64,000 bases of DNA, taken from contig OY970340.1 in NCBI GenBank assembly GCA_963717465.1, positions 960,001 to 1,024,000 on the forward strand, read 5' to 3'. The notes under the pieces were generated by a model. The model worked only from the letters and a program-made list of their open reading frames with translations, did no database searches and was not told where the DNA came from. The position numbers were made by a program, and so were the translations under genes. Shown one piece after another: positions 1 to 64,000 of this stretch; within the stretch, counting starts at the first letter, position 1; each line of letters starts with the position of its first letter. Origin of the DNA: Candidatus Bathyarchaeota archaeon (GTDB taxonomy: Archaea; Thermoproteota; Bathyarchaeia; Bathyarchaeales; Bathycorpusculaceae).

Positions 1-1198
1 CATTCTGAATTAGTGGCGCAGGTTTATTGAGATCCTGAACTAATTCGTAAAAAGTGGCCGGTTGTAATTTTTCTATTACCTCAAAGATTTCCCTTTCGTA
101 TTTTTCAAGTTTGGCATTTTTTGCACTGTGGGCTATTAAGAAATCAGTGCATTTACTTGACCCTATTTTTTCAGCTAATTTCGGATACTTTTTAGCGGCA
201 AGGCACAGCGGGATTACCCTTTCGGGACCAGCCCATACGTAACCGTTGTTTATCCAGATTCGGCTGTCCCCTGCTAAACCAATAGTTCTCATGGATAAGG
301 CTTTCACGCGTGTTTTCCAGCCTCCTACCGAGGCTCCTTCAGGGTCTATTTGGCAGTTACCATCCATAACCATTCCAATGTCAGTGGATGTACCTCCGAT
401 ATCAACAACAATGTAATCTTTAAGTTTTGATAAAACTCCTGCTCCCACGGCGCTTGCAGCTGGTCCCGAGAGCAATGTTTCTACTGGTCTTTCGCGTGCA
501 ACTGCTTCGCTTGTTAGTGAACCGTCGCTTCTTACAACCATGAGGGGTGCATTGATGTCTCTTTCAATGAGGCTCATTTTCATTTTATCTATGAATTCTT
601 TAATTATTGGAAGTAATCTAGCGTTAAGGTATGCTGTTGTAGTCCTTTCGTGCATACCGAGTTGAGGCGACATTTCGTGACCACAGACAACGGGCAGTCC
701 TGTCATTTCTTTAATTATTTTTCTAGTCCTTATTTCGTGCTCTGGGTTTCTGCAGCCGAAGTAGGCTGAAACTGCAAATGCTTTAACTTTGCTTGCCATA
801 GCTTCTACGGCTGATCTGACCGCTTGTTCATCTAAGGGCTCTAATGCCTCACCCATGAGGTCATGACCGCCACCCTTCACGAAAGCTTTCTCGATTTGCA
901 ACTCTTTTGTGGCTTCTGGTTGATAGCCGATTAGTATTGTGCCTACATTCCAGCCTTTGTTTTGGAGTATGGAGTTTGTGGCAAGTGTTGTGGAGACTGA
1001 AACAAGCTTAATCTCCTCGCCTTTAACGTGGCCTTGCCCGAACGCGTTATTGATAGAATTGATTATGCCTATTGAAAGGTCGTATGGAGTTGTGCTGGCT
1101 ATTCCTGTTTCAATAATTTCGCCTGTTTCAATATCTAAAATTACGGTTTGAGTGTTTGAACCGCCAGTATCTATCCCCATTCCAAAGTTTTTCGGCAT
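1..1198 (-). CDS. Hydantoinase/oxoprolinase family protein (runs off the window start)
   Basis: Manual translation from ATG 1198: MPKNFGMGIDTGGSNT...VSTTLATNS...LLSGPAASAVGA...VVDIGGTSTD. Confidence 0.85.
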   Translation of the reverse strand, partial: MPKNFGMGIDTGGSNTQTVILDIETGEIIETGIASTTPYDLSIGIINSINNAFGQGHVKGEEIKLVSVSTTLATNSILQNKGWNVGTILIGYQPEATKELQIEKAFVKGGGHDLMGEALEPLDEQAVRSAVEAMASKVKAFAVSAYFGCRNPEHEIRTRKIIKEMTGLPVVCGHEMSPQLGMHERTTTAYLNARLLPIIKEFIDKMKMSLIERDINAPLMVVRSDGSLTSEAVARERPVETLLSGPAASAVGAGVLSKLKDYIVVDIGGTSTDIGMVMDGNCQIDPEGASVGGWKTRVKALSMRTIGLAGDSRIWINNGYVWAGPERVIPLCLAAKKYPKLAEKIGSSKCTDFLIAHSAKNAKLEKYEREIFEVIEKLQPATFYELVQDLNKPAPLIQN

Positions 1199-1232
1199 CT
1201 TCAAACCCACTTTACATTGAGCTAAGATGTTG

Positions 1233-1874
1233 TTAAGCCTTTGTTAGCCTAACACCCATATCAAATGCTTTCTTGCAGTCTAATGGAAAGACTTCTCTGC
1301 GTGTTTTTGTTTTATCCTCCACATCGAAATCATGGACATATTTTGAGTAATCGTTAAATTGGTAAGTGTTCACGACCACGAGCGATTCAGAAGCTCCACC
1401 AAATTGTCTGCTAAGCATCGCTTCATTAATCATTATTTGTTTGTCAAGTCCGAATAATTCTATCCTCTCTTCCGTACTGCCCATAGTGTAAATAAAGCCG
1501 CAATTTAATTTTTTAGGAGCAAGCGACTGATCCGACCCGTAAACCAAGTATGGGAACAATAATCGCTCAATAAAAGACCTCATCTCGCCAGACACTACTC
1601 CAATGTACACGGGGGAACCTAAAATCAATGCGTCTGCTTGTGCAACTTTTTCCAAAACCGGCGTCAAATCATCTTTATAAGCGCAACGCCCATAACTTTT
1701 TCCACCTTTGAGTTTGCAGGCAAAACAACTTGTGCAACCTTTAAAGTTCAAGTCGTAAAGGTGAATCAGCTCGGTTTGTGCTCCCGTCGAAGCGGCGCCC
1801 TCAAGAGCCTTGTTCAGCAAAGTCGCAGTATTCCAGGTTTTCCTTGGACTGCCATTAATGGCTATTACTTTCAT
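1233..1874 (-). CDS. Flavodoxin-like iron-sulfur flavoprotein / NADPH-dependent FMN reductase
   Basis: INGSPRK..NT, CTSCFAC..C motif, GSPVY. Confidence 0.85.
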   Translation of the reverse strand: MKVIAINGSPRKTWNTATLLNKALEGAASTGAQTELIHLYDLNFKGCTSCFACKLKGGKSYGRCAYKDDLTPVLEKVAQADALILGSPVYIGVVSGEMRSFIERLLFPYLVYGSDQSLAPKKLNCGFIYTMGSTEERIELFGLDKQIMINEAMLSRQFGGASESLVVVNTYQFNDYSKYVHDFDVEDKTKTRREVFPLDCKKAFDMGVRLTKA

Positions 1875-1964
1875 TTTTATCACTTTACTTTGCTAGCGCT
1901 AAAAACATTATTTAAACCTATGTTAGATAACGTTTTTAACAATAGACATTTATGCTCTACAGGG

Positions 1965-3226
1965 ATGCATAGATTGGTTAAGCTAAAAGGATTCCAGAAA
2001 CTAACTTCTGTTGACGAAGCATTAAGCGTTTGGCTCGGTAAGCTTCAGGTGGAAAAACCTGTTGCGATTACGGTTCCGCTGAAAGAAGCTTTAGGTGGAG
2101 TTTTAGCTAAGGATTTAATTGCGGAAGATAATTTGCCGCGTTTTGATAGGTCCGCTATGGATGGTTATGCTGTTAAGTCTGAATACGCAGTTGGTGCATC
2201 ACAGTTTAAACCTGCAATTTTTAAAATTACTGAAGCGCAAGAGGTTAAAGTAAAAGAGGCCAAGCAAGTTTGGACGGGTAATCCGATACCGAAAGGTGCT
2301 GATGCAGTTGTTATGGTTGAGAACACTCGTAAGCGTGATGGGGAATTGGAAGTTTGGACGCCGCTTGCAGTAGATGAGAACGTATCAAGAAAAGGAGAAG
2401 ATGTCAAAAAAGGCGAAGTTATTGCAAAGGCTGGAACCCGTTTGAATCCATACCATATTGGTTTGGCTGCTGCACTTGGTGACAGTCAAGTTAGTGTTGC
2501 AAAAAAACCCATAATCAGCCATTGTTGCAACTGGAAACGAACTTGCAGAAGTAGGCTCTGAACCGTTGGCTGGTCAAATTTATGATTCAAATAAAGTCAT
2601 GCTTTCCGCTATGTGCTTAGGAATTAGGTGCTGAACCGCTTGATTTAGGCATAGTAAAAGATGATTTGGAAGAAATTATATCGAAAATCAAGGAAGCCTT
2701 GAAGGTTTCTGATGCGGTCATTACCACAGGTGGAACCAGTGTTGGAGGTTTAGATTTAGTGCCTGATGCTGTAAACAAGATTGGTAAACCTGGTGTTGTT
2801 GCTCACGGGTTAGCCTTAAAACCTGCAATGCCCACAGGAGTCGGCATATTAGATGATAAACCAATCATGATTCTGTCAGGTAACCCAGTGGCATCAATTA
2901 TCGGTTTTGAAGTATTTGGCAGACCATTAATCTCCAGAATGCTGGGAATGGAAAAAGAAGAACCAAGACCAGTTCTAAAAGCCGTCATGACAAGAAAAAT
3001 AGCCACTACCTTGGGCAGAAAAACCTTTGTTCGCGTTAACGTGTCTGAGAAAAACGGTGAATTAGTCGCAGAACCTGTCAGTGCAAAGGGTTCAGGCGCC
3101 ATATCCACCATGACAAGGGGTAACGGGTTTATTATAGTTCCAGAAAGCAGGGAAGGCGTAGGAGAAGGCGAAACAGTAACCGTTCACATGTATGGTCTGG
3201 TGGAGGCTACAAAACAGAATGTTTAG
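1965..3226 (+). CDS. moeA: Molybdopterin molybdenum/tungsten transferase MoeA (1), frameshifted near 2500-2660
   Basis: PRFDRSAMDGYAV, TGNPIPKGADAVVMVE, TTGGTSVG across ORFs 1638..2561 and 2666..3226. Confidence 0.9.
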
Positions 3227-4464
3227 GAAGCTAATGACGGTTGATGAAGCAAAAAAAACTATTGACAGTTATTTTAAACCCACAATTTTAGGCGATGAAT
3301 ATGCCCCTTTAATAGAGGCTTACAATCGAGTTTTAAACGAAGATGTAACTTCTTCTCTTGATATTCCCCCGTTTAACCGTTCAACCGTTGACGGTTACGC
3401 AGTTAAGGCTGAGGATACTTTTGGAGCAGAAGAAAATAAACCTGCAAAATTAAAGATTGTTGGTTCCGTGGTTATCGGAGAAACTCCAAAAGTAGTTGTA
3501 AAAAAAGGTGAAACTGCGGAAATCGTAACTGGCGCACCCATTCCTGAAGGCGCAGATGCAGTTGTTATGGTAGAGGACACAGAGAGAAAAGATGATTACC
3601 TGCAAGTTTTTTCCTCAGTAACCAAGAATGCGAACATCCAAAAGAAAGGCTCAGACATCAAGAATGGAGAAAAAGTGCTTAAGATCAGGGCAGGTTTTAG
3701 GGACATCAGAAATCGGAGTTATAGCTGCTTTAGGTCTAACTAAAGTTAAGGTTCTTAAAGCTCCAATAGTTGCAGTTATTTCAACTGGTGGAGAAGTAAC
3801 TGAACTTGGAAAAGAATTGCCTGCAGGAAAAATCTATGACATTAACGCCTACAGCGTAAGCGCTGCAGTAATTGAGAGTGGGGGAAAACCAGTTTATTTG
3901 GCGCAGTTCCATGATGATAAGGCTGCATTGACGAAGGCTTTGGAGTCTGCTTTGGCTTCCTGCTGATGTTGTAATTACTTCGGGCGGCGTTTCTGTTGGT
4001 CCCAAGGATTTTACTCCGCAAGTTTTAGATTCGCTTGGTAAACCTGGCGTTGTTGTTTGCGGTGTTGCTTTAAAGCCTGGGAAACCAACGACTGTTGCGT
4101 TTGTTAACGGTAAACCTGTTATTTCGTTGCCTGGTCACCCAACGTCTGCATTGCTTGTTTTCCATTTGTTCGCTAAACAAATTATTCAGCGGTTAGCAGG
4201 TAGATTTTCAGCGCAAGACAAGGTTGTGAAGGCAGTGGCTGGTTCAAGAATGTTTTCAGCCAAGGGTAGACGAACTTTTGTTATGGTAAAGTTAACTCGT
4301 GACAAGAACAATCGATTGGTAGCTGAACAAGTTGAATCGGGCCGTCAGGAGCTATAACGACACTTGCTAAAGCAGATGGATTTGTCGAGGTTGCAGAAAA
4401 CAACCAGTTTATCGACGCTGACGAAGAAGTTGATGTCGTATTGCTCAGAGATGTCCAGATTTAG
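3219..4464 (+). CDS. moeA: MoeA (2), several frameshifts
   Basis: PPFNRSTVDGYAV, TGAPIPEGADAVVMVE, ISTGGE, LPGHPTSA spread over three or more frames. Confidence 0.9.
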
Positions 4465-4818
4465 TCAGGCTTGCCAGTTTTTAAATACTGCAAAATAAAC
4501 TGTGAAAACCCATACTAATACCACGTAAACGATTAAGCCTATACTTATTTCCCAATTAGTAAAGCCAGTTGCGAATACAGTGTACAATGAAAGCACAGTG
4601 GACAAGATGAATAAGATTGCAATCAACCATTTTGCCCAAACTGCTTTTGCTTGAATGCCGTACACAGTTATGATGCTTAAAACTCCTATTAACGCAACAT
4701 GCGGAGGATAATTGGAAAAGGGCAGCAAAGCGAAAAGCAGAATTCCAGTTACTATATAGAATACTTTAGCTGCTAAATCTGCTTTGTTAGCTGATTTAAG
4801 TTTGGACACTAAGGACAC
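4465..4818 (-). CDS. Hypothetical membrane protein (about 4 TM)
   Basis: 117-aa hydrophobic ORF filling the gap. Confidence 0.65.
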   Translation of the reverse strand: MSLVSKLKSANKADLAAKVFYIVTGILLFALLPFSNYPPHVALIGVLSIITVYGIQAKAVWAKWLIAILFILSTVLSLYTVFATGFTNWEISIGLIVYVVLVWVFTVYFAVFKNWQA

Positions 4819-4937
4819 AAGTATTCGCCTTTACCATAAGCATAAGAGTTGAATTTTATAAATTTGATGCTTACAAATCTCCATTATTTTTTTTGAAAAC
4901 ACTTTTCCTTACTGTTTCAGAGATTAAAGAGCGAAAT

Positions 4938-5459
4938 CTAAATTTTTGTAGCCAAATCAGTCATTTGCTGGACAAACTTTTTTATGTTCTCAGGCTGACC
5001 GTAAATTACTAATCGCCCATCCTTCTGTTTGTCAAAGAACAGGTTTTGCTCCTTAGCCAGTTCTTCAAGTTTCCCAACAGGGATACTTTCAATCGGTTCC
5101 ACTCGAATCCATTTTTGATCCCTTGGAACACCGGAAACAAATTTGTCTGCCTTATTTTTTTCTTTAAGCTGGGGATTTTCAACAGTAGTGTTTGCTTCCT
5201 CAATTTTTTTTAATAATTCGTCTGCTTTTTCTTGACCGAGCTTCTTTTGGATTTCCGTGATCAAATATCCTTCAACGTTATTGAGGTATTCCTCAACTTT
5301 CAAAATAGTTTCACCTGAACTATCCTTGTTCTCCAACAAAACAATCATTTGCTTAGCAGACCTTAAATCTTCCATAATATTTGTAGGTATGGCTACACTC
5401 TCTTTTTTAAGTTCAATCATCATGCTTTCAAGAGTTTTCCATACTTCCGCGTAACCCAT
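4938..5459 (-). CDS. DUF2096 family protein
   Basis: WKTLESMMIELKK..IP..IMEDLRSAK; C-terminal GVPRDQKWIRV. Confidence 0.7.
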   Translation of the reverse strand: MGYAEVWKTLESMMIELKKESVAIPTNIMEDLRSAKQMIVLLENKDSSGETILKVEEYLNNVEGYLITEIQKKLGQEKADELLKKIEEANTTVENPQLKEKNKADKFVSGVPRDQKWIRVEPIESIPVGKLEELAKEQNLFFDKQKDGRLVIYGQPENIKKFVQQMTDLATKI

Positions 5460-5522
5460 AACAATCCCTGAAAATTTAATCATCCTTGATGTATAAAGAA
5501 CTATTGTTGCCAACAACGCAAT

Positions 5523-5889
5523 TTATTCAAAGGTTTTAGAAACTTCATGTTTGTTTGTTAGGTTACCCAGTAAGAGTAGACTTGCAAGTTTTTGCCCAAA
5601 TTCTTTCTTGAGAAATTCCTTGATATCTTGATCTTCTATTGCAGCGAGTTCCAGAAGTGTCCTCATGTATTGGGATTCCTGTTTCTCTAAGCCTTTCACC
5701 TTTTGGAAAATCAACGTAAACATAATAATTATCGGCTGGAATAATCAACCGCAAACATGTAAATTCCCGCGTTGTCGCTTTTGAAATTCCGGCATGTTCA
5801 ATATTGTAAACTATTGTTTTTGGTTTAATTTCTTTTACTAATCGTTTGAATTCTTCCCATTTGTCTAAGCGCACGTATCTATCGCTCAA
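5523..5889 (-). CDS. Hypothetical protein, frameshifted
   Basis: ORFs 5563..5889 and 5523..5723 join into one protein; start overlaps the thymidylate synthase stop. Confidence 0.55.
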
Positions 5890-6654
5890 CTAGAAAACCT
5901 TGTTTTCTCTTCTTTCTCCTGCATCGTCTTTGCAATGCGAAGATTAGAATTAGCTTTCGGTTCCACCAATTGACTAACCAGTTTAAACTGCCTCTCGTAA
6001 ACATGGCAATTTTTAGAATGAAAGATAAGTTTTCCAGTCTTTATTTCGAGATTTCCGCGTTCATTAATCTCAGATACAAGAGACTTCGTTAAACAATTGT
6101 AAACCTGCAATGTTAGCAGGTAATCCAGCATAAGCATCCCATGACCTGAAATAACACGTTAAATTCATTTGCCCATCAAGAATCTCAGTGTCTACTAAAC
6201 TTAAACATGGCGGCTCATGTTTTTCTTTGGTTTCCATGTTAACTTTGCGGATATCTTCGGGAAATCTTACCACCATTGTTACTTGCCTATCACGTTGCTC
6301 TTTCACATAGCGCTTGATAGCTTCTTCAACTTGATCCACCGGTTCACGAAGTCGACTGCCGTACGTGTAAGTTTCATCTTGTTTGCCTTCACCCGTCCAC
6401 AAATATGTCAAAGCGTACCATTGAACATACTTCATGTCGCAAGGCGCCTTATCACTAACCAGCGGACGATTTTCGGGATGAGCAATCTCCAGAGTCAGAT
6501 TCAACTTTTTCGTCTTCGTTTCCTCTGAACCATATCCGACTTGAAAAAGATCGCCTTCACTCCATATACTGCTTAAAGTTTTAAACCATGCATCCGGACA
6601 ATCGAACGCTGACACTTTAATATGCTTCAATGCAACCCGTTTCCCTAGCACCAA
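5886..6654 (-). CDS. thyA: Archaeal-type thymidylate synthase, frameshifted near 6085
   Basis: YTYGSRL, PPCL catalytic Cys, YFRSWD, PANIAGL; continuation IFHSKNCHVYE in the next frame. Confidence 0.8.
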
Positions 6655-6783
6655 TTACTTCATGCTTCAGAACACATAAAGTTTACCAAAACACAAAAAA
6701 AATGCTAAAGAAAAAATTAGTTTTTACGTCAGCAAACCACGCGCAAATTGTTGGATTTACTAACCAAGATTCTGGAATATACT

Positions 6784-7665
6784 TTACTCTTGTTCAAGGT
6801 TCATTGGATTGACTGTGCAGCCGGTCAGGGCTCCTCCCATGAAAGCGTAATCTACACTCAAGTCTGCACCGCTAATGTATGATGCAGCGTCGCTGTTTAG
6901 AAAAATCATTGCTTTTGCCTGCTCCTCTGGATTTGAATATCGGCCAACTGGGGAAACTAGTATGTCGGTTATCTCTGTGCCTTCCTGATTGAATGCTTCA
7001 TTGAAATCTTTAATCATAGGCGTCATCGTTGCTCCCGATGCTACTGTGTTTATTCGAATTTTCTTATTTGCTATTTCCCATGCTCGCCGTTTCACATAGT
7101 AAATTAGAGCTTCCTTGGAGAATACGTAGGATTTCTGTGGATTAGATGGGTCTTCGATTGAGTCTTTATGATTATTAAGCCAATCTACAGCTTCATCAAA
7201 TCCAGCTGTTTCATACAATTCCTTAAGTAAACCCATATGCGCCTGCCAGTTTGACCCTCCGATTGATGAGAGAATTGCTATTGCCCCATTTTCACTTAAC
7301 CTTGGCATGAGTGATTCAATTAAGTGGCGTGCACCAACAAAGTTAATCGTAGCTACTTCAGTGGGAGTGTATTCTCTTCCAGCGTACTTAATACCAGCTA
7401 CACCGGCAAAACTAAAGATTTTATCTATTCTATTTGGCAATTTTTGCACTGCCGTATCTATTGACTCTTTCTTACCCATGTTGATTGGCACCGCCTTAAG
7501 GGTTGGATCGCTAGGCGGTTTCACGTTAAACAACAGGTAGACTTCTGCTTCCATCTCTTTAAGAATCTTTACTGCTGCAGCGCCCATGCCTGAAGTGCCG
7601 CCTGTGACAACGCAAATTTTTCCTTTGTAGTTAAGAAGGTCTTCAGCCAAATTGATTTCTCCCAA
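6784..7665 (-). CDS. SDR oxidoreductase (3-alpha-HSD / coniferyl-alcohol dehydrogenase-like)
   Basis: VTGGTSGMG, AGVAG, SSIGG, YVFSK catalytic motif, ISGADLSVD. Confidence 0.85.
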   Translation of the reverse strand: MGEINLAEDLLNYKGKICVVTGGTSGMGAAAVKILKEMEAEVYLLFNVKPPSDPTLKAVPINMGKKESIDTAVQKLPNRIDKIFSFAGVAGIKYAGREYTPTEVATINFVGARHLIESLMPRLSENGAIAILSSIGGSNWQAHMGLLKELYETAGFDEAVDWLNNHKDSIEDPSNPQKSYVFSKEALIYYVKRRAWEIANKKIRINTVASGATMTPMIKDFNEAFNQEGTEITDILVSPVGRYSNPEEQAKAMIFLNSDAASYISGADLSVDYAFMGGALTGCTVNPMNLEQE

Positions 7666-7866
7666 ATTACTAATATGTTGAAATTATGCTCTCATCAACA
7701 TAAAATTTATGGTTGTTCATCCTTACTAAAAAACTATCTGAGTAGAAGTAAATTCGTTTCAAGAGTCTTTTTAGATACTTTCATGAAAACTTGCAAAATC
7801 AAATTTAGCTTAAAACAGAAACTGAAAATTAATTAAAAAATTGATAAAGAAAATGAGGGTTGGTTT

Positions 7867-9553
7867 TTAGTAGGGCATTCCACCCATTCCGCCGCCGGGC
7901 ATTCCAGGCATTCCTGGCGATATTCCTTGTGGCATGCCGCCTGGGGGTATCGGTGGCATTCTTCCGCCGCCTTTGACGCTGATTAGGTCGTCGATTTTCA
8001 GAATCATGTTTGTTGCTTCTACGGCTGATTTGATGACTTGTTGCTTAACGCGTAATGGTTCAAGAACTTTCATGTCAAACATGTTCTTGATTTTACCTGA
8101 TTCAACATCGATGCCGAAGTATTTGCTGTCTGCTTTCTCATGTTCTGCTCTTAATGCAACCATGATATCAATCGGGTCCAATCCAGCGTTTTCCGCCAAG
8201 GTCAAAGGAATTGATTCAACTGCTTCAGCAAAAGCTTCAACTGCTAATTGCTCTCGTCCACCAACTTTAACTGCGAAGCTTCGCAGGTTTTTGGCCAATT
8301 CTGCTTCTGGTGCACCACCGCCTGCAACTATCTTTCCGTCTTCTATTGCGTTTCTTACGACGCATAAGCCATCGTGTAGGGAGCGTTCTGCTTCGTCGAT
8401 TAAGTTGTTTGTTGCGCCTCTGATAACTATTGTTACTGCCTTTGGATTCTTGCAATCTCGTATGTAGACAAGTTTGTCGTCGCCGATTTTTACTTCTTCA
8501 ACTTTCTTTGCTTTTCCAAGCACATCAGGAGTTAAATCAGTTACTTGTGCAACTATTTTTCCGCCTGTTGCTCTGGCTAACTTTTCCATGTCTCCGCTGC
8601 TTATGGATTTAACTGCTAAAATACCTGCTTTGCCTAGAAAATGCTGTACCATGTCGTCAAGGCCTTTCTCGCAGAAAAGAACATTTGCACCTGACTTGAC
8701 AACTGACAGTCACCATGTCTTTGAGCATTCGCTCCTCTTCATCTAGGAACATTTTCATTTGCTCTGGGCTTTCGATGTTTATTTTTGCTTCAAACTCTGT
8801 TTTTTCAATCTCCATTTTGGCATTCAGCAAAGCGATTTTTGCGCCGTCAATGAATTTTGGCATTGTTGGAGCAGCAATTTCTTTGTCAAGCACCATGCCT
8901 TTAACAAGTTCCGTTTCATCCAAGCTTTGACCATGCTTCTTAACAACTTTTATCAAATCAATATCAGCAACATATCTGTCCTCAACTTTTTCCGAAACCT
9001 GTTTAACAGCGGTGACAATCATCTTGGCAAAATGATCTTGGGCAATGTTTATGCCCTTGCTCGATAAGGATGTAATTGCTACCGTACGCAAAGTTTCTTC
9101 GTCATCTATGTTTACTGGAATCGCTATTTTCAGTAGAATTTCTTGAGCTTTTTCACTCGCCTTTTTGTAGCCGTCTATAATGACTGTTGAATGTATATTC
9201 TTATCAAGTAAACCTTCAGCTTTTGCAAGCAGTTCTCCCGCTAAAACCACTGCTGTCGTTGTGCCGTCACCAACTTCATTGTCCTGTGCTTTTGCAACTT
9301 CAACCAGCATTTTTGCTGCCGGATGTTGAACATCCAGTTCCTTCATTATTGTTGCGCCGTCATTAGTTATTGCAACGTCGCCTGTGCTGCTGACTAACAT
9401 TTTGTCCATGCCGCATGGACCAAGTGTAGTCTTTACAGTTTCGGCAACTATTTTCGCTGCCATTATATTGTTCCTTTGGGCTTCGCGTCCTGTTGATCTG
9501 CCCGTACCTTCTTTTAAGACAAGAATTGGAACGGTTCCTCCACCTGTTGACAT
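7867..9553 (-). CDS. ths: Thermosome (group II chaperonin) subunit, frameshifted near 8700
   Basis: [30 protein letters not shown], Gly/Met/Pro-rich tail. Confidence 0.95.
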
Positions 9554-9750
9554 ATTTATCACCAAATATTTTCCTTTACAAATTCCTGTATACTAATCGT
9601 AGGAACAATTAAACCTTGAAATATAAATTTTTCCCAACAGCAATGCTGTTAAGTAAGTTACATAGCATTTCTGGAGTTCATTAAGCTTTTTGAACAAACT
9701 TTTTTTAAACAACTTTTGAATTGATATAAATTCAAAGAGCAGTTAATTGC

Positions 9751-10248
9751 TTGAAATATAAAAGAACCCAAAAAATGGCCTAAAGATTGCTATTGCCCTG
9801 CCATGTTGATGATTTTCTTGGTGCTTGATCCATTCTTTCCTACAAGCTTCTGCAAAACCAACCATCGCATTGTCATGGACCAGGCTAGGTGGATTCGCGT
9901 TTGGTTCAGGCATAAGCGGGACTTTTCTAGTTAACGCCCAAGTTTCAAGCGATGTGGTGAGAGTTGAATTCTACTTAAATGGAGGTCTTCAAGCTAATGA
10001 TACACATGCACCTTTCAACTGGATATTAGAAACAATCAATTTTCCCTTGGGCAATACAATATAACAGCGGTAGCCTACGACTCATCTGGACAGCAAGCCG
10101 CTACAACTTTAAACATAAACTTTGCATCCATTTTTATTGGATCCATATTAGCGATAGCTGCAATTTAGCAATGTTTATCGTGGCGCCAATACTTATCGTC
10201 TGGTACATTGCCAAAAAAAGCAAAAAAGTAAAGAATACTGTGAGTTAG
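9751..10248 (+). CDS. Small secreted/membrane-anchored Ig-like domain protein, frameshifted
   Basis: Signal-like N-terminus, VVRVEFYLNG..D..APFNW, ITAVAYD, C-terminal TM plus Lys-rich tail. Confidence 0.55.
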
Positions 10249-10528
10249 AAGATAGCTATTTTATTTTGACTCGTTGTTGATTCCGAATTAATTCGTTTTT
10301 ATTTTCTGTAGGTAAAGGTTGATTTCTATCTATAAATTTTACATCAGGGCAAAAGCTTTCTAAATGTAAATTTTTTAGTATTAAAAAGGCAAGATATTTG
10401 ACAATAAAGTCTCGTATTTATTTGACAATCTTTCAAAGATTATATAGAAATGTTTATCAATGAATTGCTGGGCTATATTGCGTTAGCATTGCGCTAAGAG
10501 AAGGGGAAAACAGGCAGAGTAACATAAA

Positions 10529-11797
10529 ATGAAGCTAGAAGACTTTTACTTTAAGTTGCCGTTGTTAAAAACGGATCCAATAATCGATGATAGTACACTC
10601 AGAGATGGTATTCAAATGCCTGGTTTAGCTGCAAGGCCAAAGGACTCAGCGAAAATAGCTAAGTACCTCAGCGAAATCGGCGTTGAACGCATCGAATTAT
10701 TCCATTATCAGGAACCAGATAAGAAAGCTGCTAAACTCATCCATGACTTGAACCTTGATTTAAGGGTTGCAGGATGGTGTCGAGCCGTTAAAGAGGATAT
10801 TGACAGTGCAGTAAAATGCGGCTTCAAAGAGGTCGGTATTTCTCATCCAGTTTCTGACTTGCACTTTAAGGCTAAATGGCCTGAAAAAACCCTTGATCAG
10901 ATAATGGATAATGTGATAGACGTAACTGAGTATGCAGCTAAAACTTGCGGATTAAGAACTTTTGTCCATGGAGAAGATAGTACTCGTGCTGACTGGAACT
11001 TTGAGAAGCGTTTCATTAATGAGGTTGCTAAGGCGGGTGCGGAATGCTACCGAATCTGCGATACTGTTGGAATCGGGTTATCCGATCCAAATGCAGAATT
11101 GCCCAATGGTATCCCCGCAAAAGTAAAGGCAATAAAGAAAGAAACTAAAATAAAAGCCATAGAAATTCATGCTCACGATGATTTTGGGAACGCTGTTGAA
11201 AACACGCTAGCAGCGATAAAGACCGCTTCAGGATTGTACGATAAAGTCTATGCAAGCACAACTTATCTGGGCATTGGTGAAAGAGCTGGAAACGCTGAAA
11301 CAGAAAAGGTTCTTCTAAACTTGTATTTGCACCATTCTATCAGAAAATTCGAGGGCAAAACTCACCGTCTTAAGCAAACAGCCGATTATATTGGCAAAGC
11401 CACGGGTTATGTTGTTCCTCCTAACAAGGCGATTGTTGGCGATTACGGTTTCGCGCATGAATCAGGCATTCACACTCACGGTGTATTGAATGATCCATGG
11501 ACTTACGAGCCTTATCCGCCTGAACTGGTGGGCAACAATAGACGCTTAACCATCGGCAAACAATCGGGAAAAGGCATAGTTAAACACAAAATAAAGGAGC
11601 TAACGCACGAGGTTCCAGACGATAAAATCGTGGCGTCAGTTCTGGAAAAAGTTAAGGAAATGTACGCAAACGGTAGAAGAGCTTCGCTTAAAGAAGAAGA
11701 ATTCAAAAAAATCCTAAAAGCAATGAAAGTACTAACTGAAAACAATGGCGCACCAATGAGACATAACAACTTTGTTTTCAAGTTTTTGCGGGTTTGA
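10529..11797 (+). CDS. DRE-TIM acyltransferase (Re-citrate synthase / homocitrate synthase-like)
   Basis: DSTLRDGIQ, HGEDSTRAD, RICDTVG, HAHDDFG, GIGERAGN, HESGIH. Confidence 0.8.
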   Translation: MKLEDFYFKLPLLKTDPIIDDSTLRDGIQMPGLAARPKDSAKIAKYLSEIGVERIELFHYQEPDKKAAKLIHDLNLDLRVAGWCRAVKEDIDSAVKCGFKEVGISHPVSDLHFKAKWPEKTLDQIMDNVIDVTEYAAKTCGLRTFVHGEDSTRADWNFEKRFINEVAKAGAECYRICDTVGIGLSDPNAELPNGIPAKVKAIKKETKIKAIEIHAHDDFGNAVENTLAAIKTASGLYDKVYASTTYLGIGERAGNAETEKVLLNLYLHHSIRKFEGKTHRLKQTADYIGKATGYVVPPNKAIVGDYGFAHESGIHTHGVLNDPWTYEPYPPELVGNNRRLTIGKQSGKGIVKHKIKELTHEVPDDKIVASVLEKVKEMYANGRRASLKEEEFKKILKAMKVLTENNGAPMRHNNFVFKFLRV

Positions 11798-12620
11798 ATG
11801 GTCTAGCAACCTGATTTATTGGTTGACCTACCACTTGCGCTTCGATGCTTCCTAAGCCTTTTTCGCTTGCTAGTCGGATATGTTTTACTTCGTTAGGGTT
11901 AAATCCCATTACTCTGCAGGCAGTTGCATCTGTTGCAACGACATCTGTTCCCGCAATAATCAAATCCATTTTTACCGGTGTGCCATCCGTTGGTCCTTTT
12001 CCTTCCATGGCTACAAAGCCGTCTATCACGGTTAATGTGGGTTTTAGAACCGTGTTGATGTCGACTACAACGTCGCTTATTCCTCTTGCATGGTATTTTC
12101 CCTTAAATTTATCGGGTAATAGTCCGAACATGTTCTTCATCCCTAAAGTCACTTTTGTAGCCATGTGAGTTTTAAGTTTAGCAGCACTTATAATCGCTGA
12201 TTCAGTGACTAATCGCGGCACAGTAATATCTTTGAGTGTTTCCCCGTTTGGAATTTGCAGTTTAACTTTATCTTTTACATGTCGCAGGTTCAAATATTCT
12301 ACTTTGTTGCGAGTACACATCTCTTTCATTCCGGTGGCTACGAAGGCTTTGTCAGCGTTAGTCATGGTTGCGTCAGATTCTACAACAAAAATATCCTTAA
12401 TCGCCAGGTCTTTCAGCTTCATGATGATGGCTTCAACCACGATAGGATCCGTGGTGGCTCCTGTATCCCAAGTTTTAGTGGTGATAAAATTTACTTTGAT
12501 TAATGCTTTATTGTAGCCGGTTAAGGCTTTCTTGTAATTGATTAGGTCGAGGGCTTCGAAAACTGGTTGATGCCCTCGTTCACCTTTAACGATTGCCACA
12601 CAAGGTAAGATATTTCCCAT
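11778..12620 (-). CDS. DUF362 domain protein
   Basis: IKVNF..ATTDP, KLKTH..VTLGMKNMFG, IDGFVAMEGKGP, DVVATD. Confidence 0.85.
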   Translation of the reverse strand: MGNILPCVAIVKGERGHQPVFEALDLINYKKALTGYNKALIKVNFITTKTWDTGATTDPIVVEAIIMKLKDLAIKDIFVVESDATMTNADKAFVATGMKEMCTRNKVEYLNLRHVKDKVKLQIPNGETLKDITVPRLVTESAIISAAKLKTHMATKVTLGMKNMFGLLPDKFKGKYHARGISDVVVDINTVLKPTLTVIDGFVAMEGKGPTDGTPVKMDLIIAGTDVVATDATACRVMGFNPNEVKHIRLASEKGLGSIEAQVVGQPINQVARPFKPAKT

Positions 12621-12656
12621 AAGAATGGAATAATCAACCAGTTATAAATAATTTCA

Positions 12657-13325
12657 CTATCTTATCATCGTGCAAATGGCGGTTTGCCCATTTAAAACAG
12701 CTTCAATTCTTTCAGGATGCAAACCATTAACAACACAACACTCAATTCCGCTTTTCAAAAGAATTTTAGGCAGATGCTTATCAACACTTGTCCGCTTACC
12801 CAAACTCAAAAGCTGTTCCGCAGTTAATTCGTGGATCAATTCTACTTGTTTGCTCTTCTTTGGATCTTTATCGTACACGCCATCGACATCCGTTATCAAT
12901 AGGACTCTTCTCGTATTCAATTTTTTTGCAATATGGACTGCAATAGAATCAGAAGTAACATCCCAAGAATTCTCTAAATCGTCATCATCAAAAACCATCA
13001 TAGAAGGAAGCAAAATGGATAATTTGCCCGATTCCAGAATAACTTTCACGGATTCTAAGCTGTCTGCAGGTCTTGAATTATGAATTAAGTCTGTGAGCAA
13101 TAAGCCATATTGATCCATGCCTAAAATCGCCATTCTATGCGACGTTTGGTTCGAAAGAGCGAAAGTTTTATCCATTTTTCTTACAACATCTGCGAATTCT
13201 CCACCGCCAGGAATTATTATCATTGCGTGTTTTTCTGCTAATTCGCTTAGCTTAAGGCTTAGCTGGCGTAATTTTTTTGGTTTAAGCGTTAGACTGCCGC
13301 CCACTTTAACAACTGTTATTTCCAT
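12657..13325 (-). CDS. mfnE: [5-(aminomethyl)furan-3-yl]methyl phosphate kinase (amino-acid kinase family)
   Basis: VKVGGSL, PGGGEFAD, SWDVTSDS, TDVDGVY; operon context. Confidence 0.8.
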   Translation of the reverse strand: MEITVVKVGGSLTLKPKKLRQLSLKLSELAEKHAMIIIPGGGEFADVVRKMDKTFALSNQTSHRMAILGMDQYGLLLTDLIHNSRPADSLESVKVILESGKLSILLPSMMVFDDDDLENSWDVTSDSIAVHIAKKLNTRRVLLITDVDGVYDKDPKKSKQVELIHELTAEQLLSLGKRTSVDKHLPKILLKSGIECCVVNGLHPERIEAVLNGQTAICTMIR

Positions 13326-14383
13326 TTGATTTTTTCTCCCGCAAGTCTATTCGCAGTCAATAGGGCAACGCCTACTGCTGGAGACGCTAAAACAGCGGTT
13401 CTATGCATTAGATCGCTTAAATCAATAATTTTGTCAACGCCGATTGATTGGGCAGCTTTTTTAGCAATGAACTCTTTGCCTAAACCAGTGATTACCACTG
13501 GAACTTTCTCGGAGGTAAGCGATTTTAATCGTGAATAAACTTGATTTAAGCCTTCAGAAACTTGATGAATTTGCATGTCAGAAATGCACTGTGCTATTTC
13601 CGTAATTTCTTGCTTTGTTAACATTTCAGTGTCGGCGCATACTACTCTGGCAAGCCTTGCCGACGTTTCTTTTCTGGTTTTTCCTCTTCCATCAGCTGTT
13701 TCGCTGATATAGTCTTTAACGGTTATGTGATTTAATATTAAGTGGGCATCGCCGCTTAACGCAAAAAGCTCTGATGAAACTCTTGCTACACAATTTTTTA
13801 TGGGAATGAAGTTGACGATTGTTGCAACGTTAGTACGCAAGCTTCCAGTATACACTAATTCTCCACACATCAGCTTAGCCAAGTCAGTTTTGCCTTTCAC
13901 TGAAACTTGCCCGTTTACGATGGGAATTATGCTGGTGCTGGTGCTTCCAACATCAACCACAACGCAATTCGTGATATGCTGAGCTACTAGCCAGCCTGTT
14001 GCTGCCCAATTTGCCGAAGCAACTTTCAATGGCTCCTTTTTGGCTTTATTTATCGATAGCAGTTCTGCATCAACGTTTAAAACATAAATGGGGACATTAC
14101 CAAAAGCCTGCTTAGCGCTCGACAGGATATGGTTGACTCCTTCACGTTTAGTTTGGTACGCGTCGGATAACTCCGCCGTCATCGTTAAGCCCACGCCGTC
14201 AAGATTTTTTCCGCAAAAACTTTTCTTAATCCTCAAAAGTGTGTCTGCAAGTTCGTCGCGTTTCTTCCAAACTGGAAAATATTTCACGGCAATTTTTGCA
14301 TCTTTAACTTTGCCTTTTTTCGTGCTTATGCATGCAACCTTAATGTTGGCGCCTCCAATATCCCAGCCCGTAACATTTACCAA
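13316..14383 (-). CDS. mfnF: Methanofuran biosynthesis coupling enzyme (hydantoinase A-like)
   Basis: GWDIGGANIK, TMTAELSD, ASANW, DVGSTSTSIIP, ELVYTG..RT. Confidence 0.85.
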   Translation of the reverse strand: MVNVTGWDIGGANIKVACISTKKGKVKDAKIAVKYFPVWKKRDELADTLLRIKKSFCGKNLDGVGLTMTAELSDAYQTKREGVNHILSSAKQAFGNVPIYVLNVDAELLSINKAKKEPLKVASANWAATGWLVAQHITNCVVVDVGSTSTSIIPIVNGQVSVKGKTDLAKLMCGELVYTGSLRTNVATIVNFIPIKNCVARVSSELFALSGDAHLILNHITVKDYISETADGRGKTRKETSARLARVVCADTEMLTKQEITEIAQCISDMQIHQVSEGLNQVYSRLKSLTSEKVPVVITGLGKEFIAKKAAQSIGVDKIIDLSDLMHRTAVLASPAVGVALLTANRLAGEKIKWK

Positions 14384-15618
14384 TCCTGTTTTCCCCCGTT
14401 GATAATGTTGAGATAGCGCTTTTTAACTTCTTTCAGACGCGACTCTGCTTCTTCAGCCGAATCAGTCTTGGAGGCGATGAGTGCAAAGGATTTTGAATCG
14501 CAAACTGGAAACGGCGGCGAAACAACTTCATTCATATGAAAAGTCTTCAAGAGAACATCAAGCGTCGGTTTTACAGTTTCTATTTTCGAAAAACAAGCAC
14601 ACCCTTGGCATCCAATCTCTTTGGGCAACTCGCTTTTCGGAACAGCATCCAATAACGCTTGAGCAACGTTAAACTTGGCAACCCTGCTCAGACCAACGTA
14701 GGAAGTCGTTAACCTGGGATTAACATCCACAACTACAGGCTCCTTCTCTGTCAAGATTAAGTCAACCCCAAAATACCCTCTTAAGCCTGGGAAAATCCCC
14801 GCGATTTTTTCTGCTATTGCGAATGCTTCTTGTTTTTGTGGATGAACAAGCGGAACTGTTCCGCCATTATAATTTGAAACTTCATCAGAATACCCCAAAG
14901 TTATATCTTGACTGTTTAAACTCAGTGGTAACGCTTTTTTCTCTGTTGCAATTAAGCTTACGCTCACTGCTTTACCCTTAATTAGCTCTTGTATTACGAA
15001 CTGTCTGCCAGAAGATTCAACTTTTATCTTCTTTATAGCTTTAGGTATTTGAGCGTCTTTTTCGACAACGCTTAATCCTCCGCAGCTCACCCCATCCAAC
15101 GGCTTAAAAATAACCGGGTAGTCAAACATGCTTTTCATGTGTGTTTTAATTTTTTCTAAATCATCAAGAACATTGCATGTTATTGTTTGGGGTGTTGGCA
15201 CACCTGCTTTTTCTAAGGTTTCATATAGAACGGCTTTGTTGGCAACTTTTTGAATAACGCTGCTTTGGCAGTTAAGCGATGCTACGCCGGAGTGCTCAAC
15301 GGTTTCGATAATTGATTTTAATGTTTGAGCCGTTTCAGGTGCAATCACGTAAGCAGCATCAGAGGCACTGAGGGCTTTTGCGAAGGCTTCTCGCGCAAAT
15401 TGAGAAGGAGGAAACTGGTATTATGCATTCAACGTCTAATAAAGGATTAAACTGTGAAATTCTTGAGTCAAGCAAAATCGTGACTTTGTGCCCTGCACCT
15501 TTAAGGTCGGAAACTAGGGTTCTTAGCATGCCGTATCCTTCACTTAGAACACTTGGTGGAATCGGCTTTGGCCTGCAAATCCACCTCCGCTGGCGTGCTC
15601 GTAAACCAGAAGCCTCAA
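14377..15618 (-). CDS. mfnD: ATP-grasp tyramine--L-glutamate ligase, frameshifted N-terminus
   Basis: N-terminal LLVYEHASGG and EGYGML; IAPE, KPLDGVSCGG, GYFGVD, VNPRLTTSY. Confidence 0.85.
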
Positions 15619-15666
15619 ATGCGTATTCTCCACGAATCGAAAAGGCGTCAATTGTTAAAGCTTTTT

Positions 15667-16792
15667 CTAAACTTGCAGGTCTTTCAGGAAGGCAACTGCA
15701 TTTTGTTTTCGAACATGAGGCATCACAACTATTCTTATGCAGTCTAACCGGGAATGTAAGAGATAAACCAGCCTTTACTCCGCAGTTTATCCGCTAACAG
15801 TTTTGTGTTCTCGCTTCGGAATGCTACAATATTTAAAATTGGTTTCGTTACAAGTTTGAATCCGTGGTTCTCAAGTTCAGTTGCTAAAAAATTTGTGGTT
15901 TTCATGCAGTTATCCACGATTTTCTTGAATCCCTCTTTTCCCAAGAACGTTAAGAACGGTCCATGATGCTGCAGCAGAAGCTCCTGTTCTTGTTCCAATA
16001 AACGTGTATTGGCTGTCTTCAGTCAAATAGGGCGTTTGGGTCTTTATGAATTCCAGCGTTTTGTTTTCTCTGAACAGTATGCCTCCTGCGGGAATAGTTG
16101 CCAACCCCATTTTATGCGGGTCAACTGTTATCGATTGAACGCCATCTAAACTGAAGTCAAAGCGAAATCGGGCATTTGGCAGAAATGGGATTACCAAACC
16201 GCCGAAAGCAGCGTCAACATGCAAGTATAATTTATGGTTTAAAGCGATTTCTGAGAGTTTTTCAATCGGGTCAACTACGCCAAGTTCAGGAGTGCCAGCT
16301 GAGCCTACAATGGCAACCGTGGAGTCGCTAATGCATTTTTCAACTGAGGAAGGATCAACCCTAAAAGAATCATCCAAATCTGCATAAACCGGCTTTAACT
16401 GCAGCATTTGACATATTTTCTTGAATGAGAAATGAGTTGATTCCGGCAATACAACTTCAGGTTCCTTAACATTAGCCATGTTTCGGGCAGCAAGTAAGCG
16501 CAAGCAAATTTGCTTCTGTGCCGCCTGAAACAATAAACCCGCAACCATTTTCATTGTTAAGCAGTAACGAAAGCTCTTGGATGGCTTCTTTTTCAAGTTG
16601 AATGCTTCCTTTGAAAAGCCCAGGATCACCAAGGTTTGAATCTAAGAATAGTTTATGTGCTTTCACTGCTAGCGGATGGGGTTTCGTGCACATTGAGCAA
16701 AGAATTTTGCCGTCTTTGTATTTTGAGTCTAATTTACTTATTTTCTTTAGCTTCGACATTGCTTCTTTTTCGCTTAAGCCTTTATGCCGCAA
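15667..16792 (-). CDS. mfnA: L-tyrosine/L-aspartate decarboxylase, frameshifted
   Basis: SMCTKPHP, NLGDPGLF, SGGTEAN, HVDAAFGG, DPHKMG (PLP Lys). Confidence 0.9.
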
Positions 16793-16796
16793 ATAA

Positions 16797-17540
16797 TTAA
16801 CCCTCTACTGCACTGTCGAAAGCTTTTTTACACTTTTTATTTCTTCGACAAGCTCGATTACTTTTTCTCGCGTGATTTCCCCTTTTACTGCGATCATTGT
16901 TTTTGCATGCTGCTCCTCTTAACCCGGCAACGTCAGCGCCTAAACCGTAAACTGTTTTTAAGTTTTCTTTTTTCAGTGATCCTGCCAAGTGCTGCTTCTA
17001 AACCGTGGTCATGTGCTGATTTTATGAATTTTTTTAGCTTGAGCAATTGTTAGGAAATCAAAGAGGCTTTTGCCGTCTTTAATCGAGGTGTCAATCATTG
17101 CGATGTCGACTTTAGCTTTGGAAGCTAATTCAGGAATAAGCAAGGGGTTAATTGAGTTGGCTTTTTCATGGTCGGCGTAGCCTACGGCGACAACTTTGAT
17201 TTTGGATTGAAGTCTTTAACGGCTTTGGTTCACGCTTTCCAATAATGCTGTGGCTTGGCTGGTTTTCACATCCTTTTAGCCCAACTTTAACGTAATTTAC
17301 GCCTAATGATGCGGCTCCAAGCGCTGCCAGTGACATTGAGCCTGGGATTTCAGGTGCTTCGCCGATGGTGCAGCTTAAAAGGATGTGTTTTGGCGTGATG
17401 TCTTTGATGCGTTTGATAGTCCATGGATAACTGGCGCCTAAAGAGCCTTCCAATGGGTTTTTGACATCAATTATGTCTGCTCCGTCAGTTATGGCTTGTG
17501 CCGCTTCTGTCTCATTCATGACGCTCAATAGCAACTTCAA
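16797..17540 (-). CDS. mfnB: (5-formylfuran-3-yl)methyl phosphate synthase, frameshifted
   Basis: KLLLSV..EA, GADIIDVKNPLEGSLGA, YVKVGL, LAGSL, GLRGAAC. Confidence 0.85.
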
Positions 17541-17625
17541 TAGGAATCATATTCATCCAATTGCCGTAAGTTTAAAAGTTTTACTGTGCGATAAGGATTA
17601 GGTTTTTTTAATAGGCTGAGCATGG

Positions 17626-18373
17626 TTGAAAGCGGCGTTAATCTTGAAAGTAATACCTGTAATCGACATTTTAAACGGGATAGCGGTCCATGCAGTGAGA
17701 GGAAAAAGAAAAGACTATCAACCACTGAAAAGCATACTAACAAGTTCAGTTGACCCTGTTGAGATTGCCAAAACATTTAGTCATTTGGGTTTTAGCGCCC
17801 TTTACGTGGCGGATTTAGATGCAATCATGGGTGGAAAAGCGAATTTTGAAGTTATAAAACGCATTACCCATGAAACTAACCTTGAATTGATGGTTGATTC
17901 AGGAATAACAGACAATAAAGCTATTGAGAAACTGTTAAAAATCAATGTGTCAAAAATCATCATTGGAACAGAAACATTAACCACAAAAAAATTCGTCGGG
18001 GACGCAGTTAGGCTTTATGGGGCAAACAGAATTATTGTTAGCATGGATTTTTTGGGGATGAAGTTAAGGTTAAATCTGGTTTTGATGGTCCAAAAAACTT
18101 TGAGGAGTCTTTTGTCTGATTTTGTGTCCGTTGGGGTTTTCCAGTTTATTGTTTTAGATTTGTCAAGGGTGGGCAGTGAAGAAGGCGTTAACTTGACGCT
18201 TCTAAAAAAGGCTAAGAGTAAAGATGTTAAGTTGTTTGCTGGCGGCGGGGTTAGGAGTTTTGATGATTTAGATGAGTTGAAACGGCTTGGTGTTTCAGGC
18301 GTGTTAGTAGCTACTGCTCTTGCATTCAGGTAAAATCAGAGTGGAAGATTTGAAGTTGGCAGAGATGCTTTAA
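17626..18373 (+). CDS. HisA/HisF-related TIM-barrel protein, frameshifted
   Basis: IPVIDILNGIAVHAVRG.R..YQP, YVADLDAI, LDLSRVGS, GGGVR, VATALH. Confidence 0.8.
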
Positions 18374-18386
18374 GAATATATTTTTG

Positions 18387-19110
18387 TTATTCAGCTTTGA
18401 GTAAGCATATGATTCCGCCTAACTGATTGATGCGTGTTCCAGCATTAGATTCAGCTTTAACAATTCTTGTTTTAACTTGTTTGTTTTGCGGCTATTTGTA
18501 TTAGCCTTTGAAGGCGGTTTTTGTTGCGGCTGTTTGCAAGGTAATTATCGGTAATCAGGAGGTATTCGGGTTTGGGTTTTTGGAGTGGTTGACTGTTTAA
18601 AATAATTTCTTCAGATTCTTCAAGAGAGAAACATGTTAGATTGTTGCCTGCGTTGAGGCGTTTTTCAATTATATCGAGAAGGTTTTCTGTTTCTTCAGCA
18701 GTTGTTTTTTCCACTAATTCTTTGAAAAGCGGTGTTTTTGTTAGGGTTGCAATTTGTGTTGGGGTGATTGCGGATCCAACTATTGTTGAGAAAGCGGCTT
18801 TGTTTTGTCCTTGGATTAGCCATGTGTGGTGTGTTTTTATGTGGTTTTGGAATTCTTGGGTAAAAGTTGTTTTTGATGGAGAGGCTATTATTATGCTTTT
18901 TACGCCTTCCTTTATTGTTGGTCTAATTGAGTTGATGATTGATTCGTGGAAGTTGTAGAGTGCTTTTGGGTCGTTCCTATTGCCGCCGAATGGGATTGTT
19001 TCTTTGTGCTTGGCTACTTGGCTGTAGATTCTCCATAAGGCTGCTTGAGATTGCTCGATCCCGATGAGAACTGCAATCGGGTAACCACGTTTGTAAGATT
19101 TAGGTTTCAT
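18387..19110 (-). CDS. Pelota/eRF1 domain 2-3-like protein, frameshifted near the C-terminus
   Basis: IIIASP..F, LLITD, and KTRIVKAESNAGTRINQLGGII after the shift; no N-terminal domain. Confidence 0.6.
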
Positions 19111-19179
19111 TTTCTGTTTTTTATGGGTTTAATGTGTGTATATGTATTATGCTCAGCTTTTTGTTTCTGCAATAGCAAA

Positions 19180-19719
19180 TTAGAGTTTTGCTTTAAGGGA
19201 TGTTTGTAGGTTTGATGGTGGTTGTGGTTGCGGGGAAGGTGGCGGGCTTGTGAATGGTTGCCTGACCTGAATTACAATTGTTCTAGCGAAGCGGTCACTG
19301 TATTTTTGGTGCCCATCGGGTCCTGGTATCAAAACTGCAAGTAGCCAATCAATCACTAATAGAAGCCAGTAGATTTTACTAATGTTACGTATAAATGAAC
19401 TGTAAGCAGTGACCTTCTGGTCGTTTTTCATTTGAACTTCGAAACCCAATATTTTTTTGCCTATGGTTGCTCCAATAAAAACTTCCAAAACGATGAAGTA
19501 AATAACCTCCACGATTCCTATTGTCAACGGGTAAGTGAGAACGTAGAATGGGGCTCCTAACCAGAAATATCCATGAGCACCAATAAAGTATGCTGCAGCA
19601 ATTATAAATGACATTATAATGCCCACTATAATTCCAATTATCAAGGTGTCTATGACGTATGCAATTAAACGTAAGAGCCAATGATTGAAATCAATGTGTC
19701 TACTAGAGCTATCTGTCAT
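19180..19719 (-). CDS. RDD family membrane protein
   Basis: RLIAYVID, GATIGKKILG, IRNISK, QKYSDRFA.T. Confidence 0.85.
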   Translation of the reverse strand: MTDSSSRHIDFNHWLLRLIAYVIDTLIIGIIVGIIMSFIIAAAYFIGAHGYFWLGAPFYVLTYPLTIGIVEVIYFIVLEVFIGATIGKKILGFEVQMKNDQKVTAYSSFIRNISKIYWLLLVIDWLLAVLIPGPDGHQKYSDRFARTIVIQVRQPFTSPPPSPQPQPPSNLQTSLKAKL

Positions 19720-19911
19720 GCTTAAAACACCATAAATAAACTCAGTTTACTCCGCTTATTAATGGTTACCTACAAAGCATTTGAAAACTTACTGCTGAAG
19801 GCTAATGTTCTCGTTAAAATCATGATGGCAAAGTGTTGCTGCAATAAATAATCCTTATATTCTATGGTAAACCTTGATTAAGGAATATAGAGTTCAGGAG
19901 TTTTAGGATTT

Positions 19912-20265
19912 ATGGAATTTTGCCCCGAATGTGGTTCTCGTATTGTGGCGAAAAAATCCCAAAAAGGTGCTGAAGTTGTTTTGGACTTTGTTTGTTCAAA
20001 ATGTAGCTACAAAAAGCAGCCTTCAGACAAAAAGGAGGAGCCAAAAGTGGGGAAAGTTATTCAGCATACCACTAAGCCGTCCATGACTGTTATTACCGAG
20101 GAAGACCAGAAGATTAAGACGATGCAGACGATAAGAATGAAATGCGATAAGTGCGGAAACAATTTAGTGTATGTTTGGCAAGTACAAACTCGGGGTGGAG
20201 ACGAAGCTTCAACCCAATTCATGCGATGCACAAAATGCGGTCATACTTTTCGAGAATACACATAA
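19912..20265 (+). CDS. tfs: Transcription factor S
   Basis: Two Zn ribbons; QTRGGDEAST acidic hairpin. Confidence 0.9.
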   Translation: MEFCPECGSRIVAKKSQKGAEVVLDFVCSKCSYKKQPSDKKEEPKVGKVIQHTTKPSMTVITEEDQKIKTMQTIRMKCDKCGNNLVYVWQVQTRGGDEASTQFMRCTKCGHTFREYT

Positions 20266-20384
20266 AAAAATTAATCTTTAAAATGGCCTTAGACAGTAAA
20301 AGCGTGCGAACAGCTTTTCTAAGCCAAGCTAATTTTATCTAATGAGAGCAAGCGGCAGCAAGAAAAAAAGTTTTTAATATCGAA

Positions 20385-20486
20385 TTATTTTTTATTCGCT
20401 TTTTTGGCGCAGGCATCGCTGCAAAACTTTTTCTTGCTGTCAAATGTGGTAAAGGTTTTTTTGCAAACTGGGCATTTCTTTTCCAT
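20385..20486 (-). CDS. 33-aa zinc-finger microprotein
   Basis: MEKKCPVCKKTFTTFDSKKKFCSDACAKKANKK; GAGGATGG upstream; not in the ORF track. Confidence 0.6.
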   Translation of the reverse strand: MEKKCPVCKKTFTTFDSKKKFCSDACAKKANKK

Positions 20487-20620
20487 GTTAAACCATCCTC
20501 TTCTTAATAGGGAATATCATATTTATAAGCCTAAAACTTTCTACGGCATCAAGCGGCAACGAACTTGAAAATCAGTTCTTAATGGATAAGTTCAAGAGAT
20601 ACAAAATTAAAGTTTTAGTC

Positions 20621-21304
20621 ATGGCAACAGTTAATAAAATGGTCAAGAAGGTCAAAGTTACAGAAAATGGTCCATACCTAGTTTCTGGCGAAATACCTGT
20701 CGCAGAGCAAATTGTTATTGCGGATAAGGATGGGACAGCTGTTGAGTGGCAAGAAGGGAAGAAGTATCCTGTTCAGAAAATTGTTTCTTTGTGTCGTTGT
20801 GGTCAATCGAACAATAAACCTTTTTGCGATGCAACCCATAAAAAAATCAACTTTAACGGTGCTGAAACAGCAAGCTTCGCTCCATGTCTTGATGGAGCAA
20901 AAGAAATTGACGGCCCCGCCTTGAAACTTGCTGATGTTGAAGATTTGTGTGCTTCAGCTTGTTTTTGTCACCGTGCAGGTGGAATCTGGAGTTTAATTCC
21001 TAAATCAAATATTCCTAAGACTAAAAAAATTGCGATTGAGGAAACCTGTGATTGCCCTTCGGGCAGGTTAAACCTTATGGACAACGAAACAAAGAAAATG
21101 ATTGAGCCAAAATTTACGCCATCAATCGGAATTATTGAAGATCCGGAAGATGGCATTAGCGGTCCGATTTGGCTGCGAGGTAGTATCCCCATTGAATCCG
21201 CCAAAGGAAAAACCTATGAAGTCAGGAACAGAGTAACTCTTTGCCGATGCGGAAAATCTAACAACAAACCTTTCTGTGATAGCAGCCATTACCCAGAAGA
21301 ATAA
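20621..21304 (+). CDS. CDGSH iron-sulfur protein with central ferredoxin-like domain
   Basis: Two LCRCG.S.NKPFCD..H motifs flanking CASA.FC...CPSGRL. Confidence 0.85.
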   Translation: MATVNKMVKKVKVTENGPYLVSGEIPVAEQIVIADKDGTAVEWQEGKKYPVQKIVSLCRCGQSNNKPFCDATHKKINFNGAETASFAPCLDGAKEIDGPALKLADVEDLCASACFCHRAGGIWSLIPKSNIPKTKKIAIEETCDCPSGRLNLMDNETKKMIEPKFTPSIGIIEDPEDGISGPIWLRGSIPIESAKGKTYEVRNRVTLCRCGKSNNKPFCDSSHYPEE

Positions 21305-21413
21305 TTTTCAGAAGAAAACCTTCAACTCATCATCTTTGCATCAGTTCATTTTGAGGGTTTTTCTGGAAGACTTTAAAAATTTCCAGTTTATCCCTTATTG
21401 ACGGGGAAAATGC

Positions 21414-22025
21414 TTGTCAATCGTGGGTTTAGACTTAGCTGGCGTGGAAAATAGACCGACTGGTTTTTGTCTTCTTCGCGGATTATGTTCTGAAACCGCT
21501 TTACTTTACACGAACGATGAAATAATAGGGAAAGTGCAAGAGGCTAAGCCTGTTGTGGTTGCGATTGATGCTCCTTTGAGTTTGCCGCCGGGTAGAAAGA
21601 CGATTCATGATCGCAATGGAAAGCACTTGCGGGAAAGTGACAGTGTGCTTCTGCGAAATGGAATCAAGTTTTTTCCCATAACTCTTGGTCCAATGCGCAA
21701 GTTAACTGAAAGAGGAATTCTCTTAAGAAGCATTCTTGAGGGTAAGCGTTTTACTGTGATTGAGGTTTATCCTGGTGGCGCTCAAGATGTATTTGGAATA
21801 CCAAGAAAACAACGCGGCTTAGATAAACTAAGAGCTGGATTAGAAAAATTAGGCATTACAGGATTGACGAGCAATTTAAGCGACCACGAATTGGATGCTG
21901 CCACTTGTGCCTATGTTGGAAAGCTCTTTTTGGATGGAAAAACTGTACATTTTGGACCTGAAAATGATGCGATAATTATGCCAAAGAGCCCCACTGCAAA
22001 TCATGCCCCGCCTAAACGAAAATGA
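21414..22025 (+). CDS. DUF429 family predicted nuclease (RNase H fold)
   Basis: VGLDLAG, VAIDAPLSLP, IEVYPGG, HELDAA. Confidence 0.8.
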   Translation: MSIVGLDLAGVENRPTGFCLLRGLCSETALLYTNDEIIGKVQEAKPVVVAIDAPLSLPPGRKTIHDRNGKHLRESDSVLLRNGIKFFPITLGPMRKLTERGILLRSILEGKRFTVIEVYPGGAQDVFGIPRKQRGLDKLRAGLEKLGITGLTSNLSDHELDAATCAYVGKLFLDGKTVHFGPENDAIIMPKSPTANHAPPKRK

Positions 22026-22075
22026 AAATGGAAGCCCGCACCTATTCTGCACGTGCGTAGTCTGAAAAGCGGGGT

Positions 22076-22384
22076 TTACCTTATATAGCTGCATCTTCCG
22101 CTGCTGTGTGATGCTTCTTCATCCAATGAGTTAGCATAGTCTTTGAAGCCTGTGTGAACCCTTGCTCTAATTTCAACGCGCAGCCTTGAAGCATTTTTTG
22201 CCCAGTTCTTCATCATCGTAAAAATCTTGTAAAAATTCATTTGCCTGGCAACGGCTAAGAAAGCAATCATGCCAATAGAAGCGTACAAAGCAGTAAGGGG
22301 ATTGATTGCGACTGCCAGCAAACACACGACGGCAACCAAGGCAACATAAATCATGTTTCTTATTTTTCGCATATCTGTTACCAA
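22076..22384 (-). CDS. Hypothetical membrane protein
   Basis: 102-aa ORF with two hydrophobic segments. Confidence 0.5.
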   Translation of the reverse strand: MVTDMRKIRNMIYVALVAVVCLLAVAINPLTALYASIGMIAFLAVARQMNFYKIFTMMKNWAKNASRLRVEIRARVHTGFKDYANSLDEEASHSSGRCSYIR

Positions 22385-22545
22385 GGTTTCATAGGAGTAG
22401 GTTGCTAAAGGCTTTTTTACAGTGCGATGGGCATGGGAATGTTTTACGCAAGAGACAAGTTTGTTTCTTCATCTAAAATTATTTGTTAGTTTTGGTCATT
22501 ATTGGGGTTTGACATAGACAAGCGAGAATATGTTTATTTTTGTTT

Positions 22546-22944
22546 TTACTGCCAGATTCTTTTCACCCAATCAATTCTATCGAAATCCTTATCATTAGAA
22601 TAGATTTCGGTGATTTCATATTTCTTCATGATTTGAAGTGAAAGTGAATCAACAAAATCTATCTGCTTATCGCTGACATCTTTCAGAGCTGGAATAAAAC
22701 TATCCCATAAACTCCCAAGTTTATCCAAGGATAAATAAGAATTTATTGCCAAAAGAAAAGTGTGAACTTCTTTTTTGCGGTTATTATACTCTAACCAATC
22801 CACAACTTCCTGGATTACGGCTGTGCTTGTGGCTGCCTGCTCACCTTTTTCGATTCGCTCAAGAATTTTCCGAGAAATTTCAAAGTCTTCTTTAGGAGAT
22901 TTGATTAGGGTATAGATGAAAACGTTCGCATCTACAAACCGCAT
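22546..22944 (-). CDS. vapC: VapC PIN-domain toxin
   Basis: FVDANVFIY, VIQEV, DFVD, IYSNDKDFD. Confidence 0.9.
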   Translation of the reverse strand: MRFVDANVFIYTLIKSPKEDFEISRKILERIEKGEQAATSTAVIQEVVDWLEYNNRKKEVHTFLLAINSYLSLDKLGSLWDSFIPALKDVSDKQIDFVDSLSLQIMKKYEITEIYSNDKDFDRIDWVKRIWQ

Positions 22945-23215
22945 CTATTGCTTCGCCCTTCGAGTTTTCTTTTTCACTCTGGATGCAGCAGCTTTTCTTT
23001 AATTCATCCTTTATGGGTTCAACTGCTTGTACTTCTGATGCTAATCCAATGAGTGCTTCTGTTGGATTGGCTATTGTATTAGGCGGGAACAGTACTAGTT
23101 TGTTGTTTATTATTTGGAATTCAATTTTGTCGCCTTCTTTAATGTCCAATTTTTGTCTTATGCCAGCGGGTATGGTGATTTTTCCTTTTTGAAGGACTCT
23201 TGCTTGTTCACCCAA
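22945..23215 (-). CDS. AbrB/MazE-family antitoxin, frameshifted near the C-terminus
   Basis: KGKITIPAGIRQKLDIKEGD; directly upstream of vapC. Confidence 0.85.
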
Positions 23216-23389
23216 ATAAATCACCCAATAAATATAATCTAATTTGGTTACCTAAAAAGATTATCTATCATTAACTTATCACTTAAAACCTAATATAGGT
23301 TCCTCAAATGCACCCATAGCTTCCCTCATCCTGAAAGATTATCTGGCTGTATTACCCCTTAATAAAAAAGAAATTTGTTGGTGAATTGG

Positions 23390-23584
23390 ATGAGCGAATG
23401 CCCAAATCTGAAAACCAACTTAGCAGATTGCCCATGCACTTACTCATGCAGCTCGAAGGGTAAATGTTGCGAATGTATAAGAAGCCACAGAGAACATGAT
23501 GAACTTCCAGCCTGCTACTTTTCTCCTGAAGTAGAAAAAACCTATGACAGATCAATAAGAAGATTCATAACGCTCCACAAGTAA
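23390..23584 (+). CDS. Small Cys-rich protein (DUF6485-like)
   Basis: [23 protein letters not shown]...TYDRS. Confidence 0.7.
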
Positions 23585-23775
23585 CAATATTGCGCCGCTA
23601 AGACATCTGCTCATTTGGGATATGTGTGGGACTAAAACAATGCTGCTAGGCAATACTTGTCCTTTTTCTTCCGCACCAGTAAATAGCCAGCAAAATAAGA
23701 GACTTTTCACACAATCTCAACAGCATACGCCTAATCAATAAATCTGCCAATTGTTTGCTTATAGTAAATCGTAGT

Positions 23776-24090
23776 TTATTTTAATCCTTCAAGTAGTGCT
23801 TTTATTGTGCCTGAAGCCGCTAAAACATTGACTGATGCATCCTTACCAGTTATCTTGGTTATCGAGGCTAAACAGGCTCTAACCAAATTAACGGTTTCAA
23901 GGGATGTACGAATAACAACGATTTTTCGGTCTGCATCAAAATTAATCAGTGCTAAACTCGTTAAACTTGCCCCAACTTCACCGTAAAGCTTGGTAACTGA
24001 ACCCCACAATGCATCCATTAATTCTTTTTCGCTTGGTATCCCTTCAACCTCAAGCTGCAATGCAAGGTAACGACGTTTAGTACGTTTCAA
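23776..24090 (-). CDS. rnp2: RNase P protein Pop5/Rpp14
   Basis: KRRYLA, LYGEVG, SGTIKAL; operon context. Confidence 0.85.
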   Translation of the reverse strand: MKRTKRRYLALQLEVEGIPSEKELMDALWGSVTKLYGEVGASLTSLALINFDADRKIVVIRTSLETVNLVRACLASITKITGKDASVNVLAASGTIKALLEGLK

Positions 24091-24821
24091 CAGTCTTTTC
24101 CTTCTTTAACTACTCGTATTCCAGGAGCAATAAAATCGCGCTTTAGCTTTTCACGGTTACGCTTAACAATTTTCAAGGGTAATGTTGAAACTGCATCCAA
24201 CGCGTTAACTTCATCTAAGCCGAAAAGAAAGCTTAAACTTGCCATATCCCTTGGCATTCTCATAAACCGCTCTTCTCCGACTCCGCTTGAAAGAATAATG
24301 GGTATATGAAATTCTTTGGCGATGCTGATTTCTCGGCGCAAACTCATCAGAAACCTGTTCGAGCTGGGCCTTCCAAAACCAATAATGGTTTAACATCGAC
24401 TTCTAACGCGGCTAAACTGTTGCTGGCTAACTCAGCTTCAGACCTGTCAAAAAAGCGTTTATGATAATCAAAGGATGGAAAATTCAACAAGTCAACACGC
24501 CTGTCTTTTGCAGCTTGGCGTGCAACCTCTTTGCTTTCACAAACAACCGCCGATCATCTCGTATTTGCGCCTGAGTCTTCGAAGATTTTGGGTTAAATCA
24601 TCAGGTGATCTTGGACGCAAATCCACGCGTGAAACAAAATCTATTCCTGCATGGCTGCATGTTTCTTTTATTTCTTCTACTTCTTTTTGAGGTATTTCAA
24701 AATTGAATGGGATTGAAATAACATTGTATCCTAAAGTCGCCGCTTTGTTGATTAAACGTTTAGTCGTTTGTGGGTCTTTTGGGTTAGCGTGTAAGTGTAA
24801 GTCTGCAAAGCACCTAGTCAT
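24087..24821 (-). CDS. rnp3: RNase P protein Rpp30, frameshifted
   Basis: FADLHL, RVDL, PIILSSG..MRMPRDM, FIAPGIRVV. Confidence 0.85.
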
Positions 24822-25267
24822 GGTAGTAACCCAGTTTTCCTGCAAATTTCAACTATTTCATTAAAAGTTTTGTTTTTAAAATGAATTTTAATATGAATCG
24901 GGTCATTCTGAGCAAACTTGTATGTTCCCGTATATGCTGATTGCTTATCAAAACGCAAGTAAAGATTTCGTTTTTCTAAATGCAGGTTCAAATCATGATC
25001 AAGCGTTTCCTTATCCAACGCTGATAAGCCTGCAGCAATTTTTTCAAGCAGGTTTGGAAGCGCTTTTTTATCCGTTAATGAAGAATTAAAAAGAATGATG
25101 GGGTTTCCATGATGCCCTGTTAAATCGTTTTTTTCAAAAACGGCGGTTTGAGCTAAATCATCCGATAGCAAATTGCGCACTGCGTTTAGGACTTTCTCTA
25201 GGTCTTCGGTTGCGTGTGCAAATACTCTAATGTCAACGTAATCTATTGGTGGTTTAGAAGAAGACAT
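24818..25267 (-). CDS. DUF54 / exosome-associated RNA-binding protein
   Basis: HATEDLEKV, GHHGNPI, LYLRFDKQ. Confidence 0.85.
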   Translation of the reverse strand: MSSSKPPIDYVDIRVFAHATEDLEKVLNAVRNLLSDDLAQTAVFEKNDLTGHHGNPIILFNSSLTDKKALPNLLEKIAAGLSALDKETLDHDLNLHLEKRNLYLRFDKQSAYTGTYKFAQNDPIHIKIHFKNKTFNEIVEICRKTGLLP

Positions 25268-25293
25268 TGTATACCGATTTTGTTTGGCTACTT

Positions 25294-25558
25294 CTAGCTT
25301 TTAGCTTTTTTTCTCGTTTTAGTATCAGCGGCTGGTTTAGGTTCAAGTTTAGCTTGGGCTTCAGCTTTTGACGCATGTGATTTTATTGTTTCAACATTCT
25401 CGTCATGCAATGTTTTTCGTCTGTAATCGATTGGTAAGCCTAATCGTTTAGCTTGCAGTTTATTTACGCCTGCTTTTTCAAGCTCATTTGGGCTAAATCC
25501 TCTGCCTTTTCGCTGTTGTTTCATCCTGTTTAAGTATCATGGGTTTTATATGGTGCAT
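25294..25558 (-). CDS. rpl13e: 50S ribosomal protein L13e, frameshifted near the start
   Basis: RKGRGFS..EL..AG, LPIDYRRKT.H.EN. Confidence 0.9.
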
Positions 25559-25559
25559 T

Positions 25560-26134
25560 CTACTTTGCTCCTTTTCGTTTGCTTGGTCTAAATTTTTCTG
25601 CTCCTATGCCTCTGTGTCTTAAGCTTCTGACTTTTTTGCCGGCGCTTGTCATGCTTCTGAAAACGCGGCTTGTGTGTTGCTTTTCAGTTATCCAGCTTAA
25701 CATCTTTGTCTGTTTTTATCACTGGACTGTTTGGATCAAGCAGTATGACTTCAAACCATTTGAGATCGTCCATCTTCGCCTACCCAATAACTGTTTAAGA
25801 CTTCCAAGTTCGGAAACTTTTTTCCTGTTCGTTCCTCAGCGATAAGCCTTAAACTCTTAGCGGGCTTAAATTTGGCGACACCCATGCGTTTGGGGCGTCT
25901 TCCTGACCTTGGACGCTGTTTACGTAATCCACCACGTCTAACTTTTGTTCGTGCCATCACGAAGCCTTGTTTTGCTTTGTAGCCTAATTTTCTTGCTTTG
26001 TCAAGTCTTGTGGGTCTTTCAATGCGTATAACTGTTGGTTGTTTTCTCCAAAGAACCAGTCTTTCTCGCATTAGTTCTTCGACAAAGGAGTTTTCTGGTT
26101 TTGACCATTCTTCTGCAATATACTTGTATGCCAT
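25560..26134 (-). CDS. rpl15e: 50S ribosomal protein L15e, frameshifted near 25765
   Basis: [37 protein letters not shown]. Confidence 0.95.
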
Positions 26135-26531
26135 TTTTTTACCTCTCAGTTTATGCTTACGGTTCAGCCTTTCGGCCACATCCCAGCGGACATGATTATC
26201 CGCCTGCAGAATCCATCATAGCCTAAGGGAGTAAAATAAACCTTTCCAAGAAATGTCATGTTTGAAACTGTTGTACCTGCTTGTTTTAGGCTTGGATATG
26301 AGACTTTTTTTAGCTTTTTGGCTTTATCTTCAGTAATGTATGGGTATTTGAAAAGCCTCTTTTTGATTATTGCCAGTTGGACGAAAGGTTCTTAAGGTAT
26401 TAGGCATCTTCTAAACGGCAAGAAATAGGCAGATTGCGACTGCCCATTCACGGTAACGGCCAGTTTCCCATAGCGATGCTGGTCTGACCATCTGAAAAGG
26501 TTAAAATAGTCCGATGAAGAGGTGAAAAGAT

Positions 26532-26859
26532 ATGGAAAACATTTACGCTGCGATGCTCCTTCACAAGGCAGGAAAAGAAATAAACGAAGAAACAGTAACA
26601 AGCGTTTTAACAGCAGCCGGCATCAACTGTTGATGCAGTGCAGGTTAAAGCGTTAGTAGCTTCCCTTAGCGAAGTAAACATTGATGAAGCAATAAAAGCC
26701 GCTCCGACAATGATGGCAGCAGCTCCAGTAGCAGCTCCAGCAGCAGGCGGCGCGCCAGAACAGAAAGCAGCAGCTCCAGAAGACAAGAAGAAGAAAGCTG
26801 AAGAAGAAAAAGCCAAAGAAGAAGCAGCGCTGGAAGGATTAGGCGCCCTATTCGGGTAA
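26532..26859 (+). CDS. rpl12: Ribosomal stalk protein P1/L12, frameshifted near 26625
   Basis: [20 protein letters not shown]...VKALVASL...Ala-rich hinge...[18 protein letters not shown]. Confidence 0.95.
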
Positions 26860-26864
26860 AAGCC

Positions 26865-28064
26865 TCAATTTACTTTAACTTTTATTTTTCCCAAATAAAC
26901 AAAAACTGATTCGTTGGGTTCTTCTAAGGATTCTGAAAAACTTTTAGGTTCAACCTTATTCTCGTTCGGCAACGAATCCTGTTTAGGTTGAGTGTTATTC
27001 TTTTGTTTGCGTTTCTGGTAGTATAAAGCAACAGCAACTACAGGTAACCAACCTGTCATTATACATACCGTGGCTGGAAATCCGTGCAATATTGAAAAAA
27101 TTATCTATGGTTGGTAAGAAGAGCTCCCAGATTCCAAAAGCTACTGCTATAACAAAGGCTGTAATATAAGCGGTTCTTTTGCCAAATTTCTTCAACGTTT
27201 GAATCGTAAGAATACCCGCAAAGAAAAAGTCCCCTAAACCAAGACCAATAGGTTCAAAACCACCTATCGTCGTGTACGGGTAATTGGCAGGGGCGTGGAT
27301 AAGTGGTATTATGGGTAACCAAAGCAATACTGGCAGTCCCGCTCCGCTGAATGTCTCTGCGGCTTTAACCATCGGACCAGAGAACACCAAGATAACGTCA
27401 AGAGCCGTTAGGAGACCTGCAAACAGACCAACAGTCTTCCAAGTGAATAATGATGACAAATAGAGAATAATAAGTAAGGCAAATGTAAAGGCAAATACAT
27501 CAAGCAGAAATGGGAACCATAAATCGACGCCGCCAGCATAAAATACGTTGAAGAGTGCAAAAAGCAAAATGAAAAACACTGTCGGTTGAATTGCAATATA
27601 CCATCTTTCTTTGGTCTGGGCATTGCGTTTTTGATCAACTACTAGAATGGCAAAGCAGAAACCAGCGAGAACCAAAAAATGCAGCAGACCGGTAAATCGC
27701 AATTTTGTCAGCAACTGAGCTCAACAAGCTTACGACTGCAAAAATCAGGCTTGCAGCGCCAAAAAATCCTGAAATTAATTGCACTTTCTTCTTTTTGCCG
27801 TCTGAAAAAACATACGCAATCGTAAAAAGCAGTATCGAGTAGGCGATTACAAAGAATGTTACGAAGATGTTCGTGAATAAATCCGCAGGGTTGTACATCG
27901 CTGATACTGCAATAATTACTATAATAACCGCCATTGCAGCAACCAGCATTAAAATGTCTCTTCGGCTAAACTCCTTCTCCTCAACAGTGCTCTTCAACTT
28001 ATTTTCCACACGATCGTTAAGAAACAGAGCCGCCAAGATCACGCCTAATAACACAATCGGCATG
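26865..28064 (-). CDS. Presenilin/signal-peptide-peptidase-like GxGD intramembrane protease, frameshifted
   Basis: Multi-TM; ALDVILVF, GLGLGDF, FPAT (PAL-like) across three ORFs. Confidence 0.75.
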
Positions 28065-28154
28065 CCAATATCGACATATACCACGAGCATAAAAGCAAAG
28101 TAACCAAACCAACATTTATTCATTTAGCCAATCTTAACTAAAAGCCAAGGAAAA

Positions 28155-29009
28155 TCATCCTTGGAAGTCAATATTGAAGACTGCCAGGGTGGCTAAAATT
28201 GCCTCCTCTGTTCGAACCGTCGCTGTGCCTTGATTGGGAATCGTATTAACAATAAAATCGACTTTATCCTGCAGTTTCACCCCTTCATCTTTAACAATTT
28301 CGTGCAAACCTCGTGTGGGCGGTCCAAACGCTACAAGAACATGTTTAGCGGTTGACCATTTTTCACCTATTTTTTCCCACACCTGCAGGAAACTTTTGCC
28401 TTTCTTGGAGGTTGCAATTGTTAAATCAAAATTTCCCCTCTCCAGAAGCTTTACGAAAGACTGTTTCTCAACAAGGACTCTGAATCCCCAGTATTCAGCT
28501 ATGTCCTCGCGGTTTACGGCTTGAACTTCCACTGATTCCCCAACCTTCAACGCCTGCAAAGTTAAACGTTCACCAACGGAGAACTGCTGCTCTCTCAAAA
28601 GCGCTGGATGGTCGACTCCGATATCCACCAGCAGTCCTTCTTTTGACTGGGATAAAACTATGCCTTCACGGTACTCACCCACCTTCAAATCCACAATTTT
28701 GCCGCTTAACGGGTGATGCGGCGTACGCAACGGAGGCAAAATACCCGCAAACTGCAAGTCAGGCTCCAACTTGTAAAGTCGCTTGCGTAAATATTGAGGG
28801 GTCTCCAAGTAATTCAGCAAAAGAGCAATAAACTCTAAATCCTTTCTTTGATCAACCTTCAAATTATCAGAGTAAATGTAGATTTCATCCACTCCGAAAA
28901 TTGCGGCTGCCCGACCGATTAAGCCTATTTTCGACGTTTTTTCTCGCAAATGAGGTGTATCAGAAATAACGGAGGCTGGAATAGCAATAGCAAGTTTTTT
29001 TTGCATCAT
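28155..29009 (-). CDS. SPOUT-class RNA methyltransferase (DUF171)
   Basis: IAIPAS, ETPQYLRK, PPLRTPHH, NTIPNQGTATVRTEEA. Confidence 0.9.
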   Translation of the reverse strand: MMQKKLAIAIPASVISDTPHLREKTSKIGLIGRAAAIFGVDEIYIYSDNLKVDQRKDLEFIALLLNYLETPQYLRKRLYKLEPDLQFAGILPPLRTPHHPLSGKIVDLKVGEYREGIVLSQSKEGLLVDIGVDHPALLREQQFSVGERLTLQALKVGESVEVQAVNREDIAEYWGFRVLVEKQSFVKLLERGNFDLTIATSKKGKSFLQVWEKIGEKWSTAKHVLVAFGPPTRGLHEIVKDEGVKLQDKVDFIVNTIPNQGTATVRTEEAILATLAVFNIDFQG

Positions 29010-29100
29010 TTTGTTCGCCTTTATGATCAGGTGTTATTATATGTACGTTCAGCTTAAAAGTCTGGGATGCGATATAAAACTGCGGGTTACCCCTCGAGGA

Positions 29101-30213
29101 ATGAAGTTGGCAACACCCATTTTAGATGACAATAAAAAAATAAATTCAGTTGATAAGAGTAGTATGCTTGCTTTCTGCACTGATATGGCAAAGCATTACC
29201 TTGACTCTTCAAAGACTGCAAACTCCATTAAAATTAGCTATCCAAAGCCTGATAATATAATAATTGCTGGCATGGGCGGCTCGGCAATCGGTGGCGATCT
29301 ACTGAAAGATTGGGCAAGAAACAAAACAAAAGTGCCCATCGAAGTAAGCCGAGAATACCATCTTCCAGCCTACGCAAACAAAAAAACCCTTGTGTTAATA
29401 ACCAGCTATTCGGGCGACACGGAAGAATCCTTAAGCGCTTTTCTTGACGCCATAAAAAAGAAATGCATGGTTTTCTGCGTCAGTTCAGGCGGTGACCTGC
29501 TTAAATATGCAGAGAAATTCAAGCTTCCGTGTGTGCAGGTCAAAGGCGGCATGCCTCCCCGGGCAGCGCTTCCTCACCTTTTTGCTCCATTGCTTTCTGT
29601 TTTTGAGAAAATGGGCTTGGTTGAAGATGCAAAACAAGAGTTTTCTGAAGCTGTCACAGTACTAAAACAAGTGTGCAGTGACAATTCACCAAATAAGCCT
29701 TCAAAAGAGAACCCAGCTAAAACCTTAGCCGCTAACATTAATGGGACTGCTCCATTGGTTTACGGTTTTGGGTTTTATCGCAGCGTAGCTCAACGTTTCA
29801 AGCAGCAATTCAATGAAAACTGCAAGATTCCTGCAAAATGGGAGTTTTTCCCTGAGCTTGACCATAACGAGATTGTTGGTTGGGAAAAATCAGGCGACCT
29901 TTCACCATATTTCTCCGCGATTTTCATCAGGGACAAGGCTGAACCCGTTGAAATTCGAAGCAGAATTGAAACTACCCAAAAAATTATGCAACCTACTGGG
30001 GTAAAAATGCTTGAAGTGCAAAGCCGTGGCGAAAGCATACTGGCAAAAATGCTTTCAACCATATGCATCGGTGACTTTACAAGCGTATATCTGTCAGTTT
30101 TACGCGGAGTTGACCCAACACCAGTTGAAACGATAACTCATCTGAAAACATCCCTTCAAGAGAATGGGGTGAAAAAGAAAATTCTAAGCGAACTCAGCAG
30201 CATAAAAGCTTAA
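29101..30213 (+). CDS. Bifunctional phosphoglucose/phosphomannose isomerase
   Basis: GMGGSAIGG, SYSGDTEE, PPRAA, FNENCK, PELDHNE. Confidence 0.9.
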   Translation: MKLATPILDDNKKINSVDKSSMLAFCTDMAKHYLDSSKTANSIKISYPKPDNIIIAGMGGSAIGGDLLKDWARNKTKVPIEVSREYHLPAYANKKTLVLITSYSGDTEESLSAFLDAIKKKCMVFCVSSGGDLLKYAEKFKLPCVQVKGGMPPRAALPHLFAPLLSVFEKMGLVEDAKQEFSEAVTVLKQVCSDNSPNKPSKENPAKTLAANINGTAPLVYGFGFYRSVAQRFKQQFNENCKIPAKWEFFPELDHNEIVGWEKSGDLSPYFSAIFIRDKAEPVEIRSRIETTQKIMQPTGVKMLEVQSRGESILAKMLSTICIGDFTSVYLSVLRGVDPTPVETITHLKTSLQENGVKKKILSELSSIKA

Positions 30214-31274
30214 GCGTTTTCAGCGATGAACTTTGCGAATTCGTCCTCAGCAGTTTCGATTGAAACTAGGTGTGGTGGATGTTTAAATCCGTAAGCGCAG
30301 ATTGGCGCTACTGGTCCGTTGAGTTTCTTGTTTAAGGCGATTTTAACTGCTCTGACAACATCGAATAGTACGCTGCCTGCGTTTGGTGCGTCAACTGTTG
30401 AAAACTTGAGGTCGATTTTTAATGGTGCATTGCAGAAGTATACGCCGCTTATCCAGAAGTAACTGTCTCGTTTGTTTTGAAGAAAATCAACATAATCCGT
30501 GGAGCCAGCAACTACTTCCGTCTTGTAAGGCAATGAAGCTGACACTGATTCAGTCTTAATCGCACGTTTAACGTCACGTGTGCGCTCATGCGTATCCGCA
30601 GATTCTGTTCCCCCACCTACATCCAACTGGTAAGTCTCATTAATTCGCACGCCATTCATAGACAAAAGCTTCAGCAATGTTTTATGCAACGCAGTTGATC
30701 CCGCTTGATCAACCAAGTCATCTCCGACAAGAGGAAGCTTTGCTGTTTCAAACCGTTTTGTCCACGAAGGATCGCTTGCAATAAAATTAGGCGTTGCATT
30801 AACGAACGCGCATCCAGCTGCTATTGCTTGTTCAGCATAATATTTTGTGGCATTCGTCGCCCCACTTGGAAGCAAATTAACCATGACTTCAGCGCCTGAA
30901 TCCTTTAGGATTTTAGCAATGTTAGAGTCTGGTTTACTGCTAACTTGAACCATGGCTTGCGTTGATTTCCCAACACCATCAAGCAGCGGCCCCTTGTTAA
31001 CAATCACACCCTTCACTGAAACTGGGTCACATACTCTTGGAGCGTTATTTGGCTTTGCAAAAATTGCTTCTGAGAGGTCTTTGCCCACTTTTCGTTCATC
31101 AACATCTAAAGCAGCAACAACCTGAATATCTTTCGGGGTCATACCAGCTAACGTTGGGTTGCGAAGTCCAATTGCATCTTTTTCACTTTTAATATTGCCA
31201 TAGTACTGTAAGCCTTGAATAAAGGCTGAAGCGCAGTTCCCAACGCCCACCAATGCAACTTTAACCTTAACCAA
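30210..31274 (-). CDS. ino1: Myo-inositol-1-phosphate synthase family protein
   Basis: VGVGNCAS, FVNATP, VGDD, YQLDVGG, DAPNAG. Confidence 0.85.
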   Translation of the reverse strand: MVKVKVALVGVGNCASAFIQGLQYYGNIKSEKDAIGLRNPTLAGMTPKDIQVVAALDVDERKVGKDLSEAIFAKPNNAPRVCDPVSVKGVIVNKGPLLDGVGKSTQAMVQVSSKPDSNIAKILKDSGAEVMVNLLPSGATNATKYYAEQAIAAGCAFVNATPNFIASDPSWTKRFETAKLPLVGDDLVDQAGSTALHKTLLKLLSMNGVRINETYQLDVGGGTESADTHERTRDVKRAIKTESVSASLPYKTEVVAGSTDYVDFLQNKRDSYFWISGVYFCNAPLKIDLKFSTVDAPNAGSVLFDVVRAVKIALNKKLNGPVAPICAYGFKHPPHLVSIETAEDEFAKFIAENA

Positions 31275-31502
31275 TTAATGGCACCTGCTGGCTTTTCCTT
31301 AGATACATTGTATTATAAAAAGTTACGTAGTAGTGAGAGCAGTTTTTGGGCCAAAATATTTAGTTGCTTGGAATAAATTGCCTATTTTCCCAATTTGTAG
31401 TGTCAATTGAGGTATAAGCAGTTTAAGTTGTTAAAGTCTGCTTTTCATTATGGCAACGTTTTAATTGCTAGCAGCATCTAAGCTAAAAAAAGGGTAACAA
31501 AA

Positions 31503-33269
31503 TTGAGCGACGAATTCAAAAGCCAGAAGAATCTCGATAAATTCACTGCAATCAATGAGTTAGCTAAACGTAGAGGTTTTTTCTGGTCATCATTTGAAAT
31601 TTACGGTGGAAGCGGCGGATTCGTAAGTTACGGTCCGCTGGGCACACGATTGAAACAGAATATTGAGGCTAAGCTTCGAGAGCTTTTTGTTAAACAAATC
31701 GGAATTTTCGAAATGGAGTCCTCAGTGATTGCTCCAGGCAAAGTTTTTGAAGCTTCAGGGCACGTGGATCACTTTAAGGAGCCGATGGTTGAATGTCAAA
31801 ACTGCCATACTCGTTTCCGCGCGGATCATTTAATTGAAGAAGGTGCGAAAGTAAGCTCTGCAGACGCAGAAAAAATGAGCCTTGAAGAAATTAAGGAAGT
31901 CATCGAGAAAAACGCAATAGTCTGCCCAGACTGCAAAGGCCCGTTCGGTGAACCTCAAAGATACTTAACCATGTTTGAGACAACTATAGGGCCATACTCA
32001 GGCGCAATTGGTTACGGCAGACCTGAGGCGGCACAAAACATTTTCGTGGAGTTTAATCGGCTCTACAATGCAGCGCGTGAAAAGCTTCCATTCGGAGTAA
32101 TTCAAATTGGACATGCATTACGTAATGAAATTTCGCCAAGGCAAGGTTTGATTAGGCTGCGAGAATTCACTATTGCTGATTTAGAATTCTTTTTTGACCC
32201 TGAAGAGCAAAGCTGCCAAATCCTAAAACAAGTTGAAGATGAGGTTTTGCCGATTTTGCTCTGTGAAACTCGCCTAAAAGACTCTGAAGATACCGTTAAC
32301 GTGACTGTTAGGGAAGCATTGGATAAAAAAATAATCAGGTCAGAATGGCAAGCGTTCTTCATGGCGATGGCTAAGAAACTCTTAATTCAACTTGGCGTAC
32401 CAGCAAGCAAGCAACGCTTCATCGAGAAACTCCCCTGGGAGAAAGCTCACTACTCAAGCCAAAGCTTTGATCAAGAAGTACTCGTTGACAGATGGGGCTG
32501 GGTTGAAGTTTCCGGTCACGCTTACCGAACAGATTTTGACTTAAAAAGTCACATCAAAGCCAGCGGCGTAGACATGACCGTTTACAAGGAATACCCAAAA
32601 CCGGTTGAGAAAGAGGCATTAACGGTTAAGCCGATAATGGCTAAATTTGGACCAGCCTTCAAGAATGAAGCTGCAAAAGTAGCAGCGTTACTTGCACAGG
32701 TTTCGGCGCAGACAGTTTTTGATGCGATGGAGAAGCAAGGTTACTTTGAAGTTGAAAATTTTAAGGTTAACAAGAATCAGGTAGATATAAGCAAGCAAAA
32801 GACGATCGAACGTGGCACTCGTTTCATACCGCATGTTGTTGAACCCAGTTTTGGCTCAGACAGGCTATTCTACGTTACACTTGAATACGCGTACGGAGTG
32901 AAAGATGACCGTGCTGTTCTGAGTTTTCCACGAAGCATTGCACCAATTCAAGTTGGTGTTTACCCGTTAATGAGCAAGGACGGCTTAGACGAGAAAGCAC
33001 TGGAACTGCGTAAAATGCTGGCTAATGAAGGGTTTATGGTCGAGTATGACGAAACGGGCTCGATAGGCAGAAGATACGCGCGGGCTGATGAAGCTGGAAT
33101 TCCATTGGGCGTAACAGTGGACTATGAAACGTTCAAAGATGACACGGTTACTATTCGTGACAGGGATTCTTGGCAGCAGGTCAGAAGCAAAATAAACGAT
33201 TTGCCAAAGCTGCTTAAGCTATATTTTGAAAATAAAGTGAATTTTCAAGATTTAGGGAGACAAATTTAA
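31503..33269 (+). CDS. glyS: Glycine--tRNA ligase
   Basis: KRRGFFW, ASGHVDHF, RNEISPRQGLIRLREF, VEPSFGSDR, SIGRRYARADE. Confidence 0.97.
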   Translation: MSDEFKSQKNLDKFTAINELAKRRGFFWSSFEIYGGSGGFVSYGPLGTRLKQNIEAKLRELFVKQIGIFEMESSVIAPGKVFEASGHVDHFKEPMVECQNCHTRFRADHLIEEGAKVSSADAEKMSLEEIKEVIEKNAIVCPDCKGPFGEPQRYLTMFETTIGPYSGAIGYGRPEAAQNIFVEFNRLYNAAREKLPFGVIQIGHALRNEISPRQGLIRLREFTIADLEFFFDPEEQSCQILKQVEDEVLPILLCETRLKDSEDTVNVTVREALDKKIIRSEWQAFFMAMAKKLLIQLGVPASKQRFIEKLPWEKAHYSSQSFDQEVLVDRWGWVEVSGHAYRTDFDLKSHIKASGVDMTVYKEYPKPVEKEALTVKPIMAKFGPAFKNEAAKVAALLAQVSAQTVFDAMEKQGYFEVENFKVNKNQVDISKQKTIERGTRFIPHVVEPSFGSDRLFYVTLEYAYGVKDDRAVLSFPRSIAPIQVGVYPLMSKDGLDEKALELRKMLANEGFMVEYDETGSIGRRYARADEAGIPLGVTVDYETFKDDTVTIRDRDSWQQVRSKINDLPKLLKLYFENKVNFQDLGRQI

Positions 33270-33349
33270 AACTTCATAGCTATCTTTTTAACACACATGC
33301 AGTAGATAATATTTCACTCGATGATGGTTATTTAGAGAGGGGAAAAAGA

Positions 33350-34009
33350 TTGGTGCTTCCAGCTGAAACAGAAGAGCGCGTGAAACGCAGAGCTCTAAAT
33401 GCTTGTCAGGATAACTTACGCAAGGTCGTAGATGTCTCAAGAAAGATTCCGCAGTTAGCAGAATTTTTTGCAAGCGGCGATAAGGATTCTGCAAGAAAAC
33501 TTTTAAGCGAAATCAAAGCAGGCGAAGAAGAAGTAGTTAAAGCCAGACGAATGGTCTCTCAAGAATTAGCCGAGATAGGCGCTATTTTGCTTTCAAGGGA
33601 AGACTTTTTAAGATTCACAAATTTATCAAGCGAGATCGCTGATTTTTCAGAAGGCATCGCATATTATCTTGTTGAAATAATGGAGCATAATTGGAGCATC
33701 CCCTCTGACATAAAGAAGGACCTGCAAAAACTCTCTCTTGCAGTTCTAGATGCAGTGATAAAACTTAGGGAGACAATGATGGTTCTCAACTACGGCTCCC
33801 AAAAAACTCTGGAAAAAGCAAAAGATGTGGAAATCGCAGAAAGAATTGTTGACGACCTGTACCGCATGCTAACCATCAAAGCTCTATGCAGTAAACTCGA
33901 CGTTTCAGCGTTGCTGCTTTTGAGAGAAATTCTGCAGCTCCTTGAAAATTCAGCGGATAAAGCTGAAGATGCCGCTGACGCAGCACGCATGTTATCCTTC
34001 ATAATGTAA
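33350..34009 (+). CDS. DUF47/PhoU-like phosphate transport regulator
   Basis: LLSREDFLR, IADFSE, ERIVDDLYR, ADKAEDAAD. Confidence 0.8.
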   Translation: MVLPAETEERVKRRALNACQDNLRKVVDVSRKIPQLAEFFASGDKDSARKLLSEIKAGEEEVVKARRMVSQELAEIGAILLSREDFLRFTNLSSEIADFSEGIAYYLVEIMEHNWSIPSDIKKDLQKLSLAVLDAVIKLRETMMVLNYGSQKTLEKAKDVEIAERIVDDLYRMLTIKALCSKLDVSALLLLREILQLLENSADKAEDAADAARMLSFIM

Positions 34010-34039
34010 CCATGTAAACTCTAAGAGCGAACAATATCA

Positions 34040-34594
34040 ATGGATAAAATAAGAGTTGAGCTAATCGAAAATTTTCTTGTGGTCTGGGACCCAGTTGAGG
34101 GCTCAGAATTGTATAAAACTGGTTATTACGGTAAACCGCTTGGAATCTCAAAACCTAAAATTCCCGAATTCAATGTGCCGTTAGTGCTGGATTTAATGGA
34201 AGGTTTGTACCTTGCAGAAAACGACAAGATTATCGTTACCGAAAACTCGGGAGAAACCAAAGTCGGACTAAAAAAGTTACGACAAAAAACAAAAGAATTG
34301 TACAGCGAATTCGAAGAGAAGTACGCAGTATATCGCGACTTGCGTGACAGCGGATTAATCGTTACACCAGGCATAAAGTTCGGCTGCGACTTCGCCGTTT
34401 ACAAATACGGCCCCGGCGTTGAGCATGCACCGTACATGGTTTCAGTGAAGAAGTCAGGCTCAGACATTTCAGCAACTGAAATCGTTAAAGCTGGACGGCT
34501 AGCAACTACTGTGCGCAAAAGATTCATTATCGCCGTGCCCGATACAGCAACTAAAAAACCCAAATACCTGATTTTTAAATGGTTTAAGGCTTAG
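34040..34594 (+). CDS. endA: tRNA-splicing endonuclease catalytic subunit
   Basis: VYRDLRDSG..V..GIKFGCDFAVY, EHAPY, RLATTVRK. Confidence 0.92.
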   Translation: MDKIRVELIENFLVVWDPVEGSELYKTGYYGKPLGISKPKIPEFNVPLVLDLMEGLYLAENDKIIVTENSGETKVGLKKLRQKTKELYSEFEEKYAVYRDLRDSGLIVTPGIKFGCDFAVYKYGPGVEHAPYMVSVKKSGSDISATEIVKAGRLATTVRKRFIIAVPDTATKKPKYLIFKWFKA

Positions 34595-35888
34595 CTTCGC
34601 CCTTTAATATTTGATTTTGATACTGGCCTTCTATGCGTTGATGAGGGTAAATTTTAGTTGCTGAAAGCAAACAGCCTTCTTCAATGATGACATCGTCCGC
34701 AACAACTGATATGGCACTTATTTTTACAGGTCTACTTTGACTTGAATTAACCGCTACATGTCTGCCGATGATGCTATTGTAAACTTCAGCGTTTTCTCCA
34801 ATTATTACGCGATCCATCACAGCTGAATCTTTGACGACTGCATTTTTGCCAATTCGCGTGTAATTGTCAATGCATGAATTCTCAATTCTCACACCATCTT
34901 CTATTTGGCAGTGTCTGCCGATGAGAACTGCGCCTTTAATCTCAATCTTTTTCTTTTTAATTTTCTGTACGATTTCAAGTCGTCTCTTTTCTGAATCGCT
35001 ACTTTCACCTTGAACCCAAATGGTGCTTCCTTCCTTTATTCTTCCGCCAAAATCATTCAGCATTGAAAATCCTCCGTTCAACAATTTCTTCATGGCTTCC
35101 AAGTAGTTTTTAGGTGTGCCAACATCGAACCAGCTGCCCTTCAATGTGTAACCGTAGACTGGATGACCAGCTTGAATTACGTAGGGGATGAAGTCGTAGC
35201 CGAAGTCTAACCTGTTCTTTTCCTTGATTATCTGTTGAACCCCTTTTTCTTTGAAAATTTTCTTAACTTCAGGAGACAATACATACAAGCCTGTGTTAGC
35301 AAGGTTGCTTGGGGCGTCTTTAGGCAAGGGTTTTTCAACAAATTTTCTTATGCGTCCGTTTTTGTCAATATCCGCTAAGCCTAATCCTTCAATGTTTTCT
35401 ACTTCCCGTAGTACAATTGTTAAGGCTGCTCCTTTTTTTCTGTGAAAATCCATGAGGCTTTTTACTTTAATATCAAAGATATTGTCGCCTTGGACGGCAA
35501 AAACAACGTTTTGGATGTCGTAGTACTCCATGTTTATTCTCGCAGAATCCGCGCTTCCAAGGTCCTCAACGTTCGGCTGATATTTTATGTGAATTCTCGG
35601 TTTAACGTTATAGATTGAAGAGAAACCGCAACCTGACTCAAAATAATCATGTAAGTCACGGTAATTCGTGTAACCTTTTACTCCGAAGATAAAGTTTCTG
35701 ATGCCTTGGCTTGCAAGTGAGAGAAGCGAAAACTCCACTAACGGTCTATTAAGCAAACGGAGACATGCTTTGCTTGTTTCAGCTGTTAACGGTAACAAGC
35801 GGGTGGCTTTGCCGCCTACTGGAATAATGACTCGTATCTTTTCAGGAGAATAATTATCTCCGACTAGGGGCGCGTAATTGTCGCTCAA
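34584..35888 (-). CDS. NDP-sugar pyrophosphorylase with left-handed beta-helix domain
   Basis: GGKATRLLPLT, QGDN, FVEKP, ANTGLY, WFDVGTP. Confidence 0.88.
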   Translation of the reverse strand: MSDNYAPLVGDNYSPEKIRVIIPVGGKATRLLPLTAETSKACLRLLNRPLVEFSLLSLASQGIRNFIFGVKGYTNYRDLHDYFESGCGFSSIYNVKPRIHIKYQPNVEDLGSADSARINMEYYDIQNVVFAVQGDNIFDIKVKSLMDFHRKKGAALTIVLREVENIEGLGLADIDKNGRIRKFVEKPLPKDAPSNLANTGLYVLSPEVKKIFKEKGVQQIIKEKNRLDFGYDFIPYVIQAGHPVYGYTLKGSWFDVGTPKNYLEAMKKLLNGGFSMLNDFGGRIKEGSTIWVQGESSDSEKRRLEIVQKIKKKKIEIKGAVLIGRHCQIEDGVRIENSCIDNYTRIGKNAVVKDSAVMDRVIIGENAEVYNSIIGRHVAVNSSQSRPVKISAISVVADDVIIEEGCLLSATKIYPHQRIEGQYQNQILKGEAKP

Positions 35889-36105
35889 GGCTTCACCAAC
35901 AAAATCTCAATGCATAAAATAATTGTAAAGGCTCATCCTTTTTAAACTATGTTCTTTTAAAAATTTGTGTTGTCAAGTTTGAATTTTGATGCAAACTATT
36001 TTCTTTTGGTTAATATGAGGTTGCTTTAATTAAATTGAAAGCTTAAAAAGCAATTAGATTTTAATAATTAACCTTATAAAGAAAGATTGCAATGGTTTGG
36101 GAAGA

Positions 36106-36972
36106 ATGAGTAAGCTTGTTGGCTTCGTCCGGTTAATGCGTCCTATTAACGGTTTGATGATGGGTTTTGCCGTTTTAGTAGGCGCGATACTGGCCACGCG
36201 AGCAAACGTCTATTTGTTTCAAAGTAACCTGCCAAGTTTACTTTATGGTTACTTAACTGGTTTCTTTCTAACTGCTTCTTCAATGGTGATTAATGATTAT
36301 TATGACCGAAAAATCGACGCTATAAATGAGCCTGCTCGTCCAATTGCAAGCGGCACAGTTAAACCGCTAGAGGCACTTGTGTTCGCTTCTGCTCTAGCAA
36401 TAATTGGTCTCTTTTTCGCTTACAGTTCTAATAGTTCAAGCGTTCTCTGTCTCATGATTGGGATAATTGCATGGTTAATAACTGTTGGTTATGCGACGGT
36501 GGGAAAACGTGCTGGTTTACCCGGAAACTTCTTGGTCAGCGCCTGTGTAGCGACCCCATTCATTTTCGGCAGTGTAGTCGTTACAAACACAGTCCAATTG
36601 AACGTTTTACTTTTCGCTTTAATGGCGTTTCTCTCCAACACAGGCAGAGAAATCACAAAAGGCATCGTAGATGTCAAAGGCGACAGTGCAGAAGGCATAA
36701 AAACTCTAGCCGTACGCTATGGAGAAAAAAAAGCCGCAATCGCCTCAGCAGCATTTTACATTTCAGCCGTCGCATTAACGCCTATACCCGTGATCCTTGG
36801 TGTTGTTTCATTCTGGTTTATACCCTTCGTGTTAGTCACCGACATAGGATTAGTTGTTTGTTCAGCAACCTTGCTCAAAGATTATTCAAGGGAAAACGCC
36901 AGAAAAGTGAAAAAGCTCGTTCTGATATTCTTTATGTTCGCTTTACTAGCATACATTTTAGGGGCCCTATGA
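36106..36972 (+). CDS. Digeranylgeranylglyceryl phosphate synthase (UbiA family)
   Basis: MRPIN, NDYYDRKIDAINEPARP, REITKGIVDVKGD..G..TL. Confidence 0.85.
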   Translation: MSKLVGFVRLMRPINGLMMGFAVLVGAILATRANVYLFQSNLPSLLYGYLTGFFLTASSMVINDYYDRKIDAINEPARPIASGTVKPLEALVFASALAIIGLFFAYSSNSSSVLCLMIGIIAWLITVGYATVGKRAGLPGNFLVSACVATPFIFGSVVVTNTVQLNVLLFALMAFLSNTGREITKGIVDVKGDSAEGIKTLAVRYGEKKAAIASAAFYISAVALTPIPVILGVVSFWFIPFVLVTDIGLVVCSATLLKDYSRENARKVKKLVLIFFMFALLAYILGAL

Positions 36973-37052
36973 AATCATCTCGTCTTTATTGAATGCTTTT
37001 ATTTTCGACTACGCTTTAGTATTTTTGCCGGATGATGAGAAGGCATTAGCTT

Positions 37053-37092
37053 GACGTTCGCGGATGAAAGTTCAGAGTTACTCAGACGGCAA
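37053..37092. repeat. Repeat A1 (40 bp; last 21 bp identical to A2)
   Basis: gacgtt-N13-tcagagttactcagacggcaa, colinear with 39414..39453. Confidence 0.85.
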
Positions 37093-37196
37093 CGTACGAC
37101 TAACTCTGCATCTTTATCGCTAGTTTTTAGCAAACCGTCATCGATGTAGATCTTGACATTTCGTCTTGCTTCCTCAATCCGTTCCTTTTCTATCAT
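37093..37196 (-). pseudogene. Truncated HEPN-like partner of the nucleotidyltransferase
   Basis: ATGA overlap with the MNT stop; about 33 codons (MIEKERIEEARRNVKIYIDDGLL..) then reads into repeat A1. Confidence 0.5.
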
Positions 37197-37810
37197 AAAA
37201 TCTCCTCCAACATTTTAAAAAGCATCTCCGCACCATATTGAACGATTCGATTGTCTATTGCCTCCCATGCAACATTAGGCTTTTTCTGTTTAAGAAGCTC
37301 CGAAAACTCCTCTGTAGTTAATATCGTCTCGTGGATCCCCAGAGGGCTAACACGCTGGACAGATGCAATAGCCGCTTCAACTTCATTTTGAAATTTGCGC
37401 TCAGGAATAACCAAGAGAACATCTAAATCTGATCTTGCCGAGGCTGTGCCCTTCCCGTGGGAGCCGAACAGCATGAGTGTAAAGAAGGGCAAAGTAATTT
37501 TTGAAGTTAAATCTTTGGCAAGGATTTCTATGTCTTTGTGTTTTTCGAAGAAGCGGCTGGCTCGTATGCCCTCTATGTATGCAAGAAGAGAAGAGTTACC
37601 TCGTAAGTTCAGTCTGCAGTAAGTTACTGGAGGTCTTTTCTCGGCAGTAATATAGTGCTGTTCTGCCAGGCGCTTGATCATGGTGTGAGTAATTTTGTAA
37701 TCCTTTCCTATTCCCTCTGATATCTTTCGCACGGTAAAGCTTTCCCGAATTCTTGAGCTGAGAAAAGAAAGAATTTCGACTGATGTCTTATTCAAGGGTT
37801 CTAAGTACAT
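37193..37810 (-). CDS. wHTH + minimal nucleotidyltransferase (MNT antitoxin-like)
   Basis: N-terminal HTH-like region; LFGSHGKG..SDLDVL. Confidence 0.85.
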   Translation of the reverse strand: MYLEPLNKTSVEILSFLSSRIRESFTVRKISEGIGKDYKITHTMIKRLAEQHYITAEKRPPVTYCRLNLRGNSSLLAYIEGIRASRFFEKHKDIEILAKDLTSKITLPFFTLMLFGSHGKGTASARSDLDVLLVIPERKFQNEVEAAIASVQRVSPLGIHETILTTEEFSELLKQKKPNVAWEAIDNRIVQYGAEMLFKMLEEIL

Positions 37811-37833
37811 AATATTATGTACCTAAGTACTTA
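37805..37833. promoter_or_regulatory. Palindromic operator candidate over the MNT start
   Basis: Perfect 18-bp palindrome gtacataatattatgtac (37805-37822) plus taagtactta (37824-37833). Confidence 0.55.
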
Positions 37834-38030
37834 ACCTATAAATCTTGCAACCGACAGCGAAGCTCTTCTCAGAGTCGTGCACGCTCGTCCTTCCGCTGTT
37901 TCTAAAGCAGCATACTAACCCAACCTTTCGTATCACAAAGTCGCAGATTATGAGACTTTATGATATGAATCACAATATCAAACTTGATGCAGGTGTGTCA
38001 GCTATCCCTCTCCCTTAAATAACAAGAACA

Positions 38031-38060
38031 GAAGCATGAAACTTTGCACTTACCTGCTTC
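38031..38060. repeat. Repeat B1: 11-bp arm / ctttgcac / 11-bp inverted arm
   Basis: gaagcatgaaa ctttgcac ttacctgcttc; arms 9/11 complementary; 16-bp core identical at 39253-39268. Confidence 0.8.
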
Positions 38061-38415
38061 TATATTTGCAAAGATACGGGAATCATGCTCTGGCTCAAAG
38101 AATCGGTTTTATCATAGCTTAAATCCGAACGTAAAAAGACACAGGTAGACTAGAAACTTATCGACGACGTCTTGTCGTCAACGAGCTCTAACGTTTTCCC
38201 ATTAGATCGCGCTAAAGGAAGGAAAGCTATCGAAAAAACGCGGAATTATCAACAATGCAGAACCGCTTGAAATATGAATTCTCTGAGGAGACAGATAATT
38301 GCTAAAGATAACCAAACATGACCTCCAAATTTGGGCAGATGAACAAGAACTCTCAGATACGTTATTTGCAGAATTGGACCATCGTTTGGTCAAAATATTG
38401 GATGCGAATAACTCC

Positions 38416-38889
38416 CTATCCTTTGAGTATTTTCAGGCATACTTTCTCTTCTATCCAGAAGCCTTGATCGACAAGTTGTTGAACCAAATCTTCAGGTGAC
38501 TGCTTGATCAATCTCAGGTCCAAGAAAGCCTTAAGCAAAGCTATCGTTCCCATCACCTTAATTTTCAGCCTTCCTGCCGTTTTTCGGGCTTTCAAATCAT
38601 CAAGCAACGCCATATCAGTTTTGAACTCAAGTGCCAGCGTCATCGTTTCTATCTCGCCTTTTCCCAAGCTTGACGAGAGCAGATTAAGAAGTTCAGTGTT
38701 TGAGCATTTCACCACTTCAACGAATCCTTCGTCGCTTAGTACGTGGATTTGCGTTACCGCTTCATCTTTGCTCACTTCTTCAAAAACTGATTGAGGTACA
38801 TACACCTTATCGAATACTTCTTTTAGAAAGGGAAGATAGCCAAGTTTACCTAAAGCTAGTAAAACTGAGCTGTCTATTGTCGCTTTCAA
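38416..38889 (-). CDS. PIN-domain protein (DUF3368 type), putative toxin
   Basis: IDSSVL, VPQSVFEE, LGKGEIE, LLDDLKARK, MGTIALL. Confidence 0.85.
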   Translation of the reverse strand: MKATIDSSVLLALGKLGYLPFLKEVFDKVYVPQSVFEEVSKDEAVTQIHVLSDEGFVEVVKCSNTELLNLLSSSLGKGEIETMTLALEFKTDMALLDDLKARKTAGRLKIKVMGTIALLKAFLDLRLIKQSPEDLVQQLVDQGFWIEEKVCLKILKG

Positions 38890-39143
38890 TTATGACGCTT
38901 CTTGAGTAAGTTCTTGCTTGCTTGCAATTCTTTCTGCAACTCCGCTTCATCCAGAAAAGTGTACTTAAAACCTACTGTTCGAAGCAACGCTGAAAATTCG
39001 GGGCGGGACATACCCATAACTTCAGCTGCCTTTGCCAAGGTAACAGTTCGCGAAGCAAGGAGCCCGAGGACAAGAAGAAAGCGCTCTTTTTCCTCTCTTT
39101 CGGTAAACAAAGGAAACTCGTCTATAACACTCTCTATCGACAT
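38886..39143 (-). CDS. UPF0175-family HTH antitoxin
   Basis: VTLAKAAEVMGMSRPEF..LL; overlaps the PIN gene start. Confidence 0.8.
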   Translation of the reverse strand: MSIESVIDEFPLFTEREEKERFLLVLGLLASRTVTLAKAAEVMGMSRPEFSALLRTVGFKYTFLDEAELQKELQASKNLLKKRHN

Positions 39144-39245
39144 TTTCAACACGCAAATGATAGTTGATTAATTGGAAATTTAACTGTTTTCATAGCTCGA
39201 TAATTCGCTTCGACTAGAAAGTTTTAGTGCAAGATAAGCAATGGC

Positions 39246-39275
39246 AAAACACGAAACTTTGCACTTACATCCTTT
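39246..39275. repeat. Repeat B2
   Basis: aaaacacgaaa ctttgcac ttacatccttt; same spacer and orientation as B1. Confidence 0.8.
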
Positions 39276-39413
39276 TTTCTGAAGGCCAGACCCAAATCGC
39301 AGCTAGGAGCCGCAAGCTTAAGGGGGGATACATTTATATATTGAGGCTTGTGCGGAAAAGCTCTACCTGAAGCGTTAAAGCAAGCTTGGAATCGCTAGAT
39401 TTAGCGTTGTACA

Positions 39414-39453
39414 GACGTTAACGTGCGTACAATCAGAGTTACTCAGACGGCAA
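39414..39453. repeat. Repeat A2
   Basis: gacgttaacgtgcgtacaa tcagagttactcagacggcaa. Confidence 0.85.
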
Positions 39454-39527
39454 ACAACTAAATAATTGGAGAAGGACTCGGTTAAACTTGATTAATCTAA
39501 GCATTTTGAGTCTTTGTTGCTTATTAG

Positions 39528-41021
39528 CTAGGTAATTTGTCCATATTTTTTAGGAAGACTAGCTATTTGGACTTTGTTTTGTTCTATGAAATCTTTCAGC
39601 TTTGCCTTAGTTTTTTCATTGTTTTCAACAATATTTGTGGCTTCTTCGACTAGAACATAATTTGATTGAGCATATTTCTCAAGAGAGTCCTTAATTTCGT
39701 TGGCTTTCTTCTCAACGATTGCAGCGTCATTTCCCGTATTGGTTGATATTTTTGATACTTCCTTAACATCGTTAACAACATTCTCAATTAATTTCTTAAC
39801 ATCATTGGCAATAACTGCAACCTCTTCAGCGATTTTTTCGAGTTCCTGTGCTCCAGCAGTCTGCTGTTCAACCGAAGCAGAAACTTCTTCTGAAGCGGAA
39901 GAACTCTCTTCAGCAATACTAGCAACTTCAGATATAGTGTTAGCAACATTGTCTAACGAGTTAAGACCACGTTTAACGCCACTCGCTAAGTTACTCACTT
40001 TGTAAGTCATTGTAGCCATAATATTAGTAATGCCCTCAGCTTCTTTAATAGCATCCAAAACCACATTGGTTCCTTCTGCCGCGTTCTTATGAGACTGATT
40101 TGCAATAGCATTCGTCTGGGTACCAGCATCCTTAATACCCTTCACCAAAGTAATAGCAGAACCAGCAGCAACCTTAGATTGACCAGCCAAGCTCTTAACA
40201 GCATCAGCAACAACCGCAAAACCCCTGCCAGCTTCACCAGCCCTAGCCGCCTCAATAGCAGCGTTCAAAGCCAACATGTTTGTTTGCCCAGCAATGTCTG
40301 AAACTGAATTAGCCATCTGTCCAACCTGCTCTACACTATCAACCATGGATATGACAGCTTCAGAAACTTTGGTGATGTTAGCCTTGATATCTTCAATAGC
40401 ATGAAGTCCTTGTTGCCCTTTTTCATTAGCTTGTTTGGACTTTGTCAAAGCTTGGGTAGTAACAGTGAGAGCTTCCTTTGCTATGCCACCCGCTTCATCC
40501 ATAACTTTTTTTAAGGATTCAGTGTTTTTTGCTGCTTCCTGTGAAAGCTCAGCTAACTTTTGCGCTCCAGTAGAGACCTGTTTCGAAGCAGTGTTAACCT
40601 GCTCCATTCCAAGAGCCATCTGTTTAGATGTTTCTTCCACTTGCTTGCCCATATTCTCAACACTAACACCAGCCTTTGAAACATCTTCTGCACTTACTAA
40701 GGCTTTTTCGGCAAAGTTGCCAGATTCCTTAGTTGAAGTTGCTAATTTTGAAACTATTGTTGATGTGTCAAGTATAAGTTCACTATTAGTAGCAAGTATT
40801 GTGCTATCTTCCATGATTTGATTATTAACTTTTTTAGCTGAGTTAATAGTGCTATCATTTAAATTGATTGTTTCCTCAGCGATTTGAATTTCTTCTTCAA
40901 GTTTTTTAGCATACATTTGTAATATCTCTTGGTTTTGAGATCGAAGCTTCTTATTTTCTTCTTCTCTCTGTTCAACCTGTTTCTCAAGTTCTTTTATTCT
41001 TTCTTGATTCTCAATTGGCAT
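39528..41021 (-). CDS. Soluble methyl-accepting chemotaxis protein
   Basis: [30 protein letters not shown]; no TM segment. Confidence 0.9.
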
Positions 41022-41463
41022 TATAATCAATCTCGATCTGATTCGTTTGTTACATAATTCTTGATAAGTAAATTGCGATTTTGCACTATATACTGACCAG
41101 TCTTTTAATTGAAAAAGTTAATTTCGTTAAATTTAATTTAACACTTAACTGAATATTAATAATATTGCAATCAAAAAATCCTGATAATTACGAATTCATG
41201 TTTTAGAACAGTTTCAACTTTTATAACAAACTTGAATAAAATTAGACACCAATTGGCTAAACATGATAAATAAAGATGGTTCGAAGTTTGTTGCTCTTGT
41301 AGGTTTGTTTGTTGTAGCATAGCCAGTATTGTTATTTGTGAGAAGCAACATTTATAGTTCGTATCAAAGCGTTATTTAAAATCCATGACCCTTTTTCTTT
41401 ACCTGTGAGCTGTGCGATTTCCTCCGGGTGGCAAACAACCGCAACGTAGGACATATATAGGTT

Positions 41464-42771
41464 CTACTTTTTGAGTTGAACACCTTGGCGCCACACAGCA
41501 CGAATGGACAGCGTGTCAGAGATGCTCGTCGTTGGGTCCCCGTCGACCAGCAACAGGTCGGCACGAGCCCCTGGAGCCACTCGGCCTCGGTCGGTGAGGC
41601 CGAACCTACGCGCAGGGGTGGATGTCGCTGCCCGCAGCGCTTCGATCGGGGTCAATCCAGCCGCGACCAGAAGTTGCAGTTCTTGGTGCAAACTGGCGCC
41701 GTGGGCGAGTCCCCCGAGGCTGGGAATAGGCTCCGACACATCACAACCTGCCAGAATATCCACACCCGCCTTGTGGAGGGTCATGACGCCGGCATAAGCA
41801 TTTTCAAGCTTTCCTTCCGGGTAGACGTTCATGCTACGAGAAAGCGAGTTAAGCCACTTCTGGCTCAGCCTGGAACTTACTCTTTTGTCGGCGGCCAGCG
41901 CGGATGCGTTATTGCCAACGGCAGAGGAGATTGTCACCAAGGTGGGGATAACAAACGCACCGGAAGTTGCAATGGTATCCACAAACTTGGGGGTAGGCTG
42001 ACTATCAAAGAACAAGTGTGCCAGCCCATCTACTCCAGCGGCAATAGCTCGCCTGCCTTCTTCAGCGGTGGTTACGTGGGCGATGGCCATCTTACCTTTA
42101 CGATGAGCTTCTTTTACGGCTGCATTGAGGGTTTCATCGTTCAGTACAGGAAGTCCAGGAAAACCGATGCTGGTTCCGTCCTCTATAAAGATTTTAATGT
42201 AGTCGGCTCCTTGGGCGATCTGTTTGTCGACGAATTTGACGGCCTCGTTAGGGGTTGAGACAGTCGGATAGCGGAAGAATAAGCGTATGAGTAAGTTGTT
42301 GCTTGAACTCATATATTCAGTTGGATGACCTCCTGGAGGAGTGAGGCCCATCCCAGGGGAGCGCAAATCAGCTATATCGCTCCGTTCAGCGATTTTCTTT
42401 CGCATCTTCGGTGTCCAATGGCCGTTCATCTCCAGCTCCGTGGTGACACCAAACGACAGCGCGGTCCGCAAGCCGTCCAGATCGGTATGCACATGGGAGT
42501 CAATCAAGCCTGGCATCAGGGTTGCGCCGTGACCATCAATGACAGTTGCCCCAGCTGGAACCTCGCCACCTACCGCCTGTATATATGCCCCTTTAATCAC
42601 CACAGTCATGTCGTCAATGACACGGTCACCGTCGAAAATCCTCACGTTGGTTATAGCTGTAATCCGATCTTGTAAAAGTGCTGGCTTATTTCCGTCACCC
42701 CTCAAAAATCCAACAGCAAGAGTCCCAGTAACAAAGACCGTTGCCGTTTTCAAGAAGGTCTTTTTGGGCAT
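41464..42771 (-). CDS. Metal-dependent amidohydrolase (imidazolonepropionase-like)
   Basis: TLMPGLIDSHVH, GVTT, GADYIK, AHV, GLAH, EALRAATS.PA, GARADLLLVDGDP. Confidence 0.9.
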   Translation of the reverse strand: MPKKTFLKTATVFVTGTLAVGFLRGDGNKPALLQDRITAITNVRIFDGDRVIDDMTVVIKGAYIQAVGGEVPAGATVIDGHGATLMPGLIDSHVHTDLDGLRTALSFGVTTELEMNGHWTPKMRKKIAERSDIADLRSPGMGLTPPGGHPTEYMSSSNNLLIRLFFRYPTVSTPNEAVKFVDKQIAQGADYIKIFIEDGTSIGFPGLPVLNDETLNAAVKEAHRKGKMAIAHVTTAEEGRRAIAAGVDGLAHLFFDSQPTPKFVDTIATSGAFVIPTLVTISSAVGNNASALAADKRVSSRLSQKWLNSLSRSMNVYPEGKLENAYAGVMTLHKAGVDILAGCDVSEPIPSLGGLAHGASLHQELQLLVAAGLTPIEALRAATSTPARRFGLTDRGRVAPGARADLLLVDGDPTTSISDTLSIRAVWRQGVQLKK

Positions 42772-42885
42772 TCCACGCTCGTGATTATGCTTGTTTTTAT
42801 AAATGCGTTTTTCACATTTCTTTTTGCAAAACTCTTTAACCGCATTTACTATGCCAGCCTGTTTCTCGTCAACTTCAAACTGCAT
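42772..42885 (-). pseudogene. Probable N-terminal remnant of an acyl-CoA dehydrogenase, in frame with the amidohydrolase
   Basis: MQFEVDEKQAGIVNAVKEFCKK resembles the ACAD first helix; TAATG coupling to the upstream gene. Confidence 0.5.
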
Positions 42886-44072
42886 TAGTAGAAGCCTCTG
42901 CCAGCTTTTTTGCCAATCCATCCTTTATTGACATACTCTTCCAGCAGCGGGCAAGGGTTATATGTTTCCATTTTATGTTCAGCGTAAGCACGCTTCAGTT
43001 TCATCAATACGACATCTAAGCCTATTTTATCGGCGTATTCGCATGGTCCCGTTGGCCAATGAATGCCTAGCTTCATTCCTAAGTCGATTGTTTGGGGGTT
43101 TGCAGCGCCGTCATAGATGAGCCAGGCAGCTTCATTCACAGCTACTGCCCAGGATCGTTCGACGTCGTATTCGTTTTTTGGGCTTGATGGTATTTCGGGT
43201 TTACCTTTTGACCAGTCATAAAAGCCTGAGCCCTTTTTGCATCCAAACTTGCCTTGTTTCACAAGCGGTTCGATAACTTCATTGCATGGTTTAAACCGTT
43301 CACCATAAGCTTTGTACAGGGTTTTAGCTACTTCGTAAACTACGTCTAAACCCGCAAAGTCTGAAAGCTCAAACCAGCCCATGGGGAAATGGCCCGTGTA
43401 CTTTAATGAAGCGTCTATGCCCTCCTTTGAAGCTTCGCCCCGATGGAATGTCCAGAATGCCTCATTAAACTCTGCTATTATGATGCGGTTTACGATGAAT
43501 CCTCTTACATCCTTTTGGACTACGATGGGCGTTTTTCCAATTTTTTTAGAAAAAAAAGTTGCGGTGTCGATTGTTTCTTGACTGGTATTTTCTCCTTTGA
43601 TTACTTCTACAAGCTCCATTTGCTGAGGCGGATTAAAAAAGTGCATCCCAACAATCTTGTCGGGGCGTTTTGTGACTTTGCCCATTTCTGTTATGCTTAA
43701 AGCTGAAGTGCCAGACGCAAAAATGGCATGTGAAGGCACAAGGGAATCAAGTTTAGAGAACACTTGACATTTTAAATCAAAGTTTTCGGGAACAGCTTCA
43801 AAAACAAAATCAGCATCTTTAGCTTCACCATAACTTGTTGTAGCATGTATTCGAGCCATGGTTTGGTCTGCATCTTCTTTGCTGATTCGGCTTTTTGCAA
43901 CGAACTTGTCAAGACTCCACTTGATTTTCTCTATTCCTTTTCGAAGAGATTCTTCGTGGCGACCTATCATAACAACTTGGAATCCTGCCATAGCTGCAAG
44001 TTGAGCTATGCTGTGGCCGATGACTCCTGAGCCGATAACCGCGATTTTTTCAAGTTTTGAAGCTTTTCCCAA
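42885..44072 (-). CDS. 3-hydroxyacyl-CoA dehydrogenase (duplicated C-domain)
   Basis: VIGSGVIGHSIA, EAVPE, GMHFFNP, GFIVNRI, GKKAGRGFY. Confidence 0.93.
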   Translation of the reverse strand: MGKASKLEKIAVIGSGVIGHSIAQLAAMAGFQVVMIGRHEESLRKGIEKIKWSLDKFVAKSRISKEDADQTMARIHATTSYGEAKDADFVFEAVPENFDLKCQVFSKLDSLVPSHAIFASGTSALSITEMGKVTKRPDKIVGMHFFNPPQQMELVEVIKGENTSQETIDTATFFSKKIGKTPIVVQKDVRGFIVNRIIIAEFNEAFWTFHRGEASKEGIDASLKYTGHFPMGWFELSDFAGLDVVYEVAKTLYKAYGERFKPCNEVIEPLVKQGKFGCKKGSGFYDWSKGKPEIPSSPKNEYDVERSWAVAVNEAAWLIYDGAANPQTIDLGMKLGIHWPTGPCEYADKIGLDVVLMKLKRAYAEHKMETYNPCPLLEEYVNKGWIGKKAGRGFY

Positions 44073-44155
44073 ATGATTTTTGCACCGTAGAAATGGGGTT
44101 AAGAACAAATCTGCTAATTAAGCTTTTGAAAAACTAAACCTGAAAAAAGAAAACG

Positions 44156-44596
44156 CTATTTTAAAGGTACGAATTCGTATGTTGGGTTTCCTTCAGGTGA
44201 AACCTTTGCTACAAGTTTAGCTTTCATGCCAATTTTTACTTGTGAGGGCTTAAACCCGCTTAGCCAAGCTAAGACTTTAACTCCTTCTTTTAGGCGTCCA
44301 ATGGCGACAACGTAAGGTTCATGGTTTGAGAAAGTTAACGGTCTAACCATGACATGCGTGAAAGTTTCTATTTCTGCTTCACTTGAAAGAGGCACCCATT
44401 GAACTTCAGAAGAGAGGCACTCTCCGCAGTCGGCAACGGGCGGAAAATAAATTTTGCCACATTTTGCACATTTGGTTGCGTAGACTTTTCCTTCTTTCAG
44501 ATAATCCCAAAACTTCTGTGTCTTGGCAATTGGCACATCTTGAACATTCTTTATTTCATGAGTTTTAATGGTGGGAACATTTGTCGTATTTGTCAC
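44156..44596 (-). CDS. DUF35 Zn-ribbon/OB-fold thiolase partner
   Basis: CAKCG..YFPP..DCGEC, ETFT, PYVVA. Confidence 0.9.
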   Translation of the reverse strand: MTNTTNVPTIKTHEIKNVQDVPIAKTQKFWDYLKEGKVYATKCAKCGKIYFPPVADCGECLSSEVQWVPLSSEAEIETFTHVMVRPLTFSNHEPYVVAIGRLKEGVKVLAWLSGFKPSQVKIGMKAKLVAKVSPEGNPTYEFVPLK

Positions 44597-45768
44597 CTTC
44601 TAAGAATAGTTACGTAGCAGTAGTGTCCAGTTCCACCAGTATTATGAGCGAGACCAATGTAATTTTTCATTGGAGCTTGTCGTCCATTTTCCTTAACCTC
44701 TTCTCGGAGTTGTTTTGTTAACTCGTAAATCATTGAGCATCCCGTGGCGCCTATTGGATGTCCCTTCGCTTTTAAGCCACCGTCAACGTTCACTGGAATT
44801 TTTCCGCCAATCTCGGTTTGTCCTTCTCGAATTAGTTTGGCGCCTTCGCCTTTAGGGCATAAGCCTACGTCCTCGTAAGCTAATATTTCAGCAATCGTAA
44901 AGCAGTCATGGACATCTGCAACATCAACCTGTTTGGGCTTGATTTTTGCCATTTCGAACGCTTTTTGGGACGCTAAAACGCTTGCTTCTAACCCTAAATA
45001 ATCGGTTCTTTTGCTTAAATTCGCTGTTCCACCAGCATAACCAATGCCAGCAACCCAAACCGGCGTGTCAACACCCAACTGTTTAGCTTTCTCCTCAGAA
45101 GCTAAAATTACGCATGAAGCGCCATCAGTCAATGGACAGCAATCAAAAAGCTTCAGCGGTGAAGCAATAACCGTTGACGATAAAACATCCTTCACTGTAA
45201 TAGCCTTTTGCAACTGCGCTTTTGGATTCATGGCTGCATATTTATGGTTTTTAACAGCGACCAAAGCCATGTCTTCTTCTGTTGTCCCGAATCGAGCCAT
45301 ATGGGCATTCGCGTGTAACGCGTAATATGCTGGAAATGTTACTCCGAAATTATGGAATTCCCAAAAATAGTTGCCTGCCCGCCCTATCCACTCCATGGCT
45401 GTTGAGGAGTCAACTTCCTTCATTTTCTCAACGCCTAACGCCGCAGTTACTTCCGCTTGTCCACTTGCAATTGCCCAATAAGCAGTTGTAAACGCGGCGC
45501 TGCCACTTGCACAGGCAGCTTCACAACGAGCAAGGCCTGCGCTGCTGCTTAGTCCGCAGTATTCTGATGCGATAACGGCGGGAAGAAGTTCCTCATGCAA
45601 TGTTCCCGCTCCCATGGACGCTAAAGCTAAGAATTCAATGGCTTTCGGGCTTACTTTTGCGTCTTCAACAGCGGGTTTAAACGCTTCAAATGTCAATTCA
45701 GCTAAGTTAACGTCGTTTCTGATGCCGAATTTTGAACTTCCAACGCCGATAACAGCAACTTTTCTCAT
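44593..45768 (-). CDS. Thiolase (acetyl-CoA acyltransferase, SCP-x type)
   Basis: EAACASG, GVEKM, HDCF, GHPIGATG, HNTGG. Confidence 0.93.
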   Translation of the reverse strand: MRKVAVIGVGSSKFGIRNDVNLAELTFEAFKPAVEDAKVSPKAIEFLALASMGAGTLHEELLPAVIASEYCGLSSSAGLARCEAACASGSAAFTTAYWAIASGQAEVTAALGVEKMKEVDSSTAMEWIGRAGNYFWEFHNFGVTFPAYYALHANAHMARFGTTEEDMALVAVKNHKYAAMNPKAQLQKAITVKDVLSSTVIASPLKLFDCCPLTDGASCVILASEEKAKQLGVDTPVWVAGIGYAGGTANLSKRTDYLGLEASVLASQKAFEMAKIKPKQVDVADVHDCFTIAEILAYEDVGLCPKGEGAKLIREGQTEIGGKIPVNVDGGLKAKGHPIGATGCSMIYELTKQLREEVKENGRQAPMKNYIGLAHNTGGTGHYCYVTILRR

Positions 45769-45816
45769 TAACTAAACACAAGTGAATCAAGATGAGTGGA
45801 AAGAGATATGTTTTAC

Positions 45817-46617
45817 TCATTTTTCTTCTTGGGCGGATTTCTTTCTTGACTTGAAGTCTTCTAAAGCTTTTTTAAATTCATCTGTTGATGTAGCCAAACC
45901 CAGCAAGCTGGCTTCCAAACGTAAACCTGCTTCTAGCGGCATTTGGCTCCCAAAGTTAACTGCTTGCTTAACATACTTCAAAGCAACAGGAGATTTTTTC
46001 GAAAAGTTTTGGGCAAACTCGGCAGTTTTTTCATGAAAAACTTTGGAATTAACCACCTGATTGACTAAGCCTATTTTCAGGGCTTCAGCAGCCATAATTC
46101 TATTTCCTATCATGACCATTTCTTTCGTTTTAGGCATGCCGACAATTCGCGCAAGTCTTTGAGCACCACCCCACCCAGGAATTAACCCAAAATTTATTTC
46201 CGGGAATCCCAATTCAGCTTTCTCTGAAGCCACGCGAAAATCGCAAGCCAAAGCCAATTCTAAGCCTCCGCCTAAAGCCAAACCATTGATTCCAGCAATC
46301 ACTGGCTTAGAGAGTTCTTCTATTTTAGCAAATGCTTTTTGCCCCATTCTAGCAAGTTCTTCTGCTTGAGCAGGGGTTATGGATGAAAACATGGTTAAGT
46401 CAACACCTGCACTGAATGCTTTGTCACCAGCCCCTGTTATGACAATGCTGCGAACATTGGTGTTTTTTTCAGCTGCATCCAAAGCCTCGCTTAGTTCTGT
46501 AATTAACGCTTCATTAATCGCGTTATGCTGAAGGGGCCTGTTAAGAATTATCCACAAAGCATTCTGATCTTTTTCAGTTTTTATGTTTTCATACTTTGGG
46601 TTCAATAAATATCCCAT
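45817..46617 (-). CDS. Enoyl-CoA hydratase
   Basis: LNRP..NA, AFSAGVD, GGGLELALACD, PEINFGLIPGWGG. Confidence 0.93.
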   Translation of the reverse strand: MGYLLNPKYENIKTEKDQNALWIILNRPLQHNAINEALITELSEALDAAEKNTNVRSIVITGAGDKAFSAGVDLTMFSSITPAQAEELARMGQKAFAKIEELSKPVIAGINGLALGGGLELALACDFRVASEKAELGFPEINFGLIPGWGGAQRLARIVGMPKTKEMVMIGNRIMAAEALKIGLVNQVVNSKVFHEKTAEFAQNFSKKSPVALKYVKQAVNFGSQMPLEAGLRLEASLLGLATSTDEFKKALEDFKSRKKSAQEEK

Positions 46618-46789
46618 TGCTTTATAGATTCATGGAAAATATATTCTTTCTTTTCTTTAACAAACAAAACACAATCAAGTCATGCAACCGGGTCCATGGG
46701 ATTCAATAAAGTATTTGGATCTTAAGAAGGCGCGCATGCTAACCACGCGCCGCGCTTAATGCCTTCGTATCTACTTTTTTGGGCAACTT

Positions 46790-46936
46790 TTAAGAATTTA
46801 ATGCCGGCTTACTTATAGTTTGGTTCTGCTCAATAGTGAGCCCTTTTGGTTGTCCTACAACATAGAGCACCCATCCGCATACCCAAACAATGCAAATTAA
46901 TGGAATCAACAAAATTTTTAGCCATCCCTTAACCAT
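46790..46936 (-). CDS. Small single-TM protein, one homopolymer frameshift
   Basis: MVKGWLKI/LLIPLICIVWVCGWVLYVVGQPK...; GGGAGAG upstream; not in the ORF track. Confidence 0.45.
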   Translation of the reverse strand: MVKGWLKILLIPLICIVWVCGWVLYVVGQPKGLTIEQNQTISKPALNS

Positions 46937-47235
46937 AATCTCTCCCTGCAAGCGTACTATCGGCTAATATTAAAAAGGTTTGTTGCAAAGGCTATTTCAC
47001 TGATTAGCAAATCTTACAAAACAAGGCATGTAGTACTCTTGAAGTGAATTATTCAGGTACATTTTTATTTGCTTAGACAGTACCGTCTCGATTTTTGTCG
47101 GCTTATTGAAGCTAATCATGAACACGTATGTTAGCGGCGAATATGGTTATAGCGAAAAAAAGAATTCCTTAAACCTTAGGGCCATAAACTTTAGGTAGCT
47201 GTTGCACTTTAGGTAAGTTTAGGAGGATATTGTTT

Positions 47236-47883
47236 ATGTCTGCAAACTTGGAATGTAATAAAATCATCGATCAAGTAATTGAGTCCAGAAGGTCTATAAG
47301 AAAATTTAAGACTGAATCTCCCCCGAGAGAGCTTATTGAGAAAGTTTTGCAGGCGGGTCTTTGGGCACCTTACGCTAGTGCCGCAGTGACACGTGAAGAC
47401 TATCGACGGTTTACTGTTATTCCAAGAGAAAGCAAAGCCACAGCTCAAGTGGCTCAAATCCTGAAGCGGCATATGCAATCTTTTGTCAAACAGCTAGAAT
47501 CTAAAATGCTAACCGACGAATTTACAAAGCAGCATGCAGGACCTTTTGTGAGTCGGCTTAAAATGATGGGTGAACATGGCATGCCCCAGATTGGAACAGC
47601 CCCATATTACATTGTGATTGCTGAGCAACGAGGAATTCCATCTTCTGAACAACAATCTCTTGCCCACTGCCTTCAAAACATGTGGCTAAAAGCTACAGCT
47701 TTGGGGCTTGGAATGCAGTTGATTTCGCTCACTGAACAGTTGGCTAATGATAAAGAGTTCTGTGACCTCATAAATATCCCATTAGGCGAATATGCATTAG
47801 ACGGCTGCGTAATCGGCTACCCGGACATGAACCCGCCAGCGCCAAAAAGACCCAAATTAAACAATGTCATAACTTGGCTTTAG
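47236..47883 (+). CDS. Nitroreductase family protein
   Basis: IESRRSIRKF, WAP, LQNMWLKATALGLG, IGYP. Confidence 0.9.
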   Translation: MSANLECNKIIDQVIESRRSIRKFKTESPPRELIEKVLQAGLWAPYASAAVTREDYRRFTVIPRESKATAQVAQILKRHMQSFVKQLESKMLTDEFTKQHAGPFVSRLKMMGEHGMPQIGTAPYYIVIAEQRGIPSSEQQSLAHCLQNMWLKATALGLGMQLISLTEQLANDKEFCDLINIPLGEYALDGCVIGYPDMNPPAPKRPKLNNVITWL

Positions 47884-48138
47884 CGCGCTTTTCGAATTTG
47901 AGGGTAGATTTAAGCACTTCACTAAACTATCAAACACTAACCATTCAAATCCAGCTATTCTCTCAGTAGCTTCAAGCTACTATGTTACTATCTTTTCCCG
48001 CGTCCAAGCAAAGGGGACTAAGATGCCATTAATTCAAAAAATATCTTGACAAGATCAAATGTTTCAGAGTATTTAGGATTTGAAGCAGAAAATTTTTTTA
48101 GTTATTATCACTTAACTTCTTTTTTAAGGATGATTTTT

Positions 48139-48288
48139 ATGAGTTTAAAATTAAAAGTGGATGAAAAAGAAGTACCTCTCAACGAATTCGTAGCTAAAAT
48201 TCTTCAGGGAACAATTATGGGTGCCGTAACATCTCTGCATGGAATAAACGATGACTGGAAGAAAATACAGATAGAAATCAAAAAATAG
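48139..48288 (+). CDS. Small protein resembling a MobB C-terminal domain
   Basis: LKVDEKEVPLNEFVAKIL..TIMGAVTSLHG. Confidence 0.55.
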   Translation: MSLKLKVDEKEVPLNEFVAKILQGTIMGAVTSLHGINDDWKKIQIEIKK

Positions 48289-48294
48289 ACTGGG

Positions 48295-48864
48295 TTATCC
48301 GTTGAATTCTACCTGGTTTTTTATTTCTGCAAACATTTCTTTTTTAGCTTTGCATATTGGGCAAACGTACGGTGGATCTTCCCTGAAAGCAACGTAGCCG
48401 CATTGCTTGCAATACCAAAGTTTCTTTTTTACTTCAGAAGTTTCTTTAGGTTTTGCTGACGGAGTTAGTGCCTCGACTGTTTTTTCTTGTGTTTCAGCTT
48501 TTGCTCCTTTTTGAGGAGTTGAACTTGTGTATGCTCTTGTTTGTTTGTCTTTTGGTCTGCGTTCAGGTACTTCGGGCAATTTTTTGCTTTCGTACACTGC
48601 TTTGTTAACGTAAAGTCTGCAGTAGCATGCTCCGTACTCTGCCACGTCTGGGTCTCTATAATCGCAGGGGCAGATTATGTCTCTGTCAAACTCGAATTTG
48701 CCAGAAGTAAGCCTGCAAGGGCACAGTGGATAACCGTAGCGTTCTTCGTTTGCTTTTAGTCCTTCAAGAAAAGCTTGTAGAAGTTCTGGGTCAGGAGTTA
48801 AATAGTAACCATAAGTCTTAGCGTCAGCTTCTGCACGCTGACGAACTTTCTCTATCGGTATCAT
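48295..48864 (-). CDS. Ferredoxin:disulfide reductase (FTR catalytic domain + rubredoxin-like domain)
   Basis: CPCR, CPC, CYC; C-terminal CKQCG..CPIC. Confidence 0.9.
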   Translation of the reverse strand: MIPIEKVRQRAEADAKTYGYYLTPDPELLQAFLEGLKANEERYGYPLCPCRLTSGKFEFDRDIICPCDYRDPDVAEYGACYCRLYVNKAVYESKKLPEVPERRPKDKQTRAYTSSTPQKGAKAETQEKTVEALTPSAKPKETSEVKKKLWYCKQCGYVAFREDPPYVCPICKAKKEMFAEIKNQVEFNG

Positions 48865-49145
48865 AGTTTCAACACTTCTTTTAGTTCGTCTTTTCTAAAA
48901 CCAGAGATAACATCTTTATCGTCAATAATTACGGTTGGGAAACCCACGTTTCCCGTCCTGTCATAAATTAGATTTTTTACTTTATCTTTGTCTTCCTCTT
49001 CAAGCAGATCCACGTCTAAATATTCATACGCAACACTGTTATCTTTCAAAAACTGCTTTGTTAATTTGCACCAAACACAAGTGCTCAAAGCGTAAAGAAT
49101 GACCTTATGATTATTTTTTTCACCAGAAACCTTTGAGAATTTCAT
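48861..49145 (-). CDS. Glutaredoxin-like protein (methanoredoxin-type CVWC)
   Basis: LSTCVWCK, GFPTVII..GF. Confidence 0.85.
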   Translation of the reverse strand: MKFSKVSGEKNNHKVILYALSTCVWCKLTKQFLKDNSVAYEYLDVDLLEEEDKDKVKNLIYDRTGNVGFPTVIIDDKDVISGFRKDELKEVLKL

Positions 49146-49231
49146 AAATCTCACTAATCTAGCATGATTTACGGGAAATATAACTGTTTAGCTAAACTTG
49201 CCTGCAAGTTGACCACACAAGCGATTGCCTG

Positions 49232-50608
49232 TTAAGCGGGCCTAAGGTTTCCAAAGGCGTTTTGCACTACTTCTGATAGGGCTGGATGGATATGCATTCC
49301 GTTAGCGATAGGCGCAAAGGTTCCTGGCTCAGTTGCCATCGCATTGACAATTTCTTGAATAAGAATCGCGGCTTCAGGTCCAATAATATGCGCTCCTAAG
49401 ATCTTTCCTGTTTGCTTTTCCACGATAACTTTGACGAATCCATCTGGTTCACCCATTGCTGCACCCATAGCTGTGTCACGATAAAGTCCCTTGCCAACCA
49501 ATATTTGGTGACCTTGCTTTTTTGCTTCTGCCTCTTTTAATCCAACAGAAGCAATTTGTGGATACGTAAAAGCTGCATGTGGAGTAGCGGAGAAATCCAT
49601 CTTTGCTTTATGATCGTGAACAGCGTTGTGCCAAGCGATGCCGGCTTCGTAGTTAGCGACATGTTTGAACATTTCTTTGCCGATTGCATCTCCTAAAGCC
49701 CAAATATTCTTCTTACTTGTTTCAAGATAATCGTCAACTTTTATGTAGCCTCTCTCATCCAGTTTAACGCCTGTCCTTTCAGGCTTCAAAATATTAGCGT
49801 TGGAAACCCTGCCTGCAGCAATCATTACTGCTTCAGTAGTGAATTCTTTTATGCTGCCGTCCAACCTGTTTTTGGCGATGACGGTTTTCTCTAAATTGTT
49901 CTGTTTAATCTCTGACACTTCAAGATCCGTGTATATATCCATCTTTTTTGCCATCTCCAACTTGAGTAGGTCTGAGATTTCTGTTTCTTCGTCAGGAAGT
50001 ATTCTTGAAGCTCGTTGAATGATGGTTGTTTTTACGCCTAGTCCTGAGAAAAAGTGGCCGTATTCGACGCCGATGTAGCCTCCACCTACGATAAGGATGC
50101 TCTTAGGAAGTGTTTCTAGCTCTAAGACTGTGTCGCTTGTTAAGTAATTGATATTTTCGATGCCTTTTATCGGAGGCCCCAAGTTTCTTGCTCCTGAAAC
50201 AACAAAAATTTTCTTCGCCGTGATGGACTCTTTGCCTACTTGCATCGTGTAATCGGATGTAAATTCGCCTGTTTCCTTGAACCATTTAAGCCCGGTGGTT
50301 GCTTCGACTGATTTAGCTTGGCTGTTTGAGTCACCGTTTACGAGCGTGTGCATTCTTGTCATGATATTTTTAAAATCAACGGTGTTTACAGTTGCTTGTA
50401 CTCCTATTTTCTGGGCATCCTTAATTTGGGCAGTGACATCTGCCGGATGAATCAGCATTTTTGACGGGACACATCCACGGTTAATGCAGGTTCCGCCCAT
50501 TCGATTATTTTCAACGAGTGCTGTTTTCAAGCCTTGTCCTACTGCTTCGGAAGCAATTAGCATTCCTGAGCCGGAGCCGATGACGATTACATCGAATTTT
50601 TCTACCAT
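49232..50608 (-). CDS. Pyridine nucleotide-disulfide oxidoreductase (dihydrolipoamide dehydrogenase-like)
   Basis: IGSGSG, GGTCINRGCVPSK, GGGYIGVE, HIHPALSE. Confidence 0.88.
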   Translation of the reverse strand: MVEKFDVIVIGSGSGMLIASEAVGQGLKTALVENNRMGGTCINRGCVPSKMLIHPADVTAQIKDAQKIGVQATVNTVDFKNIMTRMHTLVNGDSNSQAKSVEATTGLKWFKETGEFTSDYTMQVGKESITAKKIFVVSGARNLGPPIKGIENINYLTSDTVLELETLPKSILIVGGGYIGVEYGHFFSGLGVKTTIIQRASRILPDEETEISDLLKLEMAKKMDIYTDLEVSEIKQNNLEKTVIAKNRLDGSIKEFTTEAVMIAAGRVSNANILKPERTGVKLDERGYIKVDDYLETSKKNIWALGDAIGKEMFKHVANYEAGIAWHNAVHDHKAKMDFSATPHAAFTYPQIASVGLKEAEAKKQGHQILVGKGLYRDTAMGAAMGEPDGFVKVIVEKQTGKILGAHIIGPEAAILIQEIVNAMATEPGTFAPIANGMHIHPALSEVVQNAFGNLRPA

Positions 50609-50793
50609 AAATATCATAAAAAATAAGAAGGATTCGGCAAATAAACTTTTCAAAAGTGATTGCGGGAAAATTTTTTATGCAACTTGCTGCTAACTTCAAT
50701 TTGGTGTAATTGTGTCAAAACCAAAAAAAGCAGCGGAAGAAGAAAAGAAGAAACAAGCCTATTACATTAAAAAAGAGAAAAAAGCCAAAGAAG

Positions 50794-51573
50794 TCAAGAA
50801 GAAGTAGCTTGCTCATCCAAAAATTTTGGAAGGCATCTTTCATCACTGATAGGGTCAAAACCTTCGAGTTCATTGATTGTCAGCGGTAACACGATTCGAG
50901 AGACTAAACCATTAAGGCTAAAAGGCAACCGAATCAAACGCATTTCCCCAGTAGTCACCCACTCGTCGATTTGAAAACCCTTACTTTTTATTTCTTTAGC
51001 AATTTCTTGTCTCCGCCCAGGACTGAGCTTATACGCTTCAGGGCTTAGAACGTGAATGTGAAAACCTCTCCCAGAATAAACTATTCTTAAACTTGAAAAT
51101 CTATCCTGCAAGTATTCGTATAATCGTGTTGTTTCTTGTTTAACCAAGTCTAATTCAATTTTGCAGAAACTTAACCCTTGCTTTCGCGCCATCTTATCAG
51201 CTAACGTACCATGAATTGGGCAGGTAATGTTTTCTGGGTCAAGGTCGAAAGCTAATTCTTGACCAACCTTAATCTTGTTTTCGTAAACGTTTCGGTCGTA
51301 ATATACTGCCTCAGGCAAGAAATCGATTATTTGTTGACGAACATCTTTCAGGTCAGAGTATTCGTCGATGATTATTGTGGTGTCCGAGTCTTTTTTGTAT
51401 TTTTCTTGGAAAATTCGTGTATGTCTGCCCATTATGACTGCAAAATTGATTTTTCCAGGCCAATCTTTAATCCACTGAGCAACTTTGTCAAGCTTAAATT
51501 CTGAGGCATAAAATTTTTCTCTTTCTTTAAGTGTTGAGTAACGTAAGCCTGGAGGTAATTCGTATTTGGTCAT
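50794..51573 (-). CDS. Archaeo-eukaryotic primase (PriS-like) domain protein
   Basis: ELAFDLD, YSGRGFHIH, RLIRLPFSLN. Confidence 0.82.
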   Translation of the reverse strand: MTKYELPPGLRYSTLKEREKFYASEFKLDKVAQWIKDWPGKINFAVIMGRHTRIFQEKYKKDSDTTIIIDEYSDLKDVRQQIIDFLPEAVYYDRNVYENKIKVGQELAFDLDPENITCPIHGTLADKMARKQGLSFCKIELDLVKQETTRLYEYLQDRFSSLRIVYSGRGFHIHVLSPEAYKLSPGRRQEIAKEIKSKGFQIDEWVTTGEMRLIRLPFSLNGLVSRIVLPLTINELEGFDPISDERCLPKFLDEQATSS

Positions 51574-51676
51574 TTCACTACCATTATTAAGGTGCTTGCA
51601 CTGGCTCAAAATGTTTTGCGGAATCAGGTTTCTTAAAAAGCTATATTAATCATTTTAACTGATTTTATTGTGGTGA

Positions 51677-51997
<321 letters not shown>

Positions 51998-52247
51998 AAT
52001 ATCTAAAAATTTTTTTCCCTTTCTATTTTTCCAGAACATTTTTCGGCATCTTAATCATTAAAAAGCAGAATTTTTGTTTTTGGGCAAAGCCAACTTAGAT
52101 GCAACTTTCAGTAAGTTAAAATTTTCTCAGCACTTCTTTTTTTAAAAAAAGAAATTAGGATTTAGACACTTAGTGGCGGCTAGTGTTTGCTCTTGATTTA
52201 TTATTTTTTTTCAAGTGTTTGTTCAAACACTTAAGCCCAAAAGTCAC

Positions 52248-54008
52248 TTATGCCCCAAAGTGTTTCTTTCCGCCTTCTATTTTGACTGAATCGTCATCCC
52301 AGTAGTTAGCTCCAGGAGTGGAAACCACCATCCCTGTGCCGCCGGGGGGATAATTCCAGTCTACTGCATCTTTTGGGCATATATGGAAACAAGTACCACA
52401 TTCCATGCAAGTTTCGAGTCTGGCAACAACAGCTTTTCCCTTTGCATCGTCCATATCGAACACTCCGCCCATGCAGTACCTGTAGCATTTGCCGCAGCCG
52501 TCGCACTTGGACTCGTCTATCCGTATGAAGTTTTCCTTCGTCGGAATGAAGGCAGTGCACGACTTTATCTTATCCGACAGGTTTTTGCCAGCCCATTCCT
52601 TTTCCGTCTCAGAAACATCTACACTACATTTTGGGAATACACCAGAATTTGCAGGTTTAAAATTCGGCACCATGCTCCATACATTGGCGAGAGCTGGGAC
52701 AATAACTCCCTCCATAAGTTTAGAAATGTTTTCTTTTTGCCCACGTGTTTGTGAAGCTGCAGGACACATGCCTGGAACTATTCTTGGGATTTTTCTTAGA
52801 AAAGGAGCCATTCCATCCTCAGTTCTCCATTTTCCATGAACCCATGGTTGGAGTGCGGCGTCAGCAACCCATACACGCTGTTTCCACCTGTCCTCGTACT
52901 CCTTCAGAACCGCTGCGGATACGTCTCCTTTTTCAATTGCTTTCTTTGCGACATCGGCAGCTATTATAGCGCAATCCCACGCAGGATATACGCCCATGCC
53001 TTGCCAACAAGTGCCTATACCAGCGTCTCCTACAACCAAAATTCCGTTTCCATAAGTTGGTCCATAACAACCCATATCTACAGTATCAGGGCATGCTTTG
53101 CAACTCATGGCTACAAGCTTGCCGTTGCTTACATAACTATTGTAAATCATGTGCTGCCCTATTCTAGCCAGCAAACCCCACGTGTTTGTGTGCATCCAGC
53201 AGTCACATTTGCCTCCTGGCTCAGCCATGCTGCCGGTACCTATTTTCAGGTAAGTTTTTCCGTCAGACTGTTTTAGGTAGTAAATCCACCCGTAACCATA
53301 GCCTACTTCGTGTGAATCTATGAGTTCAGTTTCCATAAAGTTGAAGGTACCTTGAACAGCAGGCGCCTCCTCTGGAGCAGCCGAACCCATTTCATACACA
53401 ACCTCTGCAGCAATCCACAAGTCCTTTGAATGAAACTTGGGTCTTAATCCTGCTTTTCTAGTGACAATAGAGTTGGTTCCGTCAGCAGCCACCGTTATTG
53501 ATGCTTCAATCTTTTCACCCTTGTCAGTTATTACTCCCTTCACTGTGGCACCGTCACGAATGATGTCAACCACTAAGGTTGAAGTCATCAGTTCGACTCC
53601 TCTTTTTACAACTATATCAGCAAACCATCTATCCCATTGATTACGATTAGAAACATAGACGCGCGCAGTAGGATCAGGGTCATCTGCGTCTCCTACTTCA
53701 AATGCATTAAAGTTGATAAATCCTCCATTCTTAAGAAGAGCTTTTTCAAAATAAACATGGAAACCGTCCATGTAAGCCATCAGCTTCTCCTTCGGCACTA
53801 AATCATCTATCTCAGGTAAAAGCGCTTCTGCATAATTCTGATTTTTACCGTTTACCGAGACGTTTTTTTCTCCAGGCCACCTTGTCCTTTCGATTAGCAA
53901 TGTTTTCAAGCCTAACATGGATGCTCTAAGAGCAGTACTAGCCCCAGCGACTCCTGCACCCACAACTATTACATCATATTTTTTATCCTTTGGCACATTC
54001 TCACCCAA
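52248..54008 (-). CDS. FixC/geranylgeranyl-reductase-like flavoprotein fused to FixX-like ferredoxin
   Basis: VGAGVAG, GEKN, AADG, VGDAG; C-terminal CDGCGKC..C, CMECGTC..CP, WNYPPGG.G. Confidence 0.8.
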   Translation of the reverse strand: MGENVPKDKKYDVIVVGAGVAGASTALRASMLGLKTLLIERTRWPGEKNVSVNGKNQNYAEALLPEIDDLVPKEKLMAYMDGFHVYFEKALLKNGGFINFNAFEVGDADDPDPTARVYVSNRNQWDRWFADIVVKRGVELMTSTLVVDIIRDGATVKGVITDKGEKIEASITVAADGTNSIVTRKAGLRPKFHSKDLWIAAEVVYEMGSAAPEEAPAVQGTFNFMETELIDSHEVGYGYGWIYYLKQSDGKTYLKIGTGSMAEPGGKCDCWMHTNTWGLLARIGQHMIYNSYVSNGKLVAMSCKACPDTVDMGCYGPTYGNGILVVGDAGIGTCWQGMGVYPAWDCAIIAADVAKKAIEKGDVSAAVLKEYEDRWKQRVWVADAALQPWVHGKWRTEDGMAPFLRKIPRIVPGMCPAASQTRGQKENISKLMEGVIVPALANVWSMVPNFKPANSGVFPKCSVDVSETEKEWAGKNLSDKIKSCTAFIPTKENFIRIDESKCDGCGKCYRYCMGGVFDMDDAKGKAVVARLETCMECGTCFHICPKDAVDWNYPPGGTGMVVSTPGANYWDDDSVKIEGGKKHFGA

Positions 54009-54289
54009 ACATGGACTGGATTTGAGCTTATTTAAAAGCTTTAGCTAGAAATTGATTTTACAAGTCCCCTGTGCAAACTAGCAACTTCTTAAGTTGAATC
54101 GATTCAAGCATTGTTATTAATACAAATAAGTTGCCGTTGACAAACCTAAAAGAATAAAAAATCAGGAATCGATGATGTTAAACAATCCCCGATTAGAGAG
54201 CATTTAATTAATTTGCGAAATTCGACTAGCCATCATTAGTTGGGCATCAGTTTTTAGTTTTGAAGAAAAAGAGTGGTTGAGATTTGTTT

Positions 54290-54907
54290 TTATTTTGTTA
54301 CAAGGCTCAGTGTCTTGTTGACTGCGTTCCAGTTGACTATGTTCCAGAAAGCTTCAATGAATTTTGGTCGTTCGTTTTTGTAGTCAAGGTAGTATGCGTG
54401 TTCCCAAACGTCAAGAACCATCAAGATCTGGAAAGTCGGATAAACATTCACGTTGTGTTTTTCTATCTGCATAATGAATGGTTTCTTGATGCATGGATGA
54501 ATGGTTAATGCAGCCCAGCCTGATCCTTCTGTGCTGGCAGCGGCTTGTGTGAATTCTTTTTTGAATCTGTCGAAGCTTCCGAATTCTTTATCGATTAATT
54601 CAGCGATGGCTCCGCTGGGTTTTCCTCCTCCGCCTTTTCCGGCTGGAGCAAGATTGTCCCAGAATATTGTATGTAGAATGTGTCCGCCGACGTTGAATGA
54701 TAATTCCTTCATTAGTGCTTTTATGTCTATTTCTGCGTTTTCTTTTCTTGCTTTGTCAAGTTTTTCAAGGATAGCGTTAGCGCCGTTTACGTATGTTTGA
54801 TGATGCTTATCATGATGCAGTGTTAGTTGTTGCTCTGAAATGTACGGTGCGAGTGCATTATACTCGTAGGGTAATTTTGGCAGAGAATATACTTTTGCTG
54901 TCTCCAT
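54290..54907 (-). CDS. sod: Fe/Mn superoxide dismutase
   Basis: [25 protein letters not shown]. Confidence 0.97.
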
Positions 54908-54968
54908 TTTAATTCACCAAAAACAACTATTTCAGAAGCAATTTTCAATTAATATACTTTGTCTTTTG

Positions 54969-55011
54969 CAGGTTAACGCTTTGTTGCTATTATCTTTTTC
55001 AGGTTAACGCT
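54969..55011. promoter_or_regulatory. Direct repeat caggttaacgct x2 in the divergent sod/rubrerythrin promoter
   Basis: Exact 12-mers at 54969 and 55000. Confidence 0.5.
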
Positions 55012-55071
55012 GATTAGCTAGCTACTTATTACTAACCTGCTGAATAGTTCTATATGTGAGAGTGAATAAAA

Positions 55072-55575
55072 ATGGCAAAAACTATGGATAATTTGAAGGC
55101 TGCTTTTGCCGGCGAATCTCAAGCAAACAGGATGTACTTAGCTTTCGCTAAGAAGGCTGAGGAAGAAGGGTTCAAGCAAGTTGCTAAACTTTTTAGAGCT
55201 GCAGCTGAAGCTGAAACTGTGCACGCTTTAAACCATCTGAGAACAACTGGACAAGTAAAATCAACCCTTGAAAACTTAGGCACTGCCGTGTCGGGCGAAA
55301 CCTACGAGTTCAAAAAAATGTATCCTGAGTTCATCGAGGAAGCAAAGAAAGAAGGAGACAAAAAAGCACTAATTAGTTTTGATTACGCAAACCAGGTTGA
55401 GCAAATCCACGCTGGCTTATACCAGAAAGCTCTTGATGCTTTAAAGAACAAGAAAGAACCTGCCAAAGTTGACTATTACGTATGTAGCGTCTGCGGAAAC
55501 ACATTTGAAGGCTCAGCACCTGACAAGTGCCCAATCTGCGGTACACCCAAAGAAAAATTCACCAAAATTGCCTAA
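55072..55575 (+). CDS. rbr: Rubrerythrin
   Basis: AFAGESQA, EAETVHA, GETYE, EQIH, CSVCG..CPICG. Confidence 0.95.
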   Translation: MAKTMDNLKAAFAGESQANRMYLAFAKKAEEEGFKQVAKLFRAAAEAETVHALNHLRTTGQVKSTLENLGTAVSGETYEFKKMYPEFIEEAKKEGDKKALISFDYANQVEQIHAGLYQKALDALKNKKEPAKVDYYVCSVCGNTFEGSAPDKCPICGTPKEKFTKIA

Positions 55576-55665
55576 AAGCAATCAGTGAATACTCGGAAAA
55601 TACCAGAATAATTAATTTTCTTTTTTTATTTTGCGTTTTCTTTTTTTGATTTTTTTTTGTGCTTG

Positions 55666-56392
55666 TTAATTCTTCATGAAGTCGGTTAGTTTGAGGTTTT
55701 CTGAGGGAAGTTCAGCTGAGCCTAGCATGAAGTGTGGATGTTTTTCTAGCGATAGTTCGTTGGTGTATAGAGTTTTTTGGAAATACAGTACGGTTGAGGC
55801 TTTTTGGCAGGTGGCTTCTTTGAGTAACGTTTCGCGTTTGCTGTCTTGATGTCGTGAATAAGTGGCTATTATGATGATTTGGCGTTCTTTGGCGAAGCTT
55901 GCAAGGTAGCGTGTTATTTGATTGTAAATGCTCTGTGCTTCATCATCGGGAATGTCTTCATCGAGGAATAACTGCAGGATATCCGAGATGATTACGATTT
56001 TAGCATTATATTTGGTGATGGTTTCGCTTAGTTTATCCATTATAAGTGAAGTTAACTGGTAGGCCGTGAAGGCCCTTGAAATATAGATGCGGTCCAGTGT
56101 CTTCTTTGGGTCCATCTGGTGCACTTGGGCTAAACGGGTTACTTGGTAGAGCTTAAAATTGTTTCCCCCGTCTATGAATACAACATTGCTTCCTAAACCG
56201 CCAAGCTGTACAGGTAATTGTGCCCGTATGCAGAGTAGTGAAATTAATGAGTCTACTGATTGGGACCCGTAAAGAACAGCGAAGTCGCCAGGCTGCAAAA
56301 CCTGGGAAAAGCTCGTCGACACCCTGCATATTTAATGAAAACAAAGTTTTGTTTACGTTTACATTCGGCTTTAATAGTATGTTCTGAGTCAA
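55666..56392 (-). CDS. Inactive RadA/Rad51-like ATPase-fold protein, frameshifted near 56290
   Basis: GVDELFPGF/GDFAVLYG with no Walker A GKT; FIDGGN, ISRAFTAYQL. Confidence 0.7.
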
Positions 56393-56605
56393 CTTGTTTC
56401 TTCTCCTATCCTATTGAAGAAAATGTTACGCTGTTTAATGCCTTTTAAACTATCATTAAAGCGACAGGTGAAAGCAGAAGAGAGTGCGGTTAAAGTGAAT
56501 TAAAATTTAATCAAACCAGCCCAAACCAGCCCAGCGATTTCAGGGTTTTTTTGTTCGATTGTTAAAATGAAAGTTCTTAATAATATATGGAATTATTATT
56601 ATATT

Positions 56606-57616
56606 ATGAGTAGATTTGTTGATTATGCTAAACTTGTTAGACCGTATGGTTTGCTGTTTTTAGGTTTCACTCCTTTTTTCGGAGCAGTTTGCAATGGAGA
56701 AAAAGATTTCTTTAGTCTGTTTTTATTGGTTTTAATCGGCGTTTCGATCCACATATTTACTTTTGTGCAGAATGATTATTTTGATTTAGAAATCGATAGA
56801 AAATCACCACACGTTCTTGATAGACCTCTTGTAACTGGCAGGATAAAAATGAAAACGGCTTTGTCCATGGTGATTATAGCATTTTTATTCTCTATCATTA
56901 TCAATTTGTTGTTTTTATTTACTGTTCTGTCTTTTTCGATGCTATTGCTCTCTTTCCTTTTAATAACACTTTATAACAAGTATAGTAAGCGTTATTTCGG
57001 CATGGAATATGTTCTTGCGGCAGGTGTTTTTACAACCGGTTTATTTGGCGCTTACAGCGTTTCAACTGATATATCTAGTTTGGCAATCATAGTGTGCCTT
57101 GTTTGTATGATGCAATGGATTTTTAGTGTCGGCGTTTTTGCAAATCTGAAAGACGTAAAATACGATGTTAAAATGGGCGTCAAGACTACGCCAACGGTTC
57201 TCGGTGTAAAAGTAGTAAATGAGGATTTCAGTATGCCTTCATTATTTGTTGGCTATGCTTTTTTTATTAAAATCCTCCACATATTCATTGCTTTTCTTCC
57301 TATTTTACTGGGATATACTGCGGTGTTTATTTTCGATTTGCCGATACCGTTTTTGTTTTTCGTCTTGCTTTCAGCAGCAGTTTTATATCTTGTTGCAAAA
57401 ATCTTATCAACGCCGCTGTCCAAAAGAGACAGAATGCTTGTTTATGATGGAGTCCAGGAAGGACTATCTTTTTTGTTAATTCCAGTGGTTATCATGAGCT
57501 TTCTGATTGAGAATATAGGTGTAGTCGCAACGGTTTTAATAATAATTTTGATGATTGTATGGCCTATATTATCCTTAAGATTAGTTTTTGGTAAAAAATT
57601 AATCCCACTAGAATAG
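56606..57616 (+). CDS. UbiA-family prenyltransferase
   Basis: LVRPY, NDYFDLEID..DRPL, LYN, LKDVKYD..G.KT. Confidence 0.85.
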   Translation: MSRFVDYAKLVRPYGLLFLGFTPFFGAVCNGEKDFFSLFLLVLIGVSIHIFTFVQNDYFDLEIDRKSPHVLDRPLVTGRIKMKTALSMVIIAFLFSIIINLLFLFTVLSFSMLLLSFLLITLYNKYSKRYFGMEYVLAAGVFTTGLFGAYSVSTDISSLAIIVCLVCMMQWIFSVGVFANLKDVKYDVKMGVKTTPTVLGVKVVNEDFSMPSLFVGYAFFIKILHIFIAFLPILLGYTAVFIFDLPIPFLFFVLLSAAVLYLVAKILSTPLSKRDRMLVYDGVQEGLSFLLIPVVIMSFLIENIGVVATVLIIILMIVWPILSLRLVFGKKLIPLE

Positions 57617-57683
57617 AGCAGATCTAAAATCCGACAGCAATTTTAAAAAAGTAAAAAGGGAAAAAGGCTCGATTATGCAACCA

Positions 57684-57880
57684 CTAAGAGCCATCTTGCT
57701 TAAGATACTTAGCTAACAGTAACGCTTCTTCGCTAATCAACATCTCAAACTCTTGTCTCTTTCCATGCCTAATTCTTGGTATCTCCACATATTCATCAAA
57801 CAGCCTATCCAATGCAACCATGAAATTCTTAGTTTCCGTATCACTAAGGTACTCTCTTTTCCCAATTTTACCCTTGACAA
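57684..57880 (-). pseudogene. cas1: Probable C-terminal remnant of a solo Cas1-family protein
   Basis: GKREYL.D.ET..F...L..LF...VEIPRIRHGKRQEFE.LI.EEALLLAKYL matches my recollection of archaeal solo Cas1 C-termini; no N-terminus present. Confidence 0.55.
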
Positions 57881-58028
57881 GCACGTTAACGTCAAGTTAA
57901 GCTTACTCACGCTTACTATGGTAAATAAAGTGTTCTCCCTTAGTCATGGCTTCAAGTTTAGCTAATCTTTAAAGCTAAACTCTTTACTCAGAAGCCGCCT
58001 GTCTGATACAACATGAAACTTTGACTGG

Positions 58029-58769
58029 CTAGTGTGAATAAAGTTTTGCGTAAGGTCTACTTGATATTGGCAGAACCTTTTTGAATTTAGCTTTCAAGAT
58101 TTCGTTGGCGTCCATATTGAAATAACCGCAGTATTCCTTTACTAATTCTTCTATCATGCGGAGGTCGCGTTTGTTTACGTCTGAGATTTTTGTGCCGTTT
58201 TCTGTTGTGAGGATGTCGCCGCGTTCGTAGATTACTCCACCGTGCATTCCTGTTCCAACGAATCGTGCGTTGCAACGTTCGCCTTCTTTTAGGTTTAAGC
58301 CTAAGAGCAGTATAATGCCGCCTGCCATGTATTCAGCTAAGAAGTCTCCTGCTGTTTGGCCGATGATTATTTTTGGGATTTTCTTTTTGTATTCTTTCAT
58401 GTGTATGCCTACTCTGCAGCCGACGTAGTCTTTGACGAAAACTTTTCCGCCACGCATCGAATGCCCTGTTACGTCTCCTGCATGTCCATGAATGATTATT
58501 TTGCCTTCATCCATCGTATTACCGCAGCCATCTTGAGCACTACCATGAATAACCAACGTAGGTCCACTCATGAAAGCAGCCAAATCATTTCCAGGCGTCC
58601 CATGAACATCTATCTGCACCGTAGAATGCAAATCAGTTCCAAGATATCTTTGACCGATAACATTTTGGATATCAATCTTCTCCACACTGTTTTCCTTTCC
58701 ATTCACGAGGGCTCGTAAGATTTGGTTTAAGTCTTTATAGTGCAAGCCGTCAGCGTCAATTTTTGCCAT
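58029..58769 (-). CDS. Glutamate synthase GXGXG (domain 3) subunit
   Basis: GQRYLG, GTPGNDL, MRGG, AEYMAGG, GTGMHGG. Confidence 0.9.
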   Translation of the reverse strand: MAKIDADGLHYKDLNQILRALVNGKENSVEKIDIQNVIGQRYLGTDLHSTVQIDVHGTPGNDLAAFMSGPTLVIHGSAQDGCGNTMDEGKIIIHGHAGDVTGHSMRGGKVFVKDYVGCRVGIHMKEYKKKIPKIIIGQTAGDFLAEYMAGGIILLLGLNLKEGERCNARFVGTGMHGGVIYERGDILTTENGTKISDVNKRDLRMIEELVKEYCGYFNMDANEILKAKFKKVLPISSRPYAKLYSH

Positions 58770-58848
58770 TTTTGCCTCTTTTTTCACCCTTGAAGTGAAC
58801 TTTGAATTGATTTCTATTGTTGATTTTTCTTGTTCAATCATACTCTTC

Positions 58849-60360
58849 TTAGTCTCCTGCCATTTTTACCCCAAGAATATCAAGCTCAGTCTGTGTTAAT
58901 CCTACGCCTCTTAACGCTAATCTGTTGCCTCGTAAGCTTTCAATAGCGTTTATACCCATTCCACCCATCATGTCTTTAATCTCTATGCTCCAACTGATCA
59001 ACAAATTCATTAAGCGCTTTGAAGCTATGTCCGGGTTGATTCTTTTGCTGATCCACGGATCCGTTGTAGTTATACCCCAGGGGCACTTGCCAGTGTAGCA
59101 GCGTTGACAAACTGTGCATCCTATCGCAACCAAAGCGGCAGTTCCAATGTACACTGCGTCAGCGCCAAGTGCGATTGCTTTTGCCACATCTGAACTGCTC
59201 TTTATGCCGCCTGCAGCAACAATTGATGCTTTATTTCTTATGCCTTCATCCCTAAGACGCTGATCAACCTGTGCGATTGCCAACTCGATAGGTATGCCTA
59301 CATTGTCTCTGATGACTTTTGGCGCTGCCCCTGTTGACCCTCTGATGCCATCCAACGCTATTATGTCAGCTCCAGCCCGCACCATTCCGCTTGCAATCGC
59401 TGAAGCATTGTGAACCGCTGCAATCTTGACTGAGATCGGCTTTGTATAGTTTGTTGCTTCTTTAAGCGCGTAAATCAACTGCCGCAGATCTTCAATTGAG
59501 TATATGTCATGTTGAGGATAAGGTGAAAGCGCATCTGTACCCGTTGGAATCATCCGGGTTTTAGCGACTTCACTCGTGACTTTTTCGCCTGGAAGGTGAC
59601 CGCCGATGCCTGGTTTTGCACCCTGCCCAATCTTAATTTCAACTGCCGCACCAGCATGCAGGTATTGGGGGTGTACGCCGAATCGGCCAGATGCAACTTG
59701 GACGATTGCGTGAGCGCCGTACTTGTATAAGCTTTGGTCCAAGCCGCCTTCGCCCGTGTTAAAGTAAGTTCCGCATTCTGTAGCAGCTCTCGCCAGGGAC
59801 TCATGCACGTTTAGGCTTACTGCTCCGTACGACATGGCGCTGAACATGATCGGGGTGTCAAGGCATAACTGCGGCGAAAGCTCAGTTTTTATTATGGCAC
59901 CGTTTTTTTCCAGTTCTATTTTTAGCTGGTCTGGTTTTGCGCCAAGGTACGTTCTAATCTCCATCGGTTCCCGTAAGGGGTCAATGGATGGGTTAGTTAC
60001 TTGGCTAGCATTAAGAACCAGGCGGTCCCAGTAAGTGAAGTTTGGTTTGTCGCATCCCATGCCTGTCAAGATTACTGCACCGGTTTCAGCCTGTTTTTTC
60101 AGGTCTCGAATGGCTTCAGTGGTCCAATTGCTGTTTTCCTTGATGTTGTTCTGGTTCTTCCTAATCGTGATTGCATGTGTGGGACAGAAGATGACGCATC
60201 GCTGGCAATTAACACAATTCTCATCTTTACTGCAAACGGTATCATCTTCCGCATCGTAATAGTGAGTATCGTAAGTGCATTGGTTAATGCAAACTTTGCA
60301 GCGGATACATCGGTTCTGGTCTCTATCAACTAGATATTCAGGGTTCACGTACGTCTTCAA
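58849..60360 (-). CDS. Glutamate synthase FMN-binding subunit with N-terminal ferredoxin
   Basis: SAMSYGA, NTGEGG, QVASGRFG, KIGQGAKPG.GGHLPG.K, CTVCQRCYTG.CP. Confidence 0.95.
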   Translation of the reverse strand: MKTYVNPEYLVDRDQNRCIRCKVCINQCTYDTHYYDAEDDTVCSKDENCVNCQRCVIFCPTHAITIRKNQNNIKENSNWTTEAIRDLKKQAETGAVILTGMGCDKPNFTYWDRLVLNASQVTNPSIDPLREPMEIRTYLGAKPDQLKIELEKNGAIIKTELSPQLCLDTPIMFSAMSYGAVSLNVHESLARAATECGTYFNTGEGGLDQSLYKYGAHAIVQVASGRFGVHPQYLHAGAAVEIKIGQGAKPGIGGHLPGEKVTSEVAKTRMIPTGTDALSPYPQHDIYSIEDLRQLIYALKEATNYTKPISVKIAAVHNASAIASGMVRAGADIIALDGIRGSTGAAPKVIRDNVGIPIELAIAQVDQRLRDEGIRNKASIVAAGGIKSSSDVAKAIALGADAVYIGTAALVAIGCTVCQRCYTGKCPWGITTTDPWISKRINPDIASKRLMNLLISWSIEIKDMMGGMGINAIESLRGNRLALRGVGLTQTELDILGVKMAGD

Positions 60361-61496
60361 TGTAATTCACCGCCAGATCCTTCATTCTTTTTCTTTCCGT
60401 TTCTTAATTTGCCAATCACTGGTTCGCCTCCTCTTGGACACCAGTACTTATCCAAGTCTGGAGAAACCAGTCGAATCGCCGACTCCTCAGATGACAAGTA
60501 CAAGACATCTCCACGCTGACCAGCCACGAGGGGTCGAAGTTTAATTCGGTCGGTTAAACCTATCATTTCGCCTTCATGCGCAATAATAATGCTGAACGGG
60601 CCATTCATCAGCAAGCTTCCGTAAGTTTGACGAAGCGCCCTTAGCAGCTCTGCCTTTTTTGGCTCCATCTTGTCTATTTCACTCCACAAAGGCGAAGCAA
60701 AAATTTGACTCACAATGTCAATTGGCAAATGTTGTCTTCGCATGAGCAAGTCAAGCGCATACGCTAAGACCTCCGTATCTGTTTGCATAGTGCATTTGTA
60801 ACCGAACATTTCCAAATAGCGACGGTTGATGCCGTATGATGAGAGTTCGCCATTGTGCACCACTGTCCAATCTAAAATATTGAATGGGTGTGCTCCTCCC
60901 CACCAACCTGGAGTGTTCGTTGGGAACCTGCCGTGGCAAGTCCAGAGATAACCTTCATACTCATCTAAACAGTAAAACTCTGCAACATCTTCCGGAAAGC
61001 CTACCCCTTTAAAGACGCCCATGTTTTTACCACTGGAGAACACGAATGCTTTTCCAGTTTCAGTGTTAACATGCATGATTGCTTCTATCACGTAGTCTTC
61101 TACTGATTGGTTTTCAGGCCGATTCTTGCTGGGTTGAACAAAGTACCGCCAAACTAACGGTGGATCACGCACGTTAGCTGCGGGTCTTGTTTGCATTTCC
61201 TCGTCATGAATAATGTCAAATTTTGAGGCAAGAATCTTATCAGTTTTCTCTTTTGCGTCCTTGCTTAGGTACATGATATGAAAGGCATAATCATCTTTAT
61301 GCTTCGGGTATATACCGTAGATTGCGAAGCCGCCGCCTAAACCGTTACCTCTCTCATGCATGTTAGTTATAGCTCTTATTGGATCGTGAGATGAGAAGCG
61401 TTTGCCCTCCAAATTCATCATGCCAAAGATAGAGCAGCCTGAAAAATCCTTGTCATCGCCAAAAGGATTGATTATTCTTCTATCCTGTCTATCCAT
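60357..61496 (-). CDS. Glutamate synthase glutamine amidotransferase subunit
   Basis: GCSIFG, ERGNGLGGG, HGRFPTNT, AHPF, VHNGE, DRIKLRP. Confidence 0.92.
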   Translation of the reverse strand: MDRQDRRIINPFGDDKDFSGCSIFGMMNLEGKRFSSHDPIRAITNMHERGNGLGGGFAIYGIYPKHKDDYAFHIMYLSKDAKEKTDKILASKFDIIHDEEMQTRPAANVRDPPLVWRYFVQPSKNRPENQSVEDYVIEAIMHVNTETGKAFVFSSGKNMGVFKGVGFPEDVAEFYCLDEYEGYLWTCHGRFPTNTPGWWGGAHPFNILDWTVVHNGELSSYGINRRYLEMFGYKCTMQTDTEVLAYALDLLMRRQHLPIDIVSQIFASPLWSEIDKMEPKKAELLRALRQTYGSLLMNGPFSIIIAHEGEMIGLTDRIKLRPLVAGQRGDVLYLSSEESAIRLVSPDLDKYWCPRGGEPVIGKLRNGKKKNEGSGGELH

Positions 61497-62776
61497 TATT
61501 GCGCCACCTTCATTTTTCTCAGCACCGTCATTGGTAGTGTTGCTAAACCGAAATCATCTTGGAGAAGTTCTTGTTTGATTTTCTTTACTTTGATTTTGTT
61601 CTTCATTAAATAAAACAGGGTTCCAGCCCGTTCAATATCATTAATTAATGTTAATCCCACTATTTCGTCATCTTTGAGGACGATTTTCTTGTAAACAGTC
61701 TTAGCCGTGTCTAATTTGGTTAGGACTTCATATGGTGGTTCATCCTTGCCGTTTGCCATGCCTATGGAGATTATTGGGATGTTAAAGTACTTCAGAGAGC
61801 TCATGTTCGTGCCCCCTGCATACTCGGTTTTGCGTCCTGCCATGTTGTAACCTGCAATTCTTCCTTCCAAGGTGGCTAGTGGCCAAAGTGGCAAGAGGCG
61901 ATTTTGGTTAAGAATGAAGTCATATGTTTCTGCTACGTCGCCGCTGGCGTAAACGTCTGGAACGCTTGTCTGCATGAAATTGTCAACGATTACTCCTCTG
62001 TTTGTTCTGATTTGGGTGCCTGCGACAAGCTCTGTTCTGGGAACAACGCCGATGGCAACAACCACTAAGTCGCATAGAATCTGATAACCGTTGGTCAAAA
62101 TAACGCTGCCAACAGCTGTTTCTCTGTCGGGTTTTGCCAAGATTTTCTGGACAGATTGCCCTGTTACAATGCTAACGCCCGCTTTCCTGATGACACCTTC
62201 AACAAGGCTGGACGCTTTAGAGTCTAACAGTAGGCTGAGAATTCTATCCTGCAACTCTACAACTGTGACTCTTAAGCCTCGTTTAACAAGAGCTTCAGTA
62301 ACGCTAATACCGATTAAGCCTGCGCCGATAACCACTGCGCTTTTTGCTTTGATAGCATCTATTTTTTCAGCTAAGCGCTCGGCATCTTTGAATGTTGTGA
62401 AAGTAAACACGTTTTCTTTATCCTGCCCTTCAATATTAGGGACGAATGGTTTGCCGCCTGTTGCAAGAAGCAGTTTCTCATAGGCGACTTTTTCACCGGT
62501 TTCCAACGTGACGGTTTTATCAGCAAGGTTTAACGCCGTTGCCTTAATACCTGTGAATTCCTGAACATTCTTGCTCTTCCAGAAATCGTCCGTGCGACAT
62601 TTCATCTTATTAAAGTCTGCTTTGCCGCTGACGAAGTCGCTAATCATCGGTCTAGAATATTGTGGGCAGGGCTCTTCAGAGATTATTGCCATTGTACCTG
62701 CCTGGTCGACTTCACGAATGGCTTCAACTGCACCTATTCCAGCTGCAGAAGCGCCGACTATAACGTATTTTACCAT
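61496..62776 (-). CDS. NAD(P)/FAD-dependent oxidoreductase
   Basis: VGASAAG, LLATGG, IGAGLIG, TSVPDVYASGD. Confidence 0.9.
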   Translation of the reverse strand: MVKYVIVGASAAGIGAVEAIREVDQAGTMAIISEEPCPQYSRPMISDFVSGKADFNKMKCRTDDFWKSKNVQEFTGIKATALNLADKTVTLETGEKVAYEKLLLATGGKPFVPNIEGQDKENVFTFTTFKDAERLAEKIDAIKAKSAVVIGAGLIGISVTEALVKRGLRVTVVELQDRILSLLLDSKASSLVEGVIRKAGVSIVTGQSVQKILAKPDRETAVGSVILTNGYQILCDLVVVAIGVVPRTELVAGTQIRTNRGVIVDNFMQTSVPDVYASGDVAETYDFILNQNRLLPLWPLATLEGRIAGYNMAGRKTEYAGGTNMSSLKYFNIPIISIGMANGKDEPPYEVLTKLDTAKTVYKKIVLKDDEIVGLTLINDIERAGTLFYLMKNKIKVKKIKQELLQDDFGLATLPMTVLRKMKVAQ

Positions 62777-62777
62777 G

Positions 62778-63221
62778 TTAGGACTTCACCTCTTTAAACT
62801 CCAACGCTTGATTAGGGCAGTTTGCCACGCACGCTGGAGTCTTTAGGTCTTGGCAAAGGTCGCATTTAGCGATAATTTTATTCTGCTGGTCCATCTTTAC
62901 TGCGCCGTACGGGCATACCATGATGCAAGTCCAGCAGCCCATGCATTTCTCAGGGTTATGAATCACTTGGCCTGTTTTCTGGTCTTTTTGCATTGCTCCT
63001 GAGAGGCAAGCGGCTACGCATGCGGGATCCTCGCAGTTTCGGCATTGGATGGAGAATGAGATTGGTTTCTTCACTTCAAGCCTTATTCTGCTTATAGGTC
63101 GAGGGTTTTCCCTATTGTACGCTTTTATTGGATCTTTTGATTTTGAGTGTTGAACTATGCAGTAAACTTCGCATAATCCACATCCCATACATGCTTCTTG
63201 CTTGGCGATTATCTTTTTCAT
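62778..63221 (-). CDS. 4Fe-4S polyferredoxin (CooF/HycB-like)
   Basis: CMGCGLC..C, CRNC..PAC..C, CMGCWTC..CP, CDLC..PAC..CP. Confidence 0.9.
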   Translation of the reverse strand: MKKIIAKQEACMGCGLCEVYCIVQHSKSKDPIKAYNRENPRPISRIRLEVKKPISFSIQCRNCEDPACVAACLSGAMQKDQKTGQVIHNPEKCMGCWTCIMVCPYGAVKMDQQNKIIAKCDLCQDLKTPACVANCPNQALEFKEVKS

Positions 63222-63283
63222 TATTAAACCTCGCTTCTTTTCCGCTTAGCGTGGACAAGTAATCATCAAAATATGAAGTTCAA

Positions 63284-63489
63284 CGTCACTTGTACATGAG
63301 ATCGCGTCACTTGTACTTATTTCATCAGAGTTTTTTACTATTGATTTGCAAGTGTTCAGCGGCATTTTTTCACTTCTTTTTTGCGGATTAGCCCATTTAA
63401 GTGCCATGTATTCTATATAACTTTGTTGAAAATCATTTATATGCAGGCTAATGAAATATGTAGTATATATGAAATATATGTACAAGTGA
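63284..63489. promoter_or_regulatory. Repeated tcacttgtac boxes in the divergent promoter
   Basis: cgtcacttgtac at 63284 and 63305; inverted gtacaagtga at 63480. Confidence 0.55.
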
Positions 63490-63495
63490 GCGGAA

Positions 63496-64000
63496 ATGGC
63501 AGAAAAAGACCTAGGTTACAGACGCGTCCAATGCACAGGACGAGGCTCATACATAATATCATTACCCAAAGAATGGGTGGAAGACTTAGAATTAAAACGC
63601 GGAAGCGAAATCGCCTTCAGCATCCAACCAGATTCCACACTAACACTCGTACCGAGAAAATTAAAGGAAAAAGAGGGCAGAGACGAATCAGCCAAACTCA
63701 AAGAGTACTACATCAGCGTTAACCCAAAAGAAGACCCACAGTCAACATTACGCATGATCCGAGCATTGTACGCTATCGGCGCTGACATCATACGGATACA
63801 TTTTAAGAACGTTGAAGACGTCGCAAAATACAAAGCTCAAACGAAAAATTTTGTTCGTGACAACTTCTTAGGTTCAGAAATAATAGATGAGGCACCAGAC
63901 GAAATTACCCTGCAAATTCTAATCAAACACTCTGAGTTTCCCATTGAAAAAGCAGTAAGAAGAATGGCAATTGTGGCTCTTGCAGCCAACCGCGATGCTA
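63496..64000 (+). CDS. AbrB-PhoU domain regulator (runs off the window end)
   Basis: Manual translation MAEKDLGYRRVQCTGRGSYIISLPKEWV...LYAIGAD.I...LGSEIIDE. Confidence 0.85.
   Translation, partial: MAEKDLGYRRVQCTGRGSYIISLPKEWVEDLELKRGSEIAFSIQPDSTLTLVPRKLKEKEGRDESAKLKEYYISVNPKEDPQSTLRMIRALYAIGADIIRIHFKNVEDVAKYKAQTKNFVRDNFLGSEIIDEAPDEITLQILIKHSEFPIEKAVRRMAIVALAANRDA

Follow-up and report, generated by a model that had tools for sequence, protein, structure and literature searches.

Two direct repeats in the window, the 64,000-nt stretch of a Candidatus Bathyarchaeota archaeon contig (OY970340.1) that was analysed here, are likely the attL and attR of an integrative element. A dedicated tyrosine integrase would have placed the element in the 3′-end of a box C/D sRNA gene. 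The 2.36 kb between the repeats would then be a decayed, integrase-less remnant with toxin–antitoxin (TA) genes. The assignment of the repeats as likely attL and attR draws on relatives, in which an integrase clade lies behind the same gene, element arms follow the gene in 57 of 105 copies, empty alleles occur, and varied islands of 1.2–32 kb are found.

The predicted box C/D sRNA gene at the left repeat

The left repeat, A1, forms the 3′-end of a conserved sRNA gene. The gene and its parts are as follows.

36997–37005, + strand: putative TATA-like promoter element (TTTAT-type motif) serving the sRNA gene
37027–37091, + strand: box C/D sRNA gene, predicted from boxes, stem, rRNA-matching guides and conservation
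37027–37030, + strand: terminal stem
37032–37038, + strand: C box
37039–37050, + strand: D′ guide
37051–37054, + strand: D′ box
37064–37070, + strand: C′ box
37072–37082, + strand: D guide
37083–37086, + strand: D box, CAGA (non-canonical)
37087–37090, + strand: terminal stem

The DNA search showed that 36990–37105 was conserved independently of its neighbours in 31 of 40 relatives. The sRNA region was kept in 22 of 24 genomes of the same genus and in 9 of 16 genomes of other families. The core pattern of the sRNA matched 103 of 120 genomes of the genus, typically at a single locus, and the reversed control matched none. The C, D′, C′ and D boxes could be parsed in this order in 115 of 116 sRNA copies. 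The terminal 4-bp stem paired in every one of the 115 parsed copies, three of them with compensatory changes and seven with G-U pairs. Of 116 homologous copies, 107 had a TTTAT-type motif 28–32 nt upstream of the stem. In 72 of 115 copies the D box read CAGA instead of CUGA, and CAGA or CGGA prevailed overall; the canonical CTGA was present in seven copies and in G394. The fold z-score of the sRNA was only −1.2. Rfam contained no family for it, and the Rfam scan of 36500–40000 gave three chance matches only. A simple genome-wide C/D scan gave no candidate and missed the sRNA gene itself as well, its pattern being too strict.

The sRNA is predicted from its sequence to guide 2′-O-methylation of 23S rRNA. 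The D guide pairs at 12 of 12 positions with helix 69 of 23S rRNA (genome 3025521–3025510), and the next best run was 8. The D′ guide pairs over 8 bp with 23S rRNA, 26 nt beyond the D-guide target. We take the predicted D′-guide target to be the equivalent of A1938, in E. coli numbering mapped from position 1939. The guide target sequence was unchanged in 15 of 16 23S copies, and one variant guide retained its rRNA pairing through G-U, without a compensatory change. Fibrillarin and Nop5 are both encoded in the host genome. The N+5 rule places the methylated base for box C/D guides (PMC4644070). The predicted D-guide target is the equivalent of A1913, with the E. coli numbering mapped from the 1915 anchor (PMC2794176).

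Probable element ends, islands and the integrase clade

The positions and identities of the outer repeats A1/A2 and of the inner repeats B1/B2, as given by the first-pass annotation, held on recheck. A1 (37053–37092) and A2 (39414–39453) are identical at 31 of 40 positions, with the last 21 exact. The earlier description of A as a 40-mer is right as an alignment, and what the two sites really have in common is a core of only about 21 nt. Upstream of this core, A1 consists of the variable linker of the sRNA and A2 of an element arm. The 21-mer has no third copy at up to four mismatches in the host genome, a single 3.05-Mb contig that is 88% complete by markers. The element ends are as follows.

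37072–37092, + strand: A1 core, likely attL; 21/21 identical to A2; predicted 6-bp crossover region at 37072–37077
37094–37104, + strand: inverted 11-bp box (P′ arm), element-derived, likely integrase-binding site
39406–39432, + strand: P arm, element-derived; an 11-bp box and its inverted counterpart, separated by the 6-bp spacer GTTAAC
39433–39453, + strand: A2 core, likely attR; would be the former 3′-end of the sRNA gene, now displaced

The inverted box was found at +1 to +3 behind the sRNA gene in 57 of 105 copies, against 1–3 of 105 at five control offsets, with the arm consensus derived from the same data in which the arms were counted. The P′ 11-mer of this locus is also present behind the gene of G016, followed there by a remnant of an integrase start, and the P arm of A2 is near-identical to that in G071. 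The core was present two or three times in 15 of 103 genomes, of which G053 and G022 look like contig-end overlaps and G100 and G130 carry a second whole gene. The second core copies lacked the 5′ half of the gene, and 15 of 16 were preceded by two 11-bp boxes around a 6-nt spacer.

The islands between the gene and the second core measured 1.2, 1.4, 3.0, 5.6, 6.2, 11.3, 14.4, 16.7, 30.2 and 32.2 kb, and their cargo was unrelated from island to island. An empty allele was found in G130, in which the gene runs directly into the sequence found after attR of G019. The radical-SAM gene located after attR in G004, G079 and G130 sits at most 200 nt behind the gene in 14 armless genomes. The empty alleles and cargo variation anticipated by the first-pass annotation therefore exist at the sRNA site in relatives; for the exact UbiA–sRNA–MCP locus, neither an empty allele nor an excision was seen in the relatives or in two contig runs. 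One locus (L091 of G062) has the P arm, the core and an integrase start in one piece, which would be a circle junction or a tandem. The two DNA contig runs, which were thin and covered small shares, contained no circle or empty-site joints. Viral contigs contained neither the core nor the clade integrase, and a strict, narrow attR pattern gave no match in metagenome contigs.

The integrases of the clade comprise 425–445 aa (about 430), with a Pfam Phage_integrase match and an invariant R-HxxR-H-Y set. In the genome collection, 15 of 22 clade loci had the integrase beginning directly behind the complete sRNA gene; five were located at the 3′-end of rpl12 and two elsewhere. The clade is spread over several genera and extends to another family of the same class, and its nearest named integrase, that of psiM100, is 25% identical. 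The rpl12 group formed one branch (99/98) within the sRNA-associated members of the integrase tree, which was computed without L301, L303, L305 and L306 (<300 aa as read). An integrase or its remnant was located downstream of 12 of the 57 armed gene copies and of none of the 48 armless ones. The other 45 armed copies, three of which had a short start remnant, gave no integrase match within 1.6 kb, and this lack also fits non-autonomous cassettes. An intact integrase paired with exactly the two arm types of this locus was not seen.

A tRNA gene as the target was rejected, as neither the site nor the integrase-clade loci contained a tRNA. An SSV-type (suicidal) integrase gene split by its att site was also rejected, since the whole integrase ORFs start 54–87 nt after the core. 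The reading of A1 and A2 as tyrosine-recombinase sites, which the first-pass annotation had proposed, is likely correct given the integrase clade, the arms, the empty alleles and the varied islands. That annotation lacked both the sRNA gene at A1 and the dedicated integrase clade beside it in relatives.

Island contents, proposed strand exchange and the inner repeat

The genes and gene remnants of the island are as follows.

37107–37196, − strand: HEPN-like gene reduced to a 5′ remnant of about 30 codons; homology to the 203-aa genes of relatives stops at 37107
37193–37810, − strand: intact wHTH-nucleotidyltransferase (MNT-like) gene; Pfam NTP_transf_2, NCBIfam MntA weak
37898–37975, − strand: start and upstream remnant of an AbiEi_4-type antitoxin gene; 73–76% DNA identity to L141/L144
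38054–38424, + strand: broken AbiEi/AbiEii type IV TA operon; AbiEi 3′-end at 38054–38277, AbiEii 5′-end from 38299
38416–38889, − strand: intact PIN/DUF3368 gene
38886–39152, − strand: intact UPF0175 gene

The HEPN-like homology breaks off 3 nt from the left arm, and the HEPN domain match is weak (E 0.003). A 65-aa ORF (36999–37196) is a read-through across the att site, antisense to the sRNA. The AbiEi/AbiEii remnant matched intact operons of G122, G123, G101 and G046 in tblastn/tblastx, and Pfam AbiEi_1 and AbiEii were found on those homologs. The operon in the island is cut at both ends and contains stops and frameshifts. The earlier gene calls (MNT, PIN, UPF0175 and a truncated HEPN-like gene) were confirmed. 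Both of the TA cassettes described before are present, and the broken AbiEi/AbiEii operon is a third that had been missed.

The clade integrase was found neither in the island nor in the genome (best E 0.017), in agreement with the earlier proposal of a recombinase encoded elsewhere. XerA was not found above the cut-off in the genome (best score 77.5 against a cut-off of 220). Four tyrosine recombinases were found in the genome, all beside tRNA genes.

Later deletions would have removed the integrase and most of the HEPN-like gene, and for this copy decay is a simpler reading than mobilisation in trans. In the latter case, the island would be a live non-autonomous cassette that has kept both att ends and is moved by helper elements, forming tandem arrays behind the sRNA gene. 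This corresponds to the cassette accretion proposed by the first-pass annotation, restricted to the A sites. Both cores are exact here, and complete islands without an integrase trace were found in six genomes (G000, G004, G079, G097, G100 and G130), some of them one neat unit such as a PIN–antitoxin pair. Stacked sites were seen in several genomes. A contig of run X2 contains the same PIN/UPF0175/P-arm module, about 95% identical, in which a second P arm is attached within PIN; the arrangement is a tandem, and its core decays after TCAGAGTTAC. However, the cargo here is truncated at both junctions, and integrase stubs are present behind many arms (G098, G044, G064, G015, G016 and G085). The host genome encodes no clade integrase, an identical cassette was not seen in two genomes, and no circular form was found among the viral and metagenome contigs. 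We consider a live cassette unlikely.

More generally, the 3′-end of the sRNA gene might be an active cassette platform of Bathyarchaeia, on which helper integrases move integrase-free units in tandem and the D box is pushed away from CUGA. Mobile DNA would then rewrite a core guide RNA, because each incoming element would supply the D guide, the D box and the stem. This proposal is tentative, and we regard it as doubtful. The cargo of the proposed platform includes TA pairs, secreted proteins and even a gas-vesicle cluster.

For an integrated and decayed element, the following mechanism can be proposed. The integrase would bind 11-bp boxes, and the D guide/D box would itself be one of them. 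The element site would contain four boxes with the D guide/D box as the third, and strand exchange would take place in the 6-bp TCAGAG between boxes two and three. TCAGAG is the most likely crossover because it was identical in all 16 pairs of gene and second core copy, whereas the 6 nt after box three agreed between the ends in only 4 of 16. The rpl12-type junctions point the same way, since in four such loci the host DNA downstream of rpl12 joins the element in the equivalent spacer. So do the rare D-box variants, which carried an element arm in 25 of 28 cases against 32 of 77 others (Fisher p 1e-5, a value overstated because the genomes are kin). The core position given by the first-pass annotation (around TCAGAG, inner ends AA/TT) fits this estimate. 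Because the element would bring a D guide, a D box and a closing stem of its own, the guide RNA would survive with its last third replaced by the element's copy, and the old 3′-end would become attR. Elements that target tRNA genes likewise replace the end of the target gene with their own copy (PMC8371274).

The same element family could also exchange strands at the extreme end of the gene, in a dif-like 11-6-11 unit made up of a box, GGCANN and an inverted box. The gene would then be untouched, and the shared core would be only a binding box. The 11-6-11 arrangement is the layout of dif sites (PMC8371274) and recurs in both arms, and displaced copies of the gene-end unit were found 19–36 nt behind the gene in G004, G074, G076, G078, G079 and G100. 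Nevertheless, the 6 nt of this unit differ between the ends in 12 of 16 pairs, and the empty alleles lack the right box. The rpl12-type junctions precede the unit, and the D-box variants travel with the arms. An exchange at the gene end is therefore quite improbable, and we retain TCAGAG as the probable crossover.

The inner repeat B lies within the island.

38031–38060, + strand: B1; its 16-mer (38038–38053) is at the junction with the AbiEi remnant
39253–39268, + strand: B2; repeats the 16-mer; unsupported as a site of fixed spacing

B1 and B2 share the exact 16-mer and 24 of 28 positions over a wider stretch, and their flanks show no homology beyond about 28 nt. When the island was shuffled 3000 times, an exact 16-mer repeat arose in 4 cases, which places B above chance for random sequence, although such a repeat is present in 66 of 1272 real 2.4-kb windows of the genome. 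The AbiEi homology starts at 38054, immediately after the last base of the B1 16-mer, and AbiEi codons therefore make up the right arm of the inverted repeat in B1. From this position at the junction, B1 took part in some rearrangement, but no feature marks it out as a target of the clade integrase or of a different recombinase. We conclude that B1/B2 is likely a by-product of internal rearrangement and not a second recombination system.

The first-pass annotation had joined A and B into one GAAA-N8-TTAC family with nested, B-bounded cassettes whose partners are picked by spacer identity. The left 10 nt of B1 do match the sRNA-side arm at 8 of 10 positions with TTAC after a 6-nt spacer, B1 is exactly on a junction, and the repeat is unlikely in shuffles, but B lacks the arm layout and the genome shows no excess of GAAA-N8-TTAC (232 sites against 171–278 for spacings 5–11), which leaves a common family very improbable. 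A PWM built from the four A/B sites gave nothing else strong in the genome beyond these training sites. Nor does the distribution of B support nested cassettes. It was matched at one mismatch in 12 of 119 relatives, against 20 for the reversed control and mostly inside ORFs, and it was absent beside 11 related UPF0175/PIN operons. The exact B 19-mer was absent from the genome collection, from which near-own records were possibly excluded. DNA searches with both B-bearing spacers gave no B homolog, and the only one, on the run X2 contig, carries a 2-nt insertion inside the 16-mer, which alters the spacer.

Other roles for B were tried and rejected. As the guide of a second sRNA, B resembles the 23S complement with one bulge, but the loose pattern occurred in 19 of 201 genomes, all different, with a similar control. 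As a terminal motif of the elements, B was not found before 13 other attR sites (best 9–11 of 16). As an attC site, judged by eye, it has complementary spacer halves, and no site follows each gene.

Traces of elements were found at about half of the copies of this sRNA gene across a large genus of Bathyarchaeia. Archaeal island finders look at the ends of tRNA genes, and a guide-RNA gene is an entry point for accessory genes that they miss. The sequence of an rRNA-modification guide is here tied to a likely integrase-binding site. The matched integrase subclades, at the sRNA gene and at the rpl12 end, form a pair for studying retargeting. For these archaea, which lack genetic tools, the end of the sRNA gene is also a candidate site for neutral integration.

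Comparison with known systems

The first-pass annotation had compared the locus with pdif modules and integrons. Like Xer/dif and pdif sites, both arms have 11-6-11 inverted boxes, and TA cargo lies between the sites. In contrast, no XerA was above the cut-off here, and a dedicated integrase lies beside the site in relatives. Unlike an integron, the island has no site after each gene, as the repeat search and the PWM gave only the four training sites. On these grounds the locus is neither a pdif module nor an integron.

Prokaryotic proviruses use non-tRNA RNA genes, and 13.5% of their RNA targets were ncRNA (PMC13626063). Proviruses in ncRNA/tmRNA genes are similar to the element described here in having a non-tRNA RNA gene as the att site, whereas the main text of that study contains no sRNA or snoRNA term, and the elements described here were not among the viral contigs. 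A literature search, which reached only a minority of subscription papers, found no C/D sRNA or snoRNA gene used as an att site and no C/D sRNAs of Bathyarchaeia.

Of 68 integrated elements of Thaumarchaeota, 39 were in tRNA genes, 14 in the 3′-ends of protein genes and 15 in sites termed 'intergenic' (PMC6563490). They share with the element described here a related host group, att direct repeats and TA cargo, and they use protein-gene 3′-ends as the rpl12 subclade does; no guide-RNA target was seen among those named there (PMC6563490). We suggest that some of these published 'intergenic' att sites could be unannotated sRNA genes.

Archaeal tyrosine integrases of class II (pNOB8-like, lambda-paradigm) use tRNA genes as targets, which are restored on insertion. 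A review of archaeal integrases lists tRNA, intergenic and protein-coding targets and mentions neither sRNA nor snoRNA (PMC8371274). Class II elements resemble the element described here in the intact integrase beside the att site (here in relatives), the attL/attR direct repeats, the restored target, the tandem reuse of one site and the varied cargo. They differ in that the target here is a box C/D sRNA gene and not a tRNA gene, and in that the integrase is absent from this copy.

Helices 69 and 71 are methylation hotspots (PMC4644070). Yeast snR63 guides Am2256, and the D-guide target here is at the Am2256 position, two before the U1915 equivalent (PMC2794176). The predicted sRNA resembles archaeal box C/D sRNAs of H69/H71 in its dual guide, its nearby targets, the N+5 rule and the H69/H71 hotspot (PMC4644070, PMC6009581). 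It differs from them in its absence from Rfam, in a D box that is mostly CAGA/CGGA, and in that this D box doubles as a likely integrase box.

Integrases at rpl12 and off both targets

Within the integrase family found at the box C/D sRNA gene, one subclade is positioned at the stop codon of rpl12, which encodes ribosomal protein L12/P1. Both orientations were seen in this subclade, and the box layout at its loci is identical to that at the sRNA site.

L113, L114, L115, L117, L118: rpl12-associated integrase loci, target gene upstream of the integrase
G000:C1:986846: unoccupied L12/P1 site in the window's own genome

At L295:1680-1865, a single integrase of the clade lies behind neither the sRNA gene nor rpl12. 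A similar arm is present in the DNA upstream of it, which may be another small RNA gene.

Displaced box units and sRNA gene copies

The unit of box, 6 nt and inverted box was found 19-36 nt behind the sRNA gene, not abutting it, in six genomes. These units are possibly scars of tandem insertion.

L035:2144, L093:2632, L206, L208, L205, L098:7179: displaced box units

The sRNA gene is whole in two copies spaced 4 kb apart in G100 (L098). Two complete sRNA genes, one on each of two contigs (L101, L102), were found in G130, perhaps reflecting a mixed bin.

Recombinases of the window's genome

Each of the four tyrosine recombinases found in G000 adjoins a tRNA gene (Val, Lys, Ala, His), and none of the four reached the XerA cut-off.

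G000:C1, 910185, 1639295, 2104311, 2397495: tyrosine recombinases
G000:C1, 845695 and 2829638: tRNA-Sec genes called by ARAGORN

Genes in and beside the islands

A 24-nt palindrome (window 37802-37825), kept in relatives, spans the start of the wHTH-nucleotidyltransferase gene and is likely an autoregulatory operator. The genome encodes six or more paralogs of the MCP gene to the right of A2 (window 39528-41030), with a DNA identity of 71-75%. The island at the sRNA site in G098 (L097:1508-18240) is 16.7 kb, and an integrase stub of 53 codons precedes its cargo, which, judged from translations alone, reads as a gas-vesicle gene cluster.

Follow-up and report, generated by a model that had tools for sequence, protein, structure and literature searches.

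Positions 57684 to 58025 of the window, as we call the whole 64,000-nucleotide stretch of DNA analysed here, raise two questions: what the short cas1-like reading frame found there descends from, and whether three short motifs around it tie it to an island at 37-39 kb. The original prediction answered both at once by deriving the island and the cas1 patch from one mobile-element family with a CRISPR-independent Cas1. The genome studied (3.05 Mb, one contig) is designated G000 below. Our comparisons indicate that positions 56499-57879 are very probably the right arm left behind by a Cas1 transposon that lacked PolB and is now dead; the element would have inserted carrying a UbiA-family gene and afterwards lost its left part by deletion.

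The gene fragment is delimited by homology to intact genes as follows.

57694..57879, minus strand: 3' remnant of a solo cas1 (casposase) gene, codons ~271-333 of 344

The 66-aa ORF from which the prediction started (57684-57884, minus strand) is a piece of this remnant with a premature stop, and its assignment to the Cas1 C-terminus was upheld: a search of longer proteins yielded 191 relatives out of 253 candidates, and PF01867 was present in 115 of the 120 homologues listed (best 77-78% identity, E 2e-24). The fragment alone found no Cas1 match in Pfam or NCBIfam scans because PF01867 ends at residue 282. At the DNA level the remnant is 81% identical over 187 bp to the intact gene of locus L027, and a comparison of 62 codons with the closest intact gene gave 33 identical, 15 synonymous and 14 non-synonymous codons. 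None of the four predicted catalytic residues of the intact protein is contained in it.

Surveying one genome per species, we identified 172 relatives; 78 loci were returned, almost all of them labelled as Bathyarchaeia, and two further loci bring the number examined here to 80. Around cas1 we ran an unbiased search for direct repeats (TSDs) enclosing inverted repeats (TIRs); it gave 29 calls, of which L056 was dropped as a run of N, and L024, being the same sequence as L027, was counted once. Such a structure was found in 28 of the 80 loci, with the two 13-mer copies identical in 27 of the 28; no TSD/TIR pair was found in the other 52, many of which are seemingly short or cut by contig ends. 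The duplicated target has as its core the 13-bp near-palindromic sequence RYTAAAWTTTARY, which can often be extended to 14-15 bp. Most TIRs have C as their first base and continue into CCCAAA or CT repeats. Intact elements measure 2.8-13.5 kb (median 5.9 kb), and cas1 points outward at a median of 1146 bp from the right end, and an ORF occupies the variable cargo slot after it in 22 of 28 elements. One locus has further repeats: at L024:4675-4832 and 15082-15239 a 158-bp inverted repeat (97% complementary) encloses a 5.3-kb Cas1 element together with the radical-SAM-like genes to either side of it, and a 20-bp tandem repeat occurs inside the element end (L024:13297-13510).

Full-length family Cas1 is 334-360 aa long, typically about 344 aa; all of five full-length proteins passed TIGR00287, and no CRISPR subtype model scored above its cut-off. 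Residues E162, H227, D239 and E242 are shared by at least 90% of the 22 full-length homologues aligned and, by alignment to solved Cas1 and by the account in PMC4046053, would be the catalytic ones. A simple finder detected no CRISPR array in any of the 80 family loci and none in G000, and in the 28 delimited elements no PolB, Cas2 or tyrosine integrase was identified among the 156 of 210 non-Cas1 ORFs scanned (the others being cluster mates of scanned ones). Since neither Cas2 nor an array accompanies it, this cas1 does not belong to a CRISPR-Cas adaptation module, in which cas2 and an array lie beside cas1. The prediction of a CRISPR-independent, casposon-like Cas1 is supported, with TIRs and TSDs but no array around the intact relatives. 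Of the features that the prediction proposed to look for around intact homologues, TIRs were present in the 28 delimited elements, but PolB and tyrosine integrases were absent from the ORFs scanned, and the search of family loci for the A and B motifs of the island was negative. A gene for a small DxD protein recurs instead in 24 of the 28 intact elements. Its structural model (pLDDT 86) resembles the polymerase of LigD (Z 6.7, rmsd 3.6, 115 aligned) and a PrimPol domain (Z 6.6); as these Z values of 6.6-6.7 are below the guide value of 8 and the best Foldseek E is 0.03, the protein can be called primase-polymerase-like only weakly.

Against this anatomy, the DNA downstream of the window remnant resolves into three further features.

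56499..56511, plus strand: TSD-type target-site 13-mer ATTAAAATTTAAT, which exactly matches the target duplicated by intact elements L025, L070 and L082 and marks the right end that survives here

56512..56535, plus strand: degenerate TIR with a C start and CCCAAA-like units, directly after the 13-mer as in intact elements

56567..57616, plus strand: ORF for a UbiA-family prenyltransferase of 349 aa (PF01040, E 4e-25), lying in the slot that separates cas1 from the right end

Scored with a weight matrix made from intact family ends, the end motif at 56499 reaches 23.4 bits, a score at which a Markov null gave 0 and 0 sites genome-wide, and it is the sole motif scoring above 10 within the 64-kb window. 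It faces the 3' end of cas1 at a distance of 1176 bp, as compared with the family median given above, and the order of end, UbiA ORF and cas1 tail is the layout of intact element L025. The TIR scores a modest 5.5 bits, so it is a decayed or variant one. What marks the family at this locus is thus its own signature at 56499, outside the patch of 57684-58025 in which cas1 had been thought to be flanked by the repeat family of the island. No left end or second TSD copy was detected by the end-motif scan of the 64-kb window; the insertion is therefore unbounded, and the 13-mer is not demonstrable here as a duplication. Nor was an empty insertion site present among the genus genomes compared.

The UbiA-like gene has a GC content of 33.6% (genome, 40.1%). 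Its DNA matched nothing in 60 genus genomes, nor did its protein have a counterpart at E<=1e-30 in 120 family genomes; from its low GC and the lack of close relatives in these genomes the gene looks foreign, and we infer that it was the cargo of the Cas1 element. The history that we propose runs as follows. An intact Cas1 of 344 aa would bind the TIRs of the element, which are short and of the simple-repeat kind, and integrate it at a near-palindromic site of the type described, duplicating about 13 bp (13-15), with the small primase-like protein as its usual partner in place of PolB. A UbiA-carrying element would have inserted at the palindromic site at 56499, and later deletions, in whatever order, may have taken away the left end together with the core genes and ~270 codons from the start of cas1. 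What stayed was the cargo gene, still intact, with the right end on one side of it and the cas1 tail on the other, possibly through selection on the cargo that spared the whole arm.

The window remnant is one of many. G000 holds 10 cas1 remnants and no intact cas1, and a PF01867 search of it gave no match above the Pfam cut-off. Outside this remnant set there is a sub-threshold PF01867 match at G000:C1:2204126-2204413 (E 1e-3). The same genome contains 30 distinct end sites of at least 23 bits, 15 of them two-sided, where the Markov null again gave 0 and 0. Of its seven C-terminal remnants, six have an inward-facing end no more than 5.5 kb downstream, as compared with 3.6% of random positions, and the seventh abuts an upstream end; none of the three internal remnants has one. 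At G000:C1:2450791-2450895 an end motif is joined directly to the last ~25 cas1 codons, the shortest possible tail. A profile search for remnants of element core genes in G000 found none that were significant, the families being divergent and the search weak.

In 61 genus genomes there were 100 cas1 matches, of which five near-full matches and 20 rows resembling other Cas1 families (open frame of at least 320 aa, at most 100 bits) were set aside before the 3' bias was counted among the 75 partial ones. Sixty-two of these 75 end at codon 333 or later and two include the first 110 codons, with a median start of cas1 remnants at codon 294; since the genus genomes are related, these and the following counts of remnants and ends are not independent samples. 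In the search profile, 30-aa windows from codons 200-230 score above the C-terminus, and the 3' bias of the remnants is therefore not a detection bias. A survey of 40 regions in 22 genomes covered most of the 55 C-terminal rows outside G000. Among the 43 C-terminal remnants of these 22 other genomes, an end lay downstream in 23, upstream in eight and on both sides in five; in 20 of the 43 no downstream end was detectable. A strict end-motif pattern run on the 61 genomes was too narrow (8 genomes matched, as compared with 4 for the control).

That G000 has 30 end sites, half of them two-sided, and no intact cas1 of its own raises a possibility that we regard as tentative, namely that cassettes composed of an end, a cas1 tail, cargo and a second end were moved in trans by an intact Cas1 arriving from elsewhere and stacked at the palindromic site in the manner of an integron. 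Two G000 units with a cas1 tail fit such cassettes in having the same 13-mer at both boundaries (units of 4574 and 4948 bp, one of them with a rare variant), and in three cases no more than 200 bp separate a left end from a cas1 tail. The genes carried in G000 units (49 of 78 ORFs scanned) are metabolic, regulatory and restriction-modification genes, and include a restriction-modification fusion, dehydrogenases, methyltransferases and transporters. However, the TIR pairs of the G000 units have diverged, no identical cassette was seen at two loci, decay in place would give the same pattern, and only five of the 43 remnants elsewhere have both ends within 5.5 kb. Were the cassette account correct, the copy in the window would represent such a unit after subsequent loss of the left end, which is not exclusive with its being the right arm of a dead transposon, the reading that we prefer.

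Two regions of G000 deserve description in their own right. A 4.6-kb unit at G000:C1:1139074-1143648 lies between identical 13-mers and contains a gene for a 983-aa restriction-modification fusion and a cas1 tail. At G000:C1:1937600-1956737 there are seven end sites in 20 kb, several of them two-sided, forming an array without cas1, whose cassettes contain ABC transporter, Usp, methyltransferase and cupin genes.

It is also conceivable, although improbable, that the cas1 tail was kept for a function of its own, as a terminator for the convergent UbiA gene, as a promoter, or as a small inhibitory peptide or antisense RNA directed against incoming elements. The strong 3' bias, the distance of 59 bp between the tail and the UbiA stop, and the frame remaining open over 62 codons would all agree with such a role. 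However, the ORF next to a remnant is convergent with it in 29 of 50 cases and co-directional in 21, so that no single role fits, many cas1 remnants carry stops, there is no intact start, and half of the changed codons are non-synonymous. As an account of the 3' bias, a terminator alone is ruled out by the same split in orientation. A look-up of sequencing runs for 56400-58100 returned none, a result that carries no information on expression. Retention of the tail as part of a right arm thus remains our preferred reading.

On its other side the remnant ends in a junction, beyond which the host flank begins.

57880..57919, no strand: 40-bp deletion junction, outside both the cas1 and the glycosyltransferase homologies, containing a 13-mer at 57881-57893

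57920..58013, minus strand: frameshifted partial copy of a family-2 glycosyltransferase gene (3' coding end), containing a 9-mer at 57984-57992

58012..58023, plus strand: 12-mer equal to part of island repeat B1 (38035-38046), with 3 genome copies

58029..58841, minus strand: host gene with a GXGXG glutamate-synthase domain (PF01493), the far flank

The three strings on which the link to the island was built are all where the prediction had placed them. The 13-mer is the reverse complement of 39414-39426, occurs in 2 copies in the 3.05-Mb genome, and was correctly said to sit at the break of the fragment, as DNA homology to the closest intact cas1 ends at 57879. The 12-mer likewise matches its island counterpart as claimed and terminates 5 bp short of the stop codon of the GXGXG gene at 58029. 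The 9-mer, read as the start of the right arm of repeat A, does recur at 37078 and 39439, but it is a common string (23 copies genome-wide) and lies within a 95-bp piece of which 88 bases (93%) are identical to G000:C1:1788366-1788460, inside a PF00535 ORF. That source copy lies 770 kb from the junction and differs at the position of the 9-mer. The sequence at 57920-58013 is native coding sequence, since a homologous C-terminus is present in an ORF of genome G047. Like the cas1 remnant, this glycosyltransferase copy keeps its 3' end only. The GXGXG gene is conserved across the genus, and its downstream neighbours differ among the 11 loci compared.

The island and the Cas1 patch might nevertheless be of one family, or the junction might have been patched with short templates copied from the island. 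What makes this worth weighing is that the 13-mer and the 12-mer fill two otherwise unexplained gaps at the junction and form the sole such cluster in the genome, that the 13-mer overlaps an arm conserved in the attR copies of relatives, and that the junction also holds a 95-bp piece whose source is 770 kb distant. However, neither the 13-mer nor the 12-mer occurs in 81 family loci (1.24 Mb), nor does the 21-bp A repeat with 3 mismatches allowed, and both gaps have equal or longer matches elsewhere: the 40-bp junction has seven exact matches of at least 12 bases elsewhere in the genome (two of them 13-mers, one being the island copy), and the gap holding the 12-mer has a longer 13-mer match. 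The 9-mer, explained as glycosyltransferase coding sequence, is at background level in the 81 loci (12 copies, 9.4 expected), and the 37-39 kb island lacks the family end motif and had no blastn match to 104 loci. With the whole island as the source, the genome has 105 cases of two matches of at least 12 bases within 145 bp, or 2.2 per 64 kb; with the A and B motifs alone, the cluster in the window is the single one. For the latter, the null gives 0.64 clusters per genome on average; of 3000 random motif sets, 1.9% yield a cluster within 32 kb, and the chance for a pre-chosen patch of 342 bp is about 1e-4, so that the cluster is mildly unusual (about 2% per window) and alone no proof of a link. 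Five further copies of the 9-mer lie 0.6-1.1 kb apart at G000:C1:1808453-1811903, just past the 16S rRNA gene, in an apparently repetitive region. A common family or island-derived patch is thus very unlikely in our view, and the family link is largely refuted, the more so as repeat A has an explanation of its own, being the end of an sRNA that is associated with tyrosine integrases in relatives.

37025..37092, plus strand: box C/D-type sRNA gene (A1), conserved and separate from the Cas1 element

37193..39152, minus strand: island cargo, comprising a nucleotidyltransferase gene and a PIN/DUF3368 and UPF0175 pair (Pfam matches)

39414..39453, plus strand: duplicate of the sRNA 3' end with a conserved arm (A2), an attR-like island end with a 21-bp exact repeat of 37072-37092

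Positions 36990-37092 are matched in 50 of 60 genus genomes, and a terminal stem and boxes C, D', C' and D are conserved in 16 aligned relatives. The D guide is a perfect 12-nt complement of 23S rRNA and the D' guide an 8-nt complement 29 nt further on, the 23S rRNA gene of G000 having been located by motifs typical of such genes. Box D reads CAGA (canonical, CTGA), and Rfam gave no credible match in 36900-39600, box C/D-type sRNA included; the gene nonetheless fits a box C/D sRNA predicted to guide two neighbouring 23S sites. Archaeal box C/D guide sRNAs can serve as attB of tyrosine-integrase elements. Repeat A, which is the 3' end of the sRNA with a duplicate at 39433, resembles these systems in its boxes, its stem, its two 23S guides, the duplicated 3' end and the integrase found in relatives. 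Similar distal copies of the 3' end occur in 7 of 60 genus genomes, and in two of the seven relatives' islands read (G012 and G002) a PF00589 tyrosine integrase ORF lies directly behind the sRNA, one match being just above and one just below the Pfam cut-off. These sRNA-inserted islands are about 14 kb long in G012 and 30 kb in G002. The G000 island, in which no integrase gene is left, is unrelated to the Cas1 element; it appears to be a separate integrase-type insertion in a C/D sRNA gene, with A as an att-like site. The two copies of repeat B (38032-38059 and 39247-39274) are identical at 24 of 28 positions, each lies upstream of a gene pair that we take to be toxin-antitoxin-like, as we do the PIN/DUF3368 and UPF0175 pair of the cargo, and B has no match in the relatives searched.

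Although the window locus is a dead fragment, it gives entry to a barely described family of PolB-less Cas1 transposons, whose palindromic target, short TIRs and intact relatives bear on the site choice of casposases and on the origin of CRISPR arrays. Tails of cas1 can be misannotated as CRISPR cas1; the 3'-biased tails and the end motifs can serve as flags for horizontally gained genes in Bathyarchaeia genomes. It is also possible, if rather doubtful, that a genome-wide cassette system exists in this genus, in which cas1-less units with a palindromic site and simple-repeat TIRs are moved in trans and stacked into arrays. If so, metabolic and defence genes would stay behind, each marked by a cas1 tail, and the system would be a Cas1-driven analogue of integrons and a natural halfway state between the target duplication of casposons and the repeat array of CRISPR.

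Casposons have been defined by the joint presence of Cas1 and PolB, and tandem insertions sharing a TSD, solo TIRs and remnants are already known among them (PMC4046053, PMC4779613, as far as their available text extends). On that same text, the Bathyarchaeia family resembles casposon families 1-4 in its CRISPR-independent Cas1, its TIRs and a TSD of similar length (14 bp in M. mazei), but differs from them in lacking PolB, in its smaller size and simple-repeat TIRs, in its near-palindromic, AT-rich intergenic target, and in the primase-like gene of 24 of 28 elements. Cas1-solo group 1 of the Methanomicrobiales, with an incomplete catalytic set and no mobility in the available account (PMC4046053), likewise has no cas genes or array nearby; the Bathyarchaeia family, unlike that group, keeps the catalytic residues and is flanked by TSDs and TIRs. 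The closest counterpart is the proposed 'family 5' of casposases, in which PolB is mostly absent and which the available part of the paper places near the Cas1 of CRISPR type I-A (Salgado et al. 2022, PMC9755687). As described there, family 5 shares with ours a solo Cas1 of ~345 aa with catalytic residues and no C-terminal HTH, TIRs and, mostly, no PolB. The Bathyarchaeia family shows the same traits, having no PolB, conserved catalytic residues and a length of 334-360 aa, which is too short for an HTH domain. By eye, rows Cas1_938, _1200, _1219 and _1269 of the supplement have the same N- and C-terminal motifs, and the window fragment is identical to Cas1_1200 at 32 of 60 residues (ungapped, also counted by eye), so that the Bathyarchaeia family seems to match the family 5 type of casposon. 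The window copy, unlike family 5 casposases, is dead. The available account of family 5 concerns six sequences and, in the portion seen, mentions neither Bathyarchaeia nor a target-site consensus, cargo slot, arrays or remnants, and a literature search that mostly excluded subscription papers returned no description of these Bathyarchaeia remnants or arrays. What we add to the known systems is a counted 3' bias of cas1 remnants and the density of end sites.
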